This document shows positions 1 through 64,000 of a stretch of DNA of 64,000 nt, piece by piece. How positions within the stretch are numbered: the stretch's first letter is position 1; every line of letters begins with the position of its first letter. The stretch lies in NCBI GenBank assembly GCA_028534125.1, contig CM052825.1:25544001-25608000 (forward strand). The letters run 5' to 3'. The position numbers and the translations under genes are program-made. The DNA comes from Lama glama (lineage: Eukaryota). The notes beneath the pieces were generated by a model. It ran no database searches. It saw only the letters and a list, made by a program, of their open reading frames with translations, and was not told the origin of the DNA.

Positions 1-154
1 TACTGCAAGAACGGCGGAACACATGCATGAGTGATATGTGATTGACAGCAAGTGAGGCCCTCCCTGCAGCCTCATCCTCCCGGAGGCACCTGTGATGCCC
101 ACCCTGGGAGGAGGGAAGCCAGACCTGGGTCAGGCCCTGGAGCTGCTGACCTAC

Positions 155-225
155 CTGGGGCAGCGCCTGAACCACCGTGTCCAGCAGGGCCCGCATGCCA
201 GTGGCCATCTTGAGCAGCTTCAGCA
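155..225 (-). CDS. CACNA1H: CACNA1H exon 30 (IVS4 and S4-S5 linker)
   Basis: [23 protein letters not shown]; cctag| acceptor and CAG|GTAGGT donor. Confidence 0.96.
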
Positions 226-469
226 CTAGGGCCGGGAGCCAAGCATTAGCGGGGGGCAGTGGGGTCTCAGGCCAGTCTGACCCTTCCACGGCTGGCCAGA
301 CCCAGACCACTCCCCATCACCAGCACCTGGTCCATTGGTGTGTGGCAAGGAAGGACGCAGTGGGGGTGTGGACAGCGGAGCCCCGCTGAAGGTCCCATGC
401 CAAACTGGCCATCAGCAGAGCCCTCTTGACTGCCCAGGGGCATCTCGGCAGGATGGGCGGGCAGCATAC

Positions 470-603
470 CTCGGGCGATTCGAAGCACACGCATGATGCG
501 GATGATTGTGGGGTTGATGGGCAGTGCTGCGTTCATCTCGATCTCCTCCAGGGTGATACCCATGATGGACAGCAGGACGATGGCCAGGTCTAGCTGGTTC
601 CAT
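470..603 (-). CDS. CACNA1H: CACNA1H exon 29 (IVS3-S4)
   Basis: [44 protein letters not shown]. Confidence 0.97.
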
Positions 604-803
604 CTGGGCCGGGGGGACAGGCGAGGCTCAGTGTCAGCCACCACCTCCTCCTCGGCACCCCCAGCCCTTCAGAGCAAGAGGATTCTCCTCCCTGTCCCCT
701 GGGATTGTTCTGGTGTCACCACAGGGTGGCCTGCACCTCTACAAGGCACCATTACCTCTTCGGGCCTCAGGCTGAGGCTCTCACCCGCCCCTGCCCCACA
801 CAC

Positions 804-913
804 CTGTCCTTGAAGAACCTCCGGAATCCAAAGGCCACCAGCTTCAGCACAGCCTCGAAGACGAAGACGATGGTGAAGACGTAATTACAGTACTTGAGGG
901 CCTCGTCCAGAGA
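804..913 (-). CDS. CACNA1H: CACNA1H exon 28 (IVS2)
   Basis: [36 protein letters not shown]. Confidence 0.97.
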
Positions 914-1707
914 CTGCGGGCGGAGCGTCAGGCTTTGGAGGCACCCTGCTCGGGGTGCCCCTCCCCTCCCTGCCCCCCACCCCCGCCCCGCCTCTCCTCC
1001 AACAACCACACTGGGTGCCCCACCCACCCCGTACCTGGGCCCTGACCACCCTGCCCCATCTCTCTTCTCTGCTGACTTGGAAACCTCTCCTCGCATGAGA
1101 CAGGTCTCTCTGAGACCCAGTCACTACTGGACGTAGGTCTTGCCAGGACAAGGAGGGTCACCTGCATTTACCCTCGCAGCATTTTGAGGATAACCCTCAG
1201 GTGGGGAGAACCTGTCCCTCAGAGCACAGACTCCTGGCCCTGCCTAGACCAGCCCCACCCACAGCCAGAGCAGGGGCCGGCCCAGCACATGAGTCAGCTT
1301 CACATAAAGAGTCAGAGGCTCTCTGCTCCCGGGGAGGACGGGGTCTTTAACGGAATGGTGGAGATGCTACCAGAGGACGTCTCCTGCCCAGTCCCCTCTC
1401 TCAAGTCTAGCTTTTCCTGGACTGTGGAATTCACAGCCTGGGAAGCTGGACTTGGGCACAGTCCCACTGCCCACATTTTGGATCCAACTTCTCTTGGCGT
1501 CGGGGAGGCCCTTGGAGCAGGTGGCTCTGGGAATTTCCACCCGTTTTAAAGGAATGAGGACGCTTTGTTCAAGCCACACCTCGGTGGACCCCATAAACCC
1601 TGGAGAGGGCTGAGGCATGGCTGTAGACCTGGGGCCCCCGGTTCCCCAGGCAGTGGCCCCGCAGGGGGTTATCTCCTGGCTACTGGCCTGCAGGCAGCGA
1701 GCCCCAC

Positions 1708-1859
1708 CTTGGGCTGGTTGTAGTGCTCCATGGACATGGTGATGACGTTGACACCGATGATGAAGGTGATAAAGAGATCCAGGTAGTGGCTGGTGCACAG
1801 GGAGTGGATGGAGCGGCGTGTGGGTGAGTAGTCTGCATAGTAGGGCCGGCGCTGGGCCT
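1708..1859 (-). CDS. CACNA1H: CACNA1H exon 27 (IVS1)
   Basis: [50 protein letters not shown]. Confidence 0.97.
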
Positions 1860-3004
1860 CTGCAGAGAGACGGTGCAGATGAGTGGGGTGGACAGGGCTG
1901 GGCGGGGTTTGGGGGGGCTACCTCCTGCAGGCTGGAGTGTGGGGGTGCTGGGGGAGGGCCGGGGCTCAGACATGGGCCTCAGGGGCAGGTCACCCACCAA
2001 ACTCCTCCACTGCAGGGGCCCCAGCCCCAGGGCAGACCCCAGGAGTGGGCCTGGAAGCGAGACCCCACCTGGGTTCTGCCCGGACCTCGCCCTGATTGGA
2101 GCTCCCAAGCCGGGGCCCATGTGGTCCACTCTCCTGGGCTGGCATCAGGGTTCAGAGACACCTCAGTGATGAAGGGTGGGCAGACGAGAGTTTTCTTGGG
2201 TAGCACAGCCCACCAGATACCCCATCTCCCAGGCTGGGCACGCGCTGCCTTCTGGCTGCCAGGCCCAGTTTCCTTCCACTCCCTGTCCTCCGCGGGGGCC
2301 AGAGGCCAAATGCCCGCTGTCTGGGGTCTGCCCAGTCTATGATCCATCTGAGATTGATGGCTGTGACCTGGGAGTGGGGGTCATGCATCCCCCAGCAAGC
2401 CTGTCTGCACTAAATGCTCCACGTGCAATAACCCTTTAGGGCAGATTGGTGCCTGCTGAGCTCCCACTGGATGAGGGAATAGCCACCACCACTACACAGG
2501 GAACCCACCTCGGCCACAGAACCCCATGGGCGAGGACCAGGGCCCGACGGGAACTGATCCCTCCCTGGGGTCTGCATGCTCCTTGCTCTGGCATGCGGTC
2601 ACTAGAGAGCTCGGCTCAGCTCTTGCAGCCAAAGAGGCCAGTGGCCAGTTGGGCCAGGCCAGCACTGAGGACATGGAGCAGCCAGGAGCCAGCAGGCGTC
2701 CCAGGTGTGGCTGAGAAGCAGTCAAGCATGCAAGCCGGGCAGGGGAACACAGATGAGCTTGGAGGCAGCAGTGTGGACACCAGACAGGCTGGCTGGCAAC
2801 CCTTCCTCCCTCCCGCTGGCACCTGGCACCCACCCTAGCTTCCCATGCCCACCCTGTGGTGGACCCCAGCGGGCTTGGCACCGCCTGCAGTGTCCACCTT
2901 TTCCTGTGGCAGTGGCAGAGGGACGGAGATCAGGCCAGTCCACAGCCCCGTGCAGTGGCCGGCAGAAGCAGGGGGGCTAAGGCATGCGGGGCGGGGGCAG
3001 GTAC

Positions 3005-3022
3005 CTGGGCTGGGGAAAGTGC
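3005..3022 (-). CDS. CACNA1H: CACNA1H exon 26, 18-nt alternative microexon (STFPSP)
   Basis: ttgtctttccag|GCACTTTCCCCAGCCCAG|gtac; frame-preserving; matches the known Cav3.2 III-IV linker cassette. Confidence 0.92.
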
Positions 3023-3670
3023 CTGGAAAGACAAGGAGACGATCTGAGCTGGCCACAGTGGGCAGGGCCAGGAGACTCCACACGGGGCGGGCGGGGCGGG
3101 GGATGCTTAGCAGCCCCTCCTGCAGAAAGCCCTCTTTGCTCCCAAGCTGGGTGGGGTTTTCCTAAGACCTTCTCTCTGTCTTGGATGGCTTTGCTTGCTC
3201 CTCCTTTGGCATGAGAACTCATGGAGGTGAGCCTGCCCTACAGTGATCGAGCTCGGAACTGGGTCTCATTCATCACCTGTGTCTCCTGGGAAGGGACCTC
3301 TGCCTCTTGCTGCAGCTGCCCTCCCCGCCTGGGCCCTTCCTCTGAGGGCAAGAAGAACAAGCAGGCAGAGCTATTCAGTGAGGCTGGGGCTGGGGGGCCA
3401 AAGGGAGCGTGGCCACATGGTGGGCTCCAGGGTGCAGCCACTGAGCTGCTGCCTGGGTGCTGGCTGCATAGCACGGCTCAAGTGCCGGGGAGACCCAGGC
3501 TCGGGCCAGTAGTGGCTGGGTCTCGGAGCTGCCGCAGGCTGGTCCTCTGGTCCCCTGCCACCCTCAGGGACCTCAGGGACAGGCGCACAGGGAGCTGGGG
3601 CAGGTGGAAAGGACCGGGGTGGCACACAGGTACCGACCAGCCACCGCCACCGCCACTGGGAGTGCCTTAC

Positions 3671-3863
3671 TCCTGCGTTTCCTCTCCAGGCGCCGCTGCC
3701 GCTTCTCCTCCCGCCGCCGTGCCTCCTCGGCCTCCTGGTGCTGCCGGCACTTGTGGAAGTTCTCCACCACGACACCCACGAACATGTTGAGCACAAAGAA
3801 GCTGACGATGAGCAGGAAGGAGATGAAGTAGAGCAGCATCCAAGGGTTGTGGTTGGGCACTGG
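3671..3863 (-). CDS. CACNA1H: CACNA1H exon 25 (IIIS6, III-IV linker)
   Basis: [39 protein letters not shown]...RRLERKRR; donor GGA|GTAAGG. Confidence 0.97.
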
Positions 3864-4076
3864 CTGCAGCACAGGAGTGGTGCGTGGGTGCCTGCCGGCC
3901 GGGGCGCCCCTCCCAGGCACAGCCTCGCCTGCAGGGGAGCTCTAGCCCACGATGAGGAACTCTGGAAGTCCTCAGAGGCCAAAGGCGGCCTCTTGGCAGA
4001 GGTTCCCTAAGATGACCAGAGGATACAGGAAGAACGGTCCACTAGGAGGCCCAGGGCTACCCACTGCCCACCGCAC

Positions 4077-4166
4077 CTGCTGGTCTATGCCCACGGCATC
4101 CAGCCCGTCGTACATGATGTTCACCCAGCCGTCCTTGGACGAGAGCACGAACAGGGACATGAGCGC
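4077..4166 (-). CDS. CACNA1H: CACNA1H exon 24 (pore III)
   Basis: [30 protein letters not shown]. Confidence 0.97.
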
Positions 4167-4375
4167 CTGCCAGGCCAGAGCAAGGTGGTGACTGCTGGGC
4201 GTGTGGGCACGGGCTCCCCCAAAGGACCACACCCCCGACCACAGCCTCACTCACAACACACCAAGGTCCTGCCACTCCTGCCTTTCAGACGAGGGCGAAG
4301 CTAGCTGAGACCACTCCCACCAAGCCTGCCCCGACCCTGACCCCTCCCCAGCCCCCAGCCCCCAGTCCCACGTAC

Positions 4376-4501
4376 CTGGCCCAGGTTGTCAAAGTTATAC
4401 TTGCGCCGCACCCAGCGGTAGCGAGCTGCCCGGCACTCGGCCTTAGTGGAGATGTTCCTGGTGTCGGCACCGTCGCAGTAGTAAAACTTCCCTTTGAAGA
4501 G
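4376..4501 (-). CDS. CACNA1H: CACNA1H exon 23
   Basis: [42 protein letters not shown]. Confidence 0.97.
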
Positions 4502-4709
4502 CTGAGCAAGGCAAGGAGGGCACTCGAGGGTCATGCACTGCAACCCCACCTTCCAGATCCGCCCACCTGGGGCACCTGGAGCAGCCAGGCAGAGATTAGG
4601 GTTTCTCTCCCTGTCGGCTGGGGCCTTGGCCCTCCCGGGACTGCTATGCTGTTGCTGACCACCAACCACCATCCTGTGGAGGGACACCCAGGTAAGCAGG
4701 GCCACGAAC

Positions 4710-4836
4710 CTGCACCCCCAGGATGCCAAAGATGATGAAGAAGGCACAGCAGATGAGGACAATGTTTCCAATGGGCCTGAGCGATGATATCAGAGTCTCA
4801 ACCACCAGCTTGAGGCCCGGAGCGCGGCTGATGACC
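4710..4836 (-). CDS. CACNA1H: CACNA1H exon 22 (IIIS5)
   Basis: [42 protein letters not shown]; weak donor CAG|GTTCGT. Confidence 0.96.
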
Positions 4837-5142
4837 CTGGGCGAGGGGCAGAGGGAATGCGCTGTGTGACCCACCCAAGGGAGCAGCCACCAGGACAGGG
4901 CCTAGTGCTGCTAAGACCCCAACCCAAGCTGGCCCCAGTCCCAATCTCCCCTGGACTCCACCTGCCCCACCATCTGGATCCACCCCATCCTGTCCTGGAC
5001 CCCACCTCCACCCCAGCCCCACCCCCCCATCTGGATCCACCCCACCCTATGTCCCTTCCCTGGTCCCACCCCATCCTGCCCCACCATGCCCATCTAGCCC
5101 TACCCCACCCTGCCTTGGCTCCGTCCCACCAGCCCCACCCAC

Positions 5143-5327
5143 CTCAGGGGCCGAAGTGTCCGCAGCAGGCGCAGCACACGCAGGATGCCCAGGATCTTGG
5201 CACCACCGGCTGAGGCCATGGCCACGACGATGTCGACCAGGGACACCAGGACCAGCAGCCCATCCAGCACGTTCCAGCTGCTCTGCAGATAGGCGTGCTC
5301 GCCAGAGACCAGGCCCAGGGCCACTAC
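5143..5327 (-). CDS. CACNA1H: CACNA1H exon 21 (IIIS3-S4)
   Basis: [23 protein letters not shown]...[13 protein letters not shown]. Confidence 0.97.
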
Positions 5328-5443
5328 CTGACAGGCGCAGAGGAGAGGCCCAGTGGAAGGTGGGCTGGTGAGCTGAACAGAGGCCTGGGCCTGGGCCTTA
5401 AGGCCAGAAGGACAGACTCCCGGCCCCCCTGGACATGCTGTAC

Positions 5444-5512
5444 CTTCACCATCATCTCAGCCACGAAGATCGCTGTGAAAATGTAGTTGGAGACGCTGAG
5501 GAAGACGCGCTC
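5444..5512 (-). CDS. CACNA1H: CACNA1H exon 20 (IIIS2)
   Basis: [23 protein letters not shown]. Confidence 0.97.
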
Positions 5513-5590
5513 CTGCAGGAGACAGGACTGTGGGAGGGGCCTGCCACGGCTGCGAGACCCCACCCCTCCCGGACAAGAAGGGCGCCTCAC

Positions 5591-5714
5591 GGTGCTGCCA
5601 GGGTCGATGTCTGGCCTTTCCAGGGCGATCGTGATGCAGTTAAGAAAGATGAAGACGAGGACAACATGATCAAACATCTTGTGAGCGATGATCTTCTGGC
5701 ATGAGATGCGGAAC
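5591..5714 (-). CDS. CACNA1H: CACNA1H exon 19 (IIIS1)
   Basis: [41 protein letters not shown]. Confidence 0.97.
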
Positions 5715-5851
5715 CTGGGGGCCAAGGGTAGGGGGTTAGGGAAGCCCTGGCCAAGCCCTGGCTTCCCAGTCCCTGTGACTCCAGAGGAGGCATGCTAGGC
5801 GCTCACCGAGTGGTGGGGACACAGGGGCCCCCTGTCAGGCACAGCCCTCAC

Positions 5852-5952
5852 CTGTTCTGGGGGGAGAAGAGATACAGGGCCCAGGGCTCTCGGCTCCGAC
5901 AGCACTCGGGCTTGTAGGGCTCCAGCACTTTCTGCAGCCGGGAGCAGCAGCT
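5852..5952 (-). CDS. CACNA1H: CACNA1H exon 18
   Basis: [33 protein letters not shown]. Confidence 0.95.
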
Positions 5953-6359
5953 CTGAGGAGGCAAGGGTTGGGTCCTCAGGGCCCCTCCCAGTCTGGTCAG
6001 CCCCCAGCCTCTCCTGCCCTCAGGCCCAGCCCTGTCCACCCACCCAGGTACTGGGTGAGGGACCCATGCTGGGAGTCCGTGGAGGCTAGGTGAGTGCCCC
6101 TCTCAGATTGAGCCCTCAGCTGGAGCTGGGGCTGACACAGGGATGAATCCCACTCCAGAGCTCCTGGGGGTTCAGCTGAGGCTACATCAGCTGGATCAGG
6201 TCCTGTCCAGTTTGTTCTGCTTCCCTCTCCCTTCTGAGGGCCCTCTGTGAGCACCACACCCCAAGTCACACCTTGGGGAACCAGCCCATGGCCAGAGGGA
6301 AGCAAGGGGCCAAACCAACTCCCCACAACTAGACTGTGATGCAGTACCCCCCAACTCAC

Positions 6360-6776
6360 ATCCTCCACGTCATCATCAAACTCAGCCAGGTCCTCCTTGT
6401 GGCTGTCGATGCGCAGGAAGAATTCGCTGGGCAGGGCTAGCACCTGCCCATTGCAGTCGTGAAACTTAGTGGGCAGCAGGGTGGCCGGCCGTGGGGGCTG
6501 TAGGTCCAGTGTGCTGCGGTGGTCCAGGGACTCGGCACGCCGCAGTGGCGTGGCACGTGTGCCTGGTGAGGCCCCTGCCCCGGGCCTGCCGTCCTCAGCC
6601 TCCTCGTCTGTGCTGCCGCTGCCCTTGCCCTCGCCAGACAGCAGCGACTCACGCTCCCCACGCTGGCTCCGGCGCTTGAGGCTGGGCGCACGGCCCAGGC
6701 TGTTCCAGCTCGAGCGCCGGCTGCTCCAGGCGCTGTTGGGGCCCCAGTGGGTGCAGGGCGAGCTGCGCAGGCTGGA
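6360..6776 (-). CDS. CACNA1H: CACNA1H exon 17 (II-III loop, LRRAESLD kinase site)
   Basis: SSLRSSPC...[18 protein letters not shown]...DDDVED; donor GAT|GTGAGT. Confidence 0.95.
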
Positions 6777-8018
6777 CTGTGGGGAGGGAGCAAGAGTGAG
6801 CAGGCTAGGTCCCCCAAGTACCCCAAACATCGAGCCTCAGGGGTACCCAGCAAAGGGGCCTTTCCTATCCAGTGGTGCCACCATTAACACCTGTAGGTGA
6901 CATCTGTACATAGATCATCTTTCAGGAGCACACAGCCCTGCTCAGGGGATGCTGGCAGCACTGCATCTTCAGTGAGACTCCTCCAGCACATAGTGGGGTC
7001 GACAATGAACTGGAGACAAAGCCAGCCAGTGTCAGAGCACTAAGCAGGCCCCACAGGGCTGCTCGCGGACCAGAGGGTGGGCAAGGGTCATCAAAGGGTC
7101 CGGGACCAGCTACGGACCAGGCATCCAAAGATGCCACTGAGATGCTGACCATGATCTCTCAAGTAGGGCCTCAAATCAGCTTCTCATTGGCATACTCTGG
7201 ACTTGCAAAGAGAAGCTGGGCCATGACCTCAAGAAGTAAACTGGACTGTGACGCAGGGATTTCACCTGTGCTGCACCCATCCCCACTGCCCTCCGTCATT
7301 TTTACCTCCTGGGTCTAGCAGGAGCTGAGCTGGAATCCCCACTCAACAGCCCATCCTCTGCCCTTCAGCTCCTAGCAGCTTGGCTGTGATGCATCTTGTT
7401 GCTAAATCACTCTGCCCATCCAAGGCTCAGCCGTGAAGCTTTTCCCTTACTGACACACACGATCAATCGGTCTTGATAGTTTGCCCATACTTCCTCCGGG
7501 CTCATATCCCCTCCCCCCTCATTAGCTCATCCTGCTCAGCCCACCCCTCTGGGGCTCTTCAGAGAAGCTGGTTTTGGCTGTGTCTGCTGGGGGCGTTGTT
7601 TCCTGGGTTTATCTGGAAAGACTTCAGGGGTTCCAGCTCCACAGGGCGCTGTGGATCGTGACGCATGGAACCCTCCACCCAGCTTCCAAAAACTGTTGTG
7701 TATATTCAGTTTTTATACCTTTTTGCCATCCGTTCTCTATTTTTCCTTCTCATGTACGCTCTGTACCCTGACAGCTTTTATCTTTGATTACAAATTTGGA
7801 AGATAAACTTCCAGCCCAACGTTCTACTTGCCCGTTCGTACTCCTTAGAACAGCAGCTTCTGGCTCTATTTACAGAAAACAAGGCACTCGGGGCCAGAGA
7901 TTCATGGTGTATGACTGTGGGGCATGTGGGACCCTCAATCATCTCTGGGGAAGGCCCTGGGGAACTGAGCAGGTGGAGCCTAAAAGTGCCCAGAGGCCGA
8001 GGAGGGGAGGATCCCTAC

Positions 8019-8227
8019 CAGAGACTTCTGGTCCCCTAGCTGGGGGTCCACGGAACTGCTGCTGCCACGCCGAGAGTCCAGGAGACTGTGGGCTGCGTCC
8101 AGGTGTGGGGAGCTCTTAGGGGTGGGCATGGGTGTGGCTGCCGTGCGCATGATGACGGGAGGGGGCAGGCTGCCCCGGCCCTCCAGGTGCCCGTTGGGGG
8201 TCACCGCCAGTGAGTACATCTTCATCT
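8019..8227 (-). CDS. CACNA1H: CACNA1H exon 16 (II-III loop)
   Basis: [20 protein letters not shown]...[18 protein letters not shown]. Confidence 0.95.
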
Positions 8228-8374
8228 CTGGAGGGGAGGAGGTCACTCAAGGCTGCAGAGCTCCCAGGAAGGAGAGTCTGCCCACCCAGGACTCACCCGC
8301 AGGACTCCAGCTGCACCTGGACCAGGTGGGCAGCATCCCCTCCAGCCCTGCCCCGCCCTCAGCCGCAGGCACAC

Positions 8375-8465
8375 CTGTGGCCCTGAGGCCTCTGAACTTG
8401 TCCAGATCCTCCTCCACATGGGTAGATGTCTTGTCTTCATCTGTGTCAGACCTGTTGGCGTCACC
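8375..8465 (-). CDS. CACNA1H: CACNA1H exon 15 (II-III loop)
   Basis: GDANRSDTDEDKTSTHVEEDLDKFRGLRAT; donor CAG|GTGTGC. Confidence 0.94.
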
Positions 8466-8649
8466 CTGTGCCCATGGAGCAGATGGTACATGTGAGGCTT
8501 CCCTTGGAGGCTGGGGGCGGGTGGGGATGGAAGGGCCCAACAGGTAGAGAACCGAGGCCTCTTCACGTCGGTCCGGGCAGGACTCCTGCACAACATGCCT
8601 GGCTCCCACTGCCTCCCCCTGGAAGCCTCCCTCACCTCATGCCCCTCAC

Positions 8650-8805
8650 CTCGGCCTGGAAACCCTCCACCAGGATGGCCACCAGCAGGTTGAAGAGCAC
8701 GTAGTTGCCAAAGGTCATGAGAGCCACGAAGTAGAGGGCGGCCCAGGAGGAGGTGGAGGCCATGCCGTTGTAGAGAACCACGTTCCAGTCCTCCTGGGTG
8801 AGGAT
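8650..8805 (-). CDS. CACNA1H: CACNA1H exon 14 (pore II, IIS6)
   Basis: [52 protein letters not shown]. Confidence 0.97.
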
Positions 8806-9097
8806 CTGGGGGAGGAGGGGCAGCCAAGCAGCTCAGGCTCAACATGGGGGCCAATGGGGCACCAGGATGGTGGGCATGGCTGTGGAAATGCTGACAGGCC
8901 CTTAGGACCAGAGAGAGCGCTGGACAAGCGAGACCAAGTCCACCTCCCTGGGGCCCAGTCAGTATCCCTGCCACCATCCCCAGCTCTTCACCTGTGCTGG
9001 CCTCAAAGGGGCCTCGGTCAGCTCTGGGGTTGCTCTGAGCAGGGCTGTGGCCCTCCAGGGACCATTTACATCAGGGGATGGTCCTACCAGGTTTTAC

Positions 9098-9215
9098 CTG
9101 GAACACGGTGACAATGGCCCACAGCAAGGAATCAAAGTTCTTCCTGTCAGGGACCGTGTCTCCGGTGTCCGTCTTCAGGCTGAATTTGCAGCCAAATAGG
9201 TGCATACCGAGGATG
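9098..9215 (-). CDS. CACNA1H: CACNA1H exon 13
   Basis: [39 protein letters not shown] read directly from the sequence; AG/GT bounded. Confidence 0.96.
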
Positions 9216-9866
9216 CTGAGGACGGGAGGCAGGGATGCAGTGGGGGTGGGGGTGGGGTGCAGAAGGGGGGAAGGAGAGTGCTCTGCCTGGTCACCTCCAC
9301 ACCCAGCAGCTGCTCCTCTACACCTCCCCCACCAGGCCCCTAGCTTTCTGGTTCACAGGGCCCTCCCATTGTACAGGTGGGAAGACCAAGGCTAGGGGCA
9401 GAAGAAACAACCAGAGGCTCTGGCTTCTGGCAGTGGCCAGGACCGGGACTGTCTCTGCCCCAGCCACTTCCCCGAGGCCTGAGCCCCAGTCCAGGATGGG
9501 CCGCGGCAGGGGCTCAGCAAACATCAATTAAAATCAAGGAACTCCAGCCCAGCTGCCCTGCCATTCCTCTGCATCCCATTATTCTTGCCTTTTCTTTAGG
9601 CGAAGTCCCCAATCCATCCAGCTAGGAGCCTGACCCATCCCCTCCTCAGCTGTGAGCCCACGAGAGCAGAGCCCAGCATCAGTGCTGTTAGAGGAACTAG
9701 CAACTGAGTTTCTGCTGCCACTTGGAGGCTCCCGGGTCTGATGCCAGAAGCACAGGGCTGGTGTGGTGGGAGAGGCCTTCTCTCTGGGGCAGGCACATGT
9801 GCTGAGCCCCAGGCCTTGCCCTCACAGCCAGGCTCGGGGTGGGATGACCCCTCAGCGGGCACCCAC

Positions 9867-10052
9867 CTGAAGATGAAGATAAAGAGCATGAGCAGCATGC
9901 AGAAGGTGGCCACGTTGTCCATGGTCTTCATGAGCACCACCAGCTGGCGCCGCAGCGCGGGCATGAAGCGTACCAGCTTCAGCACCCGCAGCAGCCGGAA
10001 GGTCCGCAGCACCGACAGCCCACCATCCGCTTGCCCAATGATCTCCCAGACG
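9867..10052 (-). CDS. CACNA1H: CACNA1H exon 12 (IIS4-IIS5)
   Basis: [29 protein letters not shown]...LFIFIF. Confidence 0.97.
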
Positions 10053-10799
10053 CTGCAGGTGAGCCAAGGATCAGGTGGGCCTCTCTCTGGCCACGTGTCC
10101 CTGTGCGCACCCTGACCCTGGGATGCCCTCTTCCCAACAACGGGAACAGAGCCCAGGAGCCACTGTGGCCTTTGCTCAACTCCATGTGGGAAGCAGGTTG
10201 GGCTGAGGGATGGAGGCCACATCTCTGAAGCCCCCAATCAGCTGCCATCCCTGGTGGTTGCCCGACCCGCAGCAGCTGCCAGAACCTTGGTGCTGGCCTA
10301 GTCAGTAGCTCCTCAATTAAGGGCCTTTCCCAATCCTGTGTCTTTTAAGCTATGCCTGGCTTGTCTATTCTCATTAGGGTGGGAGAATCCCTTGACTCCT
10401 GAGGGCCCTGCTTCTTCCTGGAGGAGGGAATTCCCCAAGATTATCCTGTTCTTTCTGTGTTGATTTTGCTCCAGCAGATGCCCTGGGGCAAGCTGGCCTT
10501 CCTCGCAGGGGCTGAGCCCTCAGTGGAGTACAGACTCCAGATGAAAGCCTGCCGAGCGCCCACTCTGTTCCTGCAGGGAACAGCTCCACCGGATCCTAGA
10601 AACATCCATCTGAGATGCGCTGACCTACCTGTGTGTACCCGACAGTGCCCGTGGGGAGGGGCAGGGGGCACTGCTCAAGACATTCCCCTTTTGCTTGTCA
10701 TGAAATGCTCCTGGCAGGGCCTCATCCACTGGCTGAGGCTGTTGCCTGAGGCTGGAGCCTCTCAGGCCCCTGTGGGCTGAGCAGGAGGTGGGGACCCAC

Positions 10800-10951
10800 C
10801 TGATAACGACAATAATGCCATCGAAGATGTTGTAGGGGTTCCGGATGTAGCCCACTGGGCCGCAGGCCAGCAGCTTTAGCAGCATCTCCAGGGCAAACAT
10901 GCTTGTGAACACAATGTTGCTGATCTCCAAGGCGTTGGTCAGCTCGTCAGG
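10800..10951 (-). CDS. CACNA1H: CACNA1H exon 11 (IIS2-IIS3)
   Basis: [27 protein letters not shown]...[10 protein letters not shown]. Confidence 0.97.
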
Positions 10952-11439
10952 CTGGGGGCGGCAGAGGGGCTGTCAGGGCCTGCCCATGGTTCCCACTACT
11001 CCCTGAGAGCGGAGGGATACTGCCTGCGTGGTCTAGGAGCAGGGAAGGCTACATCGAGGGGCCAAGGGGCAGTGGCAGCATCTCAGAAGGAGCCCACTTG
11101 GCTGCCATCTGGAGGAGGAAAGCAGGACCGCAGGGTACTCCCTCCAGCTGGGCCCAGGCCTGCCTGTATCTCCTGACTGTCCCTGACTTCCCCCCGCCCT
11201 GCCCGATCTCCCCACCACCATGTCTGAGAACCAGGGTTCTGGAGACTTCCAAGACTTCCCAAGCGCAGGCCACGGGAACAGGGCCAGGAGCATCTGCACC
11301 AAGGATCCAGGGTGGGTGTGGGGGTGCACAGGGTGTGGACAACATGGCTGCTGACTCTGAACAGCTGCCCTGACCCCTAGTGGCCTTGCACACCCCTCCT
11401 TGTTGGCAGAAGGCCTAGAGGCCTCTTACTGGGGATGTG

Positions 11440-11812
11440 CTGGCCTGTGTGTGTGTGCACCTGCACATGTGTATACATGTGCACACCTGCACCAGCATAA
11501 ATGCTTGCATGTATGTGCACATGTGTGCCAGTCTGTGGCCTGCTTGGGTGCACATGTGAGTTTCCGCCCGCACCCATGCACGTAGCTGTATGTGCTATGT
11601 GTGTGCACAGCCACCTATGTGTGCATGTGCACATGAATCCACATCTGCACAGATAAACTTTATGTGCATACATGTGTGCACCTGTGTTTGTGCTCCTGTA
11701 CGCACATGTATGCAATCAGGTATATGTGTGCACATTCAAGGGTGTGTACGTGTGTACGTTCAAGGGTGTGTATGCGTGTGTGTGTGCGCACACACACGCA
11801 TACACGCGCAGA
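11440..11812. repeat. Degenerate (TG/CA)n alternating purine-pyrimidine tract, intron 10
   Basis: tgtgtgtgcacctgcacatgtgtatacatgtgcac... over ~370 nt. Confidence 0.9.
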
Positions 11813-12660
11813 GGCTTTTCCTTGCCAAGGAGTCCTTCATGGCCTGTTGCTGTCTCTGCCTTGGATCTCACCCTCACAAAGAGAACCTCTCTGCCGGGGC
11901 CTGCTGGTGGCTAACACTGCTTGGGTTTGTCCCTAAATTGCTCCAGGATGAAAGAACACAGCTGAAGTGACTTGAAAAGCCCAGAGGGCAGAAGACGAGG
12001 AAGTCAATTTAGTCGATAAAAGTGAACTGGCCTCTCTCCCCAGAGAGGGCTCCCTCTCCCTGCCTGACCCGGCCGCTGCTCATCTCTGCCAAGGCTCCAG
12101 TGCTGGGCTGAGGCTGGAGTGGACCAGTGTGCAGGGTAGGGTCTAGGCATCAGGCAACTGGGGGGCCAGGCATCAACCCCACAATTCCTCCTCTGAAGAC
12201 CGTTCTACACCACTGGCCTCTTGTAGCCACCTGAGGGCACCCCAGGGGGAATAGCCGGTAGGTCTGGCTCATGTAAGGGGGGGGCCTCTCCCTGCAAGAG
12301 CTGGGCTGTGGAGATCCCATCCTGAGAAGAGCACTGAATGGCCCAATGAGCACTTAGGCCCCCTGCTGCTCCTGGGTCTGTGATTTCAACCCTCTACCCA
12401 AGATGGGAGGACCCCCGGCTGGGAGCCATGGTTTCTCTGGTCACCACTCATCAGAGGGTGGGCCAAGGATAAGTATTAGTGTTTGCTGAGTGACCAATAA
12501 AAATTCCCACAACAGCCAACATCCAACTCCCAGGCCATCCCTGTTCCCCTATCCCCACAAACCCCTCTGTGGGGCCCCGTAAGAAGCTGCATTCCCAAGA
12601 AGACACGAGAGATGTGCTCCCGGGGGGTCACTCCAAGGGCCATCCATGCAGCCCACCCAC

Positions 12661-13103
12661 CTGCTCGTGGTACTCGACGCCCATGCTCAGCGTATTGGTG
12701 AGGATGGCCACCATGATGCCACGGTTGAAGTACTTGCTGTCCACGATCCTGCGCAGCTTGCCACTGAAGGAGGTCCAGACACGGCCCAACCCACCCAGCT
12801 CACCCGCTGCTGCCCGCCGCTGCACCCGCCGCCGTGCCCCACCTGGGCCTGGCGCGTCCACCGCTGGGGATGGCTGCATGGGGTCACGGCGGTCCCCGTG
12901 CCGCACATCCTGTGTGAACTCGTAGACCCCATTGCTGTCTGAGTCTCCGCTGTCTGAGTCACTGAATTCCAGCTCCGGGTCCTCCAGGGCGCTGGTGCAG
13001 TATGGGCAGTTGCTCAGCTCACAGGTCAGTGTGCCCGCCTGGGGGCTGGGCAGGGGACAGGGCACGCTCAGGCCCGACAGGCGGCTGGGGGCCTGGCCCA
13101 GTC
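12661..13103 (-). CDS. CACNA1H: CACNA1H exon 10 (I-II loop, IIS1)
   Basis: [20 protein letters not shown]...[29 protein letters not shown]. Confidence 0.96.
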
Positions 13104-14158
13104 CTGCGGGGAGAAGGACACGGGGAGGCTCAGGCTGCTCAGCTGTTACACCAGGCGCCTGGGGTCCACACATATGTGGAGACTGACGTGGGGTGTCCAC
13201 CTGCACACCTGGGCACACGCACAGCCTGCACAGGGGCTCTCTGTTCACACTCCGGGGCAGGGACACAAATAGGCAGAGAAGCTTATCCACCTGGGGCCAC
13301 GCCATTCACAGAAGAATAACACAAGCCACTTTCTAGCAGCCATGTTAAACAGGTGAAGGAAACGTGAACATTCCAGCACAGGATGCACTTGAGCCATCAT
13401 CACTCAGTTACCACCTCCCAGTGCCAAGTCTCTGGGGCCTGGGTGACTCTGCATAGTGGCGGCTTGGACTTGCCACAGTCAGGGGCCCTGTGAGGCCAAG
13501 CTGCCTCAGCACACACACACTGTGACACACTTGCTTGCACACCTCAGGCACAGCACGTAGGATGTACACAGCGGTCCAGGCACACATACCCCTACACACC
13601 TGCACACATCACCTGGGAGGGCCTCGGTCTGTGTGGGGCCCAGACATCTGGGGGTTGCGCTGTCCTGCCTGACCCAGCTGGGAGGACCGAGTGTACTGGA
13701 GGGCACCCTAGCCCCACTCTCCTCGACCCTTGGGGGATCTGTGACCTTGGCTTTTCCTCCCTACCACCCCAGCCTGTCTCCCCACCTATAAAGGGGGCCA
13801 GCCACACCCCCAGAGAAGCAACCAGGCTGTGGACATGGGCAGAGGGCCCCTCTCGGTGGGGGCACTGGGACACAGTCCTGGGGGGTTGGGTGGCTTTCCT
13901 TTGCCAGCCTCAGAATTCCCATTTCTACGTGGCAAATGCTCCTGCCCCACTGAGCTGTCAGCTCTTAAGGACTATGGGCTGGACAGAAACAGTTGCCTTC
14001 AGAAGTACCCAGAAGTATCCAGACCCTCCCCCTCTCTTCTTCCCTTCATCCAGGGCTCGAGAGGGGAAAGCTGGGCTCAGGATGGTACCCACACAAGCGA
14101 GGATGTCCCCGGAGCCCCGCCCCCACTCCCATTGCTCTCCACAGGGCGGGGTCCTTAC

Positions 14159-14918
14159 CATGCTCCCCAACCAGGTGCTGGAGCTTCTCGCAGGGATCAG
14201 GGCTGCTTAGGCTCAGGGGGCTGTGCCCCCCAGCTCCCAGCGGCCCGCTGGACTGCTTCCCCTTGCTGCCGCCTGCAGCTGAAGGCAGGATGGTGGGGTA
14301 GTTCATGGCGCCCATCCCAGTGGCCAGCTTGAGGCTGGCAGCAGTGGTGGCCGCGGCGTGTGCCACCCTGGCCCTCTCCTGTGGCCCTTCCACATGACAG
14401 TCTGCATGGTACACGCTGTGCACTGACTCAGCGTCAGGGGGCCCACGCCCAGGTGAGGGCGGCACTCCAGCCCGCACCAGCCTGGTGTCCCCGGCACCCT
14501 CCTCGGGGCCCGGCCGGCGCGGGCTGCCATGGCTGAAGTGGTAGTGGTGGTGGTGGTGGTGGTGGTGATGGTAGACCAGGTGGTGGATGGAGGCGGTGCG
14601 CCCACCCGCCCGCCGCGCCCGGCGCCCAGGACCCTGGCCATGCAGTGCACTGCTGGGGTCGACCTTCTTGCACCAGCGACTCTGCCAGCGGGCGTAGAGG
14701 CGCAGGCCTCGGCGCTTCACCTTGCGGTAGATGTGGCCCACGTACCGGAGAAGCTCCTCGTAGCAGCTGCCTGGCTCTGAGAAGCTGGCGAGTGTGCTGT
14801 CGTTGGACAGGTAGCGGGCCCGCTGCTCCCGCATCAGCTGGTTCTCTCGTTGCTTCGTCTCTGAGAACTGTGTGGCGATCACCACCAGGCACAGGTTGAT
14901 CATGAAGAAGGAACCCAC
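14159..14918 (-). CDS. CACNA1H: CACNA1H exon 9 (IS6, gating brake, poly-His I-II loop)
   Basis: [25 protein letters not shown]...HHHHHHHHH...LVGEH; donor G|GTAAGG. Confidence 0.96.
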
Positions 14919-16078
14919 CTGCGGCAGGCGGGTGGCAGTGAGCCTCCAGGCAACCCGCCCACAGCTCACTCACCCGGCGTGTGCCCCAAAGAGCTGAAGA
15001 AGGGGGACACGGAGACCCACCGCCTTGGGTATCAGCGTTGGGTGGGGCAGGAGGCCAGGCCAGCAGCTGTGATTTCCACACAAGAGAGCTGAAGTCCCTG
15101 ATGGGGGACATACTGAGATCTACCGTGCACTGCTCAGTCTCAGGGCCAGGGACACAGCCAAGTGTGGCTGGTGGGGGCAACCTGTGAGGGGGGTGTCCCT
15201 GCTGATTTGAGGCTGGGCCCCAACACTGGGGATGGGTGGTGTGAGGTGGTGTCTCTTGCCTATTTGTGGACAGCTGCAGGACACAAGGGGAGACCCTCCT
15301 TGCAACATCTGGGTGGTTTGTCCCCTTCTTCAGATCCGTCACCAACCAGACCTTCCCACCCAGGTCAAGCCTTCTCCAATCCCCACGGCTTCACTGTCCT
15401 CAGTGACACTCTCCTCTGCTTGTGCTTATGGTCTGAGATAAGGAGGGGCAGCTGCCTGGTTCAATTCACTGCTGGTCCTTGTAGACCCTGCCCCAGACAC
15501 TGCAGGGCCACTGAGAGAACCAAGTGAGGGCCACTCCTGGAGGCCACATGCACTGTGGATGTCTGTGCCTGAGAGAAACACTTATACTGTAGAGGAATGT
15601 GCCTGGGCACCTGTGTACACTGGAGGGGTAGGACACCAAGAGGTGGTCCTGACTCTCCTGCAGCCTCCTAATAGGACCTGGCCATAGCAGGGGCCGAGGG
15701 GCCATGTGAGGCCTCTCTCCCCTCCCCCTCAACAGGCTTCTGTCCTCCCAGGCCTGCCCATTTCCTCCCTTTGGGGCTGGACAGAAGCTCTGTGCTCCAC
15801 CAAGGGCCCCCATCCCACTTGCCCTGGACTAGACAACCCTGGGCCTCTGCTGTCCCTGCCCATCCCTGTACCTCAGCCAGGCGCAGGAAACCAGGAGGGC
15901 CAACAGAGAACAGGACGGAGCAGCACCGGGGGCACGAGCAGATCACACTGGACCCCAGGGGCAGAAGGATATCCACTAACAGGAGCTTGGGGATCTGAGA
16001 CAGCCTGTCACAAGGTGTAGCGCCTCCACCCTCTCACACCCTTTACCGAGCACATCCCACCCAGCTGCCCGCACTTAC

Positions 16079-16171
16079 GATGATGAGCAGGATGAAGTAG
16101 ATGAAGTTGTAAAAGGAGTGAGCATCCATGACGTAGTACATGATGTCCACCCAGCCCTCCAGCGTGATCAC
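16079..16171 (-). CDS. CACNA1H: CACNA1H exon 8 (pore I, IS6)
   Basis: [31 protein letters not shown]; donor ATC|GTAAGT. Confidence 0.98.
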
Positions 16172-16299
16172 CTGGGGGGGCAGGCGGCTGGACACACGGA
16201 CAGCCCTGGGAGGGCAGCGGGGCAAGAAAGCCCTGCCTGGCACCAGCCCCCAGGCCCCGCAGGCTGGGCGCCCGGCGTTAGGGGGGACCCGGAGCCCAC

Positions 16300-16618
16300 C
16301 TGGAAGATGGCGATCCAGGCGTAGCCGATGTTGTCAAAGCTGATGGCCCCATTGTGTGGGTTGGAGTCACCAGAGCGGCACACGTTGTAGTACTGGTTCC
16401 AATTGATGCAGGTGTGATGGCCGGCGCCACCTGTGCCCTCGGCCTGCGGCTGCCCATAGGCCTCCCAGCCCAGCGTGCACTCCACGCGCAGCTCACGGCG
16501 ACTGGGGATGTGCGAGCACTTCTGCATGCCGTTGTCCCGGCGGGAGGAGCAGATGAAAGGGTTCTCCTCGCCCTCCTCCGGCTGGTAGTATGGCCGCAGG
16601 AAGCTGAGGTTACTGTTT
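16300..16618 (-). CDS. CACNA1H: CACNA1H exon 7 (domain I extracellular loop)
   Basis: [11 protein letters not shown]...[13 protein letters not shown]; AG/GT bounded. Confidence 0.97.
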
Positions 16619-16920
16619 CTGGGAGCACCAAGATGGAGAGACAGAGAGACACATAGAGATGGAAATGGAGATATAGAGACAAACAGAGAAACACAGAGAA
16701 GCAGACACAGAAACAGACGTAAAAACAAAAGGTAAAAAAGATCCAAGCTCAGTAGTGCTAGCGAAGCTCCAGGAAGAGCATGCCCCTGGAGCCCAGCCTG
16801 GAGGAGCCTGGAGAGGAGGAACCTGTTGGGGTGGGGCTGGAGGGGAGGAGATTGCTGGGGGCAGGAGGCCAGAGAGATGTGTTAGGGGAGTGGCCTGCTG
16901 GGTGGGCGGGGCCTGTGCAC

Positions 16921-17080
16921 CTGGCGAAGGTGCTGTCCAGAAAGCAGCGGTTGCGCAGCAGGCCAGCCCAAAGCTGGACTCCCACGATGCCGAAGATGAA
17001 GAAGACAAAGAAGCAGAGCAGGAGAACGTTCCCGAGCATGGGGAGTGTGTCCAGCAGCAGCGTGACCAGGATCCGCATGC
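16921..17080 (-). CDS. CACNA1H: CACNA1H exon 6 (IS5)
   Basis: [46 protein letters not shown]; AG/GT bounded. Confidence 0.97.
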
Positions 17081-18349
17081 CTGCAGGTGGCAGAGCAGCT
17101 GGTCAGCATGGCAGAACACTCCTGGGGAATCCCTGAAACCCCCAGTTCCCCCTGGGAACCCTAAGCCACACCCCTCCCCACCCCCTGCCGTTCACAGAGG
17201 GGTATCGGTGCCTCTGCAGGAGATCTGCACCTGGCCCCTCCATGTCCAACAGGCCCCAAGAGACAGACACCTGTGGGTCAGACCCCACAGAGGGGAGCAA
17301 GGCCTCAGCCTGGAGAGTGTCAGGGAGGGCAGTCCCTGCTCCTCGCAGATGCTGTCCAGGACCACATTGCATACAGGCAGGCCCCTAGGGTGATTGGCCC
17401 AGATGCCTCGGGGCCCCAGGCTCCATCATGGGAGCAGCAGCCTCAGGGACCACCAGCAGCTAAGGCTTCAGCTGCCTCTCACACTCAGGAGCCTGGGGGG
17501 TCTCGCAACAGGTACAGGGTTCAGGGACCTGCATTTCATTCCATTCTCTGTGAGAATCATGTGGAGCAGAGCCCTGCACTGGAGGGAGGTGGGAGCTGTG
17601 TGCACCCCTAGGGCAGGAGACACTTTTGAAGCTCTCATTCTTGGGTGCAATGGGTTGTATGGATGCAAATTAATCCACCGAGTGGACCAGCTGAGCCTCA
17701 CTTCCCCCTTGCTTGGTCATGGGCCTGCCCCCTCCCCGACCTCGGCAAGATAAGACTCCTTTCTGGAAACAAACAAGGGCCAGGCTAAGGGTGCAGACAG
17801 AGCCCTAAACTGCAGGGCAGGTGCCAAGGCTTCATGGAGACCACCTGGGGCTGGCGGATGGCAGAATGGGCCCCTGGGGTCTCAGAGGAGAATCACAGCT
17901 GGGAGGGGCACTGAAGTTTCAGAAATACCAGGAGGAAGATTGATCAGGGACAAAAGTCAGTGAGCACTGCCCTGGCCAGACAGCAACAGGCTTAGAAGCC
18001 ACAGATGGCCCAAGGTTCAGAGTGGACCCCAGGCAGTCAGAGTGAGATACAGCCATGAATATGACCATCTGAGGCTCATCATGAGGTACATGTGGTCCTA
18101 TCTGGGGGAAGTACCCTGTATGGGACAGGAGCATGTCCCCAGGGGAGACTGTGGGCAGCAATTCTGGCCACTGGAGGCATTTGGCCTGAAAAGGAAGATC
18201 TGTGCTGTGACAGAGGTGGTACTGCCACATGATGCTCTGAAAGGGGGCCCAGGTGAGCAGACCGAGTGCACGGTGGTGCCAGGCACAGAGCTGAGAACCA
18301 CGTGTGACACCTCACCTCACAGCCATCCTTAAAGGGTACCACTAGTGTC

Positions 18350-18435
18350 CTGCTATCACAGTTGGGGAAACTGAGGCTCAGAGAGGTACAGTAATTTGCC
18401 CAGGGTCACACATCTGAACCCTGAGGGTAGAGCCA
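18350..18435 (-). mobile_element. MIR fragment
   Basis: ggggaaactgaggctcagagaggt...ttgcccagggtcacaca (reverse MIR core). Confidence 0.75.
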
Positions 18436-19223
18436 GGTAGTGGGTGGAAGGCAGGCCCAGGGGTCCCAACGCAGCCCCAGAAGGAGGGAGTGTCCCACCC
18501 TAGGAGTATGTAACTTTTCAGGAGGGCTGCAGGACCAACCCTGACCACCTGGGTCTGGCTTCAGGGGCCACTAGGACTCAGGCCAGGCCGTCAGAAAGGC
18601 AGTGCATACCTACACGGTACATGCAGACCCGCACATACGTGTGTATATATACATGCCTCACAGTTGTGTGGGCACTTCCCCCACCCCCACCCCTCCAGGA
18701 AAATTAACAGCTGAATTCAGTTATAGCATTGAACACCATGAAGACACAGGAAATCCCAAACACCCTCTGTGTGGACAGATGACCAGGGTCAGGATGGGCT
18801 ACTTTCCAACAAGCAGCCACATGACTTCCTGGAAGCTTCTCCATGCTTCCCTGTAGTACTAGATAGACACTTCGGCCGCGCTCGGACTTGAGAATCACTG
18901 TGATGGGCCAGACAAGAAAGCCACGAGAGTCTGCACAGCTCCCAGGAATGACTCCAAATGCTGTGCAGATGAGAAGACTAAGGTTCAGAGTGGCCCCTGT
19001 CACTCAGCAGCCCCATGGGGAGCCAGGACCCCACACAGCCTGACTTTCCATCATACCCTAACATTGTCCAGGGTTGCTCCATCCTCCCCCCAGAAAGCAG
19101 CAGCAAATCCTCAGGTGCCCGTGGTGAGTGGCAGGAGGCCAGCCTCTCCTGCCCCAACACCGTATGATGCCATACAGGCAGTGTGGTCTCCTGGTCCTGT
19201 GCCCAGGGTGAGGGATTACTTAC

Positions 19224-19321
19224 TGGGCACACGGTTGATGGCGCGGAGGGGCCGCAGCACGCGCACTGTCCGGATGGCTGAGAGGCTCACGTTGTGTCCG
19301 TCCAGAGAGTACTCCATCATG
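19224..19321 (-). CDS. CACNA1H: CACNA1H exon 5 (IS3-IS4; DGH metal/redox site, His codon 19294-19296)
   Basis: [32 protein letters not shown]; donor A|GTAAGT. Confidence 0.97.
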
Positions 19322-19762
19322 CTGGGGTAGGAGCAGAGGAAAGGGGGACTCAGGCTGTGGGCATGTGCTCTGGGGTCAGAGCCAGGTCAGCAGGCACATG
19401 GTTCTCTCCAAAACACTCTGCCAGCTGAGGCCAGGAGGCCCGGGGCAGATGAGCACGTGCCAGAGGCCTGACCCCCATACTGTGTACTCAGCCATGCTGG
19501 GCCCTGAGGCAGAGGGAACACAATCTTGGGACATCACTGGGGGCTCCTCACCACTCATAGGCCACCCCATGCACTCAGAGTCTATCCCGCCGCCCCTGGT
19601 GCTGGCACAGGGAGCCCTGGAACAAGTGTCCGCCCCTAGCACCCCACCCCCAGCCATCTCTCAGATCCAGCTCTGCCTGAAGGCACCTCCCCAGCCCTCT
19701 TCCTGGGGGACCAAGGGGTCACTCCCAGGTCTAGGGCTTGTCCACAGCAGGGCAGGCCATAC

Positions 19763-19896
19763 CCCGCCATGACAATGAAGAAGTCCAGCCTGTTCCATGT
19801 ATCACCCAGGTAGCACTTCTGTCCGAATAGCCCCAGGGCGATCATCTTGATGACCATCTCCACCGCGAAGAAGGCGAAGATGAAGTCGTCAAAGGC
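19763..19896 (-). CDS. CACNA1H: CACNA1H exon 4 (IS2-IS3)
   Basis: [18 protein letters not shown]...[12 protein letters not shown]; AG/GT bounded. Confidence 0.97.
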
Positions 19897-19996
19897 CTGC
19901 AGGAGGCGGGCCTGAGAGGCAGGTCTGCACCCCTCCACTCCCCAGCCCTCATCACCCATGATCAGCCCTGCCCTGCCAGCCCCGCCGGACACCCAC

Positions 19997-20108
19997 CTCC
20001 AGGATGCTGCAGCGCTCCGAGCGGCACTCAACATCCTCACAGGGCCGGAACATGCCGAGGGTCACGCAGTTGAGCATGATGACCAGCATACTGACGTGTT
20101 CGAACCAC
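19997..20108 (-). CDS. CACNA1H: CACNA1H exon 3 (IS1)
   Basis: CCTTAAC...CAC| acceptor; (P)[19 protein letters not shown]...CSILE; donor GAG|GTGGGT. Confidence 0.97.
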
Positions 20109-21264
20109 GTGGGGCCAGAGTTAAGGGTCCACATGCAGGCGGAGGAGCCCTGGGACCTGCCCCCAGTACCTGGCAAAGCTGCCCCAGGGCCAGTTCCTTG
20201 ACATCCCCATGCCTGCCCCGTCAGCTGGGCAGTGAGGGACAGATCCGACACCAGTCTCTGGACTCTGCTGCCAACCTCTCGTGTACAGCAGGACCCTGGA
20301 TGGAGGTCGGCCACTGCACCCCAACTCCAGTGTACCAAACTACAGTCAGACTCTTGAATGAGCAGCCTCAGGGATGCTGCCCAACCTGGACCCCAATTAC
20401 CACAGATGTCCACCAACTGTGAAGGCACCATGAGGGTGGCCCCAGAGCCCCCCTCCCTGCAGCCCTGCATGAACCCTCCTGTGACCTCTGACCATGGTGA
20501 CAGGCAATAAGGGATGTGAACTTTAGCTCAATTCAGTGTCTGGGCCTGGAGGACCAGCAGCCCTACTCTGGGCCTGGATGAAGGGGGACAGGACACGGAC
20601 AGAGGACTGGTGAGTGAGGACCACCCACCATCACCGCCCCAACCCAAGTCAGTCCTGGGAGTGGAAGCCACTTGCCCGTGAAGAGCCCTGTCCAAGAGAC
20701 GTCCTGTTGGTAGGAGGACCAGAGGTCCAGCCAGAACCTCAGGGCACGAGGCCAGCAGCGAATGCTGCGTGAACCCAGCATGGGTGTCCCAGCCACACTC
20801 GGATGTCGCTGGCTCTCAGGGTGAAAGGCCACCCTTCACCTCAGTGAGCACTCCCAGTCATTCTGGGAGTGGCCACCAGGTGGCACCATGGTTCCACAGA
20901 GGCCACGGTGCGGCTGCAGCTTTTGCCCCCTCTGTGGCTGTCTCCATGAAGGGGTGCACCCCTGTGCCTGCCCCCAGTGGCTCATCAAGAAATTGGGGGC
21001 CCCTATGGTGTCCCAGCCATGTTAGGTATGAAGAAGGGGCCCAGAACCCAGACCAGGCAGGGGGCCCAGAGCTGCCCAAATGGGAGCTAGGCTGTGTGTG
21101 GGGGTTCCCTGTTTGGAAGACTGGGGCTTCACCCAAACCCGTGGGTAGAGGTAGGTACCCCTCAAGCCTGAGGGGCATTCCTTGTACCCCACATAAAGAA
21201 CCTCCCTCATCAGGACCCACATCAATCCCTGAGGCAGATTTTCTGCAGGCTGCCTGCCTGCCCT

Positions 21265-21294
21265 GGGCTGGGCTGGGCTGGGCTGGGCTGGGCT
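21265..21294 (+). repeat. (GGGCT)6 pentanucleotide repeat
   Basis: Six perfect units read directly. Confidence 0.95.
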
Positions 21295-24200
21295 CAGCTG
21301 GAGACAGCAAGGGTGGGAGGGCAGGAGGCCCCCAAAGTCGTGCCCCAAGTCCACGTTTGAGCCGATGTGGGGTGGGCAGGGGAACTTTCTTAAAGTGAGA
21401 GAACTCGGCACTCAGGAAACACCTTCCGTCACAGACAGCCATGGGAAATCTGGTGCTGCAACCCCGCAACCCCTACCCAGCCTGGCACCGAGGGGGCTGA
21501 GGCAGAGTGACAGGGATGGGGTGCTCACCCTCACAGACTCCTGGTGGGAATTTCAGCTGCAGCACGTCCTGGCTTTGTGACCTGGGGCCTTGGTGCCCCA
21601 GTGCCCCCTTCCCTGCACCCTGCTGGGGAGGAGGTGTTTCATGGATTTATGAGATGACGAAAGCACCAGGGCCCCACCCGGCATAAGGCTGTGCCCCATA
21701 CAGTGGAGATCGGTCCCCAGGACCCTGAGTGCCAGGTCTGTGTTCAGCTGCATGTGGGCACTGGGCTGGGGGGTCCATGCAGCCCCGCCTGCAAAGGGCT
21801 TTGATCCCAAGGGCACCTGACACAGCAGAGGCTGTGCCAAAACCAGGGTCAGGGAGGGACAAGGCTGGGGGAGATTTGGGGCCTCTGTGTTTATACAGGT
21901 GGATGGGCTCAGGGAAGAGGGCAGGAAGAAGGCCATGCTGTGTGTATCCCTCCTTCACGGGGCCCTGGCAGCCCGCCCCGCCCAGACCCCCTCCCTCTTC
22001 CCCCCTGTAGGGGCAGGGCCAACAGTTGCCGCCCTGCAGCCCCTGGCCCACAGCATGCTGTGCAGTGTGGCACTGGGCCACCGATGTAATTACACATTCC
22101 CGCCGAGAGCGCCGTAATTACACTTAATGGGTTCAGCAGTAACAAGTGTCTTTGCTATGATTTGGCAGCAAAAAACAGAAATCAGCGACCTGCTAAGATA
22201 GCGAGGAGGGCCTGACTCCCTTGGGCCTGAGATGGGTGGGCCAGGCACATGCGCTCCCCAGGAGCTGGTGGGGTGACTCAGCACAGAGTCAGGGCCTCTT
22301 GGGTGCACTAAAGGGTCCCCATGGGTGGGGTTTGGGAAGGAAAAAGCTGCAGCTGAAAGCTGCACCAAACACCCACAGTGCACCTACTGTGTGCCGACCT
22401 GTGAGACAGGTGCAGTCCAGGCCCCTCTGCACAGACTGGGGGCTCGGGTAACTTGACTGAGGGGATCAGCGGTCCTGGGCTGTGTCACAGGACACTGAGG
22501 CCACACAGAGAAGCCAGAAGCCAGTCCTCAGGCATCAAAGCTCTCCTGGCCCCCTGATGGCCGGCTGCAGCCCCTGGGAACTGCTCACAGTCCCTTTGTC
22601 TCCACTGCTGTAAACAGCACCCCCAGAGGAGGGGCTGCGTGGGCATCACTGTGTGTCTCCCGAGGATGGGTTTAAACGCAAAGGCTGTGGATGACCTGCC
22701 TGAAGCTAACAAGTACCCCTAGTCCCGCTGGCAAGGGTGTCACCACAAGCAGGGAGCAGGCAGCTCTGGGCCTTGGAAGGTGATGGTCAGATGCTCCCCA
22801 GATCTGGCTGGACCCTGAGTCTTGCAGATGTACGGCCCCTGACCCCTGCAGGGAGGCAGGACAAAGCAGCCTGGGCCCTTGGTTTGCCCATCCAGGCAAT
22901 GGGAGTGTGGGAACTGTCTACCAGAGTCCTGGGACCCTCCTTCCTTGTCCCACTTCTCTGAGCTCTTCCTGACCCCAAGTGCTTCCACCAGGCCAGCCCC
23001 TATCTCCTACACAGCAAACACGCTGCTCCCACAGTAGCAGGGTTTCCACCCCTCCTACCCCCTCAGCCTTTCCCGTCCTCCACCAGCATCATGCCCCCCC
23101 CATCTAGGACTGACATCCCCAGCCTGTTGACGGATTTCTCCCAGGTCTGTACCCATGTTCACTCTGAGATTACCCCAGACCCTGGAGCTGGTGTGGGGCA
23201 GAGCTAAGGACCCTGGCTTTCAACCATGCAGTGGGCATGTCCCAAGCCCTGGGCAGGTCTGCGTCAGGACCCGTGAGAGGCTACTTGATAAGGGGCTAGG
23301 GAGGCAAACTCCCCAGCAAGAGCCACAGACCAGGTCCCCAACTTGCAAAGACAGCTCAGCTTGAGGTAGGACATCTTCCCAAACCACTGATTAGCAAATA
23401 CTAGCCACCAACCTCAGCTTCCTCCTGACCCCACCAGTTCCATGGCTCTACCTGCCTCCCCTGACCTCGAGGCACACCCTAGGGGTTCAGAACAACCGGC
23501 CACAGCCACAACCTATGGTGGGAGCACAGGCTCACCCAAGAGGTGGGGACACTGCCCATGCAGCTAGGGTGACTAACCCAGTTAGCACAGCCCAGAAAGT
23601 TCTCCACCCATCCTCTTGCGTGTCCTCCCTTTTGGGTTATTATCCTCATGACACACCCTGCCCCCTCCCCCCACCACCCCAAACACCCTAGGAGGAACCA
23701 GGTCCTGAAGTCCAGCACGCCTCAACTGTGCAAAGGTGCACACACAAGAAAAGCACTCGGAGCCAAGCTGGCCTGGAGAGAGGCTGCCAACGCATGGGTT
23801 CCCACTGGCCCTGCCCCGAGAGGACCTGCAGGGAGGGAAAGGGCTCCATCATCCCCACATGTCACAGCCATCCCCTGGTCATGTCTTGGTAGGCATGTGA
23901 GGACAGGCAGTGCCAGCCGGACTTTCATCACAGAGCCCAGTGACTTCCGGAGGCTTAATTATACAGATGGATTTTCTGGGTTTTAATTAAAAATCCTTTA
24001 GGTTTTGAACCAAAGTCTACAAATTAGAGTCAATTTCCACCGTGGATCTAAAGAAGCAAGGCTGCTGTGTGGCCAAGAAGAGGCAGCCACACTGATGTGG
24101 TGGGGTGCCGCGGTGCTGCCTGAGGCCTAGCCACAGAGGGGCAGAGGGCCTGGGTCCACAGCTTCCTGAGATGGTCTCTCCCATGGGACCCTGTAGCCAG

Positions 24201-24729
24201 GAAGGCTCTGCCCAGATCTGGAGGCCGAAAGAAGGGCAGAGAGCCCCCTGATCCACATTCCTTGACCACTCTGGGGGCCCCAGGGACCTCCCCCAGCCTA
24301 ACAGGTCCCTGGTGTCCAGCCTGGGCAAGGTGGGGCCTGGAGTGATTCTCCACAGGGTGGCCTGTCTCACACCCAGGCCAGGGGCTTGTAATGAGAAATG
24401 GGGCCCCAGAGAAGCTTGGAGAGGGTCCCAGAGCTGGAGATCCCCATCAGCAGTAGGGGTAGAGGTCCCCTCAAGTGCCATATTCCTCTGTGGGTCCCAC
24501 ATTCCAACTCAAAGCCCCCCCAGCATTCAGCCGACCTGGCCAGATGTCAGCCTCCACGGGGGGCTCTGCAGGTGCTGGACCACCTTCCCTCCCCCAGCCT
24601 GTACAGAGCAGAGACCAGTCCTGTCATGAAAGCTCTTGGTGCTGGCTCCACAGCCTCTCAGACCAAGACTCCAACGCACCCCAAAAGAGCCCAATGCCAG
24701 GCCCTGAGGGCCAGAGGCCACGGGATGTG

Positions 24730-24750
24730 GTCGCTGTCCGTGGTGCTGAA
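24730..24750 (-). promoter_or_regulatory. RE1/NRSE (REST/NRSF binding site)
   Basis: TTCAGCACCACGGACAGCGAC, 20/21 match to consensus TTCAGCACCACGGACAGCGCC. Confidence 0.93.
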
Positions 24751-27744
24751 ACAGCCCCATCCTGGTGTGCTCAGGGCTGGGGAGGGGCACTCACTGGGCA
24801 GCCTGGGGGTCCTACTCACCCAGGACCTAGGCTTTGTTGGAAACCATTCCAGGGTTTCTAATCCCACATCCTTCCTCATTCCCAGACTCTCAGCTGGTTA
24901 AGAAAAGCATGCCAAGGGCTGCTTGGAAGATGATGCTGGCCTGAGAACACGCTGTCCCTGGGCGTAGGCACAGGGAGGCCCCTTGTCCCGTGGGAACAGC
25001 CTCTCACCAAAGACAGTGGCTTCTAGGGTCCTGGAACGGGGTGGAGGTACTTGGGAACTAAATCCTCAGTATCACACAGCTGCCTGCACCCTGCCCCAAC
25101 CTGCTGGCTCAGAGGCCCTGGGGCCCACAGATGAGCCATCTCTCATCCCATGAGTCAAGAGACAAGAACTTGACCCTCAGTTCTACTGCCATCCACCCCT
25201 CACCCTTTCTGAGCCTGTTTCTCTGCCAGTACGACGGGGGTGACAACAGCTACTTTTAAGGTGCTGAAATTCAACCAGACTCCCTTCCATAAAGTGTCCA
25301 GCAGGCTCCAAATCCCCCATCTCACCCCTCATCCTGACAAATGTCATCTCACCCACTGGCCCTGGACACACGGAGGGAGGGGATGTCATGTTGTCTCCAT
25401 GCTGAGGATGCTGGGGATGCTGGGGGGAATCTGTGGGACAAGGTCAGGATGGGAGAGATGCTTTCACCAGGGGACAGACACGGAGCTGGGCTTCCCTCAC
25501 CATGAGACATGGCTCCCAGTTCCAGAGCCAAAAAACAACAGAGAACACAGTGGCTCAAGGGCTGCAGGGAGAGGTGTGGCTGCAGTCAGGACCCTGTGGT
25601 CGCAGTGGCCCTGTGCAGGGTTGTGTGGGGATAAACCCCTGATCCCACAGGCAGTGCTCCCCAAGCGGCCTTCAGGAGATCTCAGGAACAGATACGCAAA
25701 GCTCTCAGGAGAATGAGAAGGCCCCAGCTGGTCGGTCCCCCTCAGCCCTTGCTACCACTGACGGCCCAGCGCAATCTGCTCAGCCAGCTTCGCTCCCTTA
25801 GGCCGAATCCGAAACAACAGGTGTAGCGCCCCTGCGCTGGGACCACCACAGCAGCCTCCTCCATCTCCCTGCTGTCCGTTCTGTACCCACAGCAGACCTC
25901 CAAACCCTGTCCTCCTCCCCACTGTCAGGGCCTCCTAGCCTGAAACACACAGACAAAAGAGGTGGCCCTAGGTGATTTCAATCCCTTGTAGACAGGCAAG
26001 GACAAGCTGGACCCCCACGGGAGGCCCTTAGGGGCTGCCTTGCAGGGGTACAGAGCCGGGGATGGCTGGGTCTCCAACCCCAACTCGACATGCAGCATCG
26101 GGCCCTCCTGTGTGGTGTGGACGAGCCACCCTGACAGGCAGGAAGGAGTGAGTATGAGCTTGAAGAGGGGATGCTGGGTTGGTCCAGGGGCTACACACGC
26201 ACTGTGCTGAACTTGCCCCCAGACACACAGCCTAAGGGCTGCTGAGACCCTGGCCCTCCCCTCTCCCGGGGTGGGGGGGGGCGAGTGGGAGAATCCCTCC
26301 CTGCCCTAGGGTCGCCCCTTCCCTACTGCTCTGTGCTGGGGGTGGGGGTGGGAGCAGCCTGTGCACCTCCAGCCTGCACGCCCACGCTGCCTCGCCCCCA
26401 GGCTTCATCTCCAGGAGCACTCAACCTTGCTCCTCCAATTTGCTGGAGGAGAAAAGCGCATGTTTATTCATGGGGGAGGGAGCCCGGCTCATCCTTTGGA
26501 AGAACAACCCGAACCACTGAACAGGGGGCACAGGCTGTGTCCCATGCACTGAGGACACAGCTGAGGCAGAACCACAGCCCCAGGGCCCCGATACCACGCA
26601 GACTGAGCTGGCCGCAGCAGGGCTCAGTGGGTGGCACAGGAGACTCTCGGAACTAGCTCCCTCTCAGGGCAGCCTACCCTCCAGAACCCACCCCTCTGTC
26701 CACACAGCCACTAGGTCCAGGACCCATTGAGGCCACGGGCCCAGCGACCCTTAAGTCTACAGCCCAGGTGCAGGGAGGCCCTACATGCCAGGCAGCAGCA
26801 TCTGCGAACATGAGACCAACACGTCGAATGTCTCAATCAGTGGGTTCTGTGAGGCCGCGGAGCTGTGCAGCTGCTGTGAAGGTCTGTATTAGCACAACCA
26901 TGTCCTGGGTCGTGGAGTGGAAATAGCCCAAGGTGGAGAATGGGGGACCCCAGTTACAAAGCAAGCCACAAGCACAGCAGTGTACTTCTCTACATGTGCA
27001 TCAATGCACGGCCAAGGTCTAGAAGAACTCGCCCCCCGGGAGAACGTGGCCCACTGCAGGGTGGTGGGGAGATAAGGCCCAGGTAGGGGGCAGAAGGGAT
27101 GTGGGAAGAGTCTTCTGCACAGTGTAGCCGTGCATTGTTGGTACCATTATGAAAGTGAGGTGTCAGGAAGCCCAGGCCCTGTGGTCCATGTGGGCTGTGG
27201 GCACAAGTGAGACCTGGGGAAGGGTCTCCACCTCTTGGGCTCCCCACCCACCTGGAGGGGACAAACTTAGCCCCTTGCTCACCAGGGAAGTTGGAGTCCA
27301 CGGGCCTCTTGCTCTGCCCCACATTGGTGACTCCCATCTCCTACAGTTGTCACGGTAACAGACTCACAAGTCTCCTCCCTCGCCAGCATCTGAACAAGGA
27401 GCTGCGTTTTTACTGGAAACATGCCACAAATGAGAAGGGTTCCCCTGACCAGCCTCATGCTGGCAGGGACCCCAAAGAAAGGCCAGTGGTACACACCCCA
27501 AACCCAGGGCTGTGGACCCACAACAGCACCCACTTTTGTTCCTACACACCCGTTCATGGGCCCCACCCGGGCTCCCCTGAGCAACCTGAAAGGAGCAGGC
27601 AGGACAGTGATGGCAGAGCTGGCCGGCAGGGCCTCTGTGGACCTCCAGCTCCACATGGAACTCCGAAGGCTCCTGGCAGGACCCACACACACTGTCTGAG
27701 TGCAGCTCCCACTCGGGATACCAGGGAGGGTGGGAGATGAAGAG

Positions 27745-28275
27745 TCACCACAGTTTGGAAGCTCCTCAGATGTTGGAAGCTCCTCAGATGATTAAACCTT
27801 AAGTCCCATATGGCCCAGGCACACACCCAGAACCAGTCCTCAATGCACACGCACATGTGCATTCCCAACAGCATGGTTTGCTACAGCCAAAAGGTGGGAA
27901 CAACCCCAAGCGGCAAATGGACAAACAGAATGTAGTCCATCTATGTGCCGGAGTACTACTCGGTCACAAAAAGGAGTGATGTACTGACACCTAGTACAAC
28001 ACAGATGGATGGACCTTAAAAACGTGGTGAGAGGCCACAAAGAGAGGGCCACATTTTGTATGATCCCATTTATATGAAACACCCAGAACTGGCAAGTCTA
28101 GATGTAGGGAATCAGTGGGTACTGGGCGCTGGGACAGGGGCATTGAGGGTCCCTTTTGGTTGATGGAAATACTCTGGAATTAGAAATGGTGGTCGGCCAC
28201 ATGGTGAATGTACTAAATGCCGCTGAACTGTTCCTTTTAAAATGGCTAATGTCACGGTTATGAATTTCACAATGG
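27745..28275 (+). mobile_element. Old L1M (L1MB/MC-like) 3' fragment
   Basis: cagccaaaaggtgggaacaacc...aatggacaaacagaatgt...ttgtatgatcccatttatatgaa...gaatgtactaaatgcc...tttaaaatgg. Confidence 0.75.
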
Positions 28276-31200
28276 TCACATTCTGCAGAGTTGGGCTTTT
28301 CTTCTCAATAACGCTATCTGGCTGGAACCCTAAGCCTGCTGGGAGAATAACTCAAAGCACCGTTAGGACAGACTCAGAGACCCAGCACCTGGGCGGAGTG
28401 GTGGACCTCCTGAGGGGCACAAGGGCCCCCAGCATTCCAGAATCTTCTGGTGGCATTCTGCCGAGCCTTGGGTGATGCTGTTTGAAGTGTGCCTCCAGAA
28501 GGTGGGCCCCAGGCTCGTGGGAATCCCCCAGGCTGCCTCACAGGCAGGGTCCCTACCAGGGCCCTGAGCCCAGAGAGCAGACTATTGCCTGAGGGTCCAG
28601 CCCAAGTCCCTGGAGGTTTGGGGCATCACTTACAGGAGAGGGATGGAGACCCACAGAGTTGGAGACCTGCTGAGGCCTGGGAGTGTGGGCCTGGAGCCCT
28701 GAACCCTGCCAGGACTTGAGGGTGCACTGGGGAGTCAGGCCTGGCACCAGGGGTGTCTGTGCTGACAGCCTGGGTGGATACCAAGTGGTGTTGCCTCAGC
28801 AGCACGTGGGCAGCTCCTGCGCTGCCTCTGAAGGCAGCAGAGGGCCACCCATGTCCAAGGGTGCCACTCTCTACATGCGGCCAGAGGGTCCAGGAAGGGG
28901 GAAACCCCTGCGACCTGAACACTTCAGCTCCAGCCTGGTTTGCAGCACCAGCAGACCCCAGGGCAGATGTACCTTCCCTGGAGACTGGAGGTGGTTCTTC
29001 CACAAGCACTTTAGGCTAATTAACTTAACTAGTGAGGTAATTCATTAAGTCTCCTCCTGCGGTGATGGGGCCCAGCCAGGGGTGGGAGGTTCGCCTGCAG
29101 ATCTGGGGGCCTCAGGCCGTGGAACAGAACAGGCAGCTGGGTCACCTGACACACAGGTGGACACATGTGCAGGTGCTTATGCATGCTGGTCCCCCCCAGG
29201 GGGACAGTGACAGTGCTGGGGCTCAGGCACCCTGATCTCTACTCTAGAGGGCTCTTCTAAGCCAGCCCCTCACATGGATTGCAGACTGGGGAAATAGGCG
29301 GAGGTGAAGCCAGTACGGCCAAGACCAGAAGGTTGAAACAGGGGATATGGGGGGGGTGAGGGAGCCCCACCGCAGCTGTGCTGGGTCCACCAGGAGCCCC
29401 CCAAGCAGACACAGACATCCCTGTGGCTACATCCCTCAGTTGCAACCTGGCATCTGAGCCAGGCCAGCTGCTTCCTTTCCCTGGGGGGTGCCCAGGCCAC
29501 TGCCTGTAGGGACATGGGAGCAGGGCCCCTGCCCCTGAGGGTATGCTGATCTCCCTAATGTGGAGGGATCCTGACCTCAGGACAGGGGGAAGCAGGCACC
29601 CACCCCTCAAGGACTCAGGACAAAGCCAGTCACCTGGGATCCCAGCACACTGTGCCATCCAGGACCTGCCATCACGCTAGGGAACCCCTGCCTCCTGGGC
29701 AAGGTGACAGAAACCTCATCCAACAGGGTATGGGAGCGGATGCTGCTCTCGGAGCTCTCGGAGCAGCGCCTGAGCACGGCCATCCTGAAGCCGGGAGAGA
29801 GTGAGGTGGGCCGCTAGAGAGGCCTCTGAGGGTGGGATCACAATTGAAGGAAGTTTCTCTCTTTCAGCTGAGGCCATTGACATGACAACAAGCTGCTGAC
29901 AGGTGAGGAGGACTTGGGCAAGTTTAGGGCTGAGGAGGGGGCTTTCCCAGCCTGGGGATCCCCGGAGGCTCAGCCCCCAGCCTCCCCAACCCACCCCATG
30001 GGAAGCCACCACAGGGTTTCAACTTGGGGGGGTGGATCCAGACGGCCCTGTTAGTATTCGAGAAGGAAGTTGGGAGGGAAACACAAGAGATTAGTGAGAA
30101 GTAGGCTGTGTGGCTGGTGGCAGCTGCAGGCAGGTTATTTTGAAGTTAGAAACGAAAAGTCCTGTTGGCCCCTTCCCTGCCCTTCCCCCACAGTGGCTCT
30201 GCACACGGAAGGGTCCTGGACTACCAAGGGATCCAAGTTGCCCATTTATCTGCACTTGTGGGGACAGACGGCCGGTAGTCCCTGCAGGCCACTCATGCCC
30301 CTTGGAACCACGTCTGCTCACCTGTCCCACAACTCCCTGGACACAGCTCACCCAGCATCACAGTAGTGGGATCTGTCCTGGCCACTGTGGGGCACGGCAG
30401 CACCCCCACTCCCCTCCTGCTCTGTCACAGGGGCCTGGCGGCCTGCCATGTTCACGTGGGGCAGGGCTCGGGGTCAGGAGCAGACCACGAGGCCTGCAGC
30501 AGGCAGGGGCCCCGCCTGCAGCCGCTCCCGGCGCTCGTGCCTGGGCTGCGCCTCGCGGGCCTCTCCCTGACTGGCCCTCTGCTCTGCACCCCAACTGCCC
30601 TAGAGCTTTCACTCTGGCTGGACCCCTGCCTCAGGAAGCCGGTCCCCACCCCCCACCCGTCCCCCCATCATGGCCTAGACCCGCGTGACTCACTCGTTCT
30701 GCTCAGTGGGGTGGGGAGCAAGGAGAGCCGGCCAAACATGGAGCTGTTTGTTCTCAACCTTGGCTCGAGGTCACATGGGGGAGCTCAAGGGGCTGGACTG
30801 TTCCTGGCAGAGCATCTCCCCTAGGAAGCCGAGGGGCTGGGAGCCCACTTCCCACCAAGGCCTGCCACCCACCCCAGTGATGGGAGCTCATCACCCCTCA
30901 AGTGGCCAGCTGCGGCTGCCAGAACATTCTTTCTCCAGGACCCAAATGTGTGTTCTGAGGACATCTCCCTGTGCCAGTGGCACAGAAGACTTTGGAACTG
31001 CGCCTAGAGGCTCCTCTGGAAGCCAGCTCTGACCCTGGCCTACACGGGACCCCTTCCCCAGACCCCTGGACACTGAGGACTTGGGCCTGCAAGACAGAGA
31101 ACCACTGTCAGACCCCTGTGCGGCCATGATGCGTGTCTCCTGCCCCAGCAGAGCCCAGTGCCGGGAGACTGGGTGTAATTGCCACGTTGTTCTGAGGAGC

Positions 31201-31479
31201 TCAGGGCATGGGTACCCACCTCCCTCCCTATTAAATTTCTGAGCTCACTTGGGCAGAGCAGTTCTCACCTTGGCGGTCTGCGCCCATCTGCCATGGGAGG
31301 GAGAGGGATGGGGTGGTGGGCAGCCCCTCAACTCCAGCCTGGTAGAGCCGGGGGGTGGGCACAGCACACAGCAGCAGCAGGCCTTGGCAAGAGCGAGCCT
31401 GTGCCCCTGGCACCACAACACCTGTGACTGGGCGTATGTTCACTGCCTACTCCCATGTGTGCATCTGGGCAGGACCGTC

Positions 31480-31645
31480 TATGCACATACACGTCTAGCA
31501 CACATGTACAACAATCATGCACGCACACCATGACATACGTATATATGTGCTCACACACATACACTAAACACACAATCCTGTGCACACACACCATCATGTG
31601 TATATACGCTCACACACACCATCACAACCACACAAACGTGCACAT
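31480..31645. repeat. Degenerate (CA)n tract
   Basis: atgcacatacacg...cacacatacac...cacacacacc. Confidence 0.8.
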
Positions 31646-34600
31646 CTTCAAGGTGGTGGCATTGAGACAAGGGGCCAGCGGTCTAGTTTCTCCAGGAGGA
31701 ATTTCTCCACCCCCAGGACTAAATGAAATGCTCGCTCAGAAACCACAGAACCTGAGCACATGCCTAGCTCCCTAAAATTTAAAATATGCCCAATTTTACT
31801 AGCTAATTAGGAAGAGCGCTAATGTCTGCTCAGCTCTTAATAAAGAGCTTGATTTTGGATTATTTTCAAGGGATGAATGAGTGGAAAAGTGTCCCGTCTC
31901 CACCTCCGAACACCACCTGCAGGAAGCTGGCCTGTGCAGGCTACAGAGGCTTGTGGAAATCCCCGCCAGCCACTTGGTGGCAGCACGTGCAAGTGCCCTG
32001 TGGGCCCACAGACCTCCCCCCAGCAATGCTCCTGCCTGAAAGTGGAGCCACCCCCAACCTGTTTCTCCCCTTTATTACCAGCTTTCCTGAAGGAGCGCCA
32101 TGTCACGGCTCTGGCACAGTTCCTGCTGGGAGCAGCTGAGGGCTGGGGAAATGCCCCCTCAGACTGGCTCTGTCCTGGGACCAAAGGTGGGAGGGGCTGA
32201 TCTCGCCAGGTGAAGCCTCTTTCCAGCCACACTTCTGCCTGTCTTGGTCCTCCCCTCCCCCGTGGGGGCTCTGCACAGCCCCAGACCCTGGAAGGCAAAG
32301 GCGTGGGCAGGGGGCACAGAGCCAGGAGGGGCCCCTGGGGAAGATGACTGCCTGGCTGTGGGGACAGGCTTGTGGGGCCTGCTCTGGGTAGGAATTCTCC
32401 GAGCCAGAAATAACTGCCTCAGCACCACTGCACAGCTGCCTGCGGCCTGAATTAGCGACCCCAGGGGACTGCTGGCTCCTTCCATGGGAACCCGGCCTGG
32501 AGCGCCCCGCCCCCACCCCAGCCAGCAAGCTGTCCCCAGAGAGGGGACCCGGGGCCTGCAGAAAGCTGGCGGAAGGAGGCTCCTTCCCACAGGAGAATCA
32601 GGGTGAGAGGACCCCTCATGGCCCCCCAGCAGGGCCTCCACCGCCTGGGCACGGCCGTAGGACGTGATCTCCTCGTCTCAGCCACCCCTGCCCTGCTCTC
32701 AAGTGCTGGACCCCCTGCGGCCAAGTCTCTCATGTCTTTGCACACTGAGATGGTGACGCGGTGGTCTCACCCTTTGTGTTAAGACCTGGCTCATACCCCG
32801 GACACGTGGTGGGAACACACTCCACATGCGGACGTAGATCTCTGCACACGCGGGGACCTGGTCACCCTGACAGCAGGCACATCGTCTGGTAACTCCGGAG
32901 CAGATGCGTCCCCGTGCCCTCAAACACTGGCGGCTCCCTGCAAATGCGGCTTCCCCACGAGTGTTGCCTGGCAACCAGACATTTATTAAGAAGGAAGGCT
33001 GGGCCTCGCAACAGCACTGCCTACCCACCAGAGGCCTGCCTGCTCTCCCATAGCACATGGCGCACCCCCAGGCTCCCCGCCCCAAGGGCTGGGTCAGCCA
33101 GGGCCTTCTTTTTGGGTGGAGGGAAAGATGCACAGCCCCTCGGGGCTGAGGTCAGGGACCCCAGAATCCAGTCCCCACCCACAGATGGGACCAGGCACCC
33201 TCCCACAGGCCCCCAGGCACCTTCCCAAACTTTGTAGTGGTCAAGATTCCCTAAGCACTGGATAAAAATAGAGCCCCTTCCCCAGGGTGGGGATGGCGGC
33301 TGGGGGCCTCGGCGTGTTTTTCCACCCCAGGCAGGTTTGGAGAGCAGCATGCCGAGGCTGAGTGCCAGCCTTGGGGGTCAAGCGCCCTCTACAGCCCGGT
33401 GTCCACTCCCCAGGCTCCAAGTCGCAGCAGCAATCCTGCTGAATGGGTCTGTCCTCCTGCAGGCTGGGAGCCACTTATCAGGGGACCCAAAGGCAGCACC
33501 CAGAACCTTTCAGACAAGTTCCAGGCATGGGGAGTTAAGGTGGTCTCCTACCCTCCAGAGCAGAGCTGCTCCAGCAGAGCAGCCCGGTGGGCTATCGAGG
33601 GCCAAACACCAGACAGATGCTGGACACAGAGGCTGCCAAGTCAAAAGCTCTGTCAGGACAGTGACTTCCCACACCTGAGCTGGGCAGGGGCTCAGGCCGG
33701 CCCGAGGAGCAGAGTGAGCTGGCCAGGCATCTGGCAATCCTGGGATCACAAGACAGAGAGGCTGCCTTCTGTGTCAAACCACCCCGAGGAGAACCTGTGG
33801 GTGGGTGAGGCTCATGGTGGTAGGGGACCAGGGCGACCAGCCTCTGACATATGCCTGGGGGTGGGGGCAGCAGCAGCAGGAGCCAGGAGCATCTTGCTCC
33901 CAGAACCTCCCCTGCAGGTCTGTGGGGAGCCCTCCTGGAGCCCCACCCTGAGTCCTGACTGAGACAGAACCCTCTCCCCAGGGGGCAGAATCCAGACCCA
34001 CCCTCTGGCATCCCCTTCTCATGCCCTAGATCCAAGGGCAACTACCAATTCCTGGATGTCCATCCTGGTCCAGTCTCCCCAGGTTGCCTCTGGAACCACT
34101 AGCTTCAACCACCTAAGCTTTGTTCTTCCTTCCCCACAGAGGGTACGGATAGCCCAGGACCTGCCCACACAGCTGCCAAGGAGCCTCTGGAAGGCTCAGC
34201 CCAATATGGGCGGCGGGGACTGGAGGCCACAGATTCTGACGTCCCGTCTTACAAACCACAAACAGAGGCCCCAGAGAAAAAAGCTCTTGGTGGTGTAGTA
34301 AGTTCAAGGCCCACTGAGGTCTCTTGTCTCCTCAGGGCATGGGGATGTGACTCTTATCCCCAAGCAGACCCCCTACCCACACCACTGAACTGGGCACAAG
34401 GTCCCAGGTCCCAGCCCCTCTGCGAAGGTCAAGTCAGCCTCGCTTGCTCCACACAGGGCACAGCACCCCCAAGGCTCTCTGGCCAGGGAGGCTGGGATGT
34501 CGGCTGGGTGTCTGGCCTTGGCCCTGCCCTCCCCTCCACCAGCAGTGTTATTAATAGCAGTGACATTTAAAAAGGACGGCCCAGACCCTCAGAACGTTGA

Positions 34601-34977
34601 TTTCAAAGTGAAACTGGCTGGACCTGGGCTCAGCATCCCAGCATTGCTGTCCCCTTGCACCTTCCAAGGCCACTGCCCGTCCAGGGGCACCAGGTCCCCT
34701 GTTGTCCACCCATCCAGCACCTGACCCTGACACTTACACACTACTGCCACCACTGGTGTCCTTGAAGATCCTGCCCTAAGTCCAGGGCCAGTGGTCCTGC
34801 TTGGTGGGTGGGGGTAGGGGGATGGACAGAACAGAGCCCTGACTGCGGCTCAAGGTCAGACAATTTTACCCCAAGTGTGAGGCACCTTCCCTGCCCAGCC
34901 ACCCGCAATGGGCCATTCCTTCTCACTCTAGATCCCTTCAGCTCCCGGCCCCTAGCCCTCCCTGGTATGGAAGGATA

Positions 34978-35352
34978 TGTCCTGAATTGTGTCCGCTCCA
35001 AATTCATATGCTGAAGCCCTACCTTCAGAACCTCAGAATGTGGCTATACTTGGAGATGGGTCTTTATAGAGCTGATGAAGGTAAAGTGAGATCATTAGGT
35101 TGAGTTCTAATCCCATTCGATTGTATCCCTCTAAACAGAAGGGATCGGGACACAGATACACACAGAGGGAAGGCCAAGTGAGGACACAGGAGACGGCTGC
35201 CTACAAGCCTAGAGAGAGGGGCCCTGGGAGAAACCGGCTTGCTGACACCCTGATCTCAGATATCCAGCCTCCAGGACCAGGGGGAAATAAATGTCTGTTG
35301 TTTGAGCTGCCCTGTCTAGGGTGCTTTGTTACAGCCACCTTATGCAAATACT
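34978..35352 (+). mobile_element. MLT1-family (ERVL-MaLR) solo LTR
   Basis: Hallmarks: gaattgtgtc...aaattcatatg...cctcagaatgtg...ttggagat...tccagcctccaggac...aataaatgtctgttgttt...tttgttacagc. Confidence 0.8.
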
Positions 35353-38300
35353 CCCTCACAAGTGCCACCACATCCTTAGGAGACCCTTCCTGTCCCATGG
35401 TCAGTCCTGGCTCAACCCCCAGCTGGGCGCTGCCTGTCCCACAAGTTCCAAAAGTTCAGTGAAGAGATTTGGGAAATTGCTGGGGGGTTTCACTGCCCAG
35501 AAAGACAACTGGACAGCGGTGACTCCCCTGCCATGGTGGGGGCCCTGTGTCCCCTTACAGCATCGCAGTTTTCCTGGTGGATAAACCAAGGCTCGGGGCA
35601 TGTCACCTCCCAGATCACAGAGAACTCTGGCCTGGCCAGCCCCAGGCCCCAGTAGACACCTAATCCTGTGTCCCTTGTCCCAAGCTCTCTGGGAATCATC
35701 CCCAGATACACAGACTTGGCCCCTGCTGGCCCCAAGGGGCCTTGCTTCCTACTGCCCATGCGTGGGAGCCACCTGCTCCACTGCAGACTCCACCCTCAGC
35801 CTCCCAAAGTAGCCAAGCCTGCTGTCTGTGGTGTGACGCCAGGTGCTCCCCGACCCAACCCCGCTCCCAACCCCACTCACCCCCCGGTGCCCAGGCTCTC
35901 TACCTATGTCACAAAGGAAGTCCTAGCACCTTGGGGCACACAAACACAGGCAGTCTCCCTGTGCTGCTGCAGGCAGAGGTAGCCGGCCTCCAACTCTGCA
36001 AGGTACAGGCCCCTAGACCCAACCGAGACCCATCCCTGGCAGGCTATGCACAGCTAGGCCCTCAGAGCTTCCAGAAAAGCCATCAGCATGGGCGGGCAGG
36101 GGCCAGGACCCCGAGTTTCCAAAACATCAGCATGTGCTCAAGCTGGCACCCTGTGCCCAGAGACAAGAGAGATGTTACAACAGGACCGGCGACAAGGCTC
36201 CCATCAGATGCTAATTAGAGCCCCGCGTGGCACACCCTCAACACCAACGGTGCACAAAAATTTCAAACGACACAGTATTTGCATTTAATGGGCTGAAATT
36301 CTTTAAGCTGAGAACCCAGCTGAGCCATTATGCCGGCCAATTTGCAGCGAAGTGGAAAGCATTGCGTAGGAGCCTGGCCGGGGTGCACCGTGTGACCAGC
36401 GGGTAGGACAAGGGTCCAGCCACCAGGATGTCCTGAAGCATCATAGGCCCAGGCCAGGTGTGCATGGAGGACGCAGGGGCAGAGCCCAGGCTGCTGGGGA
36501 CCGGAGAGCAATGGGGAGGGCCTAAAGCAGTGTTAAACACCTGGATGATGTGCCCTCCTGGGTCTAGTCTTGATAAGCCTGTTGTGTGCAACGCCCATCT
36601 ACCTTCCTGCCCTGGGAACACCCCTATTCATCCCTCAAAATCCATGCTGAGGGTTCTTCCCCCAGGAAGTTTCCTGAACTAGCCCAGGAGCAACTCTGCC
36701 TCACCCAGTGGTTTACTGAGCACGTACTGTGTGGAGACACTGCCCCAGGTCCTTGGACTGAGGGAACAGACAAGGCCAGGCTTCATAGAGCCAGGAAGAG
36801 GACACTGAAGGACAGGTGATGCATCGTGCAGCCACACATGACAGCGAGGACATGAATCCAGTGAGGGATATTTCCAGCCTGAACCAAGGGAAGGGAGAGC
36901 ATCTTGACTAGCAGGGGCACTGCAGCCTGTGGCCAAGCCTGCAGTGGAAGTGGGTGAGTGATGACAGAGCAGCAGGGGTGGGCAGAATGGGGGCCAGTGA
37001 CACTAAGTCAGAGAGGCAACCCCTCCCGACCTCACCTCACTCCCGCTACCCCACAACTAGGGCTTCATGGAGCAAGCATATACCAGTAGAGTTATGAGGG
37101 GTCCTTCGGGACCTCACCCTCCCACCCAAAGAATAGCAGACCCTCGGGAGACCCCTTTATACTGCCAACTTTGCAGGGTAGCTACACCTCTGCATACAGT
37201 AGGGCCTCACTCCTAATAGAATCACACACTCAACAGGACCTTGAATTATGTGGGGCTTGGATTTAGGCCTGGGCACACAGTACGAATTCACTCTCAATGG
37301 ATCATGTACACAGTGGGCCTCACGGCAGGTGGGGCTTGGGAACAGAGGCCTATGCACACAGTAGGGCCCCACCTTCTGTGAGTCATGAACCAAAGACAGC
37401 CTCATCAGGACACACCTGTGTGCAGGTGGTCGCGGGTGCGCACACACACACACAAAGGACCACGTACATAGTAGGTCCCTGGTCCCCTGTGGCCCCATCT
37501 CCCACCACAAGCTGGTGGCCCAGCCAGTGGGGGTGGGCACTTGCCCCTGGCTGCCCCCTGCCCCGTGGCCCCCTGACCGCAGGCCTGGGCCCCGGGGAGT
37601 CTCACAGCCGGGCATGCTGATTCGCCCATCCTGGCTTCCCTCCAGCCACCCGCGTCTGCATCGATCCCCTAATAACTCGATCCATTATGTTGGAGCAGAA
37701 TTCTTGGAAACCGGCAGGAAAAGGAAGGCTTCTGTGAATCGTCTGAGTCATTTTTTTAAACTAACAATGGGGTGCCTCTCCCCTCTCCAGCGCAGCAGGC
37801 TGTCCACACTCTCACTGCTGCCGCCGCTGCCATATGTCCAGGAAGATGCTGATGGCCCCTGCTGGGGGAGAGGCCCTGGGCAGGACTGGACCCCCAACAG
37901 CCTGACCAGAGCAAGGTCTTCCCTTTCAGTGCTCACAGGCCCCGTTCAGCCTGGCCGAGACACAGTCTCCCCCTTGAGTCCAGCCTGGCTGGGGGCTTGG
38001 GCCCACACTGGGGGAGCTGCTGGCTGACACCCCCTCCAGAAGGGAGACAGTGAGTCCCTGTGTCTGTGGTGAAAAGTGAAACTTACATCTGCTGCTGGTG
38101 AGCGTTACTCTTTCTCCTCAAAGCATGTGCCTTCTGGGTCCCGAGCCCATAGGGCCGGGGTGACCAGCCAGACCCTTGGCCCAACTGCCCAAATGGGTTG
38201 GGGCAGACAGCCACCTGGAAAGCGGGGATCCAGACGACACCTCCACCCCAGGAGGTAGCCTTTCGGAAGAAGCCCCGGGAATCCTGAGTGAGTGCTGCTG

Positions 38301-38469
38301 CCCTAGACTGAGGGTCCTCAGTAGGACCAGCACTCACCCCTTCCTCACTCGCGCTCAGGGGCACACAGAGCAGGAGAGATCCTGCCATCTCTGATTCTTC
38401 CATCAGGAAAGGTGGTCAAGAGACTTGCAAAACCCTGAAATACCCCTCTTCTGGCTATTTTTTACATTT

Positions 38470-38673
38470 TGGACAATATAGATGTTTTTCATAAAGCAAA
38501 ATGCTATGTTAGCACATAACGGGTTTATTATTGTTTTAAATGAATGACTGCACAGCAATTTCTAAACTTCTCAGTTTTAAATTCCAATAAAGTAAACAGC
38601 AAGACAAAGCCTCATCGCAGAAGTTCCCTGGGGCCTCAATTAATCCCAAGGCCCTGGAGTTTGGGAACCTCTG
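38470..38673 (+). mobile_element. hAT-Charlie-like DNA transposon end fragment
   Basis: AT-rich; ttctcagttttaaattccaata...ggggcctcaat...agtttgggaacctctg resembles a Charlie1 terminus. Confidence 0.5.
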
Positions 38674-41600
38674 TTTCAGGGGCTGGAGAACAGAGCAGCC
38701 AGCACATCCCAGGGTCCTGGCGTCCCATCATGCCAGGAGCTCCCATACTCTGAAGGATGTCCCCACCCCACTCAGGGCTCAGATTCATCCCGCCACCCAC
38801 CCAGTTTCCCCACAAGGGGCTTTCTTCTGAGCCCACTGGGCCTATGGCTCCCAGGTCCTAGACCTGCTACCTATCAGGGACCCCAGACTGTGCAAAGCCC
38901 CTCCACAGGCCACCCCTGGGCTCCAACTGGCTCCCAGTAACAACCACACCTTAACATCCACAGGGGATGGAAGCACTTCCAGCTGCATGAATGCTACTCC
39001 CACACCCAGTGCAGGTCAGCGGCTCCACCCTGTGCTCCCCCAGGTACCCCTCCCTGTGTCTGCCCAAGGCCTGAGCATATCACCACAGGGCTGGCTGGGG
39101 CCCTGAGGGTCCCAGATGTGCCCCCACCCTGCAAGGCCCTGACTGGGGGACACTCAGGGCTCAGCAGGCCCCTCCTGGGAGAGTGAAGCCCATCTTTTCC
39201 ATGGGTGGACCTTCGCCAGTGAGAGCCCAAAAGCCACCACTCTCAGGGCAGGGACCCCCTGCCCCTCTGCCGCCCCCAAGACTGCCTGCAGGCTGAAGGC
39301 CAACACCTGTATGTGTGGCTGCAGGAAACCCGTGCCAAGGACGCTGGGTGCTTTCATAATAAATCCTTTAATTAGGGAATCCCCGACCTCCCAGCACGCA
39401 AGTTACCTGCTGTTCCCACGTCTTGGGTTCCCTCCTTGAGCCGCTGCCACATGCTGCCTGGGGGAGGCGAGCTAAGCCCTGTTGGTGGGAAGGGGGCTTG
39501 GAAGGCAGCCTGAGGGTGACTGGTAGAGCTGGGGAGTACAGAAGAAGCCCCAGAGGGTGTCCTTTGCACTCAGACATTCAAGGCACAGTTCAGAGCCCCT
39601 CCCCCATTTCTAGAAGCTTCCATGAGGCCAAGGTTCAAGGACATGAGCGTTTGCAATTTGGTGGCTGGCTCCAGATGCGGTGGAAGCAGCAGGGAGATGG
39701 ATCTCAGGCCTGCAGCCAGCAGGTGGGCTTGCTGCCTGGAGGGGGATCTTTGGGGTCTGCAAAGCCTCCAGCAGGCCAGGACTAGCTCCTCACAGTCCAA
39801 GTGGCTTTTCCAAGGACAGCTGTCACCAGCTCCCCCAGTTTGGGTCACACCTTCATACCCCCATAGAGATCTCCTTGATGGCTGATGCCCCACACAGGCC
39901 CACACAGCCCCAGGCCCTTGCAGGCCTCCAGATCCCAAGGTGACAGCATGCTGTCTCTGGTGGCATGAGGGGTGAGCTCAGCCCAGCACCCTCCCAGCTA
40001 GGAGTTCCTGCAAGTAGCAGGTGTGTCATGGACACTCCAAAGGCAAGGTCAGTCCCCAACCCAGCCCCCTCCAAAGAGGATGGGCCAGGAGTGGACGTCG
40101 AAGGGGCTCAAATCTGGTCGACATGGCAACTGGGAAGCAAGCCCGGCCTCAACCAGATCATTATGGCCAAAGAAAGAAATATATTTTCTAATTAAAGTTG
40201 GAAACAACATTAGATCCCTGGGACGGTCGTTAGCGAGCTGGAGAGGACCTGCGTAGGGGGAGTAATGCAGGCTTGCTTTCCCTGACTGGGCTCTTCTCCC
40301 CGTTTCTCTAGTCCCTCTTTTACGGTAAAATTCAGATGAGGCCACAGCTGAGTCCTCCTGGCCTTGCCGCCAGATTCCTCACAACTCCGAGTCCCGGCCC
40401 AAAGAAAAGCCTGGAAGGCGTGGGAGGGGGCCACCCCTCCTGGAGGATGGGTAGTCCCCAGCTGACTGCACAGAGACACCCCATCTAGGAGGCCATCGGG
40501 GGCTGGCTGGGGTAGGGGCCCAGAGGGGAGACCCCACCCGTGCCCCAGTGTGCTGGAGGCGGGAGGCGCCTGGGAGGGACGCGGCAGTGGGGGGAGAGTC
40601 TCTTCCCGCCCGGCTTCCAGAGCTTTGCAGATAAACAGTCTAAATTAGGAATTAAAACATCGCTTGCTCCCACCAGCCCACAGGCCAAACGTAATTCAAA
40701 TGTGCAGAAAACACCCCAGCCTCTGTCTGGAGTCCCAAACTCCCCAACGTGGCCCTGCAGGGTTTGGCCTCACAGAGGGGAGCAGGTCACAACATGACAC
40801 AATCTACTCACCCGGGACTGGAGCCAGGCTTGGGAGAGACGGACAGAGGGATCCCGGCCCCCAGCCCACAGGAGAGTCACACCACCCTGTCCGGACCTCC
40901 TGCGAGGCCGCAAGAAGGCAGGCATGGGGAGCCCAGTGGCTGTTGATAGGGGGTGCGGCACTGGGACAGTAAACACCCTCCCAACTATACCAGCAGCACC
41001 CCGCTCCACCCAGGGGTGGGCCTTGATGGGTGGAGGGCAGGCCTGCACCCCAATCTCGTGCTCCAGGGCTCAGCCCCGCCCCCAGTTTCCTGTCCACAGG
41101 CTTCCAGGGTGACTGCGGGGGACAGGGGTTCTGCTTGGAACAGGGTGCAGCCCTGGGACAGAGTGCACTCCGCGATGGAATTCCAGGCATCAGGCGGTCA
41201 ACAGAACTTAGAGGCTTGTTCTTGAGTTCTGGCCGCCAAGCCCGGGACCAGAGGCTGCCCGTTCCACGAGGGGTCAGCCTATGAGCCAAGAGGCTGGTAC
41301 AGAGAACGTCGCCTTCCTGAGAGGGTTCTGGGACAGGACTTGCAGCCAGGGCCAAGGTGGGAGGAGGTAGTGTGCTGGGAGCTGAGAGGGACGAATCAGC
41401 GGTGAAGCCCCCAACAGCCCCTCTCCCGCACAGTGCCCCCTGCAAGGTCACCATCTGGGTCTGCCCCAGGCCAGGGAAGAACAGACACCTCCTGGGATGT
41501 CCGCTGTCACAGGGGGCCCTGCTCCAATCCCTGCACTGACACCACCACGTGGGCCCCATGTTTGGGGACCATGACAGAGAGATCTGCCTATTCTGGCAGC

Positions 41601-43156
41601 ACACAGCAGAAGCCACTGGCTGGGCACCTTGGGCCCCTGTCACCCTATGCACACACACCCAGCCACAAATCACAACAGATACAGACTTGGCTACATTTCA
41701 GGTCACGTGACTATGAGAGGAACAGAGTAGACCTCGGGGACCAGTCCACAGGATCCCAATGGCCAGAATGGATCCTGGGGATCTGGCCCCGAACACCACA
41801 TAGCCCACCTCAGCCCTGTCCCACCGTGGGTTGGGAGGACCTGTGGAGCCCCCTGGAGACACCCCTGCACATGGCCGCTCAGGCAACATCTCTACTTAAA
41901 TACCCCGCCCATGGGGGACGCACGGCTGCCCAGTCCTTCCGCCTCTGGTCAGTGCCTCCACCAGCAGACGAGATGACATTCCTTCAAGAAGGACGCCTAA
42001 CAGAGAAGTCCAGGGAAGCTGGACCACGACCTCAACAGCCACCCAGAGGAACAGGGGCCTCACAAGCCTGGGGTGCTGTTGGCTAGCAGGGCAGGGATGA
42101 CCCACGACTCCTGGCTCTGTGCAGGGCCGTGGTCACTCTAGACATTAACTCATCAGGCTCAGTAACTCCAGGAAGCAGGGCACAAGTACATGGTTGGGGG
42201 GCCACTGTATGACAAGCCCAGGATGGCCATGGGCTCTGGGGGACAAGCCTCTGATCTTACTGCTGACCCTTGGCCTGTGGTGTCAACCCAAGGAGGGGAC
42301 ACCCAGTGTGTGAGACAGCTTGGCAGTGGGGACAGGGCGCCACTCAGGCTTCTGAGTCCCACCCTCCGCCTGCACCTGTCCACCTGCCCCCTTGCCTGCC
42401 ACTCACTCACCTGAAGAACTAGAGCAATTTCCAGACCCCACCCCATCACCCAGGACCCTGCAAGAAGGCTGTATCCCTGTCTTCAGGGTGAGATCCCAGC
42501 CTCTTCTGTCAGAACAAACGTCCTGTATGGACATAGCCATGGGCCGGGGAGCTCCACCAGCCACGTAAGGAGCTGAGAGACCTCAGGCCTGGAATGGCCG
42601 CCCAGGGCCCGGCCACACTCCCTCCCATCTGTGACCTCAGCACCCCCAACCCCGGCAAACTCCACAGCTGTGGCCCCCAGCATCAGACCACTCTGCTATC
42701 TGTAACTGCCTAGAACCTTTCCTCCATCCTCCCTGCTGCCCTGACTCCGGTATTTACCAAGCCTCAGGCCCAGGGCAAAAGCACCCCTTCTCTCCAGGGC
42801 AGGCAGGGGCTCTCCAGGGTCTGAGACCCTGGCCCCAGTGGGCAGCCTCCCCTTCACTTGGGCCATGTGGGGCTCCATGGGCCCCGTTTCAGGCCTATGA
42901 TTCAGACCGTCACCAGCCAGGTGTTTGAGAGTGGGGTGCTGCCAGGGACCCCAAGGCAGGCACAGAGAGCAGACTGGGAGGTGTGGCTGGACGCACCCAC
43001 ATGGGCTGGGAACGACTTGTCAGAGGGCTGTGGGGGAAGCACCCCACCGGGAGCCCTGCCTCGTGCTCCAGGGGGGCCACCTGGGCCTCAGAAAGACCAG
43101 AGAACCCCAGAGATGAAGGCTGGGTCCAGCCAGCACCTGGGGGGGCTCTAGGGAAG

Positions 43157-43523
43157 TGCTATGGGTGGAGTGGCCTCCCCTGGAAGTTTTTATGTTGAAG
43201 TGTAGCCCCCCAGGACTTCCGAATGTGACTATATTTGGAGATGCAGGTCTTTAAAGCAGTGATGAAGGTAAAAGGAGGTCACTGGGTTGGACCTTAATCC
43301 AGACTGTGTCCTTATGAGAAAAAATGAGATGCTCAGAGGGACATCACATAAGGACACAGGATGAAGACACCAACAGGCCAAGGACAGAGGCCTCAAGAGA
43401 AGCCAGCGCTGCCCACACCCTGATCTCAACATCCAGCCTCCAGGACTGGGAGAAACACATTTGTGTGGCTTCAGCCGCCCTGTCTGAGTAGCTCTGTCAC
43501 AGCCTCCTCAGCATGCTCATTCA
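43157..43523 (+). mobile_element. MLT1-family solo LTR
   Basis: tgctatggg...gaatgtgactatatttggagat...gtctttaaag...ccttaatcc...tccagcctccaggactg. Confidence 0.8.
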
Positions 43524-45344
43524 GAGGGAGTGGCTCAGGGTGTCCTGATCGGCTCAGGGTGTCCTGATCACCCCAGAGGGAGGGGGTGGGAGAGGGCATG
43601 CTCAGGAGTCTGAGGGGCTTGGTGCCCCTAGCAGTCCCCAGAGCTGGAATGAGGGGCTCTCAGGGGAACCAGGGTCCAAAGACACGCTGGGTATTACCCT
43701 GACAGGGAACCTTGTTCCCACCCTCCTGCCATCAGGGCCCTGTGGAGACCACCTCCTCTGGGAAGCCCTCCCACCTGCAACTATGAGAAAGGCCACCTGC
43801 CTCCAACCCAGCACTCACTCGGCAGCTGCAAGATGTCCAAGAGTAGCTGGAGAGAGAGCCAAAACCCCAAGTCCAGTGGCCTCCTTGCCCAGGTTGGTGG
43901 GCCCCACAGCACCTCCCTGCACGGCAGACACAGTCCTAGAGCCAGGCCCCTGGGCAGACAGCAGGACCGCTGAGAGCAAGATTCTTCCACTTCCCAACCC
44001 TTTGCAAGCACCTGCACACAGCAGGGCCTCAAATATTCAGGCCAGAAGAACAAAGAGGGAGGTCATCGATGTCTACCAGATGCCTACCACGTGCAGCCCC
44101 AGGCATCAGGCTATCATCAGAGCAGTCCAGACCCTGTGGGCTCCTGGGGGTGAGTGAGGGCGTGCACGGTCACCGCAGGATCCCTCCCATTAACGGGACA
44201 GGGCGGGACTCCTGGAACCCACCCTCACCTCCTATGCCCACGCCTCAGGATTCTGGTCCATCTCTCAGAATCAGGTGCCCATGCTCCTAGAATGTCTCCC
44301 TCCTCCTGGCCTGGGGATAAGCAGCTACCTCTGGGGGCCCTGGAGCCACAGGCCACCTGGGAATGAGCCAGCTCCACAGCCTTGAGTGTCCCACCTGTGG
44401 TCTCCTCAGCATTCACCAAGCACTTGCCAGTGCCAACCCTCTGGGCACCGCACACACAGTGGACCAAGCAAAGATCCGACCCTCTGGGGCTTCTCTTTCT
44501 AACAAAAAGTCAAATGCCACAGGCACTGGTGCGTCCATCTTCTGAGTCTAGGGAACCCTACCTGTGGCCCCTGGAGGGGGTGGGACGGCAGTTAGCAGGG
44601 GCACCCTGGAAACAGGCATCCAAGGTGCCAGCTGGGGGGCAAGGGGTCTCTAATCTGGGAGCAGCCCTGAACACACTAAATTGCTTTATGTAACTCGGGC
44701 CAGGCCAGTAAACCAGGAGCTGGGCTGGGGATTAGTGACAGGCGTTGCCACGGCAACCTGATTGATTAGTCGGAAACATGTCGTCTTTGGGAGCATGGCT
44801 CGGGCCTCGAGCTTCTCTGCAGAGGTAAAAGGAAACCCCAGAGATTCATTAGCAACAGGTTCCCATGGAAACTGCACCAAGCTCATTAATAATTTTTTTT
44901 TATTCCAAGTGTGGGTGTTGAAATTCTCCAGAGGGCTGATGGAGAAATAGATGCTGGGCAAACACACGCCAGCTACTCCCACCTGCAGGCCGGCACCACT
45001 GGCCCAGGTCTGAGCACCGCCCCTCCCATGCACCCATCTGTGTGCCAGGATGTGGTTCCAACAGCTCCACTTGGATGGTCCATCGAAAGGAGATCCAGAC
45101 CAGAAGCCCCACTCAACCCAGGACCCCTCTTCTAAACCCACTGGGCAGTGTTGCCTGACTCCCAAGGGGACGCCCCATGAGCATCTGCAGGAGAGGAGAC
45201 GAGTGCGTCCTGCTCACACAGTGGGCTCAGGCATGGGCTGGGTGTGGTGTCCAGTGCCCACCAGCTGCCTCCTCTGGGACTACTGCCAAGGCTGCTGCAG
45301 ATCCACTGGCTCAGAGACCCCAAGTCCAGGGGGCAAATGGACAG

Positions 45345-45855
45345 GAAGGAGGTGCTGTTTTGGAAAATGCTTTGGCATCTCAAACAATGTAACACGGTTC
45401 CCTATAACCCGGCAATTCCGCTCCTGGGTACGTTCCCAACAGAACTCGGACACAACTGCTCATGGCAGCACCATTTATAGCAGCCAAAAGGGGAGAACAG
45501 CCATGTCCACCAATCAACGAACAAGGAACACAATGTCCCACCACATCAGACTTAAGAGGAGTGACGCACTGATGTGCTGGATGAGCCCCAAGGATGCAAA
45601 ATCACAGACATTTCATGTGCGTTCCCATTTCTGTGAAACGTCCAGAGCAGGCACATCCAGAGACAGAACGCAGACTTGGGGAGGGGTGACCGCTGATAGG
45701 GAGGAGTGTCCTTTTCGGGTGATGAAAAAGTTCTGGAATTGACTAGAGTGACAGTTGCACAAACCTGACCACAGCAAAGACCAACAAATTGTGCATTTCA
45801 CTGACTGGGCTGTACCATGTGCATGTTACATTTCAACAAAATGAAAGAAGAAAGC
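45345..45855 (+). mobile_element. Old L1M 3' fragment
   Basis: ttggaaaatgctttggca...cccggcaattccgctcctgggta...atagcagccaaaagggg...gatgaaaaagttctggaatt, followed by an A-rich tail. Confidence 0.75.
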
Positions 45856-48599
45856 GGGCGCCAGGGTCTGCCTGCCTGGGCTCCAAATCCCGGGGGCCAT
45901 GCAGGAACCCACTCTGACCCTTGGTTTCCTCACTGGTAGACAGAACTCAGGTGCTGAAGTGCCCCTCCAGGGCTGAGACAGAGTGAAGAGCTCCTCAGAA
46001 GAAACAGAGTGAGCCCCAAGGTCAGAGGTGACCAGGCACCTGACCCACAGGGCCCTCCCAACTCCTGTGGGCAGAAACATGACCCAGGGCTCAGCACGGC
46101 CTTCTGGGGTGAGACACACCCAGGAAGAACCTGGCAACCCCATCCTGACCACACGAAGCGGCCTGCCCCCATCCCCCAAGTCCTGGTGCCATCCAAGTGA
46201 GGAAATACACAAATGCAAGGAATCCCTGCCACTCAGTCAAGGTCCAGACCTGAATCTCAGGAACTAAGAGAAACCACGAGGACAGGGCAAGGCAGGGCAG
46301 GGCTGGGTGGGAAATCAGTAAAATACTGGACTCGGAGACCGGGGTGTGGGTGCTGCCAGACCTCGGAGGGGCCAGATGGGGAGTGGTGAGCACACAGTTT
46401 GCTCTCAGGAGAGGAGCTTGGTTCCACAGACCTCCAGGCCCAGACACCCCCCTTTTCTCTGCCTAGGCATCACCCTCACCAGCACCAACACCCAGAAGTC
46501 CACTGGGCTATGACTAGCACTGAATGGAGGTGGGGTGGGGTGAGGCTGGACCCACTTTCCTGAGCCTACCCACCTCTGCCTGCAGGTCCTTGAGACAGTT
46601 CTGCCTCCCCCTCCTATTTAAGCGACCCAGATTTCGAGAGTAGATCTTTCAAAGATTCTGGAATAGCAAGGAAAACCCACTTCTGAAACAAAAACCCTTG
46701 GTCTGGGGACTTGTTTTGTAAGTCTGTGCCCCAGGCTGACTGGCTGGCCATTCTTGACACAGTTTCTGACTTCTAAAACATTCCTCAGGACAGTGGTTCC
46801 TGCCCCCTGATCCTGCATCTGAGTACTCACACCACTGCACTCAGCAAATGGGGGGTTGTTCCCAGGGAACCCAGGTCCCCACACTCAGCTGGCCTCCTCC
46901 TGCCTCAATCCCACCCAAGGCGGTCCACCTGCCAGCACCTCTCACGTCTCCTGCCCCTGCTGGGGGACCTACCCTGCACCCCTGCCCACCTCCCAACAGG
47001 TCAGCTCCACCATCTGCACCCTTGTGTGCCCCCCCCTTCACCGCGGGGGACTCCTCCTTGTCCTAGAACTCCCACTGAACCAAACAACTCTAAAACCTGA
47101 GCCTGAGGGCGCTCCCGCGGGACTGAAGCTGCCCGAGCACCAGGCCTGCCACGCCCGAGGCACAGCACACAGCATCAGAGGGACGCAGCAGGCCCACTCC
47201 ACAGGCTGGGCCTGGCGGCTGCCCTGCCAGCAACCCAGGACTTGGGACATGTTCTTGTCCATTTCGATGAGGTGCTAATGCAGGCTGACTCATCAGACCA
47301 AGGCCGCCTGGCGACTGCTTGAAAGACAAAGGGACGCAGCAGGCAGAACCACGTGGCCTCCACCCTTTCCGGTCGTTGCCGCCCTCACACCTTCCCAAAG
47401 GCTTCCTGTCCCTGTAGCAGGAGGGGCCCCACAGGGCTGGGCATCCAGGAAGCAGGCTAGCTGCTCAGTGGACCCTCCTGGCTACTCCTTCTTGGGAGAG
47501 CACCCAACATGCTCCCAGGCCCTGAGGCTCCTGCCCACCTCCAGATGCCCCCACACTTGTTTCCCTGTCTCCAAGCCAGGTCCCTAACCCCCATCCACCC
47601 TTCAGGGGGGCACCCGAGGCCCACATACCCGGCCTTCACACCCAGGCCCCAGCAGATTGTTCCCCAGCCCCATCTCACTGTCCACCCAGGACAGGCAATG
47701 GTCGATCTCAGCCATGACAGGACCTGGATCTCATCTGTCTGCGTGTCCCCTGCCCCCCTACACACAGCCAAGTGCTGCCCCAGAGCCCTGAACACAGTCC
47801 CAGGGCCATAGGAAGGAGCCTAGTAGCCTTGAGAGACCTGAGGCCAGTCCATGGGAACCTCCAAGAGCCAGGCCTGAAGCAGGGCACCCTAGAAATCTGT
47901 GAAAGCCCAGGGCTGGGCTCCAGCAGGGAAGGGGTGGATCCTGGGGGCGTCCAGCTCCAGTCCCGAGCCCGTCTCTTCCCTGGCCAGTTCGATGTGACAG
48001 CAGCTGGAGCCCAGACGCCTCCCAAAGTCCCTGCTGCTAGGCCAGGTCCCCAGCTGGGAATCCAGCCCATCACCTGCCAGCCATTCATGCTGCACCCAGC
48101 AGGACACCCTCAGCTCAGCCAAGGGTCTCAATACAGAGCAAGGCGAGGCTGGACACCAGGGGCTCCCTTGGCAACCACTGCCCCTAAACTGTACCCTCCA
48201 GGAGCAGCAAGAAAGCCCCCAACGGCCCCCGAGTGAACAGGGGGAGCTCAGCAAGGGCCCCAGACTCCCAGAGGGCTCTCCGCAGTCTGCACGCAGCAGA
48301 AAGGCACCTGAAGGACTGAGGTCGTGGACAGATACCCCCTCAGGGAAGCCCCCCAGGCTGGGGCAGGGGCAACCCCCCGGCACGCAAGACACCACCCTCA
48401 AAGTCTAACCAGGCCTCCCTGGTGACAAGACCTCCAAATGACTGATTTCACAGCTGGTTTTCCCTCTCCTGCTCCTCGTTGAAGAGCCTGACATGGGGCG
48501 GCTGGTGGGATTTATCCCAGGAGGGTCTGCCTCCTGTTAATACTTCCCACACCTCCTGCCTCTTCCTCTGGGGGTACTGCACAGGGCAAGTCCAGGTGT

Positions 48600-49062
48600 T
48601 GGAGCTGGGGAGGGTCCCTCAAACAAAGCACCACAGACCAGTGGCGGGCGGCAGGGGCTTAAACCACAGCAACGTGTCCTCTCACGATCTGGAAGTCAGG
48701 AGACCAAGATCAGGGTGTCAGCAGGCTGGTCCTTCTGGGGCCCATGAGCAGGGATCCATCCCAGGCCTCTCCCAGCCTCTACTGTCTGCAGGACACCCTG
48801 GGCGTCCAAGGTGTATGACCGCATCACACAGCATCTGCCTCTCTTTCACAGTCCAATTTCCTTTTCCTCCACCTTCAGGTGGCTTCTCCTTGCATATGCT
48901 CCTCTTATGAGGACAAGAGGACAACCTGTCATCGGACGGAGACCCACCCCAGCCCAGTCTGACCTCATCCTAACTTGACCACATCTGCAAAGACTCCATC
49001 TCCACATGAGGCCACGTTCTGAGGCTGCATGTGAATTTGGGGGACCCACTTGAGCCTGTGTA
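48600..49062 (-). mobile_element. MLT1-family solo LTR (reverse)
   Basis: aacaaagcaccacagac...gcttaaac...ctctcacgatctggaag...caagatcagggtgtcagcagg...gacctcatcctaacttga...catctgcaaagac. Confidence 0.75.
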
Positions 49063-52000
49063 CGAGCCTACACATGCCTGTTTGTGTGTATGATGTGCAT
49101 GCCCCCCACAGCCACACCCTGGACACTGCACCCCAATGGGCGCAGTGCCCCTCATGCTCTTTCCACCCTCAGTGCCCAACCTGCCTTCCCCCACCGCTCC
49201 CGGTACCCCCACCAGCCTGGCTGCTCTGCCCGGGCCTGCAGTGATGTCCCCAATCTAGGGCAGGGGGTCCACCTCTGCCAAGCCCCCAACCCTGCTACCC
49301 TCATGCCTGTTCTCTGTTCCCTTTGAGGGCTCCCTAGGGCTCCACCCCAGGCCAGCACCAAGGGCAAAGCCCAGAGTGTGCACACTGCTGCAGGGGTCTG
49401 GCCCACTCCATGTCAACCACACAGGACTCAGGGGAGGTGGCTGTCCTGACCAACCAACAGGTGGACACCTCCTTACAGTCACAAGAACCATTGAGACCAA
49501 GGCCAAGATCAGCGGCAGCTGGCCCCAGACCTCTGGGGTGCCTGGGAGGGGCTCAAAGGTCACCCTAGTGGTGCCAAGTCAGCAGCTCAGGCCTAGCACC
49601 TGAGAACCTGAGGGGTAGGCTCCCCTATGGCATTGCCCAAAGGCCCTCAGTGGCCAAAGGAGGCCTAGAGCAGTCTGAGAAAGGCTAGTCCACCAGTTTG
49701 GGAAAACCAAAGTCCAGGAGGTGACTTCTCACAACAAGGCCCCTTAGCTTTGGAGTGGTGACCCTAGTGGCCCCAGCACTTGGGTGCAATGGGGCCCCAG
49801 CCCCTGATACCCTGACAGGGCCTGGAGCAGGAGGGGACCCCAAGCTCAGAGCCCACCCTCACCTCCCTGCCTCGGACTTCAGGGACACAAGTTCTGTCCA
49901 CTCCAGAAGTTCTACCACCTTCTGGAAAAATCCTCCTAGTCTTTCCATTCCTCCATTAATGCACCCAACGCTGCACACCCTCCATGCAGGCCAGGGTGAA
50001 GGGACCCTGGGGCAGGACTGGGCACTCTCAGAGCTGGGGAGGGGGCTGAGAGTGGGGCCGGTGGTCTGTGTCCCGATCAGCTTCCAGTGCCTCTCACCAG
50101 CCGGCCTGAACTAAACTGCGTCCTTCACTCCCTGAACCAGGGCACTTGGCAAACCCTGCTCCATCAGTGATGGAAAAGAAAATGGTGACATGAGAGAGAA
50201 CCTGGGGCTCCACTCAGGCTAAGGAAGGGGCCGTAGACCTTCCTCCAGTGACCAGGAGCCCCCAGGAATGTTGGAGGCCCTGGCCCCAGCCTCACTGGGT
50301 GGGGGGGTCCTGCCTCCAGGGATCATGCCCCACAAAGTGGTGTCAGGGTGGCCCCACCACAATCCTCAGGCCAGCAAGGGGCTGAGACACAACCACTCCC
50401 AACCAAGGGCTCCAACAGGTGCAGGCAGGTGGGCAGGAAGCAGAGAGGCCCCTGCAGCCCAGAAAAGGGGTGTTGTCCTCACTGCGTCAGCACACTGACC
50501 TCACCTGGAAGCCAGCTGGGGAGGGGTGCTGGTAGAGCCCAGAACAGGGAGAGGACAGCATGACCAAGCAGGCCAGCTGCTGCCTGCCAGGCGTCTTGGC
50601 ACTGGTGCACGGTCAGGCTTTGCACAGTTCTAGGCAGGGGCACAGGGGCCATGCCCACCCAGGAGGATTGACCTGTCCCCCAGCTCCAAGTAGGCCAGGG
50701 GCTGCTGGCCTCCTCCCTGCACCGTCAGCCAGCACACCAGCCCCCGAGCAGCCCCCAAGCATCACCACCCACCCAGCCCACCTCTGCCCCTCACCCAGCC
50801 ACAAACGCGTTCATTAACATCAGCTCCCTATGTGCCTGAGTGGTTCAGGCGAGCCATGCTGGGTGCTGAGGCCTGGCCCAGGGCCCGTGCAGGAGGGAGA
50901 CCTGACACCACCAGACAGGGCTAGAGGCATACTTGCACCAGTCTAGACCGACTGGAAGGGAGGGGGCTGGTCTTACCCAGGGCAGTCCCTGCAGAGGGGG
51001 TTCTAGGTCCTCTCTCTGCCAGCGCCGTTCCCTACTTCAGCAAAGAGAGAAGCTATGGCTGAGGCTGGGGTTGGGGGCTGCTCTGGGACACTGCCTTGAT
51101 CCACATCAGCATCACACTTAGGAAGGGGAGTCTCCCAGAGCCCCTGAAATCCCCACACATCCAAGAGCTGCTTGTGGCCATGGAGGGGTGGGCTGCTCAC
51201 ACAAGGCTCCCTGCTCCCCACTGAACCCCAGAAGCACAGAGATTTGGCACTGTCCCCACCGGCACGCTCTAATTTAGCACATTCACCAATTGTCCCCACT
51301 AATCAGAGCTCCAGGCTCCTCCAGCACTGCCAACACCCTGCTCTTCCCTGCAACAGAGGGGCAAGCGCCCCAGGGGCCCAGGACACCAGTGCCCTTGCAC
51401 ACGCCTGTCGGGCCACACAGGACAGCACACCCTCACCTCTCTTGGAGGTGTTTGTGTGTTCAGCGGGGCTCCTCCTGAGCAAGATGACGACGAGCCACTA
51501 CTCACTCTGTGAAGACAGCGTGGCAGAGCGGCCCCCATCTGTCATCCATGGCGGGCGCAGTGCTCTGGGGACGGTGCCCAAACTCGCTGCCAACTCACAA
51601 GGGCTGAGCTGCTTCCCCGAGACCCATCCTGCCTGGGCTCTCCCTAATGTCCGCCAGGGAGCCGGGCCCTAAATCACTCCCCACATCTGCCAGAACGGGC
51701 GAGCGCCTGTCTTTAACTTCCCGCGTGGAATCTCAACCGAGGCCCCCCTGTGACTCAGAGGTGTTCCCAGTTCTGACAAGGTTAACCGTTGAGAGGAGGA
51801 GAGAGCAACTGGTCTTTTGTGCCTCTGATTTAAATACCCACTTGCAGAAAGCGGAGGGAAAAAAATTCCTAACTCTGTTGCAAGGGCTGCCACCTCCTTC
51901 CCAGGCAGTCTCTTGCAGGCAAGGACACATGTGTGACACCCACATACATGAAACTAACATACTACCCGCCTGACCTTGACTGCTGGGCCAAGGTCTAGAC

Positions 52001-55000
52001 TTTAGAGCCTGAGACGGGCTGCCTTGGATTCATCCTTGGAGTGTTTGACAGGCTGGCCCATCCCCCACATTCCTTCACATCCTGACCCTGGAACGGAGAG
52101 TCTCGAGTCTCGTGCCAGCAGCTCCAGGGAGCCGCTGCCTTGCCAGGTGCTGCTGGAAGGTGCAGGGAGCACCCAAACTACCTCTGAGCGCTCTGCCGTG
52201 CCAGAGAGGGCGCCCACAGCCTGCTGCAGTCAGATCGGTGCTTGGGTGGTCAGAATGTCATTCTCGCTGCATCCAAGAGCTTGCCCTGAAGGGCTGGCAC
52301 CAGCCTTGCCCTCACCTCGGGCCACTGCTGCTGCAGGACTCTCCATCTACCCTCTCCTCAACGTCTCCCCAAGCCTGGTCCCAATACCATCCCTCCCTCA
52401 AGGAATGAGCCCCAATCCCAGCTGGAGGCAGACCCACACTCTGAGACCCCAAGACAGCCCATCACCCACCCACCACGCTCACAGGTCTTTCCTGGTCTTC
52501 CTCCCCACGGCCCAGTCTGCCCCTCCTCACCTTCACTTCACAGGACACCCTCCACCTGCTCCAGCTACATGGACACATGCTCCAGCTACATGGACACATC
52601 TTACCTGCCTCAGGGCCTCTGCACATGCCGTTCCTCTGCCTAGAACACTCCTGCTCTACATCCATCCTCTCTCCAGGTCTCCTCCCCTGATAGGCCTCTG
52701 TGTCCATTGAGCAGAGAGCCTCCCTGGCTCCCAGCCCCCAATAGCCTTCATCTAGCTCATCCCGCCCAAGCACCCCCATCACGATCATGCTGGCCACACT
52801 GGGTACACAGCGCAAGTTTGCCAAGTCCCAGGGCATGCCTGCTGGGAGAACCCCACGGGCCCAGCACAGAGCTCAGACCTGGAGAGGTTTGTATAGTGAG
52901 GCCACCCGCCAGTGAGCCTTCACAGGAGCCCCTGCTCAGCTCCGCACCACTCTCCCTGCCCCCAGAACATCCCCAGGGTCCAGCTGGGCAGCAGATGTGG
53001 GGGCGGGGGCCACACTTGGCCTCACTGTGCCACACACACAGCACTTAATCAGCGCATTCTGGCCTCTGCCAACTAATCAGGCCACCAGTAAGCTGGAGAG
53101 ACACCAACTGTTTGTTTGCCCGGATCAGGGCCCTGTAGGTGCCTGGGTGGGGCATGAAGCAAGGCTAGAAGTCCAGGCCACTTTGGAGAGTGGGGCTCAG
53201 CCAAGACCCTTCCTGGGCAGTCTCTGAGGGAGGGATACAGCACTGAGGAAGGGACACAGCCAGGGCCCTCCTGGGCAGGCAAATCCTAGCTCATGCGAAT
53301 TCCCCCTTCTACACCCCACCTGCCCCAAGGCCTTCTTGTTCCTTCTCCTATCTACCCAAAAGGCCCAGCCCAGCCTAGCCTCATCTCCTCCAGGAAGCCT
53401 TCCTGAGCACAGAAACCAGAAGGATGACGCAGCACAGCCCTACTCTTAACTCAGGGATCAAGGAGAGCTCAGGCCCATGTCAAAGGCCTCACACCCCAAG
53501 CAACCACCCCACCTCCTGCAGGTGCTCACGGATCCACCTCTTCACTGTTGCCCTTCCCAGCTCTCAGGGGAAATGCCCCCTTCCCCAGGAAACCCACCTA
53601 CCATGAACTCCTATCTCAGCAGATGTCGTCTACTTCCACCCTCCTCCCCAGCCTGGGGCACACAATTGCTGCTCAGCATGAACAACACATGCCCTCAAAA
53701 CATGAGGTGACAGCAGGGGAACACGCAGCTCCCCACAGGGGCACAGCTGGCCTCGCAGACACACACACTTTGCAACTCCTTTCTTTTCCAGTCAGAGTAA
53801 GTCGAGGCGGCCTCATTAGCACCAGAACACTGGGGAGCCCAGGGCCCCCGTGCAGACACACAGGCCCACCAGCCTGGAGGTGTAAGGCCCCCAGTCTGGG
53901 CACGGCGGCCTGAGGACTCCAAGTCCAGGGAAATAAACACACGTCAGAATCAGGATGACAGACCCAGGATGAGAAGCAGGTGCTGGGGTGGGGAGGAGGT
54001 TTAGAGGCGGGAGCACCCCTGGGGCCTGTGCTCCACAAAGTGCTCAGGGGTCATGGCCATGGGGTCAGGAAGGTGAGGGGGACATGAAACGTCCACTCAG
54101 AGGGGGTTTTGGGGGCAGGTGAGAGAAGATGGGAGTCTGCCCTTTTCCACGTCGATGCCCCGTGTGTCCTCACTGGGACACCCATGCCGCCAGGAACCCA
54201 GGCACTGGCAGCAACCACAGAACAAGTGGTACAACAGTCCAGGGCACTGATTTTTACAAGATGCCTTCAAGGACCTGGACTCGTCAGCCTCAACTCCCTA
54301 CCGGGCAGGGCTCTGCCAAATACAGACCCGAGTCGGGTTGGGCTCACCCAGCTCTGTCCTCCAGCAGCCTCGTGACCTTGCCACGTCCTTTGTCTTCCCC
54401 GAGTCCTGTGCCTGGGGAATTCGGTACCCAGTCCCTAGGACATACCTCCTGGAGGTGTTCACCATCCCCAAGCCCCCAAGGACCTCCCAGCCACCTCCTG
54501 GTCTCCAAACCTCCCCACAGGGGTACAAAGCTGGCCTCCATGGCTCACACAGGGACTGCGGCAGGGCTCCCTTCCCAGCCAGTAAGCATCCCTGGGAGGC
54601 CCCGCCCGGCCTGGGTGCTGGGACGTGGCAGCTGCATCACAGGCAGCACCGAGTCAAGAACCCCGGGGGAGCCCGGGCAGAACACAACCCAGCCGGGCGG
54701 GCTACAACACATAGATCCCACCCACTTTCCTCTATAAATAAACCTGTGTAGGAGAAACAGCACCCGCCCCAAAAGTTCTAGCACAATTATATTTTCAAAA
54801 AGCAAAATAAATCAATACAGATAAGGGCCATCCTTGGAAGCTCCTTTGCGTGGATCCGATACCCTTTAAGGTAAAAACAGAGCACACGTGTTTATTTGTG
54901 TAGGGGGCCATCTACGTGGGGGTTCCAGAAAGCCCAGGGCTTAAGGAAGGCCTCTTCCTGTGTTCTAATTGCCAATCAAATCCCGCCTAGGGGCTGGGCT

Positions 55001-57456
55001 CAGAGGACATCGGCTGGGACTCTGCCAGCCTCTGGGGAGCAAGGAGTTGCATTATGGAGTGTGGGTTCCCAGAGCAAACCCAATTATCCCATTTCCCTCT
55101 ACAAGTTTACCTTCTGCAGCAGAAGAGGCTCCAGGCAAGGACGGTGGGCACTGCCAATGTGACATCCACCTGCAGAGAGTGAGACGGAGACCAAGGCCAA
55201 GGCACATCCTTGGGCTGCAAAGCAGACACCAAGCAGTCCCTGGAAAACCAGACTACCCGCTGCACCCCTGCCTCTCACAAGGCTGCCCCTCCCGACTCCC
55301 AGGAATCCGAAGCGCTCTGGAAAGCCCTGCTGAGGCCCATGGGCTTCCCCAAGGTCCCCACCTGTCCAGCACACAGGCTTATTTTAGTTTCTCTCTGCAG
55401 CCAATGCACCCCCACACCAGGGTCTGGCATTTGCTAGAGATCAGCAGCCGTCCCTGTACGCCAGGGGCCTGACAAGCCCACCCTACTCAACAGAGGCATA
55501 ATTTCCACAGGCTAGCCATGGTAAAATGATCCTGGACCTGCGCTCCTCCACACCACTGCCAGTCAGAAGGGATGCTCTCCCAGGCTGAGGGCCCTCCTCC
55601 TCCTGCTCCTGGCATTTTCCTGCTCCTAGGGATGCAGGACATCCTCCTCCTGGGGTCTCAAGAAGCCCAGAGACAGGGATACCAGCAAGTAGCCCCACCA
55701 GCCCCATCCCCTATACCCCCTGGTCCTCATCCCACCTGCCTACGGTATCCCCTCAAGCTCCCCTAAACTAAGTAACACAAACCACCTTGTTAGACGTCCC
55801 AAAGGACGCAACCTACCCTAAACACCCAGAATACAGGGTCAGACTCAAAGACTCCCTCAGCAGCCAGCAAAAGGACAGAACAGCCAGACAAGGGGGTTGT
55901 CAGGAGAGAGAAAGTGCAGGCCCCACTGGGCTTCTTCTCTATCTGGTTTCTGCTCACGCCTGGAAATAACGGATATGCTGGGAGGGCGGCCTCCAGTCCC
56001 AAAGCCTTACGGTACTCATCTCGACACTTAACCACCTCACCCAGCCAGGCCACCTTCCTGCCAAAACGATGGAGCTCAGTATCTCCAAGCTGGGTTCTGG
56101 AGAGAAGACAAGCCTACAGCCACCTTGCAGGGACAGCCTGGCAGCTGCTGGGGTGGAGGATGGAGGAGAGGGCAAGACCACCCAGGAGGTGGGGGACAAA
56201 GGCAGGCAGTGGAGTCTACTGTCATGCTGGGGTGGCCCTCAGGCCACCACCCTCCACCGGGACCACAATGACCCCCTTCAACCTGACTCTGCACAAGTTT
56301 AGATTTCAGAGCAAAAAAACACGGTTTGTTACTTTTCTGACAGATTCCTCTTTTGTGTGTGATACTTGCACAGTTAAACACACAAGGTAGGAAAACACAT
56401 ACACCCATTGCTCATTCCGTCTGTCTCCATGCAGAGAAAGTTCACAGGCAAGGTCCCGCCTCTGTCAGCCTCTTTTTGGCACCCCTACACCCTGGACACC
56501 CAATCCTTCCAAGCCAAGAAGCGGGAATGCCCAGAGCCCACGACCCAGCCACCTGGCAACCAGGTCCCTGGGGCCAGCGGGAGAACCAGCTGGGACAGAA
56601 TGAACCAAGGCCTGCTGACAGTCCCTAAAGCTGCCTGCTGGGGGCCACCAGACCTACTACCTGCGTCCCAGAAATGCCCCATGCCCAACCCAGCTCTGCT
56701 CCGGAACCTTCTCTGAAAGTCTGTGTCGCTTTCACCAGGAGCAGAAAGGATGGCCCTTTCCTCTCCGGCTAGCGGAGCACCAGGAGAAGGAACACCAGTG
56801 TGCCAGTGCGCGGTGCCAGCTGCCTCCCTGCCCCCCACCCCCCAGCTGCGCATGACTTAAATCAGCCCCAACACCGAGTTCAGCCTGGAAAGGCGAGTTC
56901 ACAACAAACGTCACCGACTCTCTCCGGGGAAAACGAACAGCAAGAGCGCACAGCTTCCCGGCCTCCAGGGTCTCCCGGTCGCTCCAAAGCGCAAGGCGCA
57001 GGGTGAAAACTTTGCTCCTTTACCGAGGTCCCGCCAGCCTCCCCTTCCCCAGCGAGGGTCCTGCCTCAGGCCAAACATTCAGTAAGCCAAGAGGGGAGAA
57101 TTCCCATCCAGACCTGCACTCATGGGGGCGCAGGGAGTTCCGACCTCCCTTCTCTACCAACCCCTCTCCACTCCAAGCCTGCGGTGGCCTCGACGCTTCT
57201 CTTCCACCCACTCGTCCCAAGGTGGTTCCGGAGCGGGGACACCCCATTCGGATCACAGGAGCCGCCCCCGCCGCCCCGCAAAGCGCAGCCCGCGGCCGCC
57301 TCTCTCGGAGGAGCGCTACCCTCGCGCCTCTGTCCTGCGCACTCAGCCTGCGCTGGGTCCAAAGAGGCCGGGCGTGGGAGGTACACGCGAGTGGGGTCCC
57401 GCGCACTGGACTCCCAAGCCCCGGATCCCTACACCCCGACAACCCGAGAAGGATAT

Positions 57457-57755
57457 GGGTTGCAGACCAGCCGGAGACACCAGCTGCGCGGCCGCGTGGT
57501 CTGCCCGAGGCAGAAGAAGACAGTGGCCGCCAGTGCCGGGTACGGGACGGGCTGCTCTTCGTCGGCGCCCAGGTCCGCGCCCCGCTCGGCCGCCGGGCTC
57601 TCGGGGGGCGACGCACCAGACCCCGACCCCCGCTCCGCGTCTGGCCCCGGCGCCTCAGGGCTCGCCCGGGACGCCCCCGCCGCTGTTGCCGGGCCCGGGG
57701 CGGGCGCGCCCAGGGGCACTCGGACCTCGTCGGCAGCCAGCGCGCCCTCGGTCAT
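57457..57755 (-). CDS. CACNA1H: CACNA1H exon 2 coding part (exon begins 57773; ATG at 57755), N-terminus
   Basis: cccgcag| acceptor, GCCGCCACCATG Kozak, [16 protein letters not shown]...RLVCNP; ends at U12 donor CC|ATATCCTT; 299 nt. Confidence 0.97.
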
Positions 57756-58058
57756 GGTGGCGGCGGGCAGCACCTGCGGGAGACAGGCGGTGACCGGGTC
57801 CCGGGAACGACACCCTAGCCCGCCTCAGGCGGAGCGGATCCCCGGGAACAGCCGCGGCTGCCGGGATGTCTTTGTCTTTTCTCATTAGAGACAAATGCGC
57901 CCCCCGCCCCCGCCCGCCCCCTCCCTCCCGCGAGGGCTGAGAGGCCCCTCCCCCACCGCCGGGACGGGGGCAGGCGCCTGAGGGGCTCCCTCGCGGGCTG
58001 CCTCAAGTTGAAGAGGGTCCCGGCGCACAGTGGGGCGCGCGTCCTCGTCGCGTCTCAC

Positions 58059-58363
58059 CTCGCTCCGGCAGCCGGCTGCGTCCCCGAGGGCATCGCCCGG
58101 GCGGCGCGGTCACCGCAGACCCGGCAAGGCGCTCGGCCCCGGGTAGAGAGCCGCCGCCCCCGGCCCGCGCCCCCGTCCCGCCGCCTCCCGCTCGCGCTGC
58201 GGTTCCCGCTCCGGCTGGCCTGGCGGCGACGGCGGCGGCCCGGCGCAGAGGGGTCCGCGGGGCGGACGGGCGCGGAGCAGGGGGCGCGGGGGGCGCGGGC
58301 CGGGTGGCGGAGCGGAGACCGAGCTGGGAGCCTGTCCGCCCGCGGCGCAGGAAACTTCGGAGT
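58059..58363 (-). other. CACNA1H: CACNA1H exon 1 (non-coding 5' UTR; 5' boundary approximate)
   Basis: Donor GAG|GTGAGA at 58059/58058; Inr-like TCACTCC with A at 58363; GC boxes just upstream; inside CpG island. Confidence 0.75.
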
Positions 58364-58583
58364 GAGCCACGGACTGGGCGGGGGTGGGGCGGGGCCGGCG
58401 CGGGGGGCGGGGCCGGGCGGGGGGCTTCGGGAGGGGCTGCTCGGGTTCGGAGTCGCGCGCGCGAGCCGCCCCTCCCCCGTAGCGGAGGGCGCCCCGCCCC
58501 CCACCGGGGAGGGCGGAGCTGGGCCCGCCCGCGCCCCCCGCGCCCCCCGCTGCGCCCCCACTCTCCCTCTCTAGGAGCTCGGG

Positions 58584-58598
58584 GCGCCAGGGGGCGCT
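58584..58598 (+). promoter_or_regulatory. CTCF-like motif upstream of exon 1
   Basis: GCGCCAGGGGGCGCT resembles the CTCF core; GC-rich background weakens significance. Confidence 0.4.
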
Positions 58599-58900
58599 CG
58601 CGGAGAAGCTTGGCGGGGGCGGGGGAGCGGCGCCGGCGTCTTCCCCACCCCCAACTGCGGGGGCGGCCGGAGTCGCGGAGGCGGGCCCTCCCCCTCCTCG
58701 CCGCGGCGCACGCCCCAGTCCCTCCGCGCAGTGGGCGGGGGTCGGCGAGGGGGCGGGGCCGGCGGCCTGGACCGCGGCCTGAGTGCCCCTCCCCCTCCGC
58801 ATGTGTGTCCTGGGTGTGACCGTGCCCGTGTGATGTGCTGCTGTATCCGTGGGTGGGATTCTAGGTACTCGTGCATCCGCATTCCCCCCCAACATACACA

Positions 58901-58918
58901 CGCGCGCGCGCGCGCGCG
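58901..58918. repeat. (CG)9 microsatellite
   Basis: cgcgcgcgcgcgcgcgcg flanked by CA units. Confidence 0.97.
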
Positions 58919-59919
58919 CACAAGCGCACCTATGGCAGCTTCTGCGAACTTGTCCCTTGCCCAGCCCCCTCCTGGGTCAAGACCTGTAGGACCTTGGGGA
59001 AGGGGCCAGGCCGTCCTGCAGCCCCTCGCTCCGGTACTGAAATGCATGAGGGACAGAGCACCGACTCCTGTGCTTCGGGGTCCCACCCAGGCTCCTTGGC
59101 CCCTGAGGTACTGCCAGGCTTTTCACTTCTCCACCACCACCAGTCTGCTGGCTCCTGGTGCGTGCGTTCTGGGGCTGGCCAGGGAGAGCAGCCCCTGAGG
59201 GGCTTCTCCCTTACTCCTTACAAGCCCACTTAGGATGGAGGAGAGACCCCACTTCCTCTGGACAAAGAGCAGGGCGGCTGGTCCACACATGTGGGCTCCA
59301 GGAGCCTTGGGCCTCACCATAAGCTCTGTGGTGGTGGTGGGTGGGAGGGCCTTGGGCCCCAAACCTGGAGAGGCTCTGGCAAGATCATTGGCATACTGGG
59401 CTTCCCCACCATGGTGGCATTGCACAGAGTGTAGCCAGGATGGGATGGACATGCTGTTCCTGGAGAAGGGAAGGCCCCAGGAGGCCCTGTACCCTCCCAG
59501 ACCTTTGGGCTCTGGGGTAAGACCCAGGAAGGCAGGACCATGGCAGCTCCCACACAGATTCCAGGAGGTGTCCTGCTCTGGCCAGTCATGGCTCAGCAGC
59601 ACCTTCTCTTGTGTATGTGAACTTTTCAAGAAAAAGAAAACATTTACTCTATTTTAGTACTACTACTTAGCAGTGGAGTGCCATGGTCAGTAATTAAGGC
59701 CCTCAAAGAGCAATTAGTGCCCCAGCCACCTAGAAGGGGGACCAGGAGAGCCCTAGGATTCAGCCCTACGGGAAAGCTTGCAAGGGTAGGTCAGACAGGA
59801 GCGCCTCAGCAGGATCCTGGGCAGGGGTCACCTGGACCTCCTGATCCTTTTCATACTGTCCATCTCATTAAAAGTTAAGGTGAAGCTCAAAATTGGTTCT
59901 AGCTAGGGGCTATTAGTGA

Positions 59920-60260
59920 TTTGTTGGACAAAAATTAGTGGGAGGTCAACAGTGTGTCAGGCCCTTGCACAGAACTGGGGATGCAGTGACGGTAACCAGT
60001 ACAGGCCCTGTCCTTGTCCCTTGGAGCTTCATTCCAGCCAGGAGGCAGCCACAAACAAGTCTGTGAATAAAGGAAGAAAACAATTACAAGCTGTGTTAAG
60101 TGCCATAGAGAGCCAAGATAGGGGACAGAGGATTTGTTTTAGGACAATAAAGCAACTGGAGAGTAGTAGGGGGTTCTTCCCAGCAGTGAGAGCAGCCTGT
60201 GCAAAGGCCCTGTGGCAGGCAGGAGAGAGCTGAAGAGCAGGAAGAACCTGAGATAGCCTG
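59920..60260 (-). mobile_element. L2 fragment
   Basis: tgtgtcaggccc...ctggggatgcagtg...ttggagcttcattccagc...cagcctgtgcaaaggccctg. Confidence 0.55.
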
Positions 60261-61289
60261 GGGCCAGGCAGTGGGCCAGCTGCTAAGTCGGGTTGGAAGG
60301 AAGGGGAGGACAGGACAGGAGTTCCCACAGGGCCCCATGGTGCAGGGAATTCTAAATGTGACAAACTGTCACCCTCCTCAGTCACATTCTGTCCTTCAGA
60401 AGTCTACAGAAGGCACAGGGCATGGATGTTTTAAATAGGCATTATTTTTTAAAGACAGCATCTCTAAACTGACAAAGCCTGTAGCCTTCAGGTATTCTGT
60501 GGCCCATTTATAGACCTGTGAGGCCGCAGAGATACTGGAGGGGCGTTGTCTAACTCAAGGTCTTGGAAGGAGACCTCCTCCCACCACCTTCCACTCCAGC
60601 AGCCCATCCAAGAACCTTGTCCTCGAAGGCTCCGAGTCCCCTGGGCCAATATTCACTGACTCTGTGTGGGTGGCAGCTGATCAGCAGGCTCAGCCTTGAG
60701 GCTCAAACCTGAGCTCTTCAGCCAGAGGGGGCTGCTCAGCACTGGACACAGCCTCACCCTCCAGACGGGAAATGAAGAACAGATCATGGATTGATATGAA
60801 ATGAGAAAATGGCATTAGAAACAGTGAAGCAGTTATATGTTCACATCGCTAGAAAGGAATTTGGAGAGATGAGCATAGGACAATTTGGAAATTGGCATTA
60901 AAAATATTTAATTGAACTGTACAGAGTGTTCAGGTTTTTTTTTTTTAATCCTCCTGGCCTCTGGAAAATTTGGTTCTGCTTTTTCTATTTCCTCGTTTTG
61001 TTTATTAAGTGCAAAGCTTCTTCTTGACAAAACTGGAGTTGGGGGCAAATGGCCCATTGGTTCAGCCAGTGGGAAGTAGAAACCAGAGAACCCCTCCCCG
61101 GGGCACATGGCTGTGATCATGGGGTTCAGGCTGCCTGGAGGGCCCTCCATCTTGGCAGGCTGGGCCATGGGGCAGTGGGCAGTGAGACTACCTCTGTCAG
61201 ATCGTGCAGGTGCCCACGCAAGCTCAGGGACTTGGAGGTCACCTGCATCACCATACCCACCCAGCGACTCTGCTTTGTGGAGGCCCCTC

Positions 61290-61772
61290 ACTCCACATTG
61301 TTCCCTTCTCCTGCCCTTCATGTGGCCTTCTCCTCCTCCTTGTTCCAACCGTCCCCCTCCATACCACATACCCTTTTCCTTCTTGAAGCTCTCAGTGGTC
61401 CTGGGCTCTGTGTCAGCCTCCTCAAGTCGGCAGGACCCACTTCTGGGCACTGTCTCCAATCTGTCCTGCCCTACTGTCCCTTTGGACCACAGACCCACCA
61501 GCCAAGCAGTCCCGCCAGGCCCCAGCCCTGGCCTTACAGCGCCCACCACTGGGATGCTAACGCCCCACCCGTGCTTAGCCAGATGCTAGCGGTGCCTGCT
61601 TTGGGGCCTCACTGACTCCACACACCTCCTTTGCAGCACTTACCTCGCAGTGTTCAGGCCAGACAGTAGCTCCTGAGGGTGGCCACAGTGTCACGTTTAA
61701 TGCGCCTTTGATACCTGGCACCTGCCTGTCCAAGGTGGGTGGCCAAGAAACACTTAGCAAGTGCATGAGTGG
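61290..61772 (+). mobile_element. Probable L2 3' fragment
   Basis: Degenerate pyrimidine-rich L2-like text ending in cctggcacctgcctg...gtgcatgagtgg. Confidence 0.35.
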
Positions 61773-62669
61773 TGGGAGCAGTGACCTGAACAGAGGCTGG
61801 GAGAGGTGAGATGCTGGTCACCCAGCAGGTGAGCGTTTCTGGAGAAGTGGAGGTTGAGCCCCACCTCCCAGCCATGCTGAGCTGACTGGGGCCGCTAGCC
61901 CTCCTCAAATGCTGCAGGGGGCTCATGCCTAGAAGGAGGGGGCCTGGGTCTGCTGCAGGGGGCTGATTCACCTTGGCACGCCCCCTCGAACCCCTCTCAA
62001 CCCACGTCACACCATCACCAAGGAGCAGGGCCCAGCCCTGCACTGCCTGGAAACAGGGCCTCAGAGGTGTTCCCTTTGGTGTATGTGGGGCTGGAGGCCA
62101 GCCCAGGCCAGGCTCTGTAGGGAGTGGCCTTCAGGGCAGATGGCAGGGTCAACACAAGCCTGGACCTCTGTCAGGCTGGATGCCTCCAGTGACAGGTGCC
62201 TCGCTCCCACACCCATGCCTGCTTGGGCCCGAGCATCCTCTGCTGTCACCCCAGCTCAAGGGCCACCTGAAATTGGGGGATGCCCCGCCCCACAGGCCAT
62301 GCTGGAGCCCTGATGATGTTCTTTCCCCAGCCCCCAGGACAAAAAAGTAGCTAAAGGAGAAGCTTTTCTAAATTCTTGTTTGACACTCACAGCACCCATT
62401 GACCCGAGCAGAAGACACCTATTACTGTAATGCACGGTGCATTTTAGAGCCCTGTTTATCTTTCAAGCTGCCCCTGCCAGTCTCCCAGACAAGCCACTCT
62501 GCTGCCCCCACCCCAGCTCCCCATGGTCCAGGCTCCTCTGCCTTCTAGGTCCCCATAGGGTAGTGTTGGACCAGGGACAAGGTGGAGAGGATGCCTGGGG
62601 CCTCAGGCTTCCCTCCAGTCTCTGGCTACAGAATGGGCACAGTCCACTCTACTCTCAGAAGCCTCCAAC

Positions 62670-62840
62670 TTGGCAGATAAGAGTACAGTTTTCCCAGTTA
62701 ACTCTGAATTTCCGACAAAGAATAACGTTTAGTCTAAGTATATCTCATGCAACATTTGGGATATACTTATACTTACAATGTCTGTTTATATCTGAAATTC
62801 ACATTTAACTGAGTGCTTTATATTTTATCTGGTGACCCTA
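62670..62840. mobile_element. MER53-like palindromic DNA-transposon derivative (MITE)
   Basis: ggcagataa...cccagttaactctgaatttc...taagtatatctcatgcaacatttgggatatactta...gaaattcacatttaactgag...ttatctggtgacccta; self-complementary arms. Confidence 0.75.
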
Positions 62841-63849
62841 CTTGGGGCAGCATAACGGGTCTGTGAAGGGCTGAGAGTGAGGGAGGGGGCTGGGCCCCAC
62901 CTGAGCCAGGTGCCTGCTGCAGGGCTCTGGGGTGAAATAGCAGGTGCCCAGAGAGGTGATGTTCAACTGGGGGCTGCCAGGTGTGGCCTTTGAGCTCCCA
63001 GACTCCAAAAGCAGGAGAAAGCGTGATATGTCAAACTGGAGCATGGAAGCTTCTAGACCTTCATTCTCCAACTGCATGCCCCATTCTCCTTGGGGCTCTG
63101 ACACAAGGCCCTTGAGGTGGGGAGTGGTGGGGCTCCTGGCACGCAGTAGTTGTTAAATGGGCATGTGCTGACTGGATGGCTGTAGGGCCTTAGGATTGCC
63201 TTGAGGGCTTTGGGGAATCGCAGCCCCCTAAGTTGTGCGAGGAGGGGTGACCCTGCCACCATGGGCCAGGGTCCTGTGCCTGGCGAGTGGGCACCCAGTC
63301 GCCAGCTCACAGTGGGGACTGCCCTTTCCCTGGGGACCTCAGGTATTGTCCTGAGTCTTAACTCAGCAACAGTTTCTAAGCATTTCAATATCAAGTGACT
63401 AAGCTTTAACAGTACTGAGTGAGCAATCATCCCACCTTATTACAGCTGGCTTAAAAACACCCCTTCCTAGCCACGTGTAGACGTTCCCACCGCCTGCCCT
63501 CAAGTGGAACTTGCCCTTTCTCACCTTCGCTGTCACTTGGTCATCTGAGCCCTGGGAAGGCAGGGAAGGGAGCACAGCTCCTCTATTCCCTGAGTCCACT
63601 GGGCTATGGAGAGGGACCCCAGCCAAGGCAGGCCCTAGAAGGGCCATGCGTCCAGGCCTGCCAGGGGGCTGGGAACATTTCCCCAGCACTGACCCAGACC
63701 TGTGATGGGGGCTGAGGGCTGTGCCAGCTTAGGCATTAGGCTGCCAAGAGGCTGGGGTGGAGGCAGTGCCGGTGGGGTAGGGGTGGCCCATTGTCACCTG
63801 GGAGGCAGTGAGGGGAGAAAGGGTCAGGGTCTTTTTTGGGCTCTGCAAC

Positions 63850-63960
63850 CACAGGCCCTGGGCTCTAATCTCAGCTCTGCCACAAACTGGCTGTGTGGCC
63901 TTGGGCAAGTGTCTTAACTCTTCTGAGCCTTAAATTGCCCCCTCTAGAAAATAAAACCTG
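63850..63960 (+). mobile_element. MIR fragment
   Basis: ctcagctctgccac...gctgtgtggccttgggcaagt...cttaactcttctgagcct. Confidence 0.75.
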
Positions 63961-64000
63961 CGTCAGGTGAAAAGTGATATTGAACTGGCTGTTCCTCTTG

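Follow-up and report, generated by a model that had tools for sequence, protein, structure and literature searches.

Results

An intron-split uORF in the CACNA1H leader

The window, by which we mean the whole 64,000-nucleotide stretch of DNA analyzed here, carries on its minus strand the 5' two thirds of CACNA1H, which encodes Cav3.2. The first coding exon matches Cav3.2 of many vertebrates (112 homologues, the best named of which share 74-89% identity), and more than 20 further exons of the gene were located at 20116 to 155. The leader lies within a CpG island, and the features that concern us here are collected in Table 1. An earlier note on this DNA had described a spliced uORF that starts at the only AUG of exon 1, and both parts of that description hold: no other ATG lies from 58801 to the donor, and the path from a uAUG at 58093 through 35 nt of exon 1, across a splice from 58059 to 57773 and on to a TGA placed over the main ATG is exact in the sequence. 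The predicted spliced uORF comprises 18 codons, MPSGTQPAAGARCCPPPP followed by the stop, and is read in the -1 frame, with its TGA overlapping the CACNA1H start. As an AUG-initiated uORF should, it begins 5' of the main start in a different frame and has its own stop. The two AUGs are 53 nt apart in the spliced RNA, 18 nt of exon 2 precede the main ATG, and the splice sites of intron 1 are a GAG/GTGAGA donor at 58059/58058 and a CAG/GTG acceptor at 57774/57773.

Table 1. Features of the CACNA1H leader and first coding exons, in window coordinates
Feature	Position	Strand	Description
CpG island	57601..59000	.	promoter, exon 1, intron 1 and start of exon 2; GC 0.62-0.85, CpG observed/expected 0.78-1.1 (200-nt windows)
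Conserved 21 nt before uAUG	58094..58114	-	GDRAARA in the uORF frame; 6/7 codons invariant
Upstream AUG (uAUG)	58091..58093	-	context GCG-ATG-C: purine at -3, C at +4, moderate
Exon-1 part of uORF	58059..58093	-	35 nt, MPSGTQPAAGA plus two bases of Arg
Intron 1	57774..58058	-	285 nt, GT-AG; junction shared by gene models of orca, vaquita, bank vole and goat
Exon-2 part of uORF	57752..57773	-	CCPPPP and stop; equals the channel Kozak plus ATGA in the -1 frame
Kozak GCCGCCACC, main ATG (57755-57753) and overlapping uORF stop TGA (57754-57752)	57752..57764	-	CACNA1H
Next AUG after the main start in the spliced mRNA (Met107)	20087..20089	-	in frame, second coding exon, A at -3; candidate delayed-reinitiation site, use inferred only

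Two details were absent from the earlier note, namely that the main CACNA1H start has A, not G, at +4 and that, with intron 1 retained, the uORF frame stops at the donor (AGG TGA) after 12 codons. Upstream of the uORF, its frame is open for 160 codons. An in-frame N-terminal extension of the channel from a near-cognate start is ruled out here: the main frame closes at TGA 58112, and there is no near-cognate codon in exon 1. In a survey of sequencing runs, 18 of 24 held the stretch, 13 of them with at least half of its words, across 5 studies, and the share of 0.57 fits exon 1 joined to exon 2 and intron 1 followed by exon 2 alike.

Several other elements were seen in and around these exons. 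A donor-like site lies at 58113 on the minus strand, and its use would skip the uAUG. Two elements directly upstream of the uAUG, within the conserved block, may bind factors or form small hairpins: a perfect palindrome of 10 bp (58103-58094) and the inverted repeat GCGGT-G-ACCGC (58116-58106). Within the GC-rich intron 1, an AT-rich element at 57860-57900 (minus strand) has the inverted arms TTTGTCT...AGACAAA; it appears as HLSLIRRDKDI-like text in many unspliced mammalian ORFs, similar text occurs in a shark model (P0073), and the element may be a deeply conserved non-coding one. An ATG in this element, at 57885, opens a 76-codon frame across the main start if the intron is retained, and most orthologues have Ile at that position. 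The first coding exon is followed by an intron of 37 kb whose last two bases are AC, behind a CCTTAAC branch-point motif (about 20110-20130, minus strand), as in a U12-type AT-AC intron, a class known in voltage-gated channel genes.

Conservation of the uORF in other mammals

Metagenome contigs scanned with a pattern of the acceptor-Kozak-start motif yielded 0 matches and hence no DNA of other species, so conservation was followed in predicted proteins called in the uORF frame. Such a comparison covers only ORFs that have been called, is blind to synonymous changes, and used queries that contained the Met. Among these proteins, an orca NCBI model (XP_049555353.1, 'taperin-like') ends RAARA-MPAGTPPAAGARCYPPLP and a vaquita model (XP_032461988.1) ends RAARA-MPAGTPPAAGARCYPSLP; both have 18 residues from Met to stop and cross the same junction as the window. 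Seven of eight Logan proteins, representing one whale-like and three further lineages, end Met-Pro-x-Gly-Thr-Pro-Pro-x-Ala-Gly-Ala-Arg at the unspliced donor stop, which places the Met 12 codons before the donor, and the eighth (P0121) diverges before the uAUG block. Altogether, 9/9 orthologous proteins extending into the block keep the Met, from four lineages in addition to that of the window, and the exon-1 part has the same length in each.

Records in other frames bear on the same spacing. In a spliced bank vole model (P0023), the main frame runs across the junction and the spacing is again 18 codons, and an unspliced record from a rodent cluster (P0140) reads the third frame at the same length; together the two fit an ATG, if both rodents share the codon, which is an extrapolation across two species. 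A goat model (P0126) uses the same junction of exons 1 and 2, and in a marmot model (P0007) the splice partner of exon 2 lies upstream of the uAUG block. Six main-frame codons precede the channel Met in 14/14 mammalian entries that show the exon-2 leader, and the interval from uAUG to main AUG is free of indels in every lineage seen, with frames shifting farther upstream. The proteins matched among those called included no primate, marsupial or non-mammal record of the uORF frame; the human reference transcript presumably carries the same uAUG.

In the four lineages sharing the frame, 15/19 columns of the block around the uAUG are invariant versus 9/25 just upstream (Fisher p=0.006). Within the block, 6/7 codons before the uAUG are invariant versus 9/12 after it (four to five lineages; p=1.0). 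Because the seven codons before the Met are equally conserved, the target of selection may be an element of the DNA or RNA instead of the uORF. The start codon, frame and stop position are kept in the orthologues, in few lineages and with queries biased toward the Met, and this retention is observed at the protein level. Of the features that the earlier note proposed to compare, the uAUG position, the spliced spacing of 53 nt and the stop over the channel start are all retained in other mammals at that level. The orca 'taperin-like' and vaquita 'basic proline-rich protein-like' entries (P0113 and P0114), orthologous to 58370-57752 of the window, are apparently translations of the CACNA1H leader in the uORF frame and are probably annotation artefacts. 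The orca model begins at an extra upstream Met, which would give a uORF of 111 residues.

Chance expectation for the AUGA overlap

The null model consisted of 5000 dinucleotide shuffles of each of two leaders, of 320 and 210 nt, in which the Kozak sequence and ATGA were held fixed. A uAUG was present in 35% of the shuffles of the longer leader and 49% of those of the shorter one, and a uORF ending on AUGA arose in 9.0% and 13.6%, respectively; among shuffles with exactly one uAUG, the fraction rose to 26-28%. Composition by itself predicts approximately 0.5-0.9 ATG per exon of 140-340 nt. An ending on AUGA is likely to arise by chance because a GC-rich leader has few stops, one third of uAUGs fall in the -1 frame, and the first stop that these reach is that of ATGA.

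The A of the uORF stop is the first base of channel codon 2. An N-terminus could be scored in 74 of the 112 homologues, with 38 incomplete or paralogous entries left out and isoforms unmerged, and codon 2 encodes Thr in 62, Ile in 2 and Ser in 10, giving 64/74 with Thr or Ile, from shark to mammal. The MT[ED]G start of Cav3.2 is common to shark, bony fish and mammals, and the +4 A is kept across vertebrate CACNA1H; both paralogues in the genome begin with ATGG and lack the overlap. The uORF is not fused in frame to the channel in any of the 74 scored N-termini. Taken as a whole, the arrangement exceeds chance only in part, namely in its conservation.

The Pro run and the stop-start geometry

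The Pro run that precedes the stop is GCCGCCACC read in the -1 frame, and the C-terminus of the uORF varies from CCPPPP in the window to CYPPLP in the orca and CYPSLP in the vaquita. The earlier note had taken the run for an eIF5A-sensitive stall before the stop, a claim that finds no support here because the run is the Kozak sequence in another frame and is broken in the whales (PPLP in the orca, PSLP in the vaquita). The uORF also lacks the mark of a conserved or stalling peptide, given its variable C-terminus and a conservation of 9/12 codons inside it versus 6/7 just outside. Slowed elongation, according to what Kozak is said to have found in 2001, reduces reinitiation; a slowed ribosome would then be expected to reinitiate less, which disfavors coupling driven by the Pro run. 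In the same work (NAR), reinitiation was reportedly barely detectable when the AUG lay 4 nt before the stop of the uORF.

The AUGA itself had been put forward as the geometry of termination-reinitiation. We see no sign of coupling in it, because its A comes from codon 2, the prior for such an ending is approximately 1 in 4 and the TURBS core motif is missing. That core motif is UGGGA; the spliced leader, taken from 58400 as far as the uORF stop, contains no TGGGA, nor was there RNA folding in excess of shuffles (z +1.49; z +0.93). According to PMC10275272, viral termination-reinitiation needs a TURBS element, in which a motif complementary to 18S rRNA sits in a structure ahead of the stop; it comes after a long ORF and takes place where stop and start overlap or lie within 20 nt. 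The CACNA1H uORF shares the overlap (AUGA); it has no such motif, folds like its shuffles and is 18 codons long. The same paper gives 3-20% reinitiation for the AUGA and UAAUG overlaps of caliciviruses, assigns reinitiation after short uORFs to start codons downstream of the stop and describes restart at overlapping codons for long ORFs with a TURBS.

Discussion

A likely brake on Cav3.2 translation

CACNA1H has an 18-codon, intron-split uORF whose start and spacing are kept in several mammals and which, on balance, likely serves as a dosage brake on the translation of Cav3.2. Scanning 43S complexes would meet the uAUG in a moderate context, where a fraction would initiate, translate the -1 frame and terminate with the channel AUG already under or behind the ribosome. 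These ribosomes would mostly be lost to the channel, as with an overlapping uORF, because there is no spacer in which to reacquire initiator tRNA, and the channel would be made mainly by ribosomes leaking past the uAUG. From the leader we infer that the uAUG is present in most transcripts, that initiation occurs there, and that it represses the channel, which leaky scanning would then supply. Both the Pro run and the precise AUGA geometry probably came along with a good Kozak sequence and an N-terminus that begins Met-Thr, and neither is likely to be a stall signal or a coupling device. The 'translational rheostat' of the earlier note therefore survives in part: retention of the uAUG, the spacing and the stop fits a repressive uORF with channel output by leaky scanning, whereas the proposed coupling by -1 reinitiation is unsupported. 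Such an effect would be in keeping with passages of PMC10193022, which describe uAUGs and uORFs as repressors and report one in approximately 50% of human leaders.

The 3' end of exon 1 could instead carry a conserved DNA or splicing element to which the uAUG belongs, the uAUG being rarely used or left out of the mRNA, through downstream TSSs or another donor, with a small effect on output, a reading we hold to be unlikely. The conservation on either side of the ATG is equal (6/7 versus 9/12), which fits it, as do the palindrome and inverted repeat that adjoin the uAUG; against this, a purine occupies position -3 of the ATG, and 9/9 orthologous proteins that reach the block retain the codon. 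Composition would by itself supply roughly one half to nine tenths of an ATG in an exon of this size, which also fits the passenger reading; the freedom from indels from uAUG to main AUG in the lineages seen, as upstream frames shift, speaks against it. The donor-like site at 58113 and the marmot model without the uAUG block provide a means of leaving the uAUG out, but the donor 3' of the ATG is the one used in four gene models. Against translation of the uORF, CACNA1H was not found in six supplementary files that accompany a study of 7,264 Ribo-seq ORFs in humans (PMC10032668), a search made without a control gene and in samples where expression may be low.

Terminated ribosomes might also resume scanning, miss the main AUG and start at Met107, yielding a channel with no cytoplasmic N-terminus, or else trigger nonsense-mediated decay through the many downstream junctions. 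We rate this as quite improbable, and it can coexist with a repressive uORF bypassed by leaky scanning. The next AUG in the spliced mRNA is indeed Met107, in frame and with A at -3, but its retention is already explained by the protein, since Met107 stands at what we take to be the start of the first transmembrane segment. A precedent is given in PMC10193022, where the uORF of TP53BP1 V3 acts as a repressor of the neighboring AUG while promoting delayed reinitiation at an AUG inside the ORF. For decay, more than 20 exons lie downstream and reinitiation after uORFs is, according to 10.1101/2022.01.10.475702, not fully protective, yet CACNA1H was not found in the literature on nonsense-mediated decay at the level of titles and abstract openings. 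A mammal-wide stop-start switch, in which ribosomes terminated at AUGA would restart in place without a TURBS or run on to Met107 to produce a truncated channel, with Thr2 held partly by the overlapping stop, seems to us very doubtful. True stop-start coupling, the earlier note's strongest reading, with terminating ribosomes shifting back one base to restart on the overlapping AUG at a rate set by the Pro-rich tail, is highly implausible: the geometry is present and kept in two whales, the +4 A persists across vertebrate CACNA1H where both paralogues have G, and calicivirus overlaps of this kind do reinitiate, but the viral cases depend on an upstream TURBS and a long ORF and UGGGA is absent here, the overlap is expected by chance about once in four, the Pro run is unconserved, the whole MT[ED]G start rather than the A alone is conserved, and a slowed ribosome is, as noted above, expected to reinitiate less.

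Implications

A repressive uORF at this position would matter for a channel whose level counts in pain, absence epilepsy and aldosterone secretion and whose control has been studied mostly at the promoter. The conserved uORF offers a translational dial for Cav3.2 that is open to testing. Variants that destroy the uAUG or shift its frame would become candidate dosage alleles, blocking of the uAUG could raise the channel level, and cDNAs that begin at the Kozak sequence would lack uORF control. A uORF of CACNA1H was not found described in the literature on the uORFs of the gene, its promoter and exons or nonsense-mediated decay, as covered by titles and the starts of abstracts with most subscription papers outside the search, and no passage of PMC8770422 matched TSS or exon terms. 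The uORF is real and conserved and apparently undescribed, and uORF databases or supplements may list it. Specialists in translation are unlikely to be surprised, because the class is very common (approximately half of human leaders, in passages of PMC10193022) and the special features of this member are largely explained by the Kozak sequence and codon 2.

Related systems and paralogues

The overlapping uORF2 of ATF4 is a repressive uORF that is passed by leaky scanning. The CACNA1H uORF differs from this class in that its overlap is minimal, a single stop codon, and no stress induction of the ATF4 type is expected because there is no second uAUG upstream in this species. Among conserved-peptide or arrest uORFs, that of AMD1 (MAGDIS) resembles it in being short, with a conserved start and length; in CACNA1H, by contrast, the C-terminal residues vary and conservation is equally strong 5' of the Met. 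The uORF of POLG (PMC10742948, PMC8789081) is likewise out of frame, leaves no room for reinitiation and requires that its uAUG be skipped for the main ORF to be translated. The TP53BP1 V3 uORF (passages of PMC10193022) is also short, ends near the main AUG, represses, allows possible delayed reinitiation and is conserved between species, but it is in frame, is tied to an alternative promoter and has had its mechanism shown with reporters, whereas the CACNA1H uORF is in the -1 frame, intron-split, overlaps the AUG and is known from sequence. The 12 'AUGA' strings in those passages appear to be the label AUG-a, not an overlap. Caliciviruses (passages of PMC10275272) and the influenza B M1/BM2 pair (PMC3035654) share with CACNA1H the nucleotides common to stop and start (AUGA) but differ in their long upstream ORF, their structured, 18S-complementary TURBS and the lack of scanning access to the second start; CACNA1H has 18 codons, no UGGGA and a main AUG open to leaky scanning.

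The two paralogues in the genome have leaders of other designs. The one starting MDEE (L002 1032-1483) has three upstream ATGs within 460 nt, all at the same frame offset, and two uORFs, 35 and 10 codons long, terminate 70 nt short of its start; we take this gene to be CACNA1G-like. The other, which starts MAES and is presumably CACNA1I-like, has a splice-acceptor-like site approximately 25 nt before the start (L003 ~1480-1516), which suggests a non-coding first exon as in CACNA1H.
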